36,666 bases of DNA from Psammoneis japonica. Lineage: Eukaryota. The number at the start of each line of letters is the position of its first letter. Position 1 is the first letter of the stretch. A program made the position numbers and the translations under genes. Positions 1 through 36,666 of the stretch are shown one piece after another. The stretch covers positions 632,874 through 669,539 of the forward strand of contig QPGO01000029.1 of assembly GCA_008632985.1 (NCBI GenBank). The letters run 5' to 3'. A model generated the notes under the pieces. The model saw only the letters and a list, made by a program, of their open reading frames with translations, had not been told where the DNA came from and made no database searches.

Positions 1-1035
1 AGGGCAAAACAATTTGAGCTGGAACTGACATCACAGCCAACTGCTTCAGTGTTGACTCACAGTTTTTTCATGTGCTTCTGCTTCAGTGAGTTGCTGAAGG
101 ATTGCAGCCCATCATGGCATGTCAGCCATTGCATGTTTTCTTGTTTCTTGGCAACTGCATTTTGCTTTTCTGAAACTGCTCACTTGTTGTTGAGTGCAAC
201 AAAGTTGCCCTTTGTTGATGCAGCAATTTTTTGTGCAGTTGCATCTTTTCTTGTGCATCTTGTCACTCATGATGCCCTTCTCCATTGCACTCATTTGGAG
301 CTGAAAATCTGGCTTTGAGATGGTGCTCTGCATGCTCTCTCCATCATTGAAACCCTTTTGTCTGCCTGGTTGTCATTGCAGTGCTTTGACTTCATGTGTT
401 GCAAAAAGGGCTCCCTGTGCCAATCTGTTGTGAAATGTTTGCAGCTGTGTCAGGAGGATGCTGGTCCCCTCTTGATGACCTGTCAGCCAAGCTGTTTTGG
501 AAAATCAAAAGACTTTGGAATCTGTTTGTCAAGCATGCACTGAGCATGCAATTGAAACAAAAAAGATTTGAGTGTCCACCATGGCAACTTGTTGGCTAAA
601 TCTGCAACAGAATGGCTGCTGCCATGCTCCTGCCAAACATGGCACCAGAAGTTCTTGTGACAAGAGCTTTGCTTTGCAGAGCCAGAAGAGATGTCAAGCA
701 TGACAAACACAAGCTCTGTCATGTTCATGCATTGCCCCCACTGGTCAAATTCTCCTGCTCCTTTGTGCAAGTTCTGAAAGCATCTTTCTAAATCTGGCTG
801 CACTGACTGAAAGGACTGAGAGTTCAAGAAATGTGCTGTTGTCCTCTAAAAGTTCATTCAACAATGACCCAGCATTTTTCAATGCCTTTTCTTCAAGAGT
901 GCATGCAACTGCTTGGCAAATGATGCTCTTCCTCTGCACACCCCTGCTCTCAATCACTTTTTGTGGCCAACAAGATGACAAAATGGGCATGTCCAACCAC
1001 TGCTGGAACTTTGAGGCAAGAGGCAGTTTTCACAG

Positions 1036-1265
1036 GACAGACAATGTTGCAGTGAAGGACACACTGATGATTGTCAATGATGTGGTGAATTTGCATTTCT
1101 GGCTCAGGTTGAGTTGTGGGTCTTGTGATCACTGTTTGGCTTCTGCACCCAGCCAACATGGCAGTGGTGGTCAATGGCATCAGGAATGTGTTTGCAAGCC
1201 ATGTGGTGAGGTTGGGGTTGGTGAGACCAAACGTGTGCCAGTCCTCAAGCCTTGACACTCCAACA
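1036..1265. repeat. Diverged ~230-bp direct repeat, copy A (copy B at 2691-2934)
   Basis: Shared blocks gacagacaatgttgc, aaggacacactgatgattgt, ttctgcacc, aatgtgtttg, agccatg, gtgtgccagt/atgtgccagt and ctccaaca in the same order. Confidence 0.85.
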
Positions 1266-1654
1266 CAGCAGCCAAAAAGGCACAGCACAAAACTCAAAGA
1301 AGCAGCATCATTCAAAGGAAAGGCTGCCTGGGAAGTCATCGGGGAATCCAAAGGCACAGGCTGGAAAGTCATCAGGAACCCAAAGGGGCAACTCATGTTG
1401 GCAGATTGTGGCAAACAAGCTGGCTGAACAAGGGCAAAGAAACAGTCTCTGGATGGCTTTGCTGTGAGAAAGCTGTCAAGGGTCCTCTGCTGAAAGAGGG
1501 TGCAGCACGGTTGCAATGGGCTGGAACAACATGGGCAAGGATGCAGCTGAGTGTGGAAGCACAAGAGGCTCAAATGCTGAGTCAGCTCATCAGGCAGATG
1601 GTTGCACAGCACCACAAGGAAAATTGGTGAGTGTGTCAGAAGAAAGTTTGGCCC

Positions 1655-1740
1655 AGAGATGCATGCACTGGCATCTCTGAGGCAGGAGAGCATGCCAAGA
1701 GATGCACGGACTGGCATCTCTGAGGCAGGAGAGCATGTCA
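1655..1740. repeat. Tandem duplication, 2 x 43 bp
   Basis: agagatgca..actggcatctctgaggcaggagagcatg.ca starts at both 1655 and 1698. Confidence 0.9.
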
Positions 1741-2690
1741 AAAGAGCTGGAGCATCTGTTGGGAGATGCCACATCAGAGAAGGACAAGGCAACCTGGGGC
1801 AAGCATCAATGCAGTCACCATGTGAAACAGAGTGTGATCCACAAGACACAGAAGGTGAAAGGCATTTAACACAATTGTGGGACAGTGCACAAATGCTGTC
1901 CACCACAAGGTTGAAGGAGTGACAGAGTTGCAAAGGAGTGGGATGTGATGACAGCACTGTTGGAAATTCTCATGCAGATCTTGTTTGGTGCAAATGAGAA
2001 AATGCGCTTGCATGTCCCGGCAGTCAAGGCTTGGAAGCAATTGGTGCTCACTCATCAAGACAAAGGAGAGGCACTTCAAGATCACTGTGATTGGGTTCAC
2101 AAGCATTGTTGAGAGATGGTGGAAACACCCTGCAGCAGAGGAGTCATCTGAAAAGAAGTTGTCAAAAAAGAAGATGGGCTCAGCTTGGACACTCATGACA
2201 CCCCCGGAACAAAGAAAAGAACAAGTTGGTGGTGGCAATGCCAATGGAAGGAGGTGCCAAGCAATGTTGGCACATTTTGAAAGACCCTCATCAGCATTTT
2301 GTGCTGGGGGCCAATGCACTTGTCCCAACTCGGCTGAGGGGGCACTGCAGATGAGTTGGGCACACATGGGGCCAACAAAAAACCCAAGGGCACAAGCCTT
2401 GTGCAAAGCAAGAAGAAGAAGCAGGTCAAATGCCAGACATGCAACAATGTTGAGCACCATGTGAGAAAGAACTGTCCTTTTGCTCAACGGGGATGATGAG
2501 ATGACTCACAGCAGATTTGGATGATGTTGCATGCAGGCCACAGGAGTCAGTGAGCAGTCAAAGCAGTGTTTGATGGCATGGTTCCAAAGTGTCATCCTCT
2601 TGTGCTTGATGCACACAAGGCCAATTAATTGATGACTTGTGCAACAGAGTGTGTTGGAAAATTGGGGGGGGAGGTGGTTTTTGCAGGAAA

Positions 2691-2934
2691 GACAGACAAT
2701 GTTGCTTCCTTGCAGTGAAGCAAGGACACACTGATGATTGTGGCTGACACGGTGAATTCATGTTCACAACTCAGGTCACATTGCAGGTCTCATGCTCACT
2801 TTTTAGTTTCTGCACCTGGTGAACATGTGGCAACAGCAGTTGGTGGCATTGGAAATGTGTTTGTGAGCCATGCGGTGAGTTTGGGGTTAGCGAGACTGAA
2901 CATGTGCCAGTTGGCAAGCCATGATGCTCCAACA
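2691..2934. repeat. Diverged direct repeat, copy B (copy A at 1036-1265)
   Basis: Aligns by eye with 1036-1265. Many differences are TG<->CA swaps. Confidence 0.85.
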
Positions 2935-3420
2935 AACACAGGGCCCAATGAGTCAACTTCTTGCCGTGGTTGTTTTAAACTGGAAACCACTGCAACAAGG
3001 CTGCAGCCCTCTCTCCATTTTTCTTTGTGAGACATGTTTTCAGTCAGCTTGAGGGATGAAATGGTGGTGCAGCACTTGCTTGTGATGTTTTCATGTCATG
3101 CTGCTTTCTCCCAAGGTGAAAGCGCTTTTGTGATCTCTTTTCCAGATCTCTGCTTCAGCAAAACTCTGCTGCAGGTGCACAAAATCAGTCTACAGCACAG
3201 GGTTTTGCCACGTCGCTGCCAGAGCATGAGTTTTTCAAATGAAGACGTGACGGCGCGCGACAGGCTGAGGTCCTCAGCTGTCCAATCATGCCATCTTTGT
3301 TAGTTCGCTCTTCCTCTATTGCAGCACTCTAGAGAGGAACTCTAGAGCTACTACTGCCGTACTCGAGAGCGAGTGGTCTGAAACAGAAGCTTCGTGCTTG
3401 GTGTTAAAATGATTATTAGT

Positions 3421-4509
3421 TCAAGGGTTGTCGTCCCCTTCCTTTGTCCACGACGTCAAAGCCTCGTCTAAGCATTTTCTTGCATCTATCAACTTACTCT
3501 TGCCATTGCCAAAGTCAATTCCAATCTCTGATCCACTCTCCTCGTCACCAGAACTTTCGTCATCATCGCTGCTAGAGTCCTCTTGAAATTTTTCGTCCAG
3601 CAGGGCCACTAGCTGAGCTAGATGTATTTGAGCTTTTACCAGTTTCTTTCTAATCACTTTCCTCTTTGTACGTTCTGGCGTGCCCGACCCCGACAGAGAG
3701 GAATCTTCACTTGCAGTTTCATCAATGTCATTCGCCACGCCTTCAGCTGCTCGCTTTGCGTCTCCTTCTTTCTTGTTGTCAATTCCAAGGCGCACCTCGT
3801 CCCTCGCCTGTGAAAGAATTTGCTGCACTTGTTCTTCTTCGGACGGTTCCAGTTCGATTGATGCAGTTGTATCTTTGTGCGAATAAAACGAGACGCCAAG
3901 TCGTCTCAGCCCTTTATTTATATCCGAGACTCGCTCTTTTGAAGTTTTGAAACCAGACGGGAGTGTCGCATTCAACTCTGCTAGGCGTTCTTCGAGGGAG
4001 CTTTGCTGCTGAACAACATCTTTTGGTTCCGACTCCTTTATTTTTACATCATGCTTTCCAGTACAAAACAAGCTGGAAAAGATAACGAGTCTCTGATGAA
4101 TTTCTTCTTCGGAAATTGAGAGACAGAGCGGTTTTTTCCGCGACGGCTTGGAATCAACCGCGTCCTCTTCGACGGTTACGTCGTCTCGCGTACTCTTGTC
4201 CTTGTCATTCTCACTTGTAATTGCTTCGAAAAAGCAAGAACGTCCTCGCATTCTGTACTCGAAACTTTGACGCCCATAGAGCTCTGAAATTTTCGTCTGC
4301 TCCTCCACGTTCGAATCATTCGTCTCGTGTTGACTCTTGGAAATTTCTTCGGCGAGCGATTCTAAAATGTTCGTGGCTTGTCCAAACGAATCAGCGGCAG
4401 ACCACCAATCCTCCTTTTGTTCTAGTTCGTTGCCTTTTTTGATGAGTTCAAATGCATTGTCCAACTTCTCCTCTTGCGATGTCATTGCTTTTAGACTCCG
4501 TTGCGACAT
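3421..4509 (-). CDS. Hypothetical acidic helical protein (362 aa), possible N-terminal MIT-like helical bundle
   Basis: Uninterrupted ATG-started ORF with normal composition. N-terminal LDNAFELIKKGNELEQKEDWWSAADSF resembles MIT-type helices (weak). Confidence 0.65.
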   Translation of the reverse strand: MSQRSLKAMTSQEEKLDNAFELIKKGNELEQKEDWWSAADSFGQATNILESLAEEISKSQHETNDSNVEEQTKISELYGRQSFEYRMRGRSCFFEAITSENDKDKSTRDDVTVEEDAVDSKPSRKKPLCLSISEEEIHQRLVIFSSLFCTGKHDVKIKESEPKDVVQQQSSLEERLAELNATLPSGFKTSKERVSDINKGLRRLGVSFYSHKDTTASIELEPSEEEQVQQILSQARDEVRLGIDNKKEGDAKRAAEGVANDIDETASEDSSLSGSGTPERTKRKVIRKKLVKAQIHLAQLVALLDEKFQEDSSSDDDESSGDEESGSEIGIDFGNGKSKLIDARKCLDEALTSWTKEGDDNP

Positions 4510-4853
4510 ACATTCGGCTTGAAGAGTGTGGCGGCGTCATCATGCCTGCATCCTGCATCATGATGGTCGTGTGTCGTGTCGGTTGGAGATGTTTTTCCGA
4601 CTTCGGCTTCCGTACTTCATGCAGCGTTGTGCGCACGGCCGGCGCGGTCGCGCGAACCTCTCGCCTTTCAAAAAGCGTGGGGAAACGATCGACGACAGCG
4701 ACACCATGATCCATGACATAGACTACTTCGTAGTAATACTGCGAGTACTGTACAAGAGGCAGAGAAGATAACTTTCAAACGAAAAGAGGACCAACGCTAA
4801 TAAAGAGCTCACTATTGTACGCTGTTATGGTAATTTGCTGACGAGCTTTTGTG

Positions 4854-5676
4854 ATGAGCGGCGATCCACTCAAAGAAGCTACCAACAAAAGGATTGCGAC
4901 GACACTAACAATAATGGGGGACAGCTGTATTTGCTTCTTGAGAATGCAAGCAAGGCAAATAATTTGGGCCCAGTTCTGCGCTGTGCAGCGGCCTTCGCCA
5001 TTCATACGGTTGTTGCGATTGGTTACAGCCAGTGCAGTACCGAGGGCTCGCATGGCGCTTCAAAACATGTAGAGATTGTTGCATTCCCGACCGTTGATCA
5101 AGCTGTTTCTTTCTTGAGGACTGAATGTAATTGTGAATCTTTTGTTGGGTTATTGGGCGGTGTATCTATCAACAATAAAGTAGAGGAATCCGCCGTCGTC
5201 GAAGATGTCCAACGTGGAATCGTTCAAATTTCCCGAAATTCTGACGAGACAGTTGGCAAGAAGTATCCCTGCTCCTTTGATGTCGGTCATGTTCAGCCCT
5301 TCTCCAACGGAAACTGTTGCCTGGTTTTAAGCAAGAGCTGGCGGGGGCTGCCTATTTCGTTAGCAAGCTGTTGTGACATGTTTGTTCACGTTCCTCATGC
5401 TCATGTAGTGACTCCTGACAATGCCGATCTCGGGGTTGAGCTACTGGACAGCCAGACTTGTCTTGCCATTGCCTTGCATCACTTTTCTATATACGCAAGG
5501 CCCGACGAACGCGCATTTAAGAAGCAAAAGTTCGAAAAAGGCGTTCCAGTGCAATCGGATCGAGAGACGAAGTCAAGAGAACGACGAGACGCAAAGGAAA
5601 AGGCAGCAGCAGACGCAGGGGGTGTTTCACGGGGTCGCTCGGCGATATGCTCAGCACGTCGGCGGAGGATTATTAA
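4854..5676 (+). CDS. SpoU/TrmH-family tRNA/rRNA methyltransferase-like protein; ends uncertain, probable indels near 4890 and 5620
   Basis: LYLLLENASKANNLGPVLRCAAAF...GSHGASKHV and CDMFVHVP match SpoU motifs. ATG at 4854 and the C-terminus GCFTGSLGDMLSTSAEDY* (TAA 5674-5676) each need one indel in a base run. Confidence 0.7.
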
Positions 5677-5838
5677 CGCGACACCCACATTTAGCACATA
5701 TGACACTTACAATCTATCAGTGGAATTTGTTATGCCACATGATCTTGAATTACGGTTGCTGATCGCTCCAACACTCCAACATACTTCTACAGTAACAATT
5801 TGGAAATTGTAACAAGCGGTACTTTCTCTTTAGCGTTA

Positions 5839-6399
5839 CTATACACATTCTAATTCGTTCTGGTTGAAATGCATAGTAAATGTCACTGGCGCATCATAGC
5901 CTTCATCGGTATTTTCCCCTGCCTTAAATTTTACTTGGATTGGGAGGTTTGCACTGAGCTCGTTTACATCTTTTATCAAAGTCACTTTGCCGCGCAGGCC
6001 AACTGGGACGATTAGATTCTTGGTTGCTCTACCACCATCTTTGGAAGCCGGAACAAACTTTTTGTCTTCATCATAGCTACCAAATCCCTTGGCATTAATG
6101 TGGTATGCTTTCAGACCTTTTGCGGAAACGCGGACCAGCGCGCCCACCGAGAACTCGATTCCGTTCGCGTCTTGTATCACCGCGGCCTTGTCTCCGTCAT
6201 CTGTTGACGCAACAGAGACTGTGTTCAGGCAACTTCTGAATCTTTCATACGTTTTGGTCGTACATTGGAACCGAGATATCCTCGACGTGGTAGAGAATGA
6301 TGAGGAAAGACACACCATCAAACAGAGAACCATCACGCAGAACCATCTTGAAGTAGGCAAAACTCCCGCCTTTTGATTTAGGACCATTCTTGCGCCCAT
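5839..6399 (-). CDS. ftrV: Ferredoxin-thioredoxin reductase variable (alpha) chain, plastid-targeted
   Basis: FSVGALVRV...AYH...LRGKV...LSANLPIQVKF...MHFNQNELECV matches the FTR variable subunit. A hydrophobic signal followed by SSSF fits a diatom bipartite presequence. True start may be a downstream Met. Confidence 0.8.
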   Translation of the reverse strand: MGARMVLNQKAGVLPTSRWFCVMVLCLMVCLSSSFSTTSRISRFQCTTKTYERFRSCLNTVSVASTDDGDKAAVIQDANGIEFSVGALVRVSAKGLKAYHINAKGFGSYDEDKKFVPASKDGGRATKNLIVPVGLRGKVTLIKDVNELSANLPIQVKFKAGENTDEGYDAPVTFTMHFNQNELECV

Positions 6400-7847
6400 A
6401 AAAGTCTTTGGGACCTGACCTTACTGTATGTTTTGTTCAGAAGGCAAAGCCGACTTGGTCTTGAAACAAGAATCACCACAGGAAAGTCTCACGCATAAAT
6501 TTGCCGTTCGCCATTGTATCTTCGATCTTCGCATCCTGACGAAGCAAGAAGCAAGCGCCGCGAAGGACAGACTGACGGACTCTCAGACGTAACTAGTCTT
6601 GAAACATGATCAAATGAATCGTGACTGAACCTACCGGAGGCAGCTTTTGAAAGTCTCGAATATTCTCTACTCTCTACTCTCTAGCTAGTAGAGGGCCCTA
6701 CTAGTCGAGGGCTCTTTAACTACTTACTTCTATTTAGAAAGTAACAACGAGAGGCAAATTGCAGCACTACTTGAAACTAGCCCCGCACCATGAATGATGG
6801 AACTAAGCCTAGGGCCTAAGCGCCCATGAAGACCACCGTACGTATAATCCGGCTCCGTCTCCGATTGTGGAATCACTTGTCAGTTTCCGAAACGTGGTGG
6901 ATAGAGTTCCGAACAAGAACAAAAAAGTGCGTGGCTCTTGAAAGTCAATTGGAAATATCGTACAAGATGGATGCTTAGAGGCATCGTTAATTGCGTCCTT
7001 ATTCAAGTATTCGAACGCAAAAGCGAGAGGACATTGGCAACACTGCTAGAGAAGCCATCCAGGCGCGCTTTGGGCCAGGTAGTTGACGCGACAAGATATG
7101 TTTCTAACAACAAAACTTGCTCCCACACTGCTTACAACTAACTTCGCTATATAACTTAAGTATAGTTCTGCTTGTTGCGTGCATTAGGTGTTAACCTCCT
7201 TTGTACCGTCGGAAAACGCTGGGACCGAGGTTGAGAACCCGTGCCCCATGTCGAATGTGTAGTCTAATTTGGGGCTGGTGTGGCATGAGAGTGCTGCCTT
7301 GACATTTTCGAAACATCATGACAAGCTTTGGAATATTTCCTGAATCAGGACTAGGGCGGTGGCTATGCCATTGCTATGGGTCCTGTCGTAAATCAATTTG
7401 TTGCTGGGCACTATGACGCGAAACAATGGATTACACAGCTATAACCCAGGCAATACAAGCAGATACAAGGGGGACTGAAGCATTTCGATACCAATGTTTC
7501 GACAACTTGTACAAAACTGAACACATACGCCACCCAACAAGCTCTAAATGTTACAATAAACCGAATGACCTTTCGGAGAATATGAAAACAATATGAAGGA
7601 CCGACCTGATACTTCCAGCTTATCGATTTCACTTTTTGCCAACAGATGCGCGAAAAGAAAAAAAGAGAGGGAGTTCTGGAGTGCGACAATTCCATTGGCC
7701 ACTTCGCCACCCCGTAATCGCAAGCAATGCCTGCGAAAGAACGAGACAAAAAAGTAGCCGCCAGAAGAGTTTACAGAAAAAGCCGAAGCCTAATCCATAG
7801 ACACAACATGCCGTACCACAACTAGTCTCCCCCTCTGTGAGATCTCC

Positions 7848-9285
<1,438 letters not shown>

Positions 9286-9858
9286 GGTTATGATCCAAGG
9301 TCGGATCCAACGGTTTGTTGCGGATCTTTTGTGGTCGCTGTAAAACTTTCTACGGTGGAACTGGTACACTTTCTACGTGAGAGAATTGGTGGCACGAGGA
9401 ACGTTGGAGCTCTTTGTCGGCAATTCAGGCTTCTCTGAAACAGAATTATCCCTTTCTTTTCTTCCGTAAACTCTTAAAACTATTCGATATGGCTCTGCTG
9501 TATGCAATAGAAATGGCCCGTTGAGGGGGTTCAAGCGTACTTTGTTGAATGTTATGGTCTTTGCCTCTTGGCTTCGAAATCTCGACAAGCTTTGTCGTGT
9601 GAAAAGCGCGGTGTGTCCGTTTGCCAGTTCAGTACTACGAGCCAAGTGGAGTTCTACATACACTAGATTTACGACAATCCTTCGTAGGGAAAAACGAATG
9701 AAAACAATCCGTACGTGAAAATATAGATTTGCTGCCATTTTGATCCTTGTTGAAGGAGACAAAGGTCGGCACAGTACGATACTACTCTACTACTAGTAGC
9801 TGAGCCTCATTCTTACTCTAGTCAACTAGAGAGAAGCGTACCATCCATGCGTATGTTT

Positions 9859-9880
9859 AGAGAGAGAGAGAGAGAGAGAG
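9859..9880. repeat. (AG)11 microsatellite
   Basis: Direct reading. Confidence 0.95.
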
Positions 9881-10003
9881 CTCCACGAATTCCTAGTTTT
9901 TTAAGACGCAAGATCTGGGGATTTTTCCCATGACTTAATTTCTACAGGTGGTCTTTCGATCGGTGAAAACTGCTTGCAGTGGCACTGCAGCAGTTACATG
10001 TGC

Positions 10004-11388
10004 CTAATGCTCAGAGCCAACCATTCCCTCTCCATTCTCGTAAGGATCCGCCTGTACTAGCCCTCGCAATGCCTTTTTGAGACACCTGATATTGTAGTTG
10101 ATTAGACTCTTCTTTCGAAAGTTCTCAGAGCGAGTGATACAAACCAATGCCAGCATGGTGTCAACCTCCTTTAGATACAAAACCTTGTGACAAAACCGAG
10201 AAAACACAACATCAGCCGTGCTGAGATGATTTTCTGCAACGAACAAACTAGAGTTTCAATATTGCAACTCACCATTCCATTGCTAAGCCGAATCACGCTA
10301 GAGCTGTCGTCGTCAAAAGCAGAACCGACCGCATCGGATGCGCCTTCGTCTTCGTCTTCTGATCCATGACTAATCAGTGTCCCAAGCAACTCGTCCTGTT
10401 GAGAGCCACCGTCTTCCCGCCCATTATTTGGCGAGTCGGTCAAGTTCGAAGCTGATTTCTTACGAGGTGGTCCCAAGCCGTAGATTCCGCTAACATCCAA
10501 GACGACATCAATCATATCGGAACACAATTCCACACTTTGCATATCAATCGGGCCTGAATCGGTAGAAATGTAGAGCTTACTCGAGACATCAAAAAGATAC
10601 GCCTTTTCCATGGAACAGGTTGAAACCAACACGTTCAACAAGTTTTCAAGCGTCGGAAGTTGAGGTATTAGTCTCTGGACGACGCGACTGAGAGCATCAT
10701 GGATCGAGTGGTCATAGATTGACGTCAAATGGTACCTCGGTTGTATCATCTCGGACGAAACGCCCATATCATGGAGCTCATCGTTCACCTGAGTCATGAC
10801 ATCACGATGACAATCATACTTTGCCTCGTCACTCGAAAACAACTCACCATCTACTTTGTTGATAAAGACCTCAATCGTAATGGAGGGGTTGACCTGAATG
10901 GCACGAGTCACAGCACTCGTAAAGCTCTGTAAAACATGATCATAGGGCTCATCCTGTGCGTCCATCACAAAGACAACCGAGGTGGATCCCAAGAAGAAAT
11001 GATCGAGTTTTTCATCTTCGGTGACGCCATAATAGTCTCCCGGAAAGTCCCACAGCGTAAAACGACACAGCGGCGTATGATCCACAACGGCTCTCTCCAA
11101 GCCCTGTGTGGCTTCCAAACGAAACAGTGTTTCATGCGGCGACATTTTCTGAAACACAACTCGTTGAATACTCGTCTTGCCACTTCGCCGCGGTCCCATC
11201 AAGAGAATACGAGGCAGGTTTGCAATCTTTGGGTCGTCAAAGTCAATGTCTTGGCTTGAATGAGTATCCGACACTGCTGCATCATCGCCGTAGCTGTAAT
11301 CATAACCTGGATTGACACCACCGTCGTCGTAACCATACATGTCTCCGCCTCCGTCGGGATGAAAGGCAGGATCGTCGTGCTGTTGCAT
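10004..11388 (-). CDS. GTR2: Rag GTPase RagC/D (Gtr2); intron 10184-10272
   Basis: RILLMGPRRSGKTSIQRVVFQKMSPHETLF, WDFPG, FINKVDG, LTSIYDHSI, ELCSDMIDVV. The intron joins RLSNGM to VLYLKEV. Confidence 0.95.
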
Positions 11389-11769
11389 CTTTAAGGTTTG
11401 CTCGGGTTTGATAGCAGAATACACAAGTTGTCCACTATTTCGTACAGTACGACGGTATGTTGAATAAGTGCTTGTGTGAAGCCGTCAGATAAGAAGTCGT
11501 CGTCTGTTTAGTGAAGGTATGTTGACTGCTTGATTATGCTGAGTGTTGCGTGTTAATTGTGTGTTGTGTGTGGAGTGTGTGCGACCTAGTTAGAGAAAGC
11601 TCCGTATTGAATTCTACGTATTTCAACGTACCATGTCGTCGCAGTTGCGTTCACTCTAACTCACGCTTCACAAAAAGCTTTGCGGCACGACATCGAAGCG
11701 TCCTCTGCGTTGAGCTTTCTGACTCTGAACGCAACGTCTGGAATGTAATACCATAACGTGTCAGGTGAC

Positions 11770-12689
11770 ATGCACTTGCATAGAGTTTGGTTTGCCTATT
11801 GTTTCGTTAGTATTGGCTTTGCGTTCAGCGAGGCATTTCAAGTATCGGCAAGACTGCGTGGCAGGTCAAGTGTGCAAGTCAAGGGATTTCTTCGACCGAG
11901 AATTGCACTTGGGGCCTCGGTGAATGGTGAAGGAGCTCAGGGATTTGATAGAAAATTGGATGAATCGAAGAAGCGATGGGTTGTAGTTGTGGACGACGAA
12001 GAATCGATTCGTCAGGCTCTGGAAAAGTTCCTCTCTGCCAAGGGATATCACGTTTCGACGTGTGCCGATGGTGCGTCGGCCTTGAACGTTTGTCGTAGCA
12101 AAGTACTAGCCAAAAATACCGTTGGAGATCCTTCCGTCCCAGATGCAATTGTCAGTGATATTCGAATGCCAGGGATGGATGGTCTCGAATTTCTACGCCG
12201 AGTCCGTCGTGATGAAAATCTCGTTGGTATTCCGGTTGTGTTGCTTACCGCAAAGGATTGACACAAGATCGAATCGCCGGGTATAAAGCAGGAGCTGACG
12301 TTTATTTGCCAAAACCATTCGATCCAGAAGAGCTCGTTACCGTGATTGACAATTCCATTACTCGTCACGAACAACTAAAGGGTGAAAATGTCCGAGTTGA
12401 CGACTTGCAAAAAGATCTTGATGAAATCAAGTTCTTGCTCCTCCAAAAAGGCGGTGGCGGCGTTGGAAACGGGTTTGTCGCCATTACCAATGTTTTCTTA
12501 ACTGCAGACGAACGCGTTGTGTTGGAACTTTTATGCAAGGGCCTCATGACAAAGGAGATTGCGGCAGAGACTCATCTCTCGACAAGGCGAGTGGAGCAGC
12601 TCTTGACGAGCATGTTTCGAAAAGCAGAAGTGAGCAATCGTACTGAACTGGTGAGATGGGCTTTGTCGACGGGAAATGTAAATATATAG
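11770..12689 (+). CDS. ycf29: Plastid-targeted NarL/LuxR-family response regulator (Ycf29-like); one-base loss near 12255
   Basis: Signal peptide plus SEAF motif. Receiver domain VVDDEESIR...VSDIRMPGMDG...LLTAK(G)LTQDRIAGYKAGADVYLPKPFDPEEL. LuxR HTH LTADERVVLELLCKGLMTKEIAAETHLSTRRVE...NRTELVRWAL. Confidence 0.85.
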
Positions 12690-12714
12690 GGTTTCATGTA
12701 CGAGTAGGCGTGAG

Positions 12715-12973
12715 TGATTGACCTAGTCGGAAGAGGCGTAGAGAGATTAATGGGTGAGGGCGTACCAGCAGAAGCGCTACCTCACTTTCTCACTTGCTCA
12801 TGTTCTTCCACCCATTCTTCAACGCGCCTAGATATTGTCAAAACATGCATCTACGTTGTAAAATAGATTGAGACTTACTGTTGAAAATGGTTTCATTCTA
12901 GACATGAGATGATTTACCTAGTCGGGATAGGTGTCGAGAGATTGATGGGTATGAGCGCATCAGCAGAAGTGCT
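12715..12973. repeat. Pair of 64-bp diverged direct repeats (12715-12778 and 12910-12973)
   Basis: Ungapped alignment, 12 mismatches in 64 nt. Confidence 0.85.
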
Positions 12974-13704
12974 TGCTCGGATGTTCACGTTTAGACCAAC
13001 TGCGCAGCCTAGATTGAGTCAAAGCATTTTTATTTCAAATTTGTTGAAACCAAAGGTTTGGGTAGAGCATACAGCAAAGGCACAGGTTGGTGCTCTCCTG
13101 GTTTTGATTGAGACAGTTTGCTCCAAGAGACTTCCTCCTGAAAAGCCGCTTGCTGAAACTCTAGCAACACACCTTTGAAATCCAACAGAATGTGAGAAAG
13201 AGAAGCAGGGACAAGATAAAAACACTGACAGAGCTCAAAAATCTGATCTTGAACAAAGTGCTGCTCTCTGGGAATGTCGCGCTTGTTGTTCATGACAGAC
13301 GGCAGGGTTGGAAAACCAAGCAAGGAGGTGGCACTGGGGCAGAGCAGTGTCAGATGGAGAATTCACAATTTGTGGCACATGCATGCCAGAGTCAGCTGCT
13401 GCTGGAAGCAGGTTGCTGCCAGCTGCTTCTTGTCAATTTTGTGGAGGTTGTCACACGCCACTTTCTCAATCAAATGGCACAGGCAGGCAAAGTGTTGCGC
13501 CACATGTCACCTGCCTTGGCACCGCTGTTTTTTTTTTGCTGCTCTCAGCCCCTCCAGACTGCATGGCTGGCCTCTCTTTTTCATCATCACAGGCTTTAGA
13601 AACAAGTTTTTGTGCTCCTCCCACTGGCCACAACTTTCTTTTTGCTGTCATGTCGGCGCTCTCAGGCACAGTCAGTCTCATCTTGTCTTTTTTGTGTGTG
13701 GTCG

Positions 13705-13728
13705 TCTCTCTCTCTCTCTCTCTCTCTC
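13705..13728. repeat. (TC)12 microsatellite
   Basis: Direct reading. Confidence 0.95.
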
Positions 13729-14633
13729 TGTGCACTTGACAATTGCTGGGGACTCATCGCTGGGGAGGGCACGTGGCTGGAGGGAGGCATTTGGCTTCCT
13801 GGGCTGGCGCAACATCTTTTGCAATGCATTTGCTGGCAGAAGCTTGTTTGCATGATCAAGGCTGGTGATGGGTTGCATGGTTGGCATCTCTTTCTCATCA
13901 TTGCAGGCTTTGGAAACCTGCTTTCATCTCTTCCCCCCACTGGGTGCTGTGCTCTTTTTCTTGGTGGCGCCGTGTCATTCTCCCACTTGGGCTGGGATCT
14001 CCATCAGGTTGTGAGCCACACTTGTGCTTGGTGCAAGTGGGGCCCCTCTGCTGACCACCAACACTCTGAAAACACTCTTTGACTGCCTCATTGACAGCAA
14101 CAAAGACCGTTTTTTGCACACTCTTTCTCGTTTTTGTGGCCGCAACATCTCTGCCACAAGCCGGCAAATCTTGCGCCATCGTTGTTTGCATCCGCTGCTG
14201 TTGCTGCAGCTCTTGGCATCAACTCCACATGCGTGCTTTTGTGCATGCAAGTGCCGACACCAACAGCCCCATGTGCGCCACGGCTCACAGACCACTGCAT
14301 GACCATGGCACCGGCGAACAGCACCCGTTCCAAAACGGCAGCATCTTGGCGGGAACGCACATCATCTCTTCAAGCAGCCACAAGGCAGCAGCAATGATGC
14401 ACCACCACACTGTTCACTGGCAGAACAGTGCTCCCATTCTCAATGGGCCCGCCATTCTCCTGGTGTGTTGGGGTGTCAGTGGCGCCACATCGCTCCTGCT
14501 TGGGTTGGAGTCTCTGCCACTTTTTGCTTTTTGCCGCTGTGCAGTTGCTTGCTTCTCTTCTTGTGTTCTTGTCTGAGGACTCTGGCACACATTTTGTTGA
14601 CAACAGCAAAAGAAAAAAGATCACAAAAACAGC

Positions 14634-14640
14634 AAAAAAA
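14634..14640 (-). terminator. RNA polymerase III terminator (T7) of tRNA-Leu
   Basis: Seven T on the minus strand, 3 nt after the discriminator base. Confidence 0.8.
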
Positions 14641-14643
14641 GGT

Positions 14644-14822
14644 TGACATCGGCAGGATTTGAACCTGCGCCAACGAAGACTGCAGCCTAAATGCAGCGCC
14701 TGATCGAAATTAAGGGGCGGATGATTTGTGAGCGGATGTGAACGAGTGGTCTGGTGCGTATGTAATTAGTGGTCGTTCGGTAAGGTGATGTCACTGACCT
14801 TAGACCACTCGGCCACGATGTC
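14644..14822 (-). tRNA. trnL-UAG: tRNA-Leu(UAG); exons 14822-14799 and 14699-14644, split in the D-arm by a 99-nt insertion
   Basis: Joined exons give GACATCG TG GCCG AGTGGTCTA AGGC G CTGCA TTTAGGC TGCAG TCTTCGTTGGC GCAGG TTCAAAT CCTGC CGATGTC A (80 nt). Perfect 7-bp acceptor, 5-bp anticodon and 5-bp T stems. A box TGGCCGAGTGG, B box GGTTCAAATCC, anticodon TAG at 14689-14687, discriminator A. Confidence 0.93.
14700..14798 (-). other. 99-nt GT-AG intron-like insertion in the tRNA-Leu D-arm
   Basis: AAG|GTCAGT 5' end, GCTCAC branch-like motif about 30 nt before the 3' end, TTTCGATCAG|G 3' end. Removal restores the D-stem exactly. Confidence 0.8.
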
Positions 14823-15178
14823 GATAACGGTTGGCGTGGTTTTTTGGTATTTGATACGTAGAAAAGCGGGATTTGGCGCAATCAGCTCAAAGCGAGCGCG
14901 TCAGTCTTGAATGAGTCATCAGCCCAACCGACGTACGATCCGTCATACTGAAACTTAGTATGTAGAAGATTACGTAACGTTCATACCAGGATTTTGGAAT
15001 TTCGTATTTCGTGGCGGGAGCTTGTTTTGGCGTCATCGAAAATCCAGATCAGGTCAATCAATCAGCTTGAATGACACACTGAACAAGAGGGAGGACTAAG
15101 GACGCTCAACACTGACTTCTCTTCATAGGACTTGCATCCTTAGCTCACAATTAGAATAGAAAAACGCCCTTTTTCGCA

Positions 15179-15757
15179 ATGCGTGCCTTCCTTTTGACTT
15201 TCCTGTTTTCGGTGTTCGGTCAACTGATCCCGATAGTGTCTTGCTTCTCTGCTCCAAACGTCGAAAACGGAGCGTCAGTTGGATTCTCAAGAAGGGCTTT
15301 CTTCTCGGGTGCTTCGTCCCTTGTGGCTGCCGGGACCATTGCTACTCTTGCTCCATCTCGGGCAAATGCAGCTCCAGAGATTTTTAATACACCCGCAGGT
15401 GTCAAATACGCCGTCCTGAAGCAGCCATCGAAGAAGGGAGCTTCGCCTCTATCGGGGGATATCGTTGCGGTCGAGTACACTGGCTATCTGGCTGATGGAA
15501 CTATCTTTGACGCAACTCACTCCGAGGGAAAGAACAACGCTTTGCTCTTTCAGCTAGGATCAAACGCAGTCATTCCAGGATTGAACGATATGATCTCTCA
15601 AATGGAAGTGGGCCAAAAGGTCCAGGCGATTATCCCACCGAAATTGGCGTTTGCGGACAAGGGATTGTGCCTTGACGACGGAGAGTGCCTCATCAAGCCT
15701 GGTGCGACTCTAGTGTACGATGTTCTCTTGAAGAAGAGTTCCATTTCCCCTCCATAA
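15179..15757 (+). CDS. FKBP-type peptidyl-prolyl isomerase, predicted thylakoid lumen
   Basis: GDIVAVEYTGYLADGTIFD, VIPGL, IPPKLAF, IKPGATLVYDV. Signal peptide plus SCF, twin-arginine SRRAF and ANA cleavage motif. Confidence 0.92.
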   Translation: MRAFLLTFLFSVFGQLIPIVSCFSAPNVENGASVGFSRRAFFSGASSLVAAGTIATLAPSRANAAPEIFNTPAGVKYAVLKQPSKKGASPLSGDIVAVEYTGYLADGTIFDATHSEGKNNALLFQLGSNAVIPGLNDMISQMEVGQKVQAIIPPKLAFADKGLCLDDGECLIKPGATLVYDVLLKKSSISPP

Positions 15758-15945
15758 AAGGATTGTAGTGTGTCCAGCTATCAACTTCTGTTGCTAGAGG
15801 CGGATGACGAATAGTAATAATGGCCGCTTGAAGTTGAGTATTGTAATATTATTATAACCATACTGAGAATGCCAAAAAGTCATTGATTCCTTTTCTTTCT
15901 TAGCTTTGATTTTCCTTGTGTGGCTTCTATGGCTCTACTCTATCT

Positions 15946-18370
15946 TTACCAGCTGCCATGCTCGATACTAGGCTGTCGCTGGCGTTTGAGTACCTCGGTT
16001 CGAACCTCCCGGTGCGTCGACACGACACGCGGCGTATTCATAGCTTTTTCGTTTGCGCGAACAAGAGATCTAGATGGCGACAAGCTCATGTCTTGAAATC
16101 CCATTGTGCTGTCATCAGATTCTGGTGTTCCATTGTGGCTTTCCATAACGCTCTCATCGTCCGATAATGCGTCGCCGTCTAGGCTTTCCTCATCACTACT
16201 ATCGTCATTTTGAATGGGAACCACGTCATTCAAAGCATCGGGTTCCTCGATGCATCCCTCCCATTCTCTATAAAAGGAAAAATAAACCCATGCGATTGTC
16301 GCAGCAGGTACGGATCAAAGGGAAAAAACGAGTCCAAGGGATTTTACCACCGCCGAGTCCTCCCACGCCTTGAGCTCTTCGCTTCATGTCCAACGTGGCG
16401 GTCGTCGTAATGAGGGTGGCCTTTGACTTTTTTCGTAGTAAAGAAGTCATGCTTCGATCTTCCACAACAAGCTTGTCCAAAAGCTTGGGACTTAGCAGAT
16501 GGAACACGTGCGATACATGAAGAAATTCCCCGCGCACACTCTCCAAACAATATCGAAGTGGATCAAGATTATGGCGGCAAATTCTCTCCCATCTCTGTGG
16601 AGATATATCGACACAGAGTGGGTCAACCTTGACCGAGCCATCATCGTCCGTCATGGTATCCATAACATTGGATGAGTCGTCCCTCTCCACGACGGATTTG
16701 TAAAATTGAACAGCATCGCTTCCACGAAAGCACATAATGTAAAACTCAGCCTGACAGATGGTATAAAACAAGGGATGCGTGTCGCATTGTTCACGAGCGT
16801 CCGTGTGCTGTTGCTGCTGAATAGCCATTCCAGCCATGGAATCCAAATAGGCTTCACTCCAACGCAAAAGGGCGCAAAGACTCTCACAAACCGTTTCCGT
16901 GCAGACGTAGGAAGCCCTACTGACAAAGGAAGCCAAGTAGCATGCCGCACTCTGTCTCGTCACGGTGGCGCGATAACTGTCAAAGACAATCTCAATCAAC
17001 TTGGAGCAAAAGTCTCGATAGAGACCCTCCGAATCATGATGATGCGACGTTGTAACTGCTGCGCCGTCTACTACAAGTCTGCCGTCTGGAGATGAAGCAG
17101 AAGTATTAATACCCTTGACATCAAGTCCACAGACGTAGAAAATGACAAATTGAACAAATTTGGATCGGTGCGTTGTCAATACGGACGATTCAAATACGGG
17201 AGAAAGCATGGCAAAGATCAAGCTTGGTCGAAACGTTCCGTCTTGAGCCGACTCGTAAATGTGCTCAAAAAGAATATGCATCAGGCAATCCAACTTTGTT
17301 TGATCATATACCAAAACAAGAGAGAAAATGAGAGAATTAGACAAAAGAAATGCGTTCATTGAAATGATGGATCTTGTTCCGTTCACAATGCGTTACCTTA
17401 TCAGCCATCTCATCCACTTTTTTCTCAACGACATCCTTGTTTCGTGTTGGTCCGCCGACAATTCCAGGTCAAACACATCATGCTCGTCCGTCATTTCTTC
17501 TTCCATCGACACTTGACCTCCATCATCAATTTTGATTTCAACATCCATTTCAAGATACTTGTCAATGAGCAATTCCAAGATACTCCCATGTACGGAGGGA
17601 ACGTACTTGGCAACACGCAAACATTGTCGTGTATACCATTCCAATTCTTCTTTTGGTTTGTTGCGAAAGGGAAAGTGTGATGCCAGTACGGGAAAGACAT
17701 TGCCCATGGGAACGAGGCGTAGCAGGGTGGCAAGTGTCGCGTGCAATCGTGCTGTGCGTTCTTGTCCGCCTATAGTGGTGGTGGTTAACAGTTTCCATAT
17801 AGCATTCAATGCCGGAGTCAAAAAGACCGAATTGGCGCTCACCAAGGCCACGACCAAGTGTAAATGAGCCGTGGAGAGAGAATAGTCTTTGTACAGAGAC
17901 AAATCGTTCTTGTTGTTGCTGCTGTTGTTGGACGGTACTTTAGACTGTGGCGGTTCAAAGGGGTCCATTCGAAATATCAAGTGCACCAGCTGAGCATGTC
18001 GTTTGGGATCCCGCGTCAAATTGTTGAGCGTCGATCCAGCCGTGCGAAGCGCCACGAGCACTTTGAGAAGCATGGGAGGGTCGTCCCTCTTTCGAAGACA
18101 ATCCTGAATGGCACGATACCCCTGAGGCGGTCTGGTGTTTTCGGGATAGCACACGGCGCTCATGACAAATGCCTTGACGGGTTCGAGCTCTTGTGGCGAC
18201 AGCGCTTGGCACGGCGGGAGTACCATCATTGGCATGTTTGATGATGATTCGTCTACTAATGATTCAGACGCCTGATTTTCGGCTTGAGCATCCAACGAAG
18301 ACGTTCCTTCCTGATCCATTGACTCGGAAAAGTGCACACCGGGTGCACCTACCGTGGGCACCGCCATCAT
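15946..18370 (-). CDS. RRN3: RNA polymerase I initiation factor RRN3/TIF-IA; intron 17294-17396; apparent one-base losses near 17441, 16345 and 16272
   Basis: LEMDVEI, DEMADK|LDCLM, THRSKFVQFVIFY, RQSAACYLASFVSRA, FYTICQA.FYIMCFR, LDPLRYC, NPLDSFFPFDPYLL. Confidence 0.92.
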
Positions 18371-18827
18371 GCCTCAACAATTGTTGTTGCTTCTTTGGGA
18401 CTCTAGACTTCACCTCTCTCTTTTGAGCTTCGAAGCTGTGGTGAGAGATGAGATGCGAAAAATCGATTTTGTGTGATTGATGGATGCGCGAACACTTTTG
18501 CGAACGTGGCGAGTAGGATTCCATAGATCAGGGTTCCTTTTCGTAACATAAGAAGAACACTTTCATGGAATCTTTCCTATTGAAACTCGCAACCACCAAA
18601 ACTCCCTCCGACAAAGTGGAAACAGCAGACGGCGACGACTCCTCGAGCACGACGACAACAATCATCCACCGAAACCAACCACCAAAAAGGAGACTTGTAT
18701 GACGATAGTTGTTAGTGACTGAAAGAGGCGTTCGTTTCCGAGAAAAAAGCAACTAGCGTAGCAAATTCGATTTGGAGGATCCAGACTCTGCAGTACAGTA
18801 CTTTTCCTGACTTTTTGTGATCTGAGA

Positions 18828-19850
18828 ATGCCTTCCAACAAATCATCATCATCACCGCTTATTAAGCGATACCTGCCCGTAAGACTCACGCTTCCTGGGT
18901 TGGATGGAAAAGGAACAAACGACACGTTCTTATATGTAACTGAGCATCGCGGTGCAGCACAAGAGGAATCATCATCCAAAAATTCTTCTTCAGCAACTCT
19001 CTTTGTTGCAAACGCCCCCTTTATCCCTGATGTGGATTCCAAGCTCTTGTTGCGTTTTCTCTTTGGACAATACGGCCATGTCGTTCGTGTCACCTTGATG
19101 GAAAACACACGATCATTAGAGACAAGCTCTTCACAAGTCTTATTACCGGATCCGTCCTTTTTCAAATCTATACAATCCCAAGGCAAGTTTGCACATGTCG
19201 TGTACGAGTCCAAAAATGACATGAAAAAGGCGTTGAAATGTCTTCGTAAAGTCATGACGAGTCATGATAATGATGATGAATTGCCAGGGTTGGTACTCCA
19301 GAAAACGGATATTGAAGGTCTGGAATTGGAAACCGAGCGTCAACAGAGAAATGAAGTCGACAAGGATGATGATGATGATGTAGAAGAAGAATCGCATAAT
19401 CATGCTCCGCTTTCTGGAATTGCCGCCGTGGCGGAACGATGGAGACGTAGTCATCAAGCACTGTCTCGATCCGCATTACTCGAGGAATGCAATGCCGTCA
19501 TGGAGGCCTTTGAAGACGCCGAGGACGCGGAACGTCGTCGTCAAGCCAGTAGTGACGAACCCGATGACGATGGCTTTGTGACTGTTTCGTATAATAATAC
19601 ATCCCAACAATCCAATGACAAGAAGCGAGAGCTCGGCGAAACAACCGTGGACGTTGGTAGGAGACGGGCCGCGAAACGAAGTCGGAAAAAGAAGGAAGGT
19701 ATCGGAGCAAAGGAACTTCCCGATTTTTATCGATTCCAAATGAAGCAAAGTCGAATGAAAAACTTGCAAGATTTGAGAAAGCGATTCGAAGAGGATCTTG
19801 CCAAGGTGAAAAAGATACAGGAAAGCCGACAGTACAAGCCATTCTCATGA
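18828..19850 (+). CDS. RRP7: Ribosomal RNA-processing protein 7
   Basis: N-terminal RRM-like TLFVANAP. PDDDGFVTV. KELPDFYRFQ...LRKRFEEDLAKV...YKPF C-terminus. Confidence 0.93.
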   Translation: MPSNKSSSSPLIKRYLPVRLTLPGLDGKGTNDTFLYVTEHRGAAQEESSSKNSSSATLFVANAPFIPDVDSKLLLRFLFGQYGHVVRVTLMENTRSLETSSSQVLLPDPSFFKSIQSQGKFAHVVYESKNDMKKALKCLRKVMTSHDNDDELPGLVLQKTDIEGLELETERQQRNEVDKDDDDDVEEESHNHAPLSGIAAVAERWRRSHQALSRSALLEECNAVMEAFEDAEDAERRRQASSDEPDDDGFVTVSYNNTSQQSNDKKRELGETTVDVGRRRAAKRSRKKKEGIGAKELPDFYRFQMKQSRMKNLQDLRKRFEEDLAKVKKIQESRQYKPFS

Positions 19851-20157
19851 GTCGGCTTGTTGATTAATTGAAAGGTAATCATGCTTGAGACTTTATCTTG
19901 CTACTGTAAATGATTCTTTCGCTTTGATCTGAAATACAAGTTGTGGTCGAGTGTATTTGAACTATGGTTCTCAAAGCCGACGAGATGCTTCGTTTTCCTC
20001 ATTTAGATGCAGACCCTCATCAGGCGTGATATCACATTTCGCAAGGTACATATTCTATGAAGTGCTAGTCGAGTCTGTTTTTATCTATCATCGTTCAACC
20101 ACAAAACGCATTCGTTTCACTCTAAGAGTACTGGCAATGCGTCCTTACGTTACAACA

Positions 20158-21906
20158 CTACGATGGGGGCGGCGGTGGAGGCATTGGAGGAGGAGGGGCC
20201 GTGGGTTGAAGACCGCTGCCACTCATGCCACCCATGACAAAACCAAAACCTTCAGCTTCTTCGTTCTCGTCCTCTGTAATGGGTGGGCCATACGAGGCCC
20301 CAATCTTGATTGACGTTTCAGGAACAACAAGCGGCTCATCTGGAGGCGGGGCAGCCATGATGCCTGGAGCCTCACCAAACGTTGAGCTACCCATTCCATC
20401 CGTCGATGGTACAGACATTGTACCAGCAATTCCATTCAATGATGACACAGCTGGTGCATGAGGCGTGGTACTAGTGGTTGGCATGGCTGCACCACCCAGC
20501 GACATATTGCTTGTTCCTCCGGCAACAGTAGTCCCGGACGATGCACCACTCAAGATCCGCTTCATTGCATCATCCGCAGAACCACCCGGTGGTGCTGCAT
20601 TGGAATAGCTACTTTGGACCAAATCATCCAATGCAGCAAATCTCGAACTATTGGAACCCATGATTGGTTTCTTTGCAGCAGCCATTGTGTTTAGAGATCC
20701 GTTGGGAAGGGGAGGCGGAGGATTCATTGCGCTTCTGCTGCTGTTGGTGCCCTTGGTCTCCATTGTAGTCTTATCATTGCTAACTGCCAAAGGATCCAGT
20801 GTGAGGGTATTCAACATGTTGTTAGCCTCGCCAATTGAGGAGGATTCTACTGCAGATGGTTGGGTCATTCCAAGAAGATCGTCAGCGACTGTTGCAGGAG
20901 CTGAAGGTGTCGCAACTGGCGATGGCGGCATACCCAACAAATCAGTCACGGCTGCGGGCGCAAACGGATCGACGGCTGCTGCAGTATTGGCTTTTTTACT
21001 ATCATCATTGGTGGGAGAGGAGAAACCCATCAAATCCACCTCCTCGGCAGGTGCCTTCTGACTCGGAGAACTCATGTCTAGGAGATCCGCACTGGTTATT
21101 GTCGGGGCGGCTTCTTGAGAGAGCCCATGTTGCCCCGGTGGGTTGTAGCCAGTGGGTAAACCGTCATCTGTAAATCGTTTCTTCTCTCTTTTCGCGGCAG
21201 CGAGCATTTCTTCTACTCCGTGAGCTGCTCCAACCACGGACTTTCCGTCTTTAGCCTGATAACCTCCACCGAACCCTCCATCCGCTTTGGCAAGATTGCT
21301 TTTTGTTCGTCGACCGAGCTCTTCATCAATTCGTCTTTGAAGCATCACATGTCGTACTTCATCACTCACAAATGCAGCTTTTGAATCGCCAACGGGAACC
21401 AGACTGTTTGGATCAGCCTTGGTATGTCTCAAAAGCTGAAGCTGCTCCTTACTTTGCATTAATCGTGCAACTTCATTTGCCGCTTCTCGGACTGGCAGAC
21501 CCCTGTCGACACCCCCGCCTTTGACTCGTTGCCACCAAGCATCAGGAGTTCCTCGTTGTTGAGCCAAGAGAACCGTGTTGAATTCTGCAATGCAGTCACG
21601 TGTCTACCCAGAGGCCAAAACGTCCGAACAAAGTCGTCCGAGCCGTACACGAGCAGTGCTTGGAAATGACCAACGATTTTTGGAGACACAACGGAGAGTG
21701 ATTGAGCGGATCTGCCATCATTTTATCGAGGATTCGACGACTTGATCGCATACTTCGCCGCCATAGGTCAAGGAAGCAATCTGATTCAGCTGAAAGGATG
21801 TCAGCAGCTGAACGTTCTCGTCGACCAGCAGCTTTACAAACTTTTTCTCTGTTTCTGTTCCCTCCACACCAACAATTCCCACTGTTGATAACCAGGACTG
21901 AAACAT
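20158..21906 (-). CDS. ENTH-domain (epsin-like) protein with a long low-complexity Pro/Ser/Ala tail; three apparent one-base losses in 21585-21735
   Basis: LNQIASLTY, QKSLVISKH.LVYGSDDF, VDRGLPVREAANEVARLM fit the ENTH pattern. The tail has DLL/DPF adaptor-like motifs. Confidence 0.7.
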
Positions 21907-22203
21907 GGTATCCAACAGAGACTACAGAGAGAAAGAACAGGTCGCTGAGTGATATAAAGTACTAGCTAGTGAGTTGTGTTCGCGTCGTTTGATGATTGGG
22001 CTGGCTTTTTTTTGGCTTCTCGCGGTCATTTTGAATTTTTCATTTTGCGCATTTTTTTACTTTTTACGTGTTAGCAATCAGGAATGGACGGACGGACTGT
22101 ATGATCGCCTAACAGGGTGTATGTCGCGTCGCGTGCGAAAGCGCGCTAATGTCGCTGCAAGGGGGTAACGTTGCGATGACGGGAACGGTGTTGCGAACGT
22201 TTC

Positions 22204-22286
22204 ACCTAGCATTTTTTGGGATAGAACCTGGCATTTTTTGGGGTAACCTGGCATTTTTTGGGGTAGAACCTGGCATTTTTTGGGGT
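22204..22286. repeat. Minisatellite, 4 x 20-22 bp (acctggcattttttggggta[ga])
   Basis: Units begin at 22204, 22226, 22246 and 22268. Confidence 0.95.
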
Positions 22287-22859
22287 GGTCGTGGTTCACG
22301 ACTCCACTTAAGCGTTGATCGCTTTTGCAAGAAGCATCCCTTGAGGGAGCGAGCATGAAAATAGCCGTACGTCTCGCTCCAACTTTGACGCTTTCCAAGG
22401 CTTGGCGCAAATCTTTGGACGACTCATATCGTGCAACTCCTGAATTCAAAATCTGGTCCGGCGACTACGTTCTTTCCGATGCCTGGCAGGCCTATCCAAT
22501 CGCTCCAAGAAAGCCCTGGGCGACACGTCTTCTGGCCCAACGTGTCGTTCTAAAGGTGCAATTATGTTGGCAAGCTCAAGCCTGTCAATGCAAGTGCTTT
22601 GTACGGTAGCTCACATGCGCGATTCATTGCCGCAATTCCGTTAAGTAGACTAATCAACATGAGAAATACTAATACGTGGTTAGTAGACGGTTTCGTAGTA
22701 ATTGCCTGAACAGAGGACGGAGTCGGCAACAACGAATGGCCTGAATAGGGTGGCAATTTTCGGCAAGAAGATTGATATGGTTAAATCGGATCCGCCAAAA
22801 TTTCGAAGAACAAGCGGGTCCTGGTAACAAAATTAAAACAACGGGCATCAGTCAAATCA

Positions 22860-24278
22860 TCATCTTGATTCGTCTGCTAGGTCCTGCTGGAGTTTTTGTA
22901 CGCTCGCTTTGGCCATGGCCTTTTTCTTAGCCTTTTGTTCTTCCAGACGGTTCTGCAGGTCGGCAACATACTCAGTTTCGTATTCCTTTGCTGCAACATC
23001 CACAGTCTTCCAAAACTCGTCGATTCCGTCTCCTGTAGCCGCGGAAACCCCACAACTGTGAAGGTTGTTATAGAATTCATCAAGAACCAGACTCAAACTT
23101 CTTGTCAACGAGTCATAGTACCCCGATTCATCGGATGAACTCGCCTCGTCGAGAGCTTCTTGAAATGCTTCATAGTCTTGCATCCATTCCGTCGCAAAAT
23201 CGTGCGGCGTGACATCGATTTTGTTAAAAACCACCACCAGTGGTAGACGAGTCCGATACAGCATGCTGCAGGCATAAAGCATGTTGCTCATAAAGGTGTT
23301 TGGGCTAGCTGCACAACGTGTCGTGTCTACAACAAAAGCCAAAACAGTTGGAAAGGAAGAAGCCAATGCTTCACTCATGACATTGCCCGACGCCGACCAC
23401 GTAAATGCTTCAATCTGTCCCGGAGTATCCACCAGAATGTAGTCCAAACGATCATCACCGTACGCTCGACGGTCGAGAATATTAATAACCTGGTCAAACT
23501 TTGTCGCAAACAGGTTGAGTGAAGTCATGATTGCCCCGTTGGGTCCTAGACGATGCTGTTGCATAACTTGCTGTTTGCGAGAGCACGCAGAAAGATCGTA
23601 AACAATAGGTCAGTCATTGGATTAGATAATCTCTGGACGGCAAACATTACGCAGGTGCTCGACGTACCTTGTAGTCAACCGTGTCACGAATATCAATGGA
23701 TGCTCCGAACGGAACCTATTAGTATTCGACACAACAGATCAAAAAGTGTGAGATGCCTGTCTATAAACAGATAACACGGCATGTCGAAGACAGTCGAGTG
23801 CGTACCAATAACGTCGCGGGATCCAGATTCAGGAAATACCCAGTCTTTCCTGGTGGTTCGTCCCCTTCAGCATACTCCCCTTCATCGTTGTCCGACTTGA
23901 GGTTTGCAGCTTCCTCGCCTTCAACTCCACCCTCATTGTTTGCGTCATTTGGGTCGCTACTCTTTGGTGTAGCCAATGATCGTTGTAGTTGAGCCACCAA
24001 TGTCGTCTAAGATTCAGAGAGAGGATATTCATAGAAGCAGGATTAGATATTTAATCCGAAAGACTGGACAACAGGGTTGGATTCCTCTCGATTTTGATTT
24101 GACGTACCTTGCCACTACCTGCCATACCAACGACAATCACGCAAACCGGGAGCGAAGATTCATCTCCTTCCTTTCTTTGAGCCAAGTGCTTGAGAATTGG
24201 AATTGAAGGCTCTTCGGCACTGCTTTGCAGCGGATGCTCTGGAAGCAAAACTCTCTCTGCGCTGCTACTCTCCTCCAT
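22860..24278 (-). CDS. GPN1: GPN-loop GTPase 1; exons 24278-24108, 24006-23806, 23715-23668, 23570-22860
   Basis: [73 protein letters not shown]. Three GT-AG introns restore the frame. Confidence 0.96.
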
Positions 24279-24820
24279 CTCTGCGAAACTTCACGACGAC
24301 GCAGCAACGAATTATACTATAGATTGATTTCGCCTAGTCTCGCTGCTTCCTTTGTTGCTTTAACGGTGTCGGTATGGATTCTACAATGCTTGGAGATTGG
24401 AGACGTGCGCTCATTGTGGTTGCTGTGATCCGTGATGTTGCCGTTGACGCCGTGCGCGTACAGACGGCGAAAGATGTGATCAACTCGATCGACCAAACGT
24501 TGGCGACAGAAAAGAGCACAAAAATGATGGAAAACAAACATCAAAACCGCAGCTGTCTCTAGTCTATCACCAGCATCGAGTATCTCCTACTCTGTTTGAA
24601 AGGACCCTTGTAGTTCTTGTTTGACTTGAACGTCCTCACATTTTGATTTGGCTCTCAAAAACAAAAGCCATCGCGTCAATGCGAGCTATTTTTTTCGAAA
24701 TTTTGGAGTTCGGGAGATTCGAAACTGGGATAGCTACTTACATACGTGGCATTTTTCGTATGTAGAATTTCGTAGGATTAGTAGGGAAACAGAACGAATG
24801 TCGGAAAGATTCGTTGAGCG

Positions 24821-26927
24821 ATGTTCTCGAGTGAAAACGAACGGCCGACGTTGCATGGCGGTGTGTTCGTAAAGGTGACACAAAAAACTGCCAAAGCGCG
24901 TGCACACGCTGATGGCACATGGCGGCACGACCCGAACCACGGCACCATGATTGAGGAGTTAGATCAATCTCAGGCGACGTCTTCCATCATGACTCCCTCG
25001 TTAACATCAACGCTGGCTGAAGGAGCTGATTTGATGAGAGAGCAAGATGCTGAGATTCTCGAGCAGGGAATCTTCAACGCTGAATCGGGTGAAACTCCAG
25101 TGCTTTCAACACCGCCACTTGTACGAGAAGGGCCGTCTGGTAGTTTTGATCTTGGTCTCTCTCAAGCAGAGTGTGATCAAAGTTTTCATGAGTCCCCGAG
25201 AAGCTTTCGAGATTGCAACGAATCATCCAAAATCTCTTCTTCGGATTCCAAATCATTGCAAGCACTCGCCGGGGAATCTTTCAACAACGGGGATACCTTC
25301 ATCTCGTCATCTGCAAGCTCCTCGCCCCTTCGAACCTTGTCAAACAATAAAAGTGTAGAAATAGCTCGATCTAATTCTCTATCACACGGAACCGGCGTTC
25401 CTCGTGCAATTGTTCGAAGATGCCTTTCGGGTGACGATCGAGCAGCTGTACCGCAGTTGCGACTGGAGGAGACCATGAGCTCATCTATTGTTGTGAGGCA
25501 TGCTCAGTCGGATGTGACTCCATCGGAGCCTATAGATGAATTATTGAGCTCTGATGAGCATCCTTCTGCTAGATCCCTGACCTGGACCAAGAGTAAGGAG
25601 CGACTGATTAGTGAAGTTGCACAGTTTGCCGAGGCGGTTGGAGAACTGCCACCCACGAATGAGAGTGACGTGCAAGAAATCATTGAAGAAAGTAGCTCTG
25701 ACGAGGATGATGATGACGACGATGACATAGACAATGCCAATGCCTCAACGGGTCCGTTGCTACTTACACCTCGCAAGCAAGAACGACGACGTGCACGATC
25801 GCTCTCGCCCGTGTCGAGCCTTTCAGGTTCCTTGCACAAAAAGGACATTCCAATAGCTGGAACTCCTGAAAAGCAATTGAACTCTAGACCAAGATGGCCT
25901 TTCAAACCATATCTGACCGGAAAGAAGTACTCCTATCTTCATAAATTGCCAACGGACCGAGTCGATACGTGCAGTCAAAATTACAAATACAAGGGGATCA
26001 AATCAAACCCTCCGGAAGTTATTAAACGAGGGATCACTCGAGGGAATTATGCTCAATTGCATCGCAAAGCATGGCTTGAGGTTAGCGACAAATACCATCG
26101 ATATGGAAAGAATCTTCGCACTTACTATAAATATTGGGAAAGCTTGGGTCACCCAACCAATATGTTTTTTGATTGGTTGGATTCCAAGGGAGAAGCGGCA
26201 GGGTTGCCTCTTCCAAACCTACCAGAGTGCCCCGGTCTGTCCTTGATTCTGATACAGTTCTTTACATTACCAACGAAGACGTGCAAAAGGAGTATGAGAT
26301 TGAAGTTGTACCTGATGAGCTAGGACGTGCGTTGATGAAGGATATTGACGGGATCCGGTTCGAACCGGTAGCGAAGGTTGGATCGTTGTTCTTCGGGACC
26401 ACAAATTGTATGGAGCCGAAAAGGTGACATCCATCACTGGCTATGGTTCGAAACAACGTTTTCATCATTCTTCCTTCTTTGGTGGAAAAGCGGTCGCTGC
26501 AGCCGGAATTATTATCACGGAAGAAACTGGCCATTTGACTCGGTTTTATCCTCACTCGGGGCATTACCGACCAGGCGAGGCGCACATGCAACGAATGCTT
26601 TTTGATTTGCATCACAGAGGCGTTGACCTTTGCACGTTTGACGTGGACACGCAACAAATACTTCATGTCACTCGAGAAGACAGCACAGCAAAGGGCGAGG
26701 ATAAGAATAATGGTCCCGAAAAGAAAAAGAAAATCCACTCGCTTCATCTCAAGCCTGCTGTCTATGTTGCATGTTTTCTTGCTCACAAAGCAAGGTTTAT
26801 GGGGGAAGGGGTCTACTCGCAGATTCACAAAATTCGAAAGGCCTCTGTAGCGACGGTGACGGAGGCACTCGATGCTGTGGACGATGGTGGATATTGGAAA
26901 AAGTTGCGTCGTGAACTCGTCAAGTAA
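24821..26927 (+). CDS. IQM-family protein (similar to plant IQ-motif-containing IQM proteins); start uncertain; one-base losses near 26232 and 26350
   Basis: WLEVSDKYHRYGKNL..YY..W, FFDWLD, CPRS.L, GWIVVL, RFHHSSFFGGKAVAAAG, PHSGHYRP. Confidence 0.8.
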
Positions 26928-26990
26928 CTTCTAAGTTTTAAAAACAGCAGTCGAATATTGTTTGAGGCATTTCTCTACTGTATTGTCTTC

Positions 26991-28607
26991 TTAATTGCCA
27001 TTAGATACGAGCTTGCGCTTCTTTCTTCGTCCCTTTTGTCCGTTCGTTTCAGATTCACCATTCGAACCTGTTTTCTTTCGTCGTCGGCCTCTTCTCCCTC
27101 CAGCAGCAGCCTTCAACTCCTTCATGACTTCATCATCTAGATCATTGTGACCAGTCTCGGGACATAGTTTGATTCCAACAAGAAGATAACCTCCATTCTG
27201 ACTCATGTTCATATTTGGATGCGTCCTTCCTGGCAGTACCTGGTATTCCCGCATCCACGTGTCGGTAAGTCTCAGATTGATGGCCAATCTTTGTCGCTGT
27301 ATTTCTCGAAAGCATTCAATCAGCGGCTCCATGAATTCACAATACACAACAAATGGACACGACGGAGCTAAAAACCGCAGCAGTGGCAAGAGAGTAGCGG
27401 TTGGATCATAGCGGGCAACAATCACCAAGGAATCACAAGCACGCGCCGACAAGAAATTCTTGACTTCCATGGCCGATTGACGAGTGAGCTTTCTGGCAAA
27501 TCGAGCCGAGCGTTTGGCAAGAAAATCTGTCTTTTCCCGTGTCGTCGCCATGCCTTCCATGTATTCACGAGTGTGGTCTTGCAATGGACACGGCCATTGG
27601 ACTGCCTCGCGTTCGGCTCGTTCTTCATCGTACTCGGGCTCATTTGGCAATTGAGTATTATCTTCATCATCAGCAAAGACTTCGCCCGAGTGAATCCACT
27701 TGATGGATTGGTTTTCGGCATAGGAAAGGTTGAAACGAGCAAGCATGTCATTGTAGCTCGGTTGCCCACCACTATAGACCGAGATGACCTTGCCATAGCC
27801 TCCCATGCGCTGTGCAAACGCCCCCGTGACGACACCCACACAAGTTTCAACTAACAAAACTTGGCAACCCGCGCTGACATTGGAGTAACTCAAAATCTGT
27901 GCGAGAGTATCTTCCCGCATATTCATGAGTCTCCGTGGATCTCGTGAATACAGTGCCTCACAAATGGATGCCGCCGTACAACGGACCATTCGACATCGCT
28001 GTTGGTACTTTTTCTGCTTGCGTGCAATATACTTTGCCTTGCTAAACTGCGTCTTGGCTTCAAAGGTGGCGGAGTTTTCAATGAGCGCCGCTACAATTTC
28101 GGACCCCTCGGCACCCGCATCTCGAAGGTTCATGACTTGTTCCTGATTCATGGATTGGGATTTGTTGTTATCTACAAGATGTCTATTGTCGTTGGCTTGT
28201 TCGTTTGAAGGAGTAGCAACAACTTTACCACCATTGTCTTGCATTTCGTCGTCGTCATCGTCGCACTCTTGGCCCAATATTGCGGATGAATCCGGCAAAA
28301 GCTCTTGTCCTTCGGGTAGCGGCACGAGCTTTGTTCTTCCCAACTCCAAGACGGTTCCATAGGGCAATCCAATTAAATTTTTGGTGGGATAGGATCGCTT
28401 GTTGACTTTGACTGGCGGACTTTTCCCCTTCCAACTCGAAACGCACTGTGCAAAGATTTGTCGTTCGTCGGAAAACACGAGAATGACATGATCGCCCTCT
28501 CGCGTAATGTTGCTCTCGTGAATTACTAACGGATCGGGTATTTCTTTCTCAGTACAAGCTACCTCCTTATCAGTCATAGTCTCTGTTGTACTTGTACAGT
28601 CTGCCAT
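26991..28607 (-). CDS. TRM6: tRNA m1A58 methyltransferase non-catalytic subunit Trm6/Gcd10
   Basis: NLIGLPYG, DNRHLVDNNKSQ, LIENSATFEAKTQFSKAKY..RKQKKY, MREDTLAQIL, WMREYQVLPGRTHP.M. Start placed at ATG 28607 inside the longer ORF. Confidence 0.93.
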   Translation of the reverse strand: MADCTSTTETMTDKEVACTEKEIPDPLVIHESNITREGDHVILVFSDERQIFAQCVSSWKGKSPPVKVNKRSYPTKNLIGLPYGTVLELGRTKLVPLPEGQELLPDSSAILGQECDDDDDEMQDNGGKVVATPSNEQANDNRHLVDNNKSQSMNQEQVMNLRDAGAEGSEIVAALIENSATFEAKTQFSKAKYIARKQKKYQQRCRMVRCTAASICEALYSRDPRRLMNMREDTLAQILSYSNVSAGCQVLLVETCVGVVTGAFAQRMGGYGKVISVYSGGQPSYNDMLARFNLSYAENQSIKWIHSGEVFADDEDNTQLPNEPEYDEERAEREAVQWPCPLQDHTREYMEGMATTREKTDFLAKRSARFARKLTRQSAMEVKNFLSARACDSLVIVARYDPTATLLPLLRFLAPSCPFVVYCEFMEPLIECFREIQRQRLAINLRLTDTWMREYQVLPGRTHPNMNMSQNGGYLLVGIKLCPETGHNDLDDEVMKELKAAAGGRRGRRRKKTGSNGESETNGQKGRRKKRKLVSNGN

Positions 28608-28958
28608 GTTGCTTTCAACCAACGGAAAATCTCCGCCGTCTTTGAATGATGGTGTGTGTGTGTTGTGTTGCTTTTCTTTACAGTGTATTCGTTGTCGCGT
28701 TGCATGGTTGTTGGTTGTTGAAGGCAGGAGCAGCAACGGACGGACAGACGACTCATCTCTTCTGACTTGCTCGCTTTGCTTTACTTCTCGCTCATTCTCT
28801 ATGTAGACTATCTCATCACTCTGGAACTCATCACCGTCATACTTTGGAACTTGTTGCATTATTTGCTTGCCTTATTTGCGGCTTTATTGTCTGCTAGATA
28901 TCTGGAACTGTAGAGGACACTGTATATCATTGAGAATTCCCGTGTACAAATATTCGCC

Positions 28959-29695
28959 ATGACTGATGATTCATCGGCATCTGCTTCAAGTACTGTTGCC
29001 GACAATAATGAGCAAAAAAGCAACGCCGACAAGCAACAGTGTGACAAGTGGGTAGACTCTGGCTTGACTCGAAACATGACGGTCCAATTTTTGCTTCAAA
29101 ATCTCGTCGACATGGGCTGTAAACCTCCTCCTGGTTTTATCCGCTGCATGGATTGTGGAGATCGCAAGGCTGGCGGTGGCTTTGGAATGGTGGAAGAAGT
29201 CTCCATCGTGCCGGACGAATCCACAAAACGCCGCGCCGCCATTCCACAATGTCAACGAAGCGTCAAAGATTTGCAAGATCAATTGCAAGCACAAGCCGAC
29301 GGCAAGGTCCAATTGAAATTGTCACCCGAAATATTTCTTTGTCAACAACACATGCGCAACGAAACACACACTCATCAATCCATGGTACACGAACTCATTC
29401 ATGCCATTGACATGTGCCGGACCAAGATGGATCCGTTGCACAATTGCATTCACATGGCGTGTACGGAAATTCGAGCGGAAAATTTGAGTGGCGAATGCGG
29501 TATGCTACAAGAACTAAAGGCGGGACGAGTGGAGGGTCGATAGTCAAGCACGGACAGCAGTGTGTCAAGCGACGTGCGGCACTGTCGCTAAAGGCCAATC
29601 CCAATTGTGCGGCAAAAGCACACGACTATGTGGATGCTGCGTTTGAACGATGCTTTAAAGATACCTTTCCTTTTGATAGACATCCGAGCTCATAG
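28959..29695 (+). CDS. ATP23: Mitochondrial inner-membrane metalloprotease Atp23 (peptidase M76); one-base loss near 29535
   Basis: AGGGF, IFLCQ, HELIHAIDMCR, HMACTEIRAENLSGEC, CVKRRAALSL, FERCFKDTFPF. Confidence 0.93.
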
Positions 29696-29797
29696 CAGCA
29701 TTATAAAGAAGATTTAGAAAGAGACGGCCAAAGTAGAAAAGCAACTACGATAGATCATTACAGAGTTCACAAACACAGCTATTATTATATTTTGCGT

Positions 29798-30509
<712 letters not shown>

Positions 30510-31049
30510 GATTGTATGAGTTTGTTGCGTTCAAAGAAACGTCTGTATGGCAATTACAAAAAACAAAGAGATGTGTGAGAGGATATGAGTCGGAGTGTGC
30601 AAAAAGAGTACGCCATGTCGGTCTTTCGCCATGCTTTTTCTCTCCACAACCAATCCAGCGCTGCCAACAAGGACTATACCACAACATGTTTCGAGACGAT
30701 CTTTGCCATGGTGACAGCCGCCGTCGCTTTCAGCAATTACAATCCACGTACCGATAACAACAAACAATCAACACTCGCACAACAGTCGCAACGATGGCGG
30801 CAGCGCGGTGTGTTTCTCCGCCGTCCGACCTGTACGTAGAATTTGTACTGAAGTGTACGTGTAGTGGGTAGAGCGACTTACCGGCTTACTAACACGTTAT
30901 CCGTTTGACAGTGTCTAATGTAAAACTCAATGTCCGACCGAAACTGAGATTGGATCTTTTTCGTCTGTCTCACATACTTTTTCTCGCCATGACGAGAACA
31001 AAAAGCAGATCGCGACGCCTAAGTTTACCTGTAATCACCAAACAACAAA

Positions 31050-32176
31050 ATGAGTACAACAACAAGACAATCCTTGCTCACTGCACGCACTGGATCGCTG
31101 CGGTTTTCTTCCCGGTCTACCGAAGCACCGGTGTTGGAACGACCACCCATTGTATTGGAATACAACGCGTCGGTGGTTCGGATTGGCTTGGCGGAAAACT
31201 TCAAGCCACACTACGTGGAAGCACTCAAGAATAGCAATAATGATATCCAGAAATCCCAACAACAATGGTATGCGGAATTGGCACCCGTCATTTCCAAGTT
31301 ATGGGACCGACTCTTTTTGGCGTCGTCATCGTCGCCTCGACGAGTTCTTGTCGTGACTGTATATGTCATGCCGCAAACTTGGACGACCGCCATGACAAAC
31401 ATGCTTACAAGTCTTGGAGCAATTGTTGGCGTCTCGTTTGTTTCACTCTTGGAAATCATTCATTATGGTATTGGTTGGAAACGTGGTATACTGGTCCATG
31501 TCGGACGACAAGAGATACATGTCGTGGCTCATGTCGACGGACGAGCGCTGGACGATACGTTGCAAAGTAAGAGTTACAGCATTGCATTGTTGTTTTTTGT
31601 GTATTCGAGATGAACATTTGTACAAAACGCTGATACTTGCGTGTATTGTATCCATGTCTAGTTGTGCCCTGTGGATACGAGCGAGTCGTCGTCATGAATG
31701 ACAAGGAGACGACGGCGGTTTGGAAGGACGACACGATGGATTGGCATTGGCTCGATGAGACCCACAATCCACACAGTCTGCTATTTGCACTCTTGAAAAC
31801 AATCGAGGCTATTCCATTGGATGCCAAACGAGATGCGGTTTCCAATATAGTCATCACGAGTGAAGTAGCATTGGTACAAGTGCTGACGCAATTGGAAAAG
31901 CGTCTTGGGCAACGACTTGTGGCCGTCCTGAAACAAGACAAACTACCGCCATTGTCGTCCACCATGAGGACAGATGTGGTAACAGAACAAGAAAGCACAA
32001 CAACTAGAACACCAACACAGTACAAGACCATGTCGTCATTGGCACCGCACGTTTCCATTGTTTCGACAAGACCGAATCGACCCGACATGGTTTCATGGAT
32101 GGCAGCCAGTGTGTGGGCAACGGTGATGCACCGGCAATCCGGCTTTCCAAAAGTGGACACGAGGCCTATTGTGTAG
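31050..32176 (+). CDS. Divergent actin-related protein (Arp10/Arp11-like); intron 31567-31661
   Basis: PIVLEYNASVVRIGLA, RRVLVV, GILVHVGRQE, TIEAIPLDAKRDAVSNIVITS, SWMAASVW follow the actin-fold motif order. The GT-AG intron restores the frame. Confidence 0.65.
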
Positions 32177-32814
32177 TATTGCTCTTGATTATAAATACGG
32201 AGCGGCTATTACAACGAAACGGTTTAAGAAAAGTTTCGACTGAACCATAAGATTTCAGACAGAGATGAGAAAGAGATGAGGTCTTACTTGTATGGTTTCA
32301 AATTAACAACAACAGCTACTACTGTTGCTACGTTTGAATGGTCATCATTGCTTTCTGTTGATCCTCTTCTCGAAATAATTCATTACAGCTATATAGCAAT
32401 AAAGTTCATTGACACTTGCCGCTCGTCGTGTAAATGCTCACGGATTGTCGGGGTTTGGTGTCACGGGTGTGTCGGGTGCTCTGGAGACACTGGGGCTCAA
32501 AGGAGGAATTAGTCGGTCTACCGTAGAGGATTACATGCCAACAAATTGGCCAATGCTTTTCAAATCTGAATGTCTTTTCGCGCTTTGGAAAGCTAAAACT
32601 CGCATAGTCGGCAACCCACTTGTAGTCATCGGCATCACGACTCGTAGTACAACCCACAGAGCGATGTATCAATGTCGGAGCTAGCTAGCACAAGAGGATA
32701 ACGGGTTGGCATGAGCTATGCTTAGTTCAAAAGTAGACTTACATTGTTATGTACGGTACAACATTCTACGAGTAATGACTGTGCGCTAATCAGTATCAAA
32801 CCCCGCGAGGTCCT

Positions 32815-33788
32815 TTAGCTGGTGCTGTGACAGGCGGTCCTTGCCATTAACTTATGAGAAGCGAGCAGAGCAACTGGGACAAGATCAGGGTCGTAATCAT
32901 TCTCACACACATCGGAAATGGTAACATCTTTACTGGGACTGACAATGCCCGTTCGGCTGGGCCATACATATTTCACGATTGTATACAAGAGACCCGCTAC
33001 GTAAATTCCCACTGGAACGAAACGCCGTGGCGATGCATGTCGCCCCATCCTCATCCGTAGAATGCCCATTCTGGCCGGAGACCAAACGGCAACCAATAGC
33101 GGGATTATGATCCAGTAACGTTTCGACATGGGCTTGATCTTCAACGCAACCGCGACCATTCCGGTCAGAGTGCCAAGAGCGACAAAAATGGATGTCAAGA
33201 ACAAGTAAGGCAGACGGTTCTCTTCTCGAGCCTTTTGTATGGTCCACGGCCACAGGGGCAAAATAAGGATCAAGGACACAGCCAAATATCGTCGATGCTT
33301 GATCATCTCTTTTCTGATCCTATTTGTCTCGATCTTGGCATGACTTATCTCGACTCCTGACTTTGGATAGCCCGGAAGAACAGCCAAGTTGACAGATTCG
33401 ATGGCCCAGCCTTCGGTTCGTAAGTTCTCGTGGTGGTGGTTTCTTTTGTAATCTCCTTGATGCCCACACAATTCTCTTTCAACCTGTATCGAAGCTGCCC
33501 CTCTATTTGAAACAAGCCATCTTGATTAGTGCTGTTGCCGGAGAACACAATCTTTCCATTGACCGGGACGCCGCGTTTCAGAAGATCATCATACTGGCAC
33601 AGCTCCGTATTCCTTAACCACAAGTGAATCGAATTGGAGAATCCTACCACAGAGCAACAGACTACCAAACTCATTGCCACGACAAAGGCGCTGACGTGCT
33701 CTCTGCTCTGTACAAGGCTAAATGCGGAGTAGACCTGGTAGACGAGGAAGATTCCACTCAGTAACTTCTTGCTCTTTGCGGAATTCAT
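32815..33788 (-). CDS. Hypothetical multi-pass membrane protein; frameshift in ~33420-33470
   Basis: Two overlapping same-strand ORFs with several hydrophobic segments, plus YDDLLKRGVPVNGKIV and LAVLPGYPKSG motifs. Confidence 0.55.
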
Positions 33789-33949
33789 TGCCACGTAGAA
33801 GTATTTTTTCTTGTCTCTGCACGTTATTGACGATGGTAAAGCAATGTTCGGTTCATACGAGCATTCGACGAAGTTGCGATAAAATAATGAGAACTGAAAA
33901 CGCGGGACTGTTCCTCAAAAAATGATGTCATTGCACATCGAAGAATCAT

Positions 33950-34940
33950 CAAGAATCAATCATCACACATCGCACTTTTCTACTGCATCCTCGACTCGTG
34001 CTCCGTGGGACTGACTTCGTCACGGGACTCACGACTGAAAAAACTTGCCTCCGACACTGTCTCCGCTTGTGAGGCCCCAACTTCATAATGTGTTCACCAT
34101 GGCCAACTAATGCACACTTCTCTTTCATTATTTTCACTTTCACCATGTTTTTCATTTCTAACTGAGTCCACTTCTGCATGTTCAACAATCCATCTGTTTT
34201 TTGTTTGCTTTTTGCCACTCTGCTCTGCACTGTCCTCCCCGCTCCAAATGGCGTTGCTCTTCCAAAATGAATGCTTTCCTTCAAATGGCTTCTTTTCATC
34301 AGTCATGCTTGGCACTGCAACTGGTTGCACTGGTGTGTCACTCTCATTCTTTGCACTTGCACCAGCTCCAACTTGAACATGTGCCTCGCTCACAACATTC
34401 CTCGTCGTCAGCTTCGTCTGCAGTCGGCACCCAACGTGCTTGCTGTCCTTTTTTCAATTTGCAGAGCCACACATTTCAACTTCCATTCTGACAACACAAC
34501 TTCTCCTGGACAATGCCTTGCCCTTGCTTTCAGTGTCTCAATGTTCAACTCTCCAATTTTTGCAGCTTCAGCGGCTTTGCCACTCGACTCTGTGTTGTCA
34601 TTGGCGCGCTTGTGGAATCCTTTTCTGCATTCAAAGAAGTTTCTCCAATGGTCAATGTGAACAATTTCATTGGCACCTTGCACATGTGCCCTCTCTTTTC
34701 TTTTGATTTGTTTGTGTTCAAAGTTTTGTCATTTGGTGGCTCTTTTTCACTTTCCACTGGCTTGATTTTTTTGGCGCCACTTCCCAGCTTTGTTTTGCAG
34801 CTTGTTCTTTCAAGCTCATGCTCTCCCATGGGATCAGACTCACTCAAGTTCACATTGCATGTTGAGTCATTTGCACATCATCCACCTCTCCTTTGCTGAC
34901 AAGTGGATGATGCTCATGTCAGAATGCCTGGTTGGTGCAC
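33950..34940. repeat. TpA-depleted degenerate sequence of unidentified origin adjoining the copia relic
   Basis: Few TA dinucleotides, CG partly retained, Tyr-free ORFs. Confidence 0.55.
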
Positions 34941-34949
34941 ACAATGAAA

Positions 34950-35830
34950 TGTGTTCTTCGTGTTGACACAATGAGTCGCAGTGACAAACTTGCCAAGTCC
35001 CAAGGGGCTCAGGTGCATCCTTGGGCAGCATCTCTTCTGCATTGCCACACACCATGTGTGCCCATTGATGCACTGGCTTGGGAAGGTCTGGAACAGACCC
35101 ATTGATTGGGGCATCGGTGAGATGTCTGTCGGCCACTGGTCACGCCTTCTTGTGTCAACCATCATGTTGCACATCACACACAAGGTGCGCTTGAATCTTC
35201 TTGTGTCCCACTTGGGGTGTCAATTCCTTGTGGTGTCCACAGTCACAGCGCAAGAAAGAAGACATCACACTCTCAAAAATGGGTCATGTTAAGATGGGTT
35301 GCATGTTCCCATTTGTGGTTGCCGCTGTGCTTGTCAAGGGTCATGGCATGCCTGTGCAGCCCCATGGAACTTCACACCCATGCTTGCAACAAGGCACGCA
35401 GTGTGGAAGGAGCGAAGCTTGGCCTGGTTCCTCTGGAAATGGCGCAAAAATGCTTCCAGCCTTTGGCCATTCTCACGTGCACAGATGGTGCAAGTGATGG
35501 GGTCATCATCCTTGATGATGATGGCAAGTGGCTCAGATGCTGTCTCCCACTTTTCCACCACTTGAGCATGACATTGCAGCTCCAACCTTTCCAAGAGAGA
35601 TTGTGGGGCTTCTTCAAAATGGTCCTTTGTATGATGTGGTGCATTGTCTTTGTTGTCTTGCTCTGTGTGATGGATGATCCCATTGCAGGCAAGGACTTCT
35701 TTGCATTTGTCATTGTTGACCAAGCAAATAAACTTGGTGAGTTTGGGGTTGCCACCAATCTCCCAGTCGTGGTCCTCAACAACTGCCTTGACAATGCGGG
35801 CTCTTCAGCAACGGCCCACTTGGACAGCAA
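34950..35830 (-). mobile_element. Decayed, internally deleted Ty1/copia (CoDi-like) retrotransposon pol fragment
   Basis: Across frames: RARIVKAVVEDHD...KFICLVNNDKCKEVLACN, SCNVML, SEPLAII..DDPITCTICAREN, NQAKLRSFHTA, CKHGCEVP, HLVCDVQHDG, VADRHLTDAP (start of RT), jumping straight to WAHMVCGNAEEMLPKDAPEPLG and GKFVTATHCV (RT/RNase H junction). Motifs recalled from diatom copia pol. No LTR seen. Confidence 0.85.
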
Positions 35831-35902
35831 TCAGCAAGACATAAAAATAAATGCCGATAGCTACAATAGCAGCGCGCTCACGGGATGATGCTGAAAACAT
35901 AG

Positions 35903-36666
35903 ATGAGCAATGAAACAAGCATGGGCAAAATCTACAAGAAGCGTTTTCGCCCCGACTTGTCAGAGTCTCACGCCTTTCTGGATGTAGCTGCTTCCATATC
36001 AGTGTCGACCTTTGGTGCAAGGCGTTTGCCGGAAATCAAAGGATTATGTGCTGCAGCAAAAGAGCAGCAGCAGCGGCAGCACAAGCGTGTCACAGACGAG
36101 GAATTCAAGAGTCGAGGCGGAAAATCCAACAGTAGGCACTTGAGACGACGTGCTACGAGTTACTTATCTCGCAGGAGGCATCGATATCCAAGAGCTACCA
36201 AACAGAAAGCGCAAGCGGAAAAAGTACAAAGCCTTCGTCTCGTCGGTCTCGTCGAAAGAGAGCAGCGCTTAGTCGCAACAGGACGAAGTAGGGAACCAGA
36301 CTAACACTTTCCGGTTCGTTGGCTACCCACTCACTTGTGGCATGCCAAGCGATTTTATATGAAAACCCTATGGGATGGAAAGTACCAGTCGCCCACACCA
36401 ACCGCGACCACGCGCCGCATTGCGCCTGGCTCATGAGCAAGCCTTGCTTCAGGACGTTACCTGGATGACACAAACTGTCATAGTTTCGTCTTTACAACTC
36501 GAACCGCTTTGGTGTCTTTGCATAAGATATGTCCAAGTCTTTTGCCTGCAGCACCCGGTTCGGTGTTGTCTGGCAATACTATTGGGGAAGGAGTTGTGCA
36601 CGAACCGGGTCAGTTTCCTCCTTGGCGCAATTTGGCCAGCTTCTTGGTGGATCACAGCTACTAGCA
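35903..36666 (+). CDS. POP1: RNase P/MRP subunit Pop1, 5' part with several indels; end not resolved in the window
   Basis: FGARRLPEI, RHLRRRATS and, in another frame, WLPTHLWHAKRFYM are the Pop1 N-terminal R and W motifs. Confidence 0.88.

Follow-up and report, generated by a model that had tools for sequence, protein, structure and literature searches.

Organization of the locus

The window, the 36,666 nt stretch of DNA analyzed here, appears gene-dense and intron-poor, with long uninterrupted open reading frames (about one per 1.9 kb). It holds three stretches from which the dinucleotides TA and, to varying degree, CG have been purged (blocks 1 to 3), and the first of these contains the remains of a mobile element:

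1..3210, unstranded, block 1: TA- and CG-purged stretch (dinucleotide counts and edge profile)
1001..1265, + strand, 5' LTR-like direct repeat, copy A (blastn, alignment A1)
1576..2514, + strand, dead gag-like gene with a CCHC-type zinc-knuckle relic at about 2428-2478 (phmmer, tblastn and family HMM)
1651..1736, + strand, 43-nt tandem duplication inside the gag relic (1651-1693 / 1694-1736, 93% identical, repeat family D3)
2652..2934, + strand, 3' LTR-like direct repeat, copy B (blastn, alignment A1; purine run at 2664-2674)
13165..14687, unstranded, block 2: TA-purged, CG partly depleted (dinucleotide counts)
34162..35728, unstranded, block 3: TA-purged, CG partly depleted (dinucleotide counts)

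Three blocks depleted of TA and CG

For positions 1-3240, the initial annotation had described a scarcity of TA, few CG and an excess of TG and CA, all of which our counts bear out, the TA scarcity having been understated. TA occurs 9 times against 222.0 expected from base composition (observed/expected, o/e, 0.04) and CG 16 times against 181.7 (o/e 0.09), while CA reaches 360 against 185.9 (1.94) and TG 388 against 216.9 (1.79). Block 1 itself (1-3210) has 9 TA against 220 expected and 14 CG against 180, with CA and TG at o/e 1.94 and 1.80. It begins at base 1 of the window, so that its left end lies outside the view and may extend upstream; its right edge is sharp, with TA and CG back within about 100-200 nt of 3210-3240. 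Two further blocks had been missed by the initial annotation. Block 2 has 2 TA against 87 expected, 38 CG against 101 (o/e 0.37), CA at 1.89 and TG at 1.58, and carries a (CT)n run at about 13706-13729. Block 3 has 2 TA against 100 expected, 25 CG against 90 (o/e 0.28), CA at 2.09 and TG at 1.70. The three clusters, 1.5 to at least 3.2 kb long, thus share a TA o/e of 0.02-0.04 and a CA/TG o/e of 1.6-2.1; CG stands at 0.08, 0.37 and 0.28 in block order, against 1.04 outside, with TG and CA gained.

As the initial annotation had said of the neighboring DNA, the window minus the three blocks (30,366 nt) uses both dinucleotides freely (TA o/e 0.57, CG o/e 1.04), and by the edge profiles the host genes flanking the blocks are unaffected. 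The longest TA-free runs, of 1131 (34159-35290, in block 3), 1091 and 1020 nt, all lie within blocks, against a maximum of 201 nt outside them. Among 80 RagA-anchored metagenome loci of relatives (404,548 nt), which serve as a control only, as repeats rarely assemble, the longest such run was 248 nt and no TA-free block was found.

The deficit of TA plus CG is close to the gain of CA plus TG in every block (377 versus 344, 149 versus 137 and 163 versus 165 in blocks 1, 2 and 3), and neither AA and TT (o/e 1.10-1.38; AA alone 1.23-1.38) nor AT is depleted. When both conversions were applied to the window's other DNA in a forward simulation, the CA/TG level of about 1.9 was reproduced; in this simulation the 12 other dinucleotides failed to tell the models apart. 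CA and TG are interleaved in the three blocks without strand runs (runs test, z of 0.81, -0.11 and 0.95), and by this test no strand-clustered mutation events were found in the blocks. Within 14001-14750, TA falls to 0-2 per 500 nt although CG is at o/e 0.53-0.60.

A dead element with LTR-like repeats in block 1

Block 1 contains a multi-copy element of about 1.9 kb at 1001-2934, bounded by LTR-like repeats, with a dead gag-like gene. By blastn, 1001-1265 pairs with 2652-2934 at 70.5% identity over 285 columns. Read from the letters, copy A starts with TG and ends with CA, the boundaries being inexact, and the 5-mers immediately preceding 1001 and following 2934 match at 4 of 5 positions, a possible target-site duplication. 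Contigs of other copies break off at 1036 and at 2934, and the summed depth reaches up to about 1300 in block 1, where unique DNA lies at about 60. Positions 1-667 are TA-purged although their summed depth in run X1 is only 91, not far from the roughly 60 of unique DNA when 80% likeness is required; in block 2 the corresponding depths are 71.5 (13341-14007) and 160.6 (14008-14674), and older duplicates of less than 80% likeness would escape this measure. The initial annotation had suggested that repeats or heterochromatin are targeted; silent mobile DNA has been hit in block 1, but the TpA-directed hypermutation does not appear to be strictly repeat-triggered, since parts of the blocks are near single-copy at 80% likeness and purged all the same. 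A second run, X2, behaves like RNA, skipping 84 and 82 nt with CT..AC ends, and leaves almost no cover on blocks 1 and 2.

The gag-like gene is broken by seven TGA and one TAA in frame +1, plus frameshifts. Its read-through translation (P0001) matched the gag-like protein P0002, which is stop-free and apparently full-length, with a phmmer E of 1.2e-19 among 1.84 billion proteins, and P0002 in turn matched the window by tblastn with E 3e-22 at 1576-2478, frame +1. One peptide stretch is seen twice by tblastn, in frames +3 and +1, due to the 43-nt tandem duplication. An HMM of the family matches 1608-2514 in frames +1, +3 and +2, and elsewhere in the window gives one non-significant match only (17549-17641, i-E 3.7). 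The family proteins are 323-386 aa long and lie on contigs of 1.2-4.6 kb; 8 of 13 carry PF00098 in precomputed annotation, while no Pfam family scored on P0001, the window's own knuckle relic included. P0004 and P0005, repetitive proteins matching short stretches, were dropped as chance matches, and P0017 (E 1.1e-6, 42% coverage) was excluded from alignment A2.

The 81 ORFs of 50 aa or more in the three blocks, searched against Pfam, yielded chance-level matches only, the best being knuckle-like with E 0.003. No protease, reverse transcriptase or integrase family was among them, so the element at 1001-2934 would be at most non-autonomous, carrying gag only, and no primer-binding site was recognized in it. 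Scanning metagenomes for a 26-nt degenerate pattern taken from 2019-2044 returned 0 matches, and word-based protein searches with window:953-1969:- and with window:1915-2109:+ (the latter at 'longer' lengths) returned no match. Blocks 2 and 3 showed no Pfam family and no match to the gag-family HMM; that they are mobile or foreign DNA is our assumption. Rfam at gathering threshold gave no match, with one sub-threshold tRNA match beside block 2, and ARAGORN found no tRNA.

Tyrosine codons give the direction and strand of TA loss

Each of the 12 apparently full-length (stop-free) gag-like relatives has 11-21 tyrosines, compared with none in the 423 residues of P0001. These relatives must contain TA; the initial annotation had named equally TA-free intact copies as what would speak against its reading, and its reading withstands this check. 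The codon change TAY to CAY turns Tyr into His, and TAY to TGY turns Tyr into Cys. Comparing the relatives as proteins, which polarizes the direction of change at Tyr sites only, we found His or Cys in the window copy at 9 of 18 Tyr-majority columns and at 23 of 272 other columns (Fisher p 1.9e-5); restricting the comparison to the better-aligned core gives 8 of 14 and 15 of 182. In P0003, another decayed relative, 11 of 14 Tyr-majority columns carry His or Cys, as do 6 of 202 elsewhere (p 4.5e-12), and the choices made in P0003 differ from those of the window copy at the same columns. Against its close relative P0008, 11 of the 57 differences of P0003 are Tyr-to-His (7) or Tyr-to-Cys (4). Since His is about as common as Cys at Tyr columns (5 versus 4 in the window, 7 versus 4 in P0003), the process acted on two strands, which one-strand RNA editing would not do. 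CpG decay at the protein level gave no significant signal at Arg-majority columns (2/6 versus 63/290, p 0.39).

Over 276 aligned columns we counted 78 differences between the two LTR-like repeats, 57 being transitions, with 17 CA/TG swaps, three CG/TG, two TA/TG and one CA/CG among the differences. As the repeats belong to one copy, their CA/TG swaps place mutation after insertion. Among the 24 differences listed between other copies and block 1, 12 make up six paired CA/TG swaps and five are single transitions at YR steps; CG/TG and CG/CA differences are also present between copies. Twelve strings from other copies (287 nt, counted by eye) hold no TA, against about 11 at the window's background rate, and six CG. 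At the locus itself, a 1600-nt contig of run X1 covers 1-1560 with three different letters, among them TA versus TG at 598 and TG versus CG at 990; this run is a single sample of a single study, possibly the very source of the assembly, so that it excludes assembly error rather than providing independent biology.

The loss of TA is therefore a derived, DNA-level, two-strand mutation, and neither native composition nor an artefact, given the Tyr-rich relatives, the His and Cys at Tyr columns and the CA/TG swaps between LTRs. Different copies acquired it independently of one another, as did the two LTR-like repeats of a single copy; it affected both strands about equally and is confined to sharp-edged blocks beside normal genes. 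A second process beyond CpG decay, converting TpA to TpG or CpA on either strand, had been postulated in the initial annotation and is supported by the Tyr replacements, the independent choices in two copies and the LTR swaps.

Sequence context of the surviving sites

The 13 TA sites that survive in the three blocks lie in CTAA (three), TTAA (four), TTAG (three), CTAC, ATAA and GTAT (one each), in agreement with the TAA/TTA-type contexts named in the initial annotation. YTAR accounts for 10 of the 13, versus 211 of 1201 TA sites outside the blocks (p 5.7e-6). TA loss is thus context-dependent, with YTAR sites (TTAA, CTAA/TTAG) refractory. Surviving CG lean to RCGY, especially GCGC (17 of 77), a flank rule opposite to that of surviving TA. 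The natural context of ADAT is Y-T-A-R, as in the tRNA anticodon loop with its pyrimidine 32, U33, A34 and mostly purine 35, and the UAG favored by ADAR falls within it as well. A plain ADAT- or ADAR-like sequence preference does not fit, because the refractory YTAR is the favored context of these enzymes. The YTAR rule is a constraint that any candidate enzyme must reproduce.

Comparison with known systems

To our knowledge, hardly any defence that works by mutating mobile DNA has been described beyond RIP in fungi and APOBEC and ADAR in animals. Like the process seen here, RIP is a dinucleotide-specific transition hypermutation that kills mobile DNA in place, in sharp contrast with neighboring genes. 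It runs in the opposite direction, as the initial annotation pointed out: RIP converts CpA to TpA and enriches TA, whereas the blocks lose TA and gain CpA and TpG, the reverse of the RIP hallmark of raised TpA and lowered CpA/TpG. RIP also mutates C and requires duplicated sequence, while the TA purge mutates A or T and appears to extend to near-single-copy stretches (at 80% likeness). Ordinary decay of methylated transposons by 5-methylcytosine deamination resembles the CpG part of the signature, with CG at 8-37% of expectation and TG/CA gained in the blocks only, but accounts for none of the TA loss. In Escherichia coli, very-short-patch repair of deaminated 5-methylcytosine is thought to turn a TA-containing word into CA/TG words and so to cause CTAG scarcity; this bacterial effect is word-specific, genome-wide and mild, whereas the TA loss described here is confined and near-complete. 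The APOBEC3 and ADAR enzymes of animals likewise hypermutate retroelements and viruses by deamination, a proposed innate defence, but their substrates are single-stranded cDNA or double-stranded RNA in the course of replication, and the resulting clusters are strand-asymmetric, while the blocks were changed on both strands equally, without strand runs and after integration. A preference of ADAR for a 5' U is mentioned in the Discussion of a recent preprint (bioRxiv 10.64898/2026.01.13.699255). Diatoms carry RID-related DNMT4 genes, described as of unknown function (PMC9998398), which could bear on the CpG part only.

TpA-specific hypermutation is not unprecedented, although it has so far been measured only in the alga Bigelowiella natans, where that preprint reports it live as TpA-to-TpG/CpA changes in mutation-accumulation lines (Mettrop et al., bioRxiv 10.64898/2026.01.13.699255, 2026). 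Of the 231 mutations that the preprint counts in two integrated viral regions, 230 were A-to-G or T-to-C changes, and all are said to lie on TpA; the rate per generation is put at about 1000-fold over background, with the process active in some lines only. The authors also list 124 clusters in the genome that are poor in TpA and rich in CpA+TpG, and they put forward an ADAT2 homologue as the responsible enzyme, in a study that they themselves call not conclusive. Our literature search on TA purging, which took in the main text of this preprint, found no other description.

As far as the preprint's main text describes it, the process in B. natans is alike in acting on either strand, in hitting discrete regions beside normally evolving genes, foreign or mobile in B. 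natans and mobile here at least in block 1, in its apparent ability to target single-copy DNA and in its long-term footprint of kilobase clusters poor in TpA and rich in CpA and TpG, for which our three blocks lie well past the preprint's cut-offs of 0.43 and 1.52. TpA-poor genes in B. natans are reported to be enriched in TE-type domains (reverse transcriptase, DDE, zinc finger), and block 1 likewise holds a mobile-element relic. What we see is the footprint in sequence, the one hint at a rate being the TA/TG and TG/CG differences between the X1 contig and the window in 1560 nt. The depletion is much deeper here (o/e 0.02-0.04, versus a rho of 0.45 in the giant-virus insert of B. natans), what has been hit in block 1 is an element with LTR-like repeats and a gag-like gene, and a tetranucleotide rule is visible, with YTAR refractory. 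CpG is also depleted here, whereas the main text of the preprint does not deal with CpG, flanking context, retrotransposons or diatoms. B. natans genes have a mean of 8 introns of 182 nt (PMC13746701, Table 1), which the intron-poor genes of the window do not fit, so the host is probably a lineage other than B. natans.

Proposed explanation and alternatives

We consider it likely that the blocks are silenced mobile or foreign DNA rewritten by TpA- and CpG-specific transitions, with a TpA-directed enzyme acting as a defence. The relics would have been inserted first, and two dinucleotide-specific transition processes would then have rewritten them. One would convert TpA to TpG or CpA, by A-to-G on either strand, and have gone near to completion, with 2-4% of TA left; the other would convert CpG to TpG or CpA less evenly, sparing 8-37% of the expected CG. 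The TpA process may be of the same kind as the TpA-specific hypermutation of B. natans, namely deamination of adenine to hypoxanthine in DNA at TpA, and most likely enzymatic, a mechanism suggested by likeness to that one preprint. The candidate enzyme, which in line with the preprint's proposal (bioRxiv 10.64898/2026.01.13.699255) could be related to the ADAT/TadA deaminases, would be directed to silent or foreign chromatin and so provide a mutational genome defence. The CpG decay could be the usual loss of methylated cytosine by deamination, within the same silent DNA.

An A-to-G change on one strand is indistinguishable in sequence from T-to-C on the other, and CpG decay accompanies TA loss in all three blocks, both of which would agree with a thymine-side or repair-side mechanism in place of adenine deamination; we nevertheless regard this as unlikely. 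Oxidized thymine (of the 5hmU, 5fU or base-J kind) at TpA would pair with G and lead to T-to-C, or error-prone patch repair after deamination of methylated CpG would mutate nearby TpA. In some protists TpA is indeed the preferred site of thymine modification, and WA motifs are where polymerase eta introduces A-to-G errors. A deep WA-motif signature of this polymerase should deplete AA, and we rejected it because AA, TT and AT are not depleted; nor does TA loss scale with CpG decay, being equally complete where CG is well kept (14001-14750). Still less probable is editing of RNA at UpA by an ADAR- or ADAT-like enzyme, fixed by retrotransposition so that copies are born hypermutated, even though known adenosine deaminases favor a 5' U and block 1 is a retroelement with LTR-like repeats. 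Sense-strand editing would give Tyr-to-Cys only, but His is as common; copies born hypermutated would not account for CA/TG swaps between the two LTR-like repeats of one copy; the nearly single-copy 1-667 and 13341-14007 are also purged; and the targets in B. natans are, per the preprint, integrated single-copy DNA mutating in real time.

We give hardly any credence to native composition or selection, by which the element families would be free of TA by design or through selection, such as evasion of a nuclease that cuts at TA or of transposons that target it, leaving the CpG decay as the one mutational part. It would agree with the visible fragments of other copies, all TA-free with some CG kept, and with the equal absence of TA from three unrelated blocks at any CG level. 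The tyrosines of the apparently full-length relatives, the copy-specific His/Cys replacements and CA/TG swaps, and the eight stops and frameshifts of the window copy, a dead gene in which selection cannot maintain TA absence, refute it for block 1. Practically negligible, in our view, are gene conversion with a GC bias between repeat copies and an artefact of sequencing or assembly due to modified bases. Block 1 is indeed multi-copy and modified bases do cause systematic miscalls on some platforms, but we rejected GC-biased conversion because the undepleted AA, TT and AT leave no general W-to-S bias, and low-copy parts are purged too. A modified-base artefact was rejected because the short-word contigs of run X1 reproduce 1-1560 and the unrelated database protein P0003 carries the same signature.

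On the preferred reading of TpA- and CpG-directed rewriting of silenced DNA, the window would be the end state of a TpA-specific process in an apparently different organism from B. natans. New here are the probable second lineage, the retroelement target, the co-occurring CpG decay and the context rule with YTAR refractory; TpA loss is tied to a retroelement and to CpG decay, and its derived, two-strand nature is demonstrated at the protein level through Tyr to His/Cys. If the host is a diatom, it belongs to an ecologically dominant and genetically tractable group in which to hunt for the enzyme. Only tentatively, and with more doubt than trust, would we extend this to TpA-directed DNA hypermutation as a widespread defence in SAR or wider eukaryotes instead of a trait of a single chlorarachniophyte, acting here beside CpG methylation through an agent of an undescribed kind. 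If so, retroelements and other invaders would be driven to complete TA loss in a second lineage with few introns, which may be a diatom, and the sparing of YTAR would point to an undescribed DNA adenine deaminase or thymine modifier. For annotation, TGA is the only stop that can interrupt any of the six frames of a TA-free block, and such blocks will therefore be miscalled as genes and missed as transposable elements.

Three blocks depleted of TA and CG

Dinucleotide counts bear out the scarcity of TA and CG and the excess of TG and CA that the initial annotation had described for positions 1-3240 of the window, where only 9 TA (222 expected from base composition) and 16 CG (182 expected) are present, and CA and TG reach 1.94 and 1.79 times their expected counts. 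Its statement that neighbouring DNA uses both steps normally also holds, with observed/expected (o/e) ratios of 0.57 for TA and 1.04 for CG across the 30,366 nt outside the depleted blocks. The annotation had listed a single block; this one stood, and a sliding scan found two further blocks that had gone unlisted:

1-3210, block 1, cut at its left end by the window start
13165-14687, block 2, TA 2 vs 87 expected, CG o/e 0.37
34162-35728, block 3, TA 2 vs 100 expected, CG o/e 0.28

Block 1 ends sharply on its right, both dinucleotides returning to normal within 100-200 nt of 3210-3240, and blastn found no sequence relation among the three blocks. In each block the number of missing TA and CG is close to the number of CA and TG gained (377 vs 344, 149 vs 137 and 163 vs 165), the pattern expected of transitions at pyrimidine-purine steps. 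The longest TA-free runs reach 1131, 1091 and 1020 nt within the blocks and at most 201 nt elsewhere in the window, and no TA-free run longer than 248 nt occurred in a control set of 80 RagA-anchored metagenome loci of relatives (404,548 nt). At 14001-14750, TA is held to 0-2 per 500 nt although CG o/e is 0.53-0.60; the loss of TA is thus equally complete where CG is well kept, so that the two losses are separable.

A dead LTR-type element in block 1

Contigs from X1, a DNA run of one sample, were matched to the window at 80% likeness. Unique genes have a summed depth of about 60, compared with 481-1301 across 668-3335, which marks the latter as a multi-copy family. Other purged stretches lie near single-copy X1 depth (91 at 1-667 and 71.5 at 13341-14007), so repetition at ≥80% likeness is not required for purging. 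One 1600-nt X1 contig matches 1-1560 with three differences, so this sequence is no assembly error, although X1 may be the assembly's own source. Within the multi-copy part lies a unit of about 1.9 kb, starting with TG and ending with CA, that is bounded by:

1001-1265 and 2652-2934, LTR-like direct repeats, 70.5% identical over 285 columns (blastn)

Contigs of other copies stop at 1036 and 2934. The 5-mers flanking the unit (996-1000 and 2935-2939) match at four of five positions, possibly a target-site duplication; if so, the element entered DNA that was itself TA-free, and the blocks may be insertion nests.

The interior, read through in frame +1 with seven TGA and one TAA stops as X, matched P0002, an apparently full-length gag-like protein of 343 aa with a CCHC knuckle, at E 1.2e-19 among 1.84 billion proteins, and tblastn with P0002 returned window 1576-2478 (E 3e-22). 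A search with P0002 yielded 13 proteins of 260-386 aa, 8 of which carry PF00098. The profile of 12 family proteins matches the window at 1608-2514 alone, shifting among frames +1, +3 and +2, its sole other match being non-significant (17549-17641, i-E 3.7). A Pfam search of the block 1 ORFs found no pol domain. The LTR-like repeats, the multi-copy depth and the stop-interrupted gag-like match indicate that block 1 contains an LTR-type element, now dead and at most non-autonomous, whose gene is gag-like. For blocks 2 and 3, neither Pfam searches of their ORFs nor the gag-family profile returned a homologue.

Tyrosine positions record the loss of TA

Tyrosine is encoded by TAY only, and a TA to CA change gives histidine whereas TA to TG gives cysteine. 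The 12 apparently full-length (stop-free) relatives contain 11-21 tyrosines each, and the window translation (423 residues) none; intact copies equally free of TA, which the initial annotation had named as evidence against its proposal, are thus not what the family contains. At columns where tyrosine is the majority residue, the window has histidine or cysteine in 9 of 18 cases, compared with 23 of 272 elsewhere (p 1.9e-5), and in the better-aligned core in 8 of 14 compared with 15 of 182. The other nine tyrosine columns hold leucine (2), serine (2) and one each of glycine, alanine, arginine, valine and phenylalanine, several of them in sequence that is frame-shifted or aligns poorly. These replacements, set against tyrosine-rich relatives, imply that the ancestor had TA and that the loss arose by mutation.

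Decay of this type, to differing degrees, also appears in the sequences of database relatives. P0003, itself a decayed copy, retains two tyrosines and has histidine or cysteine at 11 of 14 tyrosine columns vs 6 of 202 elsewhere (p 4.5e-12); of its 57 differences from its close relative P0008, 11 are tyrosine to histidine (7) or to cysteine (4). Among the 12 full-length members, histidine or cysteine is rare at the tyrosine columns (12 of 214), five of these 12 being contributed by one member, P0009 (5 of its 18). The decay of P0003 and P0009 suggests that the process acts also in the source of those sequences. The window and P0003 differ in which residue was chosen, a conserved Tyr-Tyr pair having become His-Cys in the former and Cys-Cys in the latter, so TA was lost independently in separate copies. 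Histidine and cysteine are near balance (5 vs 4 in the window, 7 vs 4 in P0003), which indicates that both strands were affected about equally.

Changes after insertion

The two LTRs of one element are expected to be identical at insertion. Between the LTR-like repeats, 78 of the 276 aligned columns are now mismatched, 57 of them by transitions, and the aligned pyrimidine-purine steps comprise 41 identical pairs, 17 CA/TG, 3 CG/TG, 2 TA/TG and 1 CA/CG. CA and TG are two changes apart, yet each is a single change from a CG or TA ancestor, and most of the divergence therefore reflects CG or TA sites that were resolved independently once the element had inserted. From the 17 swaps we estimate 30-40 ancestral CG or TA sites in 276 nt, assuming an element once of ordinary composition; this agrees with the combined density of CG and TA that is normal for the window (9.7%) and is about twice the supply from CG alone (5.8%).

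Other copies give a similar picture. Among 24 differences listed between block 1 and other copies, 12 pair up as six CA/TG swaps; the rest comprise 5 single transitions at pyrimidine-purine steps, 2 transitions outside such steps and 5 transversions. Twelve insertions found in other copies (287 nt in total, read by eye) contain no TA, compared with about 11 expected at background, and 6 CG. The same-locus X1 contig compared with the window gives TA against TG at 598 and TG against CG at 990. CA and TG are randomly interleaved in the three blocks with no long one-strand tracts (runs test z 0.81, -0.11 and 0.95). An ordinary-gene control at 28000-31200 fell significantly below the expected number of CA/TG runs (z -3.65), probably owing to strand-specific coding composition.

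Context preference and mechanism

Of the 13 TAs surviving in the blocks, 10 have a pyrimidine before and a purine after (YTAR: TTAA, CTAA/TTAG), compared with 211 of 1201 outside (p 5.7e-6), so a purine before T, or equivalently a pyrimidine after A, favours conversion. Surviving CGs show the opposite flank preference, with RCGY at 27 of 77 in the blocks vs 379 of 1754 outside, and GCGC at 17 of 77.

Taken together, these comparisons firmly indicate TpA to TpG/CpA transitions at the DNA level that occurred after insertion, on both strands, in a context-dependent manner and confined to the blocks, accompanied by a CpG decay that is separable from them. The tyrosine replacements and the LTR swaps support the initial proposal of a second process that turns TpA into TpG or CpA on either strand. 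A natively TA-free composition is disfavoured by the tyrosine-rich full-length relatives, and RNA editing of one strand by the histidine/cysteine balance and by the differences between the two repeats. Because AA, TT and AT are undepleted in the blocks, a WA signature of the polymerase-eta type is disfavoured, as is GC-biased conversion.

For the TpA transitions we infer, at about even chances within this favoured reading, enzymatic adenine deamination: an enzyme would deaminate adenine at TpA and would be directed to silent or foreign chromatin. In ADAT substrates the anticodon loop has the YTAR context, which also includes the UAG favoured by ADAR; that this very context is spared counts against an enzyme that is simply ADAT- or ADAR-like. 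Modification of thymine leading to mispairing with G would leave, in sequence alone, a record indistinguishable from that of adenine deamination.

Comparison with known systems

Our literature search for TA purging, whether of transposons or in diatoms, found nothing beyond a preprint on Bigelowiella natans (bioRxiv 10.64898/2026.01.13.699255). According to it, 231 of 302 nuclear point mutations in mutation-accumulation lines fell in two integrated viral regions. A-to-G or T-to-C changes made up 230 of these 231, all of them located at TpA, with a rate of about 6e-7 per site per generation and in only 11 of 15 lines. The genome contains 124 clusters poor in TpA and rich in CpA plus TpG, the TpA-poor genes being enriched for reverse transcriptase, DDE endonuclease and zinc-finger domains. 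Mettrop et al. suggest that an ADAT2 homologue deaminates adenine in DNA and that this has a role in defence, and call their own study not conclusive. The window footprint is of the same kind. CpG, flanking context, retrotransposons and diatoms are not mentioned in the main text of the preprint.

In B. natans the average gene contains 8 introns with a mean length of 182 nt (PMC13746701, Table 1), which does not fit the window's uninterrupted genes, so the host would differ and the window is probably a second lineage with TpA hypermutation. TpA hypermutation as a kind was already reported in 2026; the phenomenon here is real and striking, and to the earlier report the window adds this probable second lineage, a retroelement as target, protein-level proof of direction, a link with CpG decay and a flank rule. 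Fungal RIP converts CpA to TpA, and the annotation's view that it works oppositely agrees with TA being destroyed here, not made. Diatom DNMT4 genes, of unknown function, are related to the RIP enzyme RID (PMC9998398), and could be relevant only to the CpG part.

Surroundings of the blocks

The remainder of the window is gene-dense eukaryotic DNA, with about one gene per 1.9 kb and long, mostly uninterrupted ORFs, and encodes:

RRN3
TRM6/Gcd10
RagA/Gtr1
RRP7
SpoU-type methylase

Just left of block 2, TA-containing DNA carries a short direct repeat (12705-12778 and 12899-12973, 80% identity across 75 nt). Directly adjoining the right edge of this block is a tRNA match below threshold (RF00005, 14652-14718, minus strand, 18.9 bits vs a gathering threshold of 29, E 0.2), and a D-arm-like stretch was seen by eye about 100 nt beyond it (to about 14830), as if a tRNA gene held a long insert; ARAGORN found no tRNA.

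Contigs of X2, a second run labelled 'DNA?', skip 84 nt (8089-8174) and 82 nt (8845-8928) with ends CT..AC. The skipped stretches are two GT-AG introns in a gene on the minus strand, which makes X2 a probable transcriptome despite its label. Just outside block 1, at 3489-3656, X1 shows 11 variants in about 170 nt at about half depth (28-34 of 68-75); these look like a second, quite divergent haplotype and suggest either that the organism is a heterozygous diploid or that the culture was mixed.

Follow-up and report, generated by a model that had tools for sequence, protein, structure and literature searches.

The window analysed here is a stretch of 36,666 nt (36.7 kb) from Psammoneis japonica. 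It holds genes for a DEAD-box helicase, RagA/Gtr1, a response regulator plus LuxR, FKBP, RRN3 and RRP7, as well as for a GPN-loop GTPase, Gcd10, an M76 peptidase and ubiquitin-S27a, and is eukaryotic nuclear DNA. The best named relatives of the RagA-type open reading frame belong to pennate diatoms (Bacillariaceae, Nitzschia, Seminavis, Fistulifera; 62–71% identity). The subject of this study is a tRNA gene on the minus strand (14822–14644), located between the LuxR-type gene and the FKBP gene inside approximately 2.4 kb for which no Pfam match was found in 10 ORFs. The FKBP gene (15155–15757) is divergent from the tRNA gene, which sits upstream of it. Two features of the surroundings were recorded in passing. 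At 12216–12261 of the plus strand, the response-regulator and LuxR-type frames overlap and are linked by a one-base frame change (LLTAKD-stop, then GLTQDRIAGY in the next frame) with nothing intron-like between them; either an error of sequencing, a gene with a frameshift or a pseudogene accounts for this. Between about 12700 and 14600, nearly 2 kb show overlapping open frames on both strands and CT-rich low-complexity stretches, and 10 ORFs gave no Pfam match. A D-arm-like match at 3370–3380 was inspected as well and is not a tRNA.

The gene is a tRNA-Leu(UAG) gene in two parts; all its coordinates refer to the minus strand. Exon 1 (14822–14799, 24 nt) consists of the 5' strand of the acceptor stem, positions 8–9, the 5' strand of the D-stem and the D-loop, and ends with GGTCTAAG (AAG). 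A 99-nt insert, the putative intron, follows (14798–14700, GTCAGT...GATCAG). Exon 2 (14699–14644, 56 nt) begins with GCGCTGCA and contributes the remainder of the D-stem, the anticodon arm with the anticodon TAG (14689–14687), the variable arm, the T arm, the 3' strand of the acceptor stem and the discriminator A. On direct reading, exon 1 contains TGGCCGAGTGG (14815–14805) and exon 2 GGTTCAAATCC (14665–14655), which we take to be A-box-like and B-box-like, respectively, by their match to the consensus sequences; a promoter function of the two is putative. Three nucleotides (ACC) past the end of the gene there is a run of seven T (14640–14634) which resembles a Pol III terminator.

When the halves are joined by their coordinates, ARAGORN accepts them as a tRNA-Leu(tag) of 80 nt. 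The acceptor stem of this tRNA has 7 bp, the anticodon and T stems have 5 bp each, and together with the long variable arm, the Leu anticodon and discriminator A these are the features of a class II cytosolic tRNA-Leu. The initial annotation, made from the letters alone, had described a clean cloverleaf with both promoter boxes and the seven-T terminator, and this description holds for the joined tRNA and for the box-like sequences and T run as read directly. It had also assigned the insert to the 3' strand of the D-stem and not to 37/38, which is confirmed: in the GT-AG register the insertion site is at tRNA positions 23/24, outside the canonical 37/38 of the anticodon loop. Because AGG occurs at both junctions, the boundaries can slide, as had been pointed out, and four registers (−2 to +1) yield the same product. 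For the whole window ARAGORN reported 0 tRNAs and Rfam, at gathering score, 0 families; with its intron option, ARAGORN forced a tRNA-Lys of poor quality whose anticodon stem was mismatched. Thus, the gene is missed by standard scanners, just as had been expected. The interruption of the tRNA-Leu(UAG) gene is thus confirmed, and the results given below show the same split again in Leu tRNA genes of distant marine algae.

The insert has a GC content of 0.48 and T runs of at most 3. Behind the exon sequence AAG it starts with the 5' splice-site-like GTCAGT (14798–14793), and it ends with the 3' splice-site-like GATCAG (14705–14700), followed by an exon G. The GT...AG ends and the CTCAC about 30 nt from the end, both noticed in the initial annotation, were found again as GTCAGT...ATCAG and as a candidate branch site CTCAC (14732–14728) whose A lies 29 nt before the end of the insert. 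The last 51 nt are AG-free up to the terminal AG, which is the first one past CTCAC. For a U2-type intron, a branch site would be expected 15–45 nt before the 3' end, with a stretch free of AG behind it. Six mRNA introns of the window, delimited by the continuity of conserved protein sequence, served as the local standard: three in the GPN gene (24107–24007, 23805–23716 and 23667–23571; 101, 90 and 97 nt) and one each in the DEAD-box gene (8927–8846, 82 nt), in RRN3 (17396–17294, 103 nt) and in the ubiquitin gene (30481–30232, 250 nt). In this order their 5' ends read GTACGT, GTACGC, GTACGT, GTAAGG, GTAACG and GTAAGT, and their 3' ends are YAG in four cases and AAG in two. An mRNA-intron-like size of the insert (82–103 nt) had been claimed, and with 99 nt it does agree with five of the six, while the sixth has 250 nt. 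The AG-free zone is likewise within the local range of 29–142 nt. At the 5' site, the insert agrees with the mRNA introns in having G at +5 and T at +6, whereas its C at +3, where all six have A, counts against a spliceosomal-type reading. The pyrimidine share of the last 25 nt is modest at 0.68 (0.44–0.68 in the local introns), and the longest T run is 3 versus 4–7. Both CTCAC (at −33, intron 2) and CTGAC (at −39) are indeed among the YTNAY motifs of the GPN1 introns, as had been stated, where it has to be considered that such branch motifs are short, common by chance and were chosen after the sequences had been inspected.

Metagenomes were scanned for similar genes with a query consisting of the end of exon 1 plus GT, with two D-loop positions kept degenerate. 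As this pattern demanded a T after AAGG, the GT of the relatives is a matter of ascertainment and cannot be counted. At least 109 loci matched. Clean interrupted Leu genes, split at the same site after the D-arm AAG, make up at least 13 of these and form, among the matches listed, three further gene families. The first is a Leu(UAG) gene (loci L015 and L027) with an 81-nt insert, GTAAAG...AACAG, and CTAAC at −29. The second, Leu(AAG) (locus L020), has a 51-nt insert, GTTCGT...CTTAG, with TACTAAA. The third, Leu(CAG), is one gene in three haplotypes, found at 10 or more loci, with an insert of 134 or 137 nt, GTGCGT...ACCAG, which has CTGAC at −26/−30 or −29/−33 and a C/T-rich tract near its 3' end. 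At the chosen registers each family joins into a Leu tRNA of 80–82 nt (ARAGORN), and a T run stands directly after each gene. An insert of 54 nt, GTACGA...GTCAG, is present at the same D-arm site in a Leu(UAA)-like gene, L024 (tRNA start at 595, reverse strand of a metagenome contig). Past the variable arm this gene does not fold, and the acceptor 3' strand recurs about 290 nt further on; either the copy has decayed or the gene is interrupted at additional places. We excluded L024 from the family count because its downstream half gives no tRNA fold.

The inserts of different families show no sequence likeness and differ in length but share one common site, which is the pattern of retained introns and not that of copies of a mobile element. 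Counting the window gene and L024, and among the matches listed, YAG/G (the slash marking the junction) is found at the 3' end of five out of five independent inserts, while position +5 is G in four of them and position +6 is T in three. YTNAY motifs lie 26–33 nt from the 3' end in the window, in L015 and in the Leu(CAG) family. No AG occurs between the branch-like motif and the 3' end, save for AGs derived from an AAG in L020, where it is directly behind the branch motif, and in the Leu(CAG) family, where it is 4–5 nt behind. Related inserts that do not conserve GT, branch site and AG had been named beforehand as evidence against splicing of the mRNA type; this check turned out in favour of it, in that the three other families keep YAG ends and branch-like motifs, the GT being imposed by the pattern.

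An ORF beside L020 belongs to an ankyrin family, the named members of which all come from Bathycoccus prasinos. As this gene is of Bathycoccus type, the split is present in a green alga besides the diatom. The tRNA of L020 is found at 595–725, and the GC content of its 51-nt intron is 31%, against 43% for the locus. The outlier chromosome of mamiellophyte algae typically has small, AT-rich introns; if this applies here, the intron of L020 would match the local mRNA intron type. About 110–150 nt past the tRNA of L015/L027 there is a pyrimidine tract plus CAG, then an ATG, and about 60 nt further on GTAAGT, which looks like mRNA splice sites on the strand of the tRNA gene. The flanks of L015/L027 and of the Leu(CAG) family, covered for 600 nt on either side, contain no convincing ORFs.

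The remaining listed loci are mostly tRNA-derived repeats, bacterial tRNAs, uninterrupted Leu genes whose D-stem contains a G-U pair, or chance matches to coding sequence. L026, L069 and L097 were considered as interrupted Leu genes and rejected as coding sequence or degenerate fragments. Many of the loci L001–L109 (e.g., L005, L012, L039, L053) are repeats with a class II tRNA-like head and a conserved GT-rich tail. The head has the same D-arm, then GTAGGTCTGCGGCCGCTCGC..., and a T-arm; these elements look like tRNA-derived SINEs of one host group. Viral contigs were scanned without the forced T and gave 121 matches in 120 loci but no interrupted genes. In 118 of the 121 matches AAGG is followed by C, and the other three are one protein-coding sequence in three loci, uninterrupted. 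For this reason the scan of viral contigs carries no information on inserts without GT.

Could the window copy simply be dead? In this case an insertion, for example by an introner with a 3-nt AGG target duplication, would have inactivated it, and an intact copy elsewhere would supply the tRNA. Introners would be expected in many similar copies per genome, often together with terminal repeats and target duplications. AGG at both junctions resembles a target-site duplication, a sign which is ambiguous, and L016, from another organism, is an uninterrupted Leu(UAG) gene that has its acceptor stem and T arm in common with the window gene. Furthermore, eukaryotic tRNA genes with inserts in the D- or T-arm are deemed likely pseudogenes in reviews if other copies exist (PMC4090602). 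Yet both exons are undamaged, there is no second copy of the insert within the 36.7-kb window, and no terminal inverted repeats were seen at the insert by direct reading. Unrelated inserts occupy this very site in three further Leu genes that are intact, at least one of them from a distant lineage, and such a distribution fits retained introns better than repeated lethal insertions. The haplotypes of Leu(CAG) point in the same direction. Between two haplotype groups, the intron shows 6 substitutions and one 3-nt indel, and 5 of 90 upstream positions differ, whereas the exons are invariant (0 of 80) and the 50 nt downstream also show 0 differences. The changes within the intron spare GTGCGT, the CTGAC region and the last 8 nt. 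About four exon differences would have been expected against the 0 observed, which is weakly significant, and as there are also 0 in the 50 nt downstream, this amounts to modest support for constraint. A dead gene appears quite improbable to us.

The main alternative is that the insert is a real intron of a working gene which is cut by the tRNA splicing endonuclease plus ligase, or by another protein endonuclease, on the basis of a non-canonical structure, the GT...AG ends being incidental or left from the origin of the intron. Ectopic tRNA introns are reported to be cut in this way in nuclear genes of Cyanidioschyzon and Chondrus (PMC3978253, PMC13578239), and D- and T-arm introns are removed in the nucleomorph of Guillardia, many of them lacking a defined bulge-helix-bulge (BHB) (PMC3978253, PMC4090602). 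In relatives of the alga represented by L020, numerous long introns in tRNA genes as well as permuted tRNA genes have been reported; an endonuclease acting independently of the mature tRNA domain is implied by them. We examined the window precursor and those of four relatives, in the four tRNA-yielding registers each, for a BHB, defined as a 4-bp central helix between two 3-nt bulges (3-nt bulges only) with flanking helices. In none of the five precursors was a BHB found in any product-preserving register, either strictly or with one flanking helix, in line with the earlier remark that the intron ends form no such structure. In the best near-miss, three of the four pairs of the central helix form, with flanks of 0 and 1, and the near-misses differ by family. 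Among 837 cut-site pairs per precursor only scattered BHB hits were obtained, whose products are not tRNAs, and no hits at matching offsets were common to the families among the five precursors.

What the folding does favour is some structure in the window precursor, which is predicted to be more stable than shuffles (z = −2.36), a point on the side of the endonuclease. The main helix of this predicted fold is a 10-bp pairing: AGACCACTCG (14752–14743, minus strand, in the insert) is the perfect 10-nt complement of CGAGTGGTCT in the D-loop (14811–14802), an exon-intron complement reached by 0 of 500 shuffled introns. In the relatives, the search for such a complement gave nothing above chance. 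As the helix is missing there, it does not belong to any mechanism that the families share; the predicted pairing would then be a peculiarity of the window copy and perhaps a trace of its origin. As a separate observation, the reverse complement of insert positions 14743–14770 resembles tRNA positions 4–27 (compared with 14799–14819) at about 18 of 24 places by eye, so the insert may hold an inverted, decayed copy of the 5' part of a class II tRNA.

Cutting by an endonuclease leaves several regularities unexplained, namely the YAG ends in all five inserts, G at +5 in four of them, the AG-free 3' zones and the sizes of 51–137 nt, and the known nucleomorph introns without BHB measure just 3–24 nt. 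We judge it, on balance, fairly unlikely as the route by which this intron is removed. A self-splicing intron finds no counterpart in the data either: Rfam at gathering score matched no group I or group II core, and the insert has just 99 nt. Group I and group II introns have a conserved catalytic core and are usually longer than 200 nt. Judged by its ends, size and internal signals, the insert would seem to fit a spliceosomal intron better than any known type of tRNA intron.

We propose, as the reading that accounts for the largest share of the facts, that the locus is a working nuclear tRNA-Leu(UAG) gene with an mRNA-type (U2-type GT-AG) intron, a reading for which we see about an even chance. 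That Pol III transcribes the gene, that splicing takes place and that the spliceosome is its agent is what we infer from the features described. RNA polymerase III would start from the A box of exon 1 together with the B box of exon 2, pass the 99-nt intron, where T runs do not exceed 3, and stop at the seven T. The spliceosome would recognise AAG/GTCAGT, CTCAC as the branch site (with the A at −29) and the AG that comes next downstream (ATCAG/G); the intron would leave as a lariat with GGTCTAAG joined to GCGCTGCA, and RNase P, RNase Z and CCA addition would complete the tRNA. With the A box confined to exon 1 and the B box to exon 2, the interruption would leave the internal promoter intact. 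The insertion site AAG/G is a proto-splice site between the promoter boxes, one of three such sites in the tRNA, and splits neither box. The gene would be a member of a scattered class, with Leu(UAG), Leu(AAG) and Leu(CAG) genes elsewhere carrying unrelated introns at the identical site. Several points count against splicing of the mRNA type in a Pol III transcript. Spliceosome assembly is normally aided by a cap and by coupling to the polymerase, both of which are missing from such transcripts, the 5' exon has just 24 nt plus a leader, and the intron of L015 contains a TTTT run, which could be a Pol III stop in some organisms.

Some of these difficulties would be removed if the intron were spliceosomal but Pol II made a longer, capped transcript from which RNase P and RNase Z free the tRNA after splicing, as an uncapped transcript would then no longer have to be spliced. 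The TTTT run in the intron of L015/L027 speaks for this variant, and so does the pyrimidine tract plus CAG downstream of that gene, which resembles the 3' end of an mRNA intron. On the other side are the T runs directly after all four genes and the intact box-like sequences; the window gene is found in about 2.4 kb without Pfam match, between the LuxR-type gene and the divergent FKBP gene, and the T runs of its intron do not exceed 3 as against 4–7 in the local mRNA introns. Transcription by Pol II is, in our view, very improbable.

Transcript data were consulted as well. Two metatranscriptomes (X1 and X2) share 5–6% of sampled words with the window. In the interval 13500–16000 no contig of X2 could be aligned. 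Seven contigs of X1 (8 aligned pieces) did align there, all of them on the exons (14637–14701 and 14804–14822); they neither enter the intron or the flanks of this gene nor connect its two exons. One of them runs into the uninterrupted D-arm of a different Leu gene and another one is a different class II tRNA. These contigs are tRNAs of other organisms and give no evidence either way on the window gene.

It is taught that tRNA introns are of three kinds, those cut by protein endonucleases, group I introns and group II introns, and that spliceosomal introns belong to Pol II transcripts, apart from a few exceptions in snRNA and rDNA. More tentatively than for the single gene, we suggest a fourth class of tRNA introns: spliceosomal introns in Pol III-transcribed nuclear tRNA-Leu genes at AAG/G of the D-arm, between the A and B boxes, possibly extending from diatoms to mamiellophytes through ancient inheritance or repeated gain, and hidden from standard scanners. 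If this holds, some algal Leu isoacceptors which seem to be missing would in fact be present. The spliceosome would routinely work on a compactly folded Pol III transcript, such genes would offer a natural system for the finding of splice sites without cap or polymerase coupling, and the finding would bear on intron gain at proto-splice sites. As scanners in eukaryote mode look only in the anticodon loop and miss these genes, algal tRNA repertoires and inferences on codon reading may be incomplete. Even if the endonuclease route is the right one, BHB-less D-arm introns of 51–137 nt in ordinary nuclear genomes would still be new.

In the full-text literature, with most subscription journals and supplements outside the scope of the search, no description of a spliceosomal-type intron in a tRNA gene was found. 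A precedent is given by spliceosomal introns in genes of Pol III and in other non-coding RNA genes, which are recorded for U6, U2, U5, U1 and rDNA, with tRNA unlisted in the accessible text of that review (PMC5855946). A recent review of algal tRNA genes (2026) gives, as far as its accessible part goes, only canonical, BHB-type ectopic and permuted forms (PMC13578239). The accessible description of PlantRNA names tRNA introns of Phaeodactylum for other amino acids, with Leu unlisted (PMC3531208), and in that of tRNAscan-SE 2.0 the search for non-canonical introns is described for the archaeal mode only (PMC8450103). A GT-AG intron in the D-arm of a tRNA gene seems to be an undescribed type.

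Four known systems lend themselves to comparison. In Cyanidioschyzon merolae and Chondrus crispus, nuclear tRNA genes are likewise split outside 37/38, including in the D-arm, and are missed by scanners in eukaryote mode (PMC3728597, PMC3978253, PMC13578239). Their introns, however, are of the BHB type and cut by the endonuclease, whereas here none of five precursors has a BHB and the ends are GT...YAG. The nucleomorph of Guillardia theta shares with our genes inserts in the D- and T-arm, many without BHB (Kawach et al. 2005, via PMC4090602, PMC3978253), and their removal is reported there to have been shown by RT-PCR (PMC4090602, PMC3978253). These introns belong to a relict nucleus and are, with 3–24 nt, too short to be spliceosomal, in contrast to the 51–137 nt and the splice-site-like ends found here. 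The rDNA of ascomycetes provides an example of spliceosomal-type introns in a gene not transcribed by Pol II, scattered by lineage (Bhattacharya et al. 2000, via PMC5855946), but these are Pol I genes of lichen-forming fungi, with no tRNA among them and no single site used across distant phyla. Finally, the U6 snRNA genes of Schizosaccharomyces pombe and other fungi contain mRNA-type introns (Tani and Ohshima 1989, 1991, via PMC5855946). U6 differs in that it is located in the spliceosome's active site and that its introns are put down to reverse splicing into a neighbour, while a tRNA is no component of the spliceosome. What the U6 gene of S. pombe has in common with the tRNA-Leu gene described here is a short GT-AG intron with a branch site, a candidate one in the tRNA gene, within the gene of a highly structured small RNA that has a Pol III internal promoter.

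What the first reader, a model, noticed from the sequence alone, without database searches (positions are those of the whole stretch)
34950..35830. Copia relic records the direction of change: Tyr->Cys/His, Val->Ala, Thr->Met
Seen versus recalled diatom copia motifs: KCKEVLACN (KYEE..AYN), SCNV (SYNV), ICAREN (IYAREN), CKHGCEVP (YKYGYEVP), HLVCDV (HLVYDV), WAHMVCGNAEE (W.YTVYGNVEE), THCVNT (THYVDA). Each expected Tyr (TAY) reads TGY or CAY and GTA reads GCA, alongside CG->TG/CA changes. This polarises the process as TA->TG/CA acting after insertion. Most of RT is also deleted near 35090.
Basis: partly seen in the sequence, partly recalled or inferred. Interest (0 to 1): 0.72.

Follow-up and report, generated by a model that had tools for sequence, protein, structure and literature searches.

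The report
TA-erasing mutation in diatom Copia relic
A broken jumping gene in a diatom has had its TA letter pairs rewritten to TG or CA after it landed in the chromosome, the trace of a targeted mutation process that runs opposite to the fungal RIP defence and has been described in one unrelated alga.

Summary
Confirmed. Window 34900-35804 (minus strand) is a Copia pol relic in a diatom, lacking about 820 nt of RT at a microhomology at 35087-35098. It has 3 TA where about 30 are expected. Of 17 TA in a sister element (73% identical), the relic keeps none. Short-read contigs reproduce the sequence and show a second allele with the same RT deletion but 17 CA/TG swaps (about 1.2 expected), so mutation went on in place. 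Direction and timing are shown better by younger elements of this genome: 79 of 92 shared TA lost in one copy, 122 of 178 LTR-pair differences TA versus TG/CA, both strands, no codon-position effect, DNA transposons hit too. TAY is preferred and the 5' LTR is partly spared. CpG decay is a separate, slower process. Best mechanism: a host adenine deaminase acting on silenced chromosomal DNA (inferred, no enzyme identified). The closest precedent is TpA hypermutation in Bigelowiella natans (bioRxiv 2026); I found no diatom report. The scan noted the same process before on other pieces of this genome and elsewhere in this window.

The parts
35087..35804 (-). Copia pol fragment: integrase-RT linker and first part of RT, frameshifted, with several small deletions
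   Evidence: tblastn of outside proteins P0001/P0002, E 1e-18 to 1e-10; aligns to sister element L075 5384-6127
35087..35098 (-). Junction of the roughly 820-nt deletion that removes most of RT including YVDD; these letters fit both sides (microhomology)
   Evidence: the same junction is in the second allele L002
34901..35098 (-). Copia pol fragment after the deletion: RT-RNase H linker and start of RNase H (WAHMVCGNAEE, THCVNT)
   Evidence: aligns to L075 6939-7123; tblastn of P0002 E 2e-5
35682..35708 (-). KCKEVLACN: two TGC codons where sister copies have TAC (13 of 19; 2 of 19)
35570..35581 (-). SCNV: TGC, sister copies TAC in 19 of 19
35469..35486 (-). ICAREN: TGT, sister copies TAT in 19 of 19; Tyr in 118 of 119 outside homologues with a residue there
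35365..35388 (-). CKHGCEVP: TGC, CAT, TGT at three positions where sister copies segregate TAY/TGY/CAY
35170..35187 (-). HLVCDV: TGT, sister copies TAC 11, TGC 3, TTC 3, CAC 2 of 19
35032..35064 (-). WAHMVCGNAEE: TGT at a Tyr site; ATG where the second allele has ACG; GCA where one sister family has GTA
34959..34976 (-). THCVNT: TGT, sister copies TAC in 11 of 19
34160..35840 (.). TA- and CG-poor island that holds the relic; no TA between 34160 and 35289; the three TA at 35290, 35630 and 35729 face CG (2) or CA (1) in L075, so they look newly made rather than spared
34160..34900 (.). Unidentified TA-free part of the island; probably further decayed mobile DNA (inferred)
   Evidence: search of G000 found only itself and the second assembly of the locus, 2 of 2 candidates; no match to L075
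34745..36136 (.). Tract where two haplotypes differ (each about 31x, shared flanks 57-71x); the second is partly assembled as L002 (G000:C302)

Best explanation
A Copia element inserted here and lost most of RT by a microhomology-bounded deletion. It was then rewritten in the chromosome by a host process that changes A:T to G:C only in the palindrome TpA, one strand per site, giving TG or CA (shown). The process hits retrotransposons and DNA transposons, spares neighbouring genes, favours TA followed by C or T on the strand whose A changes, partly spares the 5' LTR and leader, and runs to saturation in old copies (shown). Slower CpG decay, probably 5mC deamination, adds more TG/CA (loss shown, cause inferred). 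Most likely chemistry: a tRNA-deaminase-type (ADAT2/TadA-like) enzyme recruited to silenced transposon chromatin deaminates the A; hypoxanthine is copied as G at replication, which destroys the TpA context and blocks a second hit (inferred; no enzyme identified). The result is permanent loss of Tyr codons, as in RIP but in the opposite direction. The confidence given is for the deaminase; for the process itself about 0.95.
For: Direction: 92 TA shared by L031 and outgroup L033 are kept 13, TG 40, CA 35, CG 2, other 2 in L057 (90% identical to L031); A>G 34 of 75 after T, 8 of 572 after other bases. Timing: 18 LTR pairs differ by 58 TA/TG, 64 TA/CA, 23 CA/TG, 21 CG, 12 other. 143 of 229 TA sites in 18 elements show TA, TG and CA together; the double product CG is in 3 of 4091 cells; background 0.9%. 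No purifying selection: conversion 0.59 at Tyr codons, 0.56 and 0.48 at other codon positions. No RNA step needed: piggyBac-type L113 against L123, 49 TA lost versus 2 the other way. Local: relic keeps 0 of 17 TA of L075, against 418 of 720 for other non-CG steps, P 5e-7; the two alleles share the RT deletion and differ by 17 CA/TG swaps, about 1.2 expected. Genome has an ADAT2, a TadA-like gene and two editase-domain genes. Same spectrum measured in mutation-accumulation lines of B. natans, where ADAT2 was proposed.
Against: Sequence cannot tell A>G after T from T>C before A. The deaminase genes found look like the ordinary tRNA-editing set, with no chromatin or DNA-binding domain in the frames scanned; the Asn noted in the preprint is also in mammalian, yeast and trypanosomal ADAT2 (species of those entries recalled), so it does not discriminate. 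Of 12 allele swaps that could be placed on the sister family, only 1 maps to a TA site and 1 to a CG site; 10 are unassigned, so part of the local swaps may be CpG decay. In the relic the sense-strand outcome is skewed, 11 TG to 2 CA; Tyr-codon (TAY) context could explain it, but n is small. Ten young copies of another family are almost untouched except for a patch in L049.
Confidence: 0.5

Rival explanations
1. The lesion is on T: thymine in TpA of silenced DNA is modified (for example oxidised) and mispairs with G, giving T>C before A.
For: Gives exactly the same TG/CA products on both strands. Thymine modification exists in other protists (own knowledge).
Against: No positive evidence here. 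A Tet/JBP search found nothing, but it rang in no control either, so it is uninformative.
Confidence: 0.2
2. Error-prone repair synthesis (polymerase-eta-like), triggered in methylated repeats, miscopies A:T at TA.
For: Patchy conversion in L049, 20 of its 22 private TA changes within the first 1100 of about 3370 columns. C5 methyltransferase genes are present.
Against: Polymerase eta also mutates AA (recalled). Here A>G after A is 4 of 219 against 34 of 75 after T, 0-0.8% in the young family, and transversions are rare.
Confidence: 0.15
3. ADAR-type A-to-I editing of element RNA, fixed by reverse transcription before insertion.
For: 5' T preference matches ADAR (preprint discussion); two editase-domain genes exist.
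Against: Both strands hit about equally in one copy (40 TG, 35 CA); the two LTRs of one element differ at TA; DNA transposons are hit; alleles of an RT-deleted relic diverged in place.
Confidence: 0.03
4. Reverse polarity or inherent composition: the element was TA-poor from the start, and TA-rich copies gained TA.
For: The relic's nearest relatives are themselves TA-poor. On the L031 branch the outgroup test shows apparent CA>TA 17 and TG>TA 8.
Against: 116 of 120 outside homologues have Cys/His at under 10% of 24 conserved Tyr columns. TA, TG and CA coexist at 143 sites, one step each from TA but not from TG or CA. The L031-branch cases are what parallel TA loss in L057 and L033 would give (inference).
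Confidence: 0.03
5. Sequencing or assembly artefact, such as miscalling of modified bases.
For: The only run holding the stretch may be the sample the assembly came from.
Against: Contigs of run X1 match the window with 0 other letters over 34865-35041, 35064-35473 and 35456-36031, and carry the second allele at equal depth. Copies differ from each other site by site. Three outside proteins show the same pattern.
Confidence: 0.02

Closest known systems
TpA-restricted hypermutation of integrated NCLDV and virophage DNA in Bigelowiella natans (Mettrop et al., bioRxiv 10.64898/2026.01.13.699255)
   Same: TpA->TpG/CpA on both strands, confined to foreign or mobile DNA, genes spared; ADAT2 homologue present; uneven between lines there and between copies here.
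   Different: There: a rhizarian, two viral inserts, rate measured, depletion mild in the NCLDV insert (rho 0.45), transposons only hinted from TpA-poor coding sequences; the text does not contain 'diatom', 'stramenopile' or 'LTR'. Here: a diatom, Copia and piggyBac-type elements, near-total erasure (o/e 0.05), TAY preference, 5' LTR partly spared, no rate measured.
Repeat-induced point mutation (RIP) of ascomycete fungi
   Same: Dinucleotide-specific transitions that permanently disable transposon copies in the chromosome.
   Different: RIP is C:G->T:A, mostly at CpA, and creates TpA (abstract of PMC2621366 in the listing; the rest recalled). This process is A:T->G:C and removes TpA. Equally repeated 5' and 3' LTRs are treated differently here (TA kept 103 against 19).
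ADAT2/ADAT3 and TadA tRNA adenosine deaminases; ADAR editing
   Same: A read as G after deamination, with 5' U/T preferred.
   Different: Native substrates are RNA; DNA activity is reported only for special cases cited in the preprint. Here the change is in chromosomal DNA on both strands.
CpG decay by 5-methylcytosine deamination
   Same: Accounts for the relic's CG loss (6 of 65 kept) and gives the same TG/CA products.
   Different: Cannot remove TA; about twelve times less advanced than TA loss in young copies (4.2% against 51%).
Diatom Ty1/copia elements (CoDi; Maumus et al., PMC2806351)
   Same: Copia-type pol; sister copies have about 277-bp TG...CA LTRs with 5-bp target duplications; a homologue is labelled Fistulifera solaris.
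   Different: The relic is a fragment without LTRs or most of RT; its CoDi group was not determined.

Membership tests
Ty1/copia LTR retrotransposon | Copia-type RT (Pfam RVT_2) | tested here: met
   Sister L075 E 1e-28; relic matches RVT_2-bearing P0001/P0002 across the RT start. The relic's own 155-aa frame gave no Pfam hit.
Ty1/copia LTR retrotransposon | LTRs with TG...CA ends and target-site duplication | tested here: inconclusive
   Present in 18 of 20 sister elements; none found at the relic.
Ty1/copia LTR retrotransposon | Integrase upstream of RT | tested here: inconclusive
   No integrase Pfam hit at E<=0.01 in L075 or P0001; integrase-like motifs upstream of RT judged from recall in the translations.
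CoDiI / CoDiII lineage | RT groups with the reference CoDi sequences in a tree | not tested
   No reference CoDi sequences were held.
B. natans-type TpA hypermutation | A:T->G:C transitions confined to TpA, both strands | tested here: met
B. natans-type TpA hypermutation | Confined to foreign or mobile DNA | tested here: met
   TA o/e 0.04-0.08 in three islands, 0.56-0.63 in the gene-rich stretches; Copia and piggyBac-type copies hit. Only this window and the fetched loci were examined.
B. natans-type TpA hypermutation | Ongoing rate about 1000 times background in accumulation lines | not testable with these tools
   Needs an experiment.
B. natans-type TpA hypermutation | Not constitutive (only some lines) | tested here: inconclusive
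   Body conversion 22-72% among 18 copies and a patch in L049; age differences could give the same.
B. natans-type TpA hypermutation | ADAT2 homologue with the Asn noted by the authors | tested here: met
   L098, but the aligned ADAT2/Tad2 structures share it, so it carries little weight.
RIP | C:G->T:A transitions that enrich TpA | tested here: not met
   Opposite direction; TA lost.
RIP | RID-type methyltransferase, premeiotic timing, homology recognition | not testable with these tools
   C5 methyltransferase matches exist but were not classified.
ADAR editing fixed by reverse transcription | One strand only, retroelements only, LTRs identical at insertion | tested here: not met

The most novel reading that the evidence does not exclude
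Diatoms, and perhaps SAR eukaryotes widely, have a dedicated genome-defence mutator: an adenine deaminase guided to silenced chromatin that edits chromosomal DNA at TpA, prefers TAY, is kept off element promoters, and runs transposons of all classes to complete TpA loss. It would be a natural DNA adenine base editor and an A:T->G:C counterpart of RIP, shared by lineages as distant as diatoms and chlorarachniophytes.
Probability: 0.4. Interest if true: 0.9.

Novelty: new variant of a known kind. Interest (0 to 1): 0.62.

Why it matters
Targeted mutation of transposons is known as C->T chemistry (RIP, APOBEC). A TpA-specific A:T->G:C process, measured so far in two viral inserts of one rhizarian alga, is here seen acting on ordinary transposons of a diatom, to saturation. 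If an enzyme does it, it is a natural DNA adenine editor. It also matters in practice: LTR divergence overstates insertion age, lost TAA/TAG stops make dead copies look like long open frames, and Tyr->Cys/His hides elements from homology searches. This relic adds one useful test case, two alleles of an already RT-deleted element resolved differently in place; the element itself is ordinary decayed Copia.

Tried and rejected
No close, TA-intact copy of the relic's own subfamily was found: best hits apart from the second allele were 66-68% DNA over the 731-nt query (up to 74% in shorter pieces) and up to 58% protein (only the best candidates are scored). L002 was first suspected of being a mis-assembly; its middle is supported by a contig at 31.5x, but it has an N near window 35617 and follows the window's haplotype beyond it, so swaps were counted only on 34700-35507. 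Allele versus segmental duplicate was not settled; either way the flanks are shared. Pfam gave nothing for the relic frame or for frames in the two other islands. Tet/JBP search: no match, controls silent too, no verdict. No RNA holder listed. X3 laid nothing and X2 only the flank. No dedicated mutator gene was recognised among the deaminase matches. The alignments of the second sister family at the last two motifs were unreliable; WAHMVCGNAEE was redone, THCVNT was not. 19 of 20 fetched elements keep YVDD, but 18 were chosen from the RVT_2 hit list, so this is no evidence of selection. Literature searches for a diatom report and term searches inside three papers found none. A keyword look-up of earlier scan notes on candidate enzymes returned nothing.

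Full report
Setting. The window is G000:C29:632874-669539, in a 91-Mb genome. Three islands, about 1-3190, 13220-14680 and 34160-35840, have TA o/e 0.04-0.08, low CG and high TG/CA; gene-rich stretches have TA 0.56-0.63 and CG about 1.06.

The observation. All seven peptides are present on the minus strand. 34950-35830 holds 3 TA against 29.5 expected at the genic ratio (P 8e-10) and 15 CG against 56.7. Two outside proteins with RVT_2 match the relic at E 1e-18 to 2e-5. Against the sister element L075 the relic covers 5384-6127 and 6939-7123; about 820 nt including YVDD are missing, and the letters at 35087-35098 fit both sides, a microhomology. No LTR was found at the relic.

Testing the recalled motifs. 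I fetched 20 full-length candidates of a sister family, 18 from the RVT_2 hit list and 2 from the protein search, so the set leans to the less mutated. In the 19 used (L092 left out), every one of the 10 flagged Cys/His positions has TAY in at least one copy, from 1 to 19 of 19, usually alongside TGY and CAY. Among 120 outside homologues, 116 have Cys/His at under 10% of 24 conserved Tyr columns. Over 819 aligned nt at 73% identity, the relic keeps 0 of 17 TA of L075 (11 TG, 2 CA, 4 other), 6 of 65 CG, and 418 of 720 other steps (P 5e-7). Its own 3 TA face CG, CG and CA. Thr->Met is confirmed by the second allele (ACG). Val->Ala has mixed support (GTA in 4 of 4 aligned copies of one family, GCA in 19 of 19 of the other). 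The Tyr assumed just before that Thr is unsupported.

Is it real? Contigs of run X1 match the window with no other letters over 34865-35041, 35064-35473 and 35456-36031, at about 31x, with shared flanks at 57-71x; a second contig at 31.5x carries the variants of L002. X1 may be the assembly's own sample, so this excludes an assembly error but is not an independent isolate.

Two alleles as a local clock. L002 (C302) has the window's flanks and the same RT junction, but a different upstream deletion (L075 5054 joined to 5692). Over 790 aligned nt there are 82 substitutions, including 17 CA/TG swaps against 2 other adjacent double transitions; about 1.2 swaps are expected by chance. Such swaps arise when one TA or CG is resolved oppositely in two lineages, so mutation continued at this locus after RT was lost. 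Against this: of 12 swaps placed on the sister family, 1 maps to TA, 1 to CG and 10 cannot be assigned. One further swap, at the junction, lies in a Tyr codon whichever side it came from (with P0001/P0002).

Direction and timing in younger elements. L031 (TA o/e 0.76) and L057 (0.07) are 90% identical, with L033 as outgroup. Of 92 TA shared by L031 and L033, L057 keeps 13 and has 40 TG, 35 CA, 2 CG; of 104 CG it keeps 86. A>G is 34 of 75 after T and 8 of 572 after other bases; the other strand gives 33 of 77 and 11 of 324. The L031 branch shows 25 apparent gains of TA, which I read as parallel loss in the other two. In 18 elements with full LTR pairs (L086 and L092 had none), 122 of 178 LTR differences are TA against TG (58) or CA (64), 23 are CA/TG swaps, 21 involve CG and 12 are other. 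At 229 TA sites, 2068 of 4091 cells are converted and only 3 read CG; 143 sites show all three states. CG sites are 4.2% changed and the background 0.9% (L076 left out of the background). Conversion is 0.59 in Tyr codons and 0.56 and 0.48 at the other codon positions, so selection is not filtering it. PiggyBac-type DNA transposons are hit: 10 of 16 matches have TA o/e under 0.2 (16 loci, some overlapping), and L113 against L123 gives 49 TA lost to 2. In a younger Copia family (10 copies, L044 dropped as a duplicate locus) most copies are nearly untouched, while L049 has 22 private TA changes, 20 of them in its first 1100 columns.

Rules of the process. On the strand whose A changes, TAC and TAT convert at 0.32-0.46 and TAA and TAG at 0.13-0.31. 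The first 600 nt of the element convert at 0.13-0.33 against mostly 0.4-0.9 in the body; where two LTRs differ, TA survives in the 5' LTR 103 times and in the 3' LTR 19 times. Both LTRs are equally repeated, so chromatin state or promoter occupancy fits better than homology pairing (inference).

Beyond this genome. Three of the 120 outside proteins (P0072 8 of 15, P0052 11 of 24, P0111 6 of 24 Tyr columns) show Tyr->Cys/His with Phe columns largely intact. P0072's best match in G000 is 66%, so it probably comes from another organism; the other two were not checked, and hosts are unknown.

Mechanism. Shown: strand-symmetric, TpA-specific, single-hit A:T->G:C change in chromosomal mobile DNA after insertion. 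Inferred: deamination of A by an ADAT2/TadA-type enzyme on silenced chromatin, fixed at replication (0.5). The genome has ADAT2 (C26), a TadA-like gene (C38), two editase-domain genes and several C5 methyltransferase matches; none looks specialised. Thymine modification (0.2) gives identical products, and error-prone synthesis (0.15) is disfavoured by the absence of AA changes. RNA editing, reverse polarity and artefact are contradicted by the tests above.

What is known. Earlier scan notes pointed to Mettrop et al., bioRxiv 10.64898/2026.01.13.699255. I read parts 1-3 of 5, abstract to the start of Methods, and searched its text; its supplements are closed and could hold context or transposon data. 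It reports 230 of 231 mutations in two viral inserts of B. natans as A:T->G:C at TpA and proposes ADAT2. Of PMC9998398, PMC2806351 and 10.1101/2025.10.24.684338 I saw only matched passages; the last two have no occurrence of TpA, dinucleotide, hypermut or RIP. Eight library searches (listings and abstract starts only) gave no diatom report; the library lacks most subscription papers. Properties of RIP, ADAR and polymerase eta not tied to a call are recalled.

Verdict. The relic is ordinary decayed Copia carrying the end state of a process described once, in a distant alga, and here extended to diatom transposons with its own context and position rules: a new variant of a known kind. The scan has recorded this process on other pieces of the same genome; I re-tested its main claims on different elements. 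Interest 0.62.

Noticed in passing
window 1-3190 and 13220-14680: Two more TA- and CG-poor islands (TA o/e 0.04 and 0.08); no Pfam match in the four frames scanned.
   Followed up: partly
window 33500-34744 and 34745-36136: Short-read contigs show one haplotype at 64-71x up to 34744, then two at about 31x each that differ by several percent even in the unique flank; this looks like a loss-of-heterozygosity boundary.
   Followed up: partly
L049 (G000:C388:8598-12281): One copy of a 98-99% identical Copia family has a patch of TA->TG/CA in its first 1100 columns, next to TA-poor DNA; possible spreading from a neighbouring domain.
   Followed up: partly
L073-L091, LTR positions 54, 83, 108, 222: These TA sites survive in 15-18 of 18 copies in both LTRs while neighbours are mostly converted; context or protein binding may protect them.
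   Followed up: no
L097:313-1785 (G000:C79): One open frame joins a deaminase domain to a 2OG-Fe(II) dioxygenase (DIOX_N and 2OG-FeII_Oxy); probably purine or nucleoside metabolism, not examined as a mutator candidate.
   Followed up: no
L102-L105 (G000:C40 and C79): Two separate editase-domain (PF02137) genes; one may be ADAT1, the other is unassigned.
   Followed up: partly
P0072, P0052, P0111: Outside Copia proteins with many Tyr->Cys/His changes, suggesting the same process in other organisms.
   Followed up: partly
L127-L134: 27 matches to C5 DNA methyltransferase in G000, several with stops and clustered on C297 and C10; some may be carried by mobile elements.
   Followed up: no
window 14644-14822: An earlier scan note reports a tRNA-Leu gene with an mRNA-type intron at the edge of the middle TA-poor island; not checked here.
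   Followed up: no
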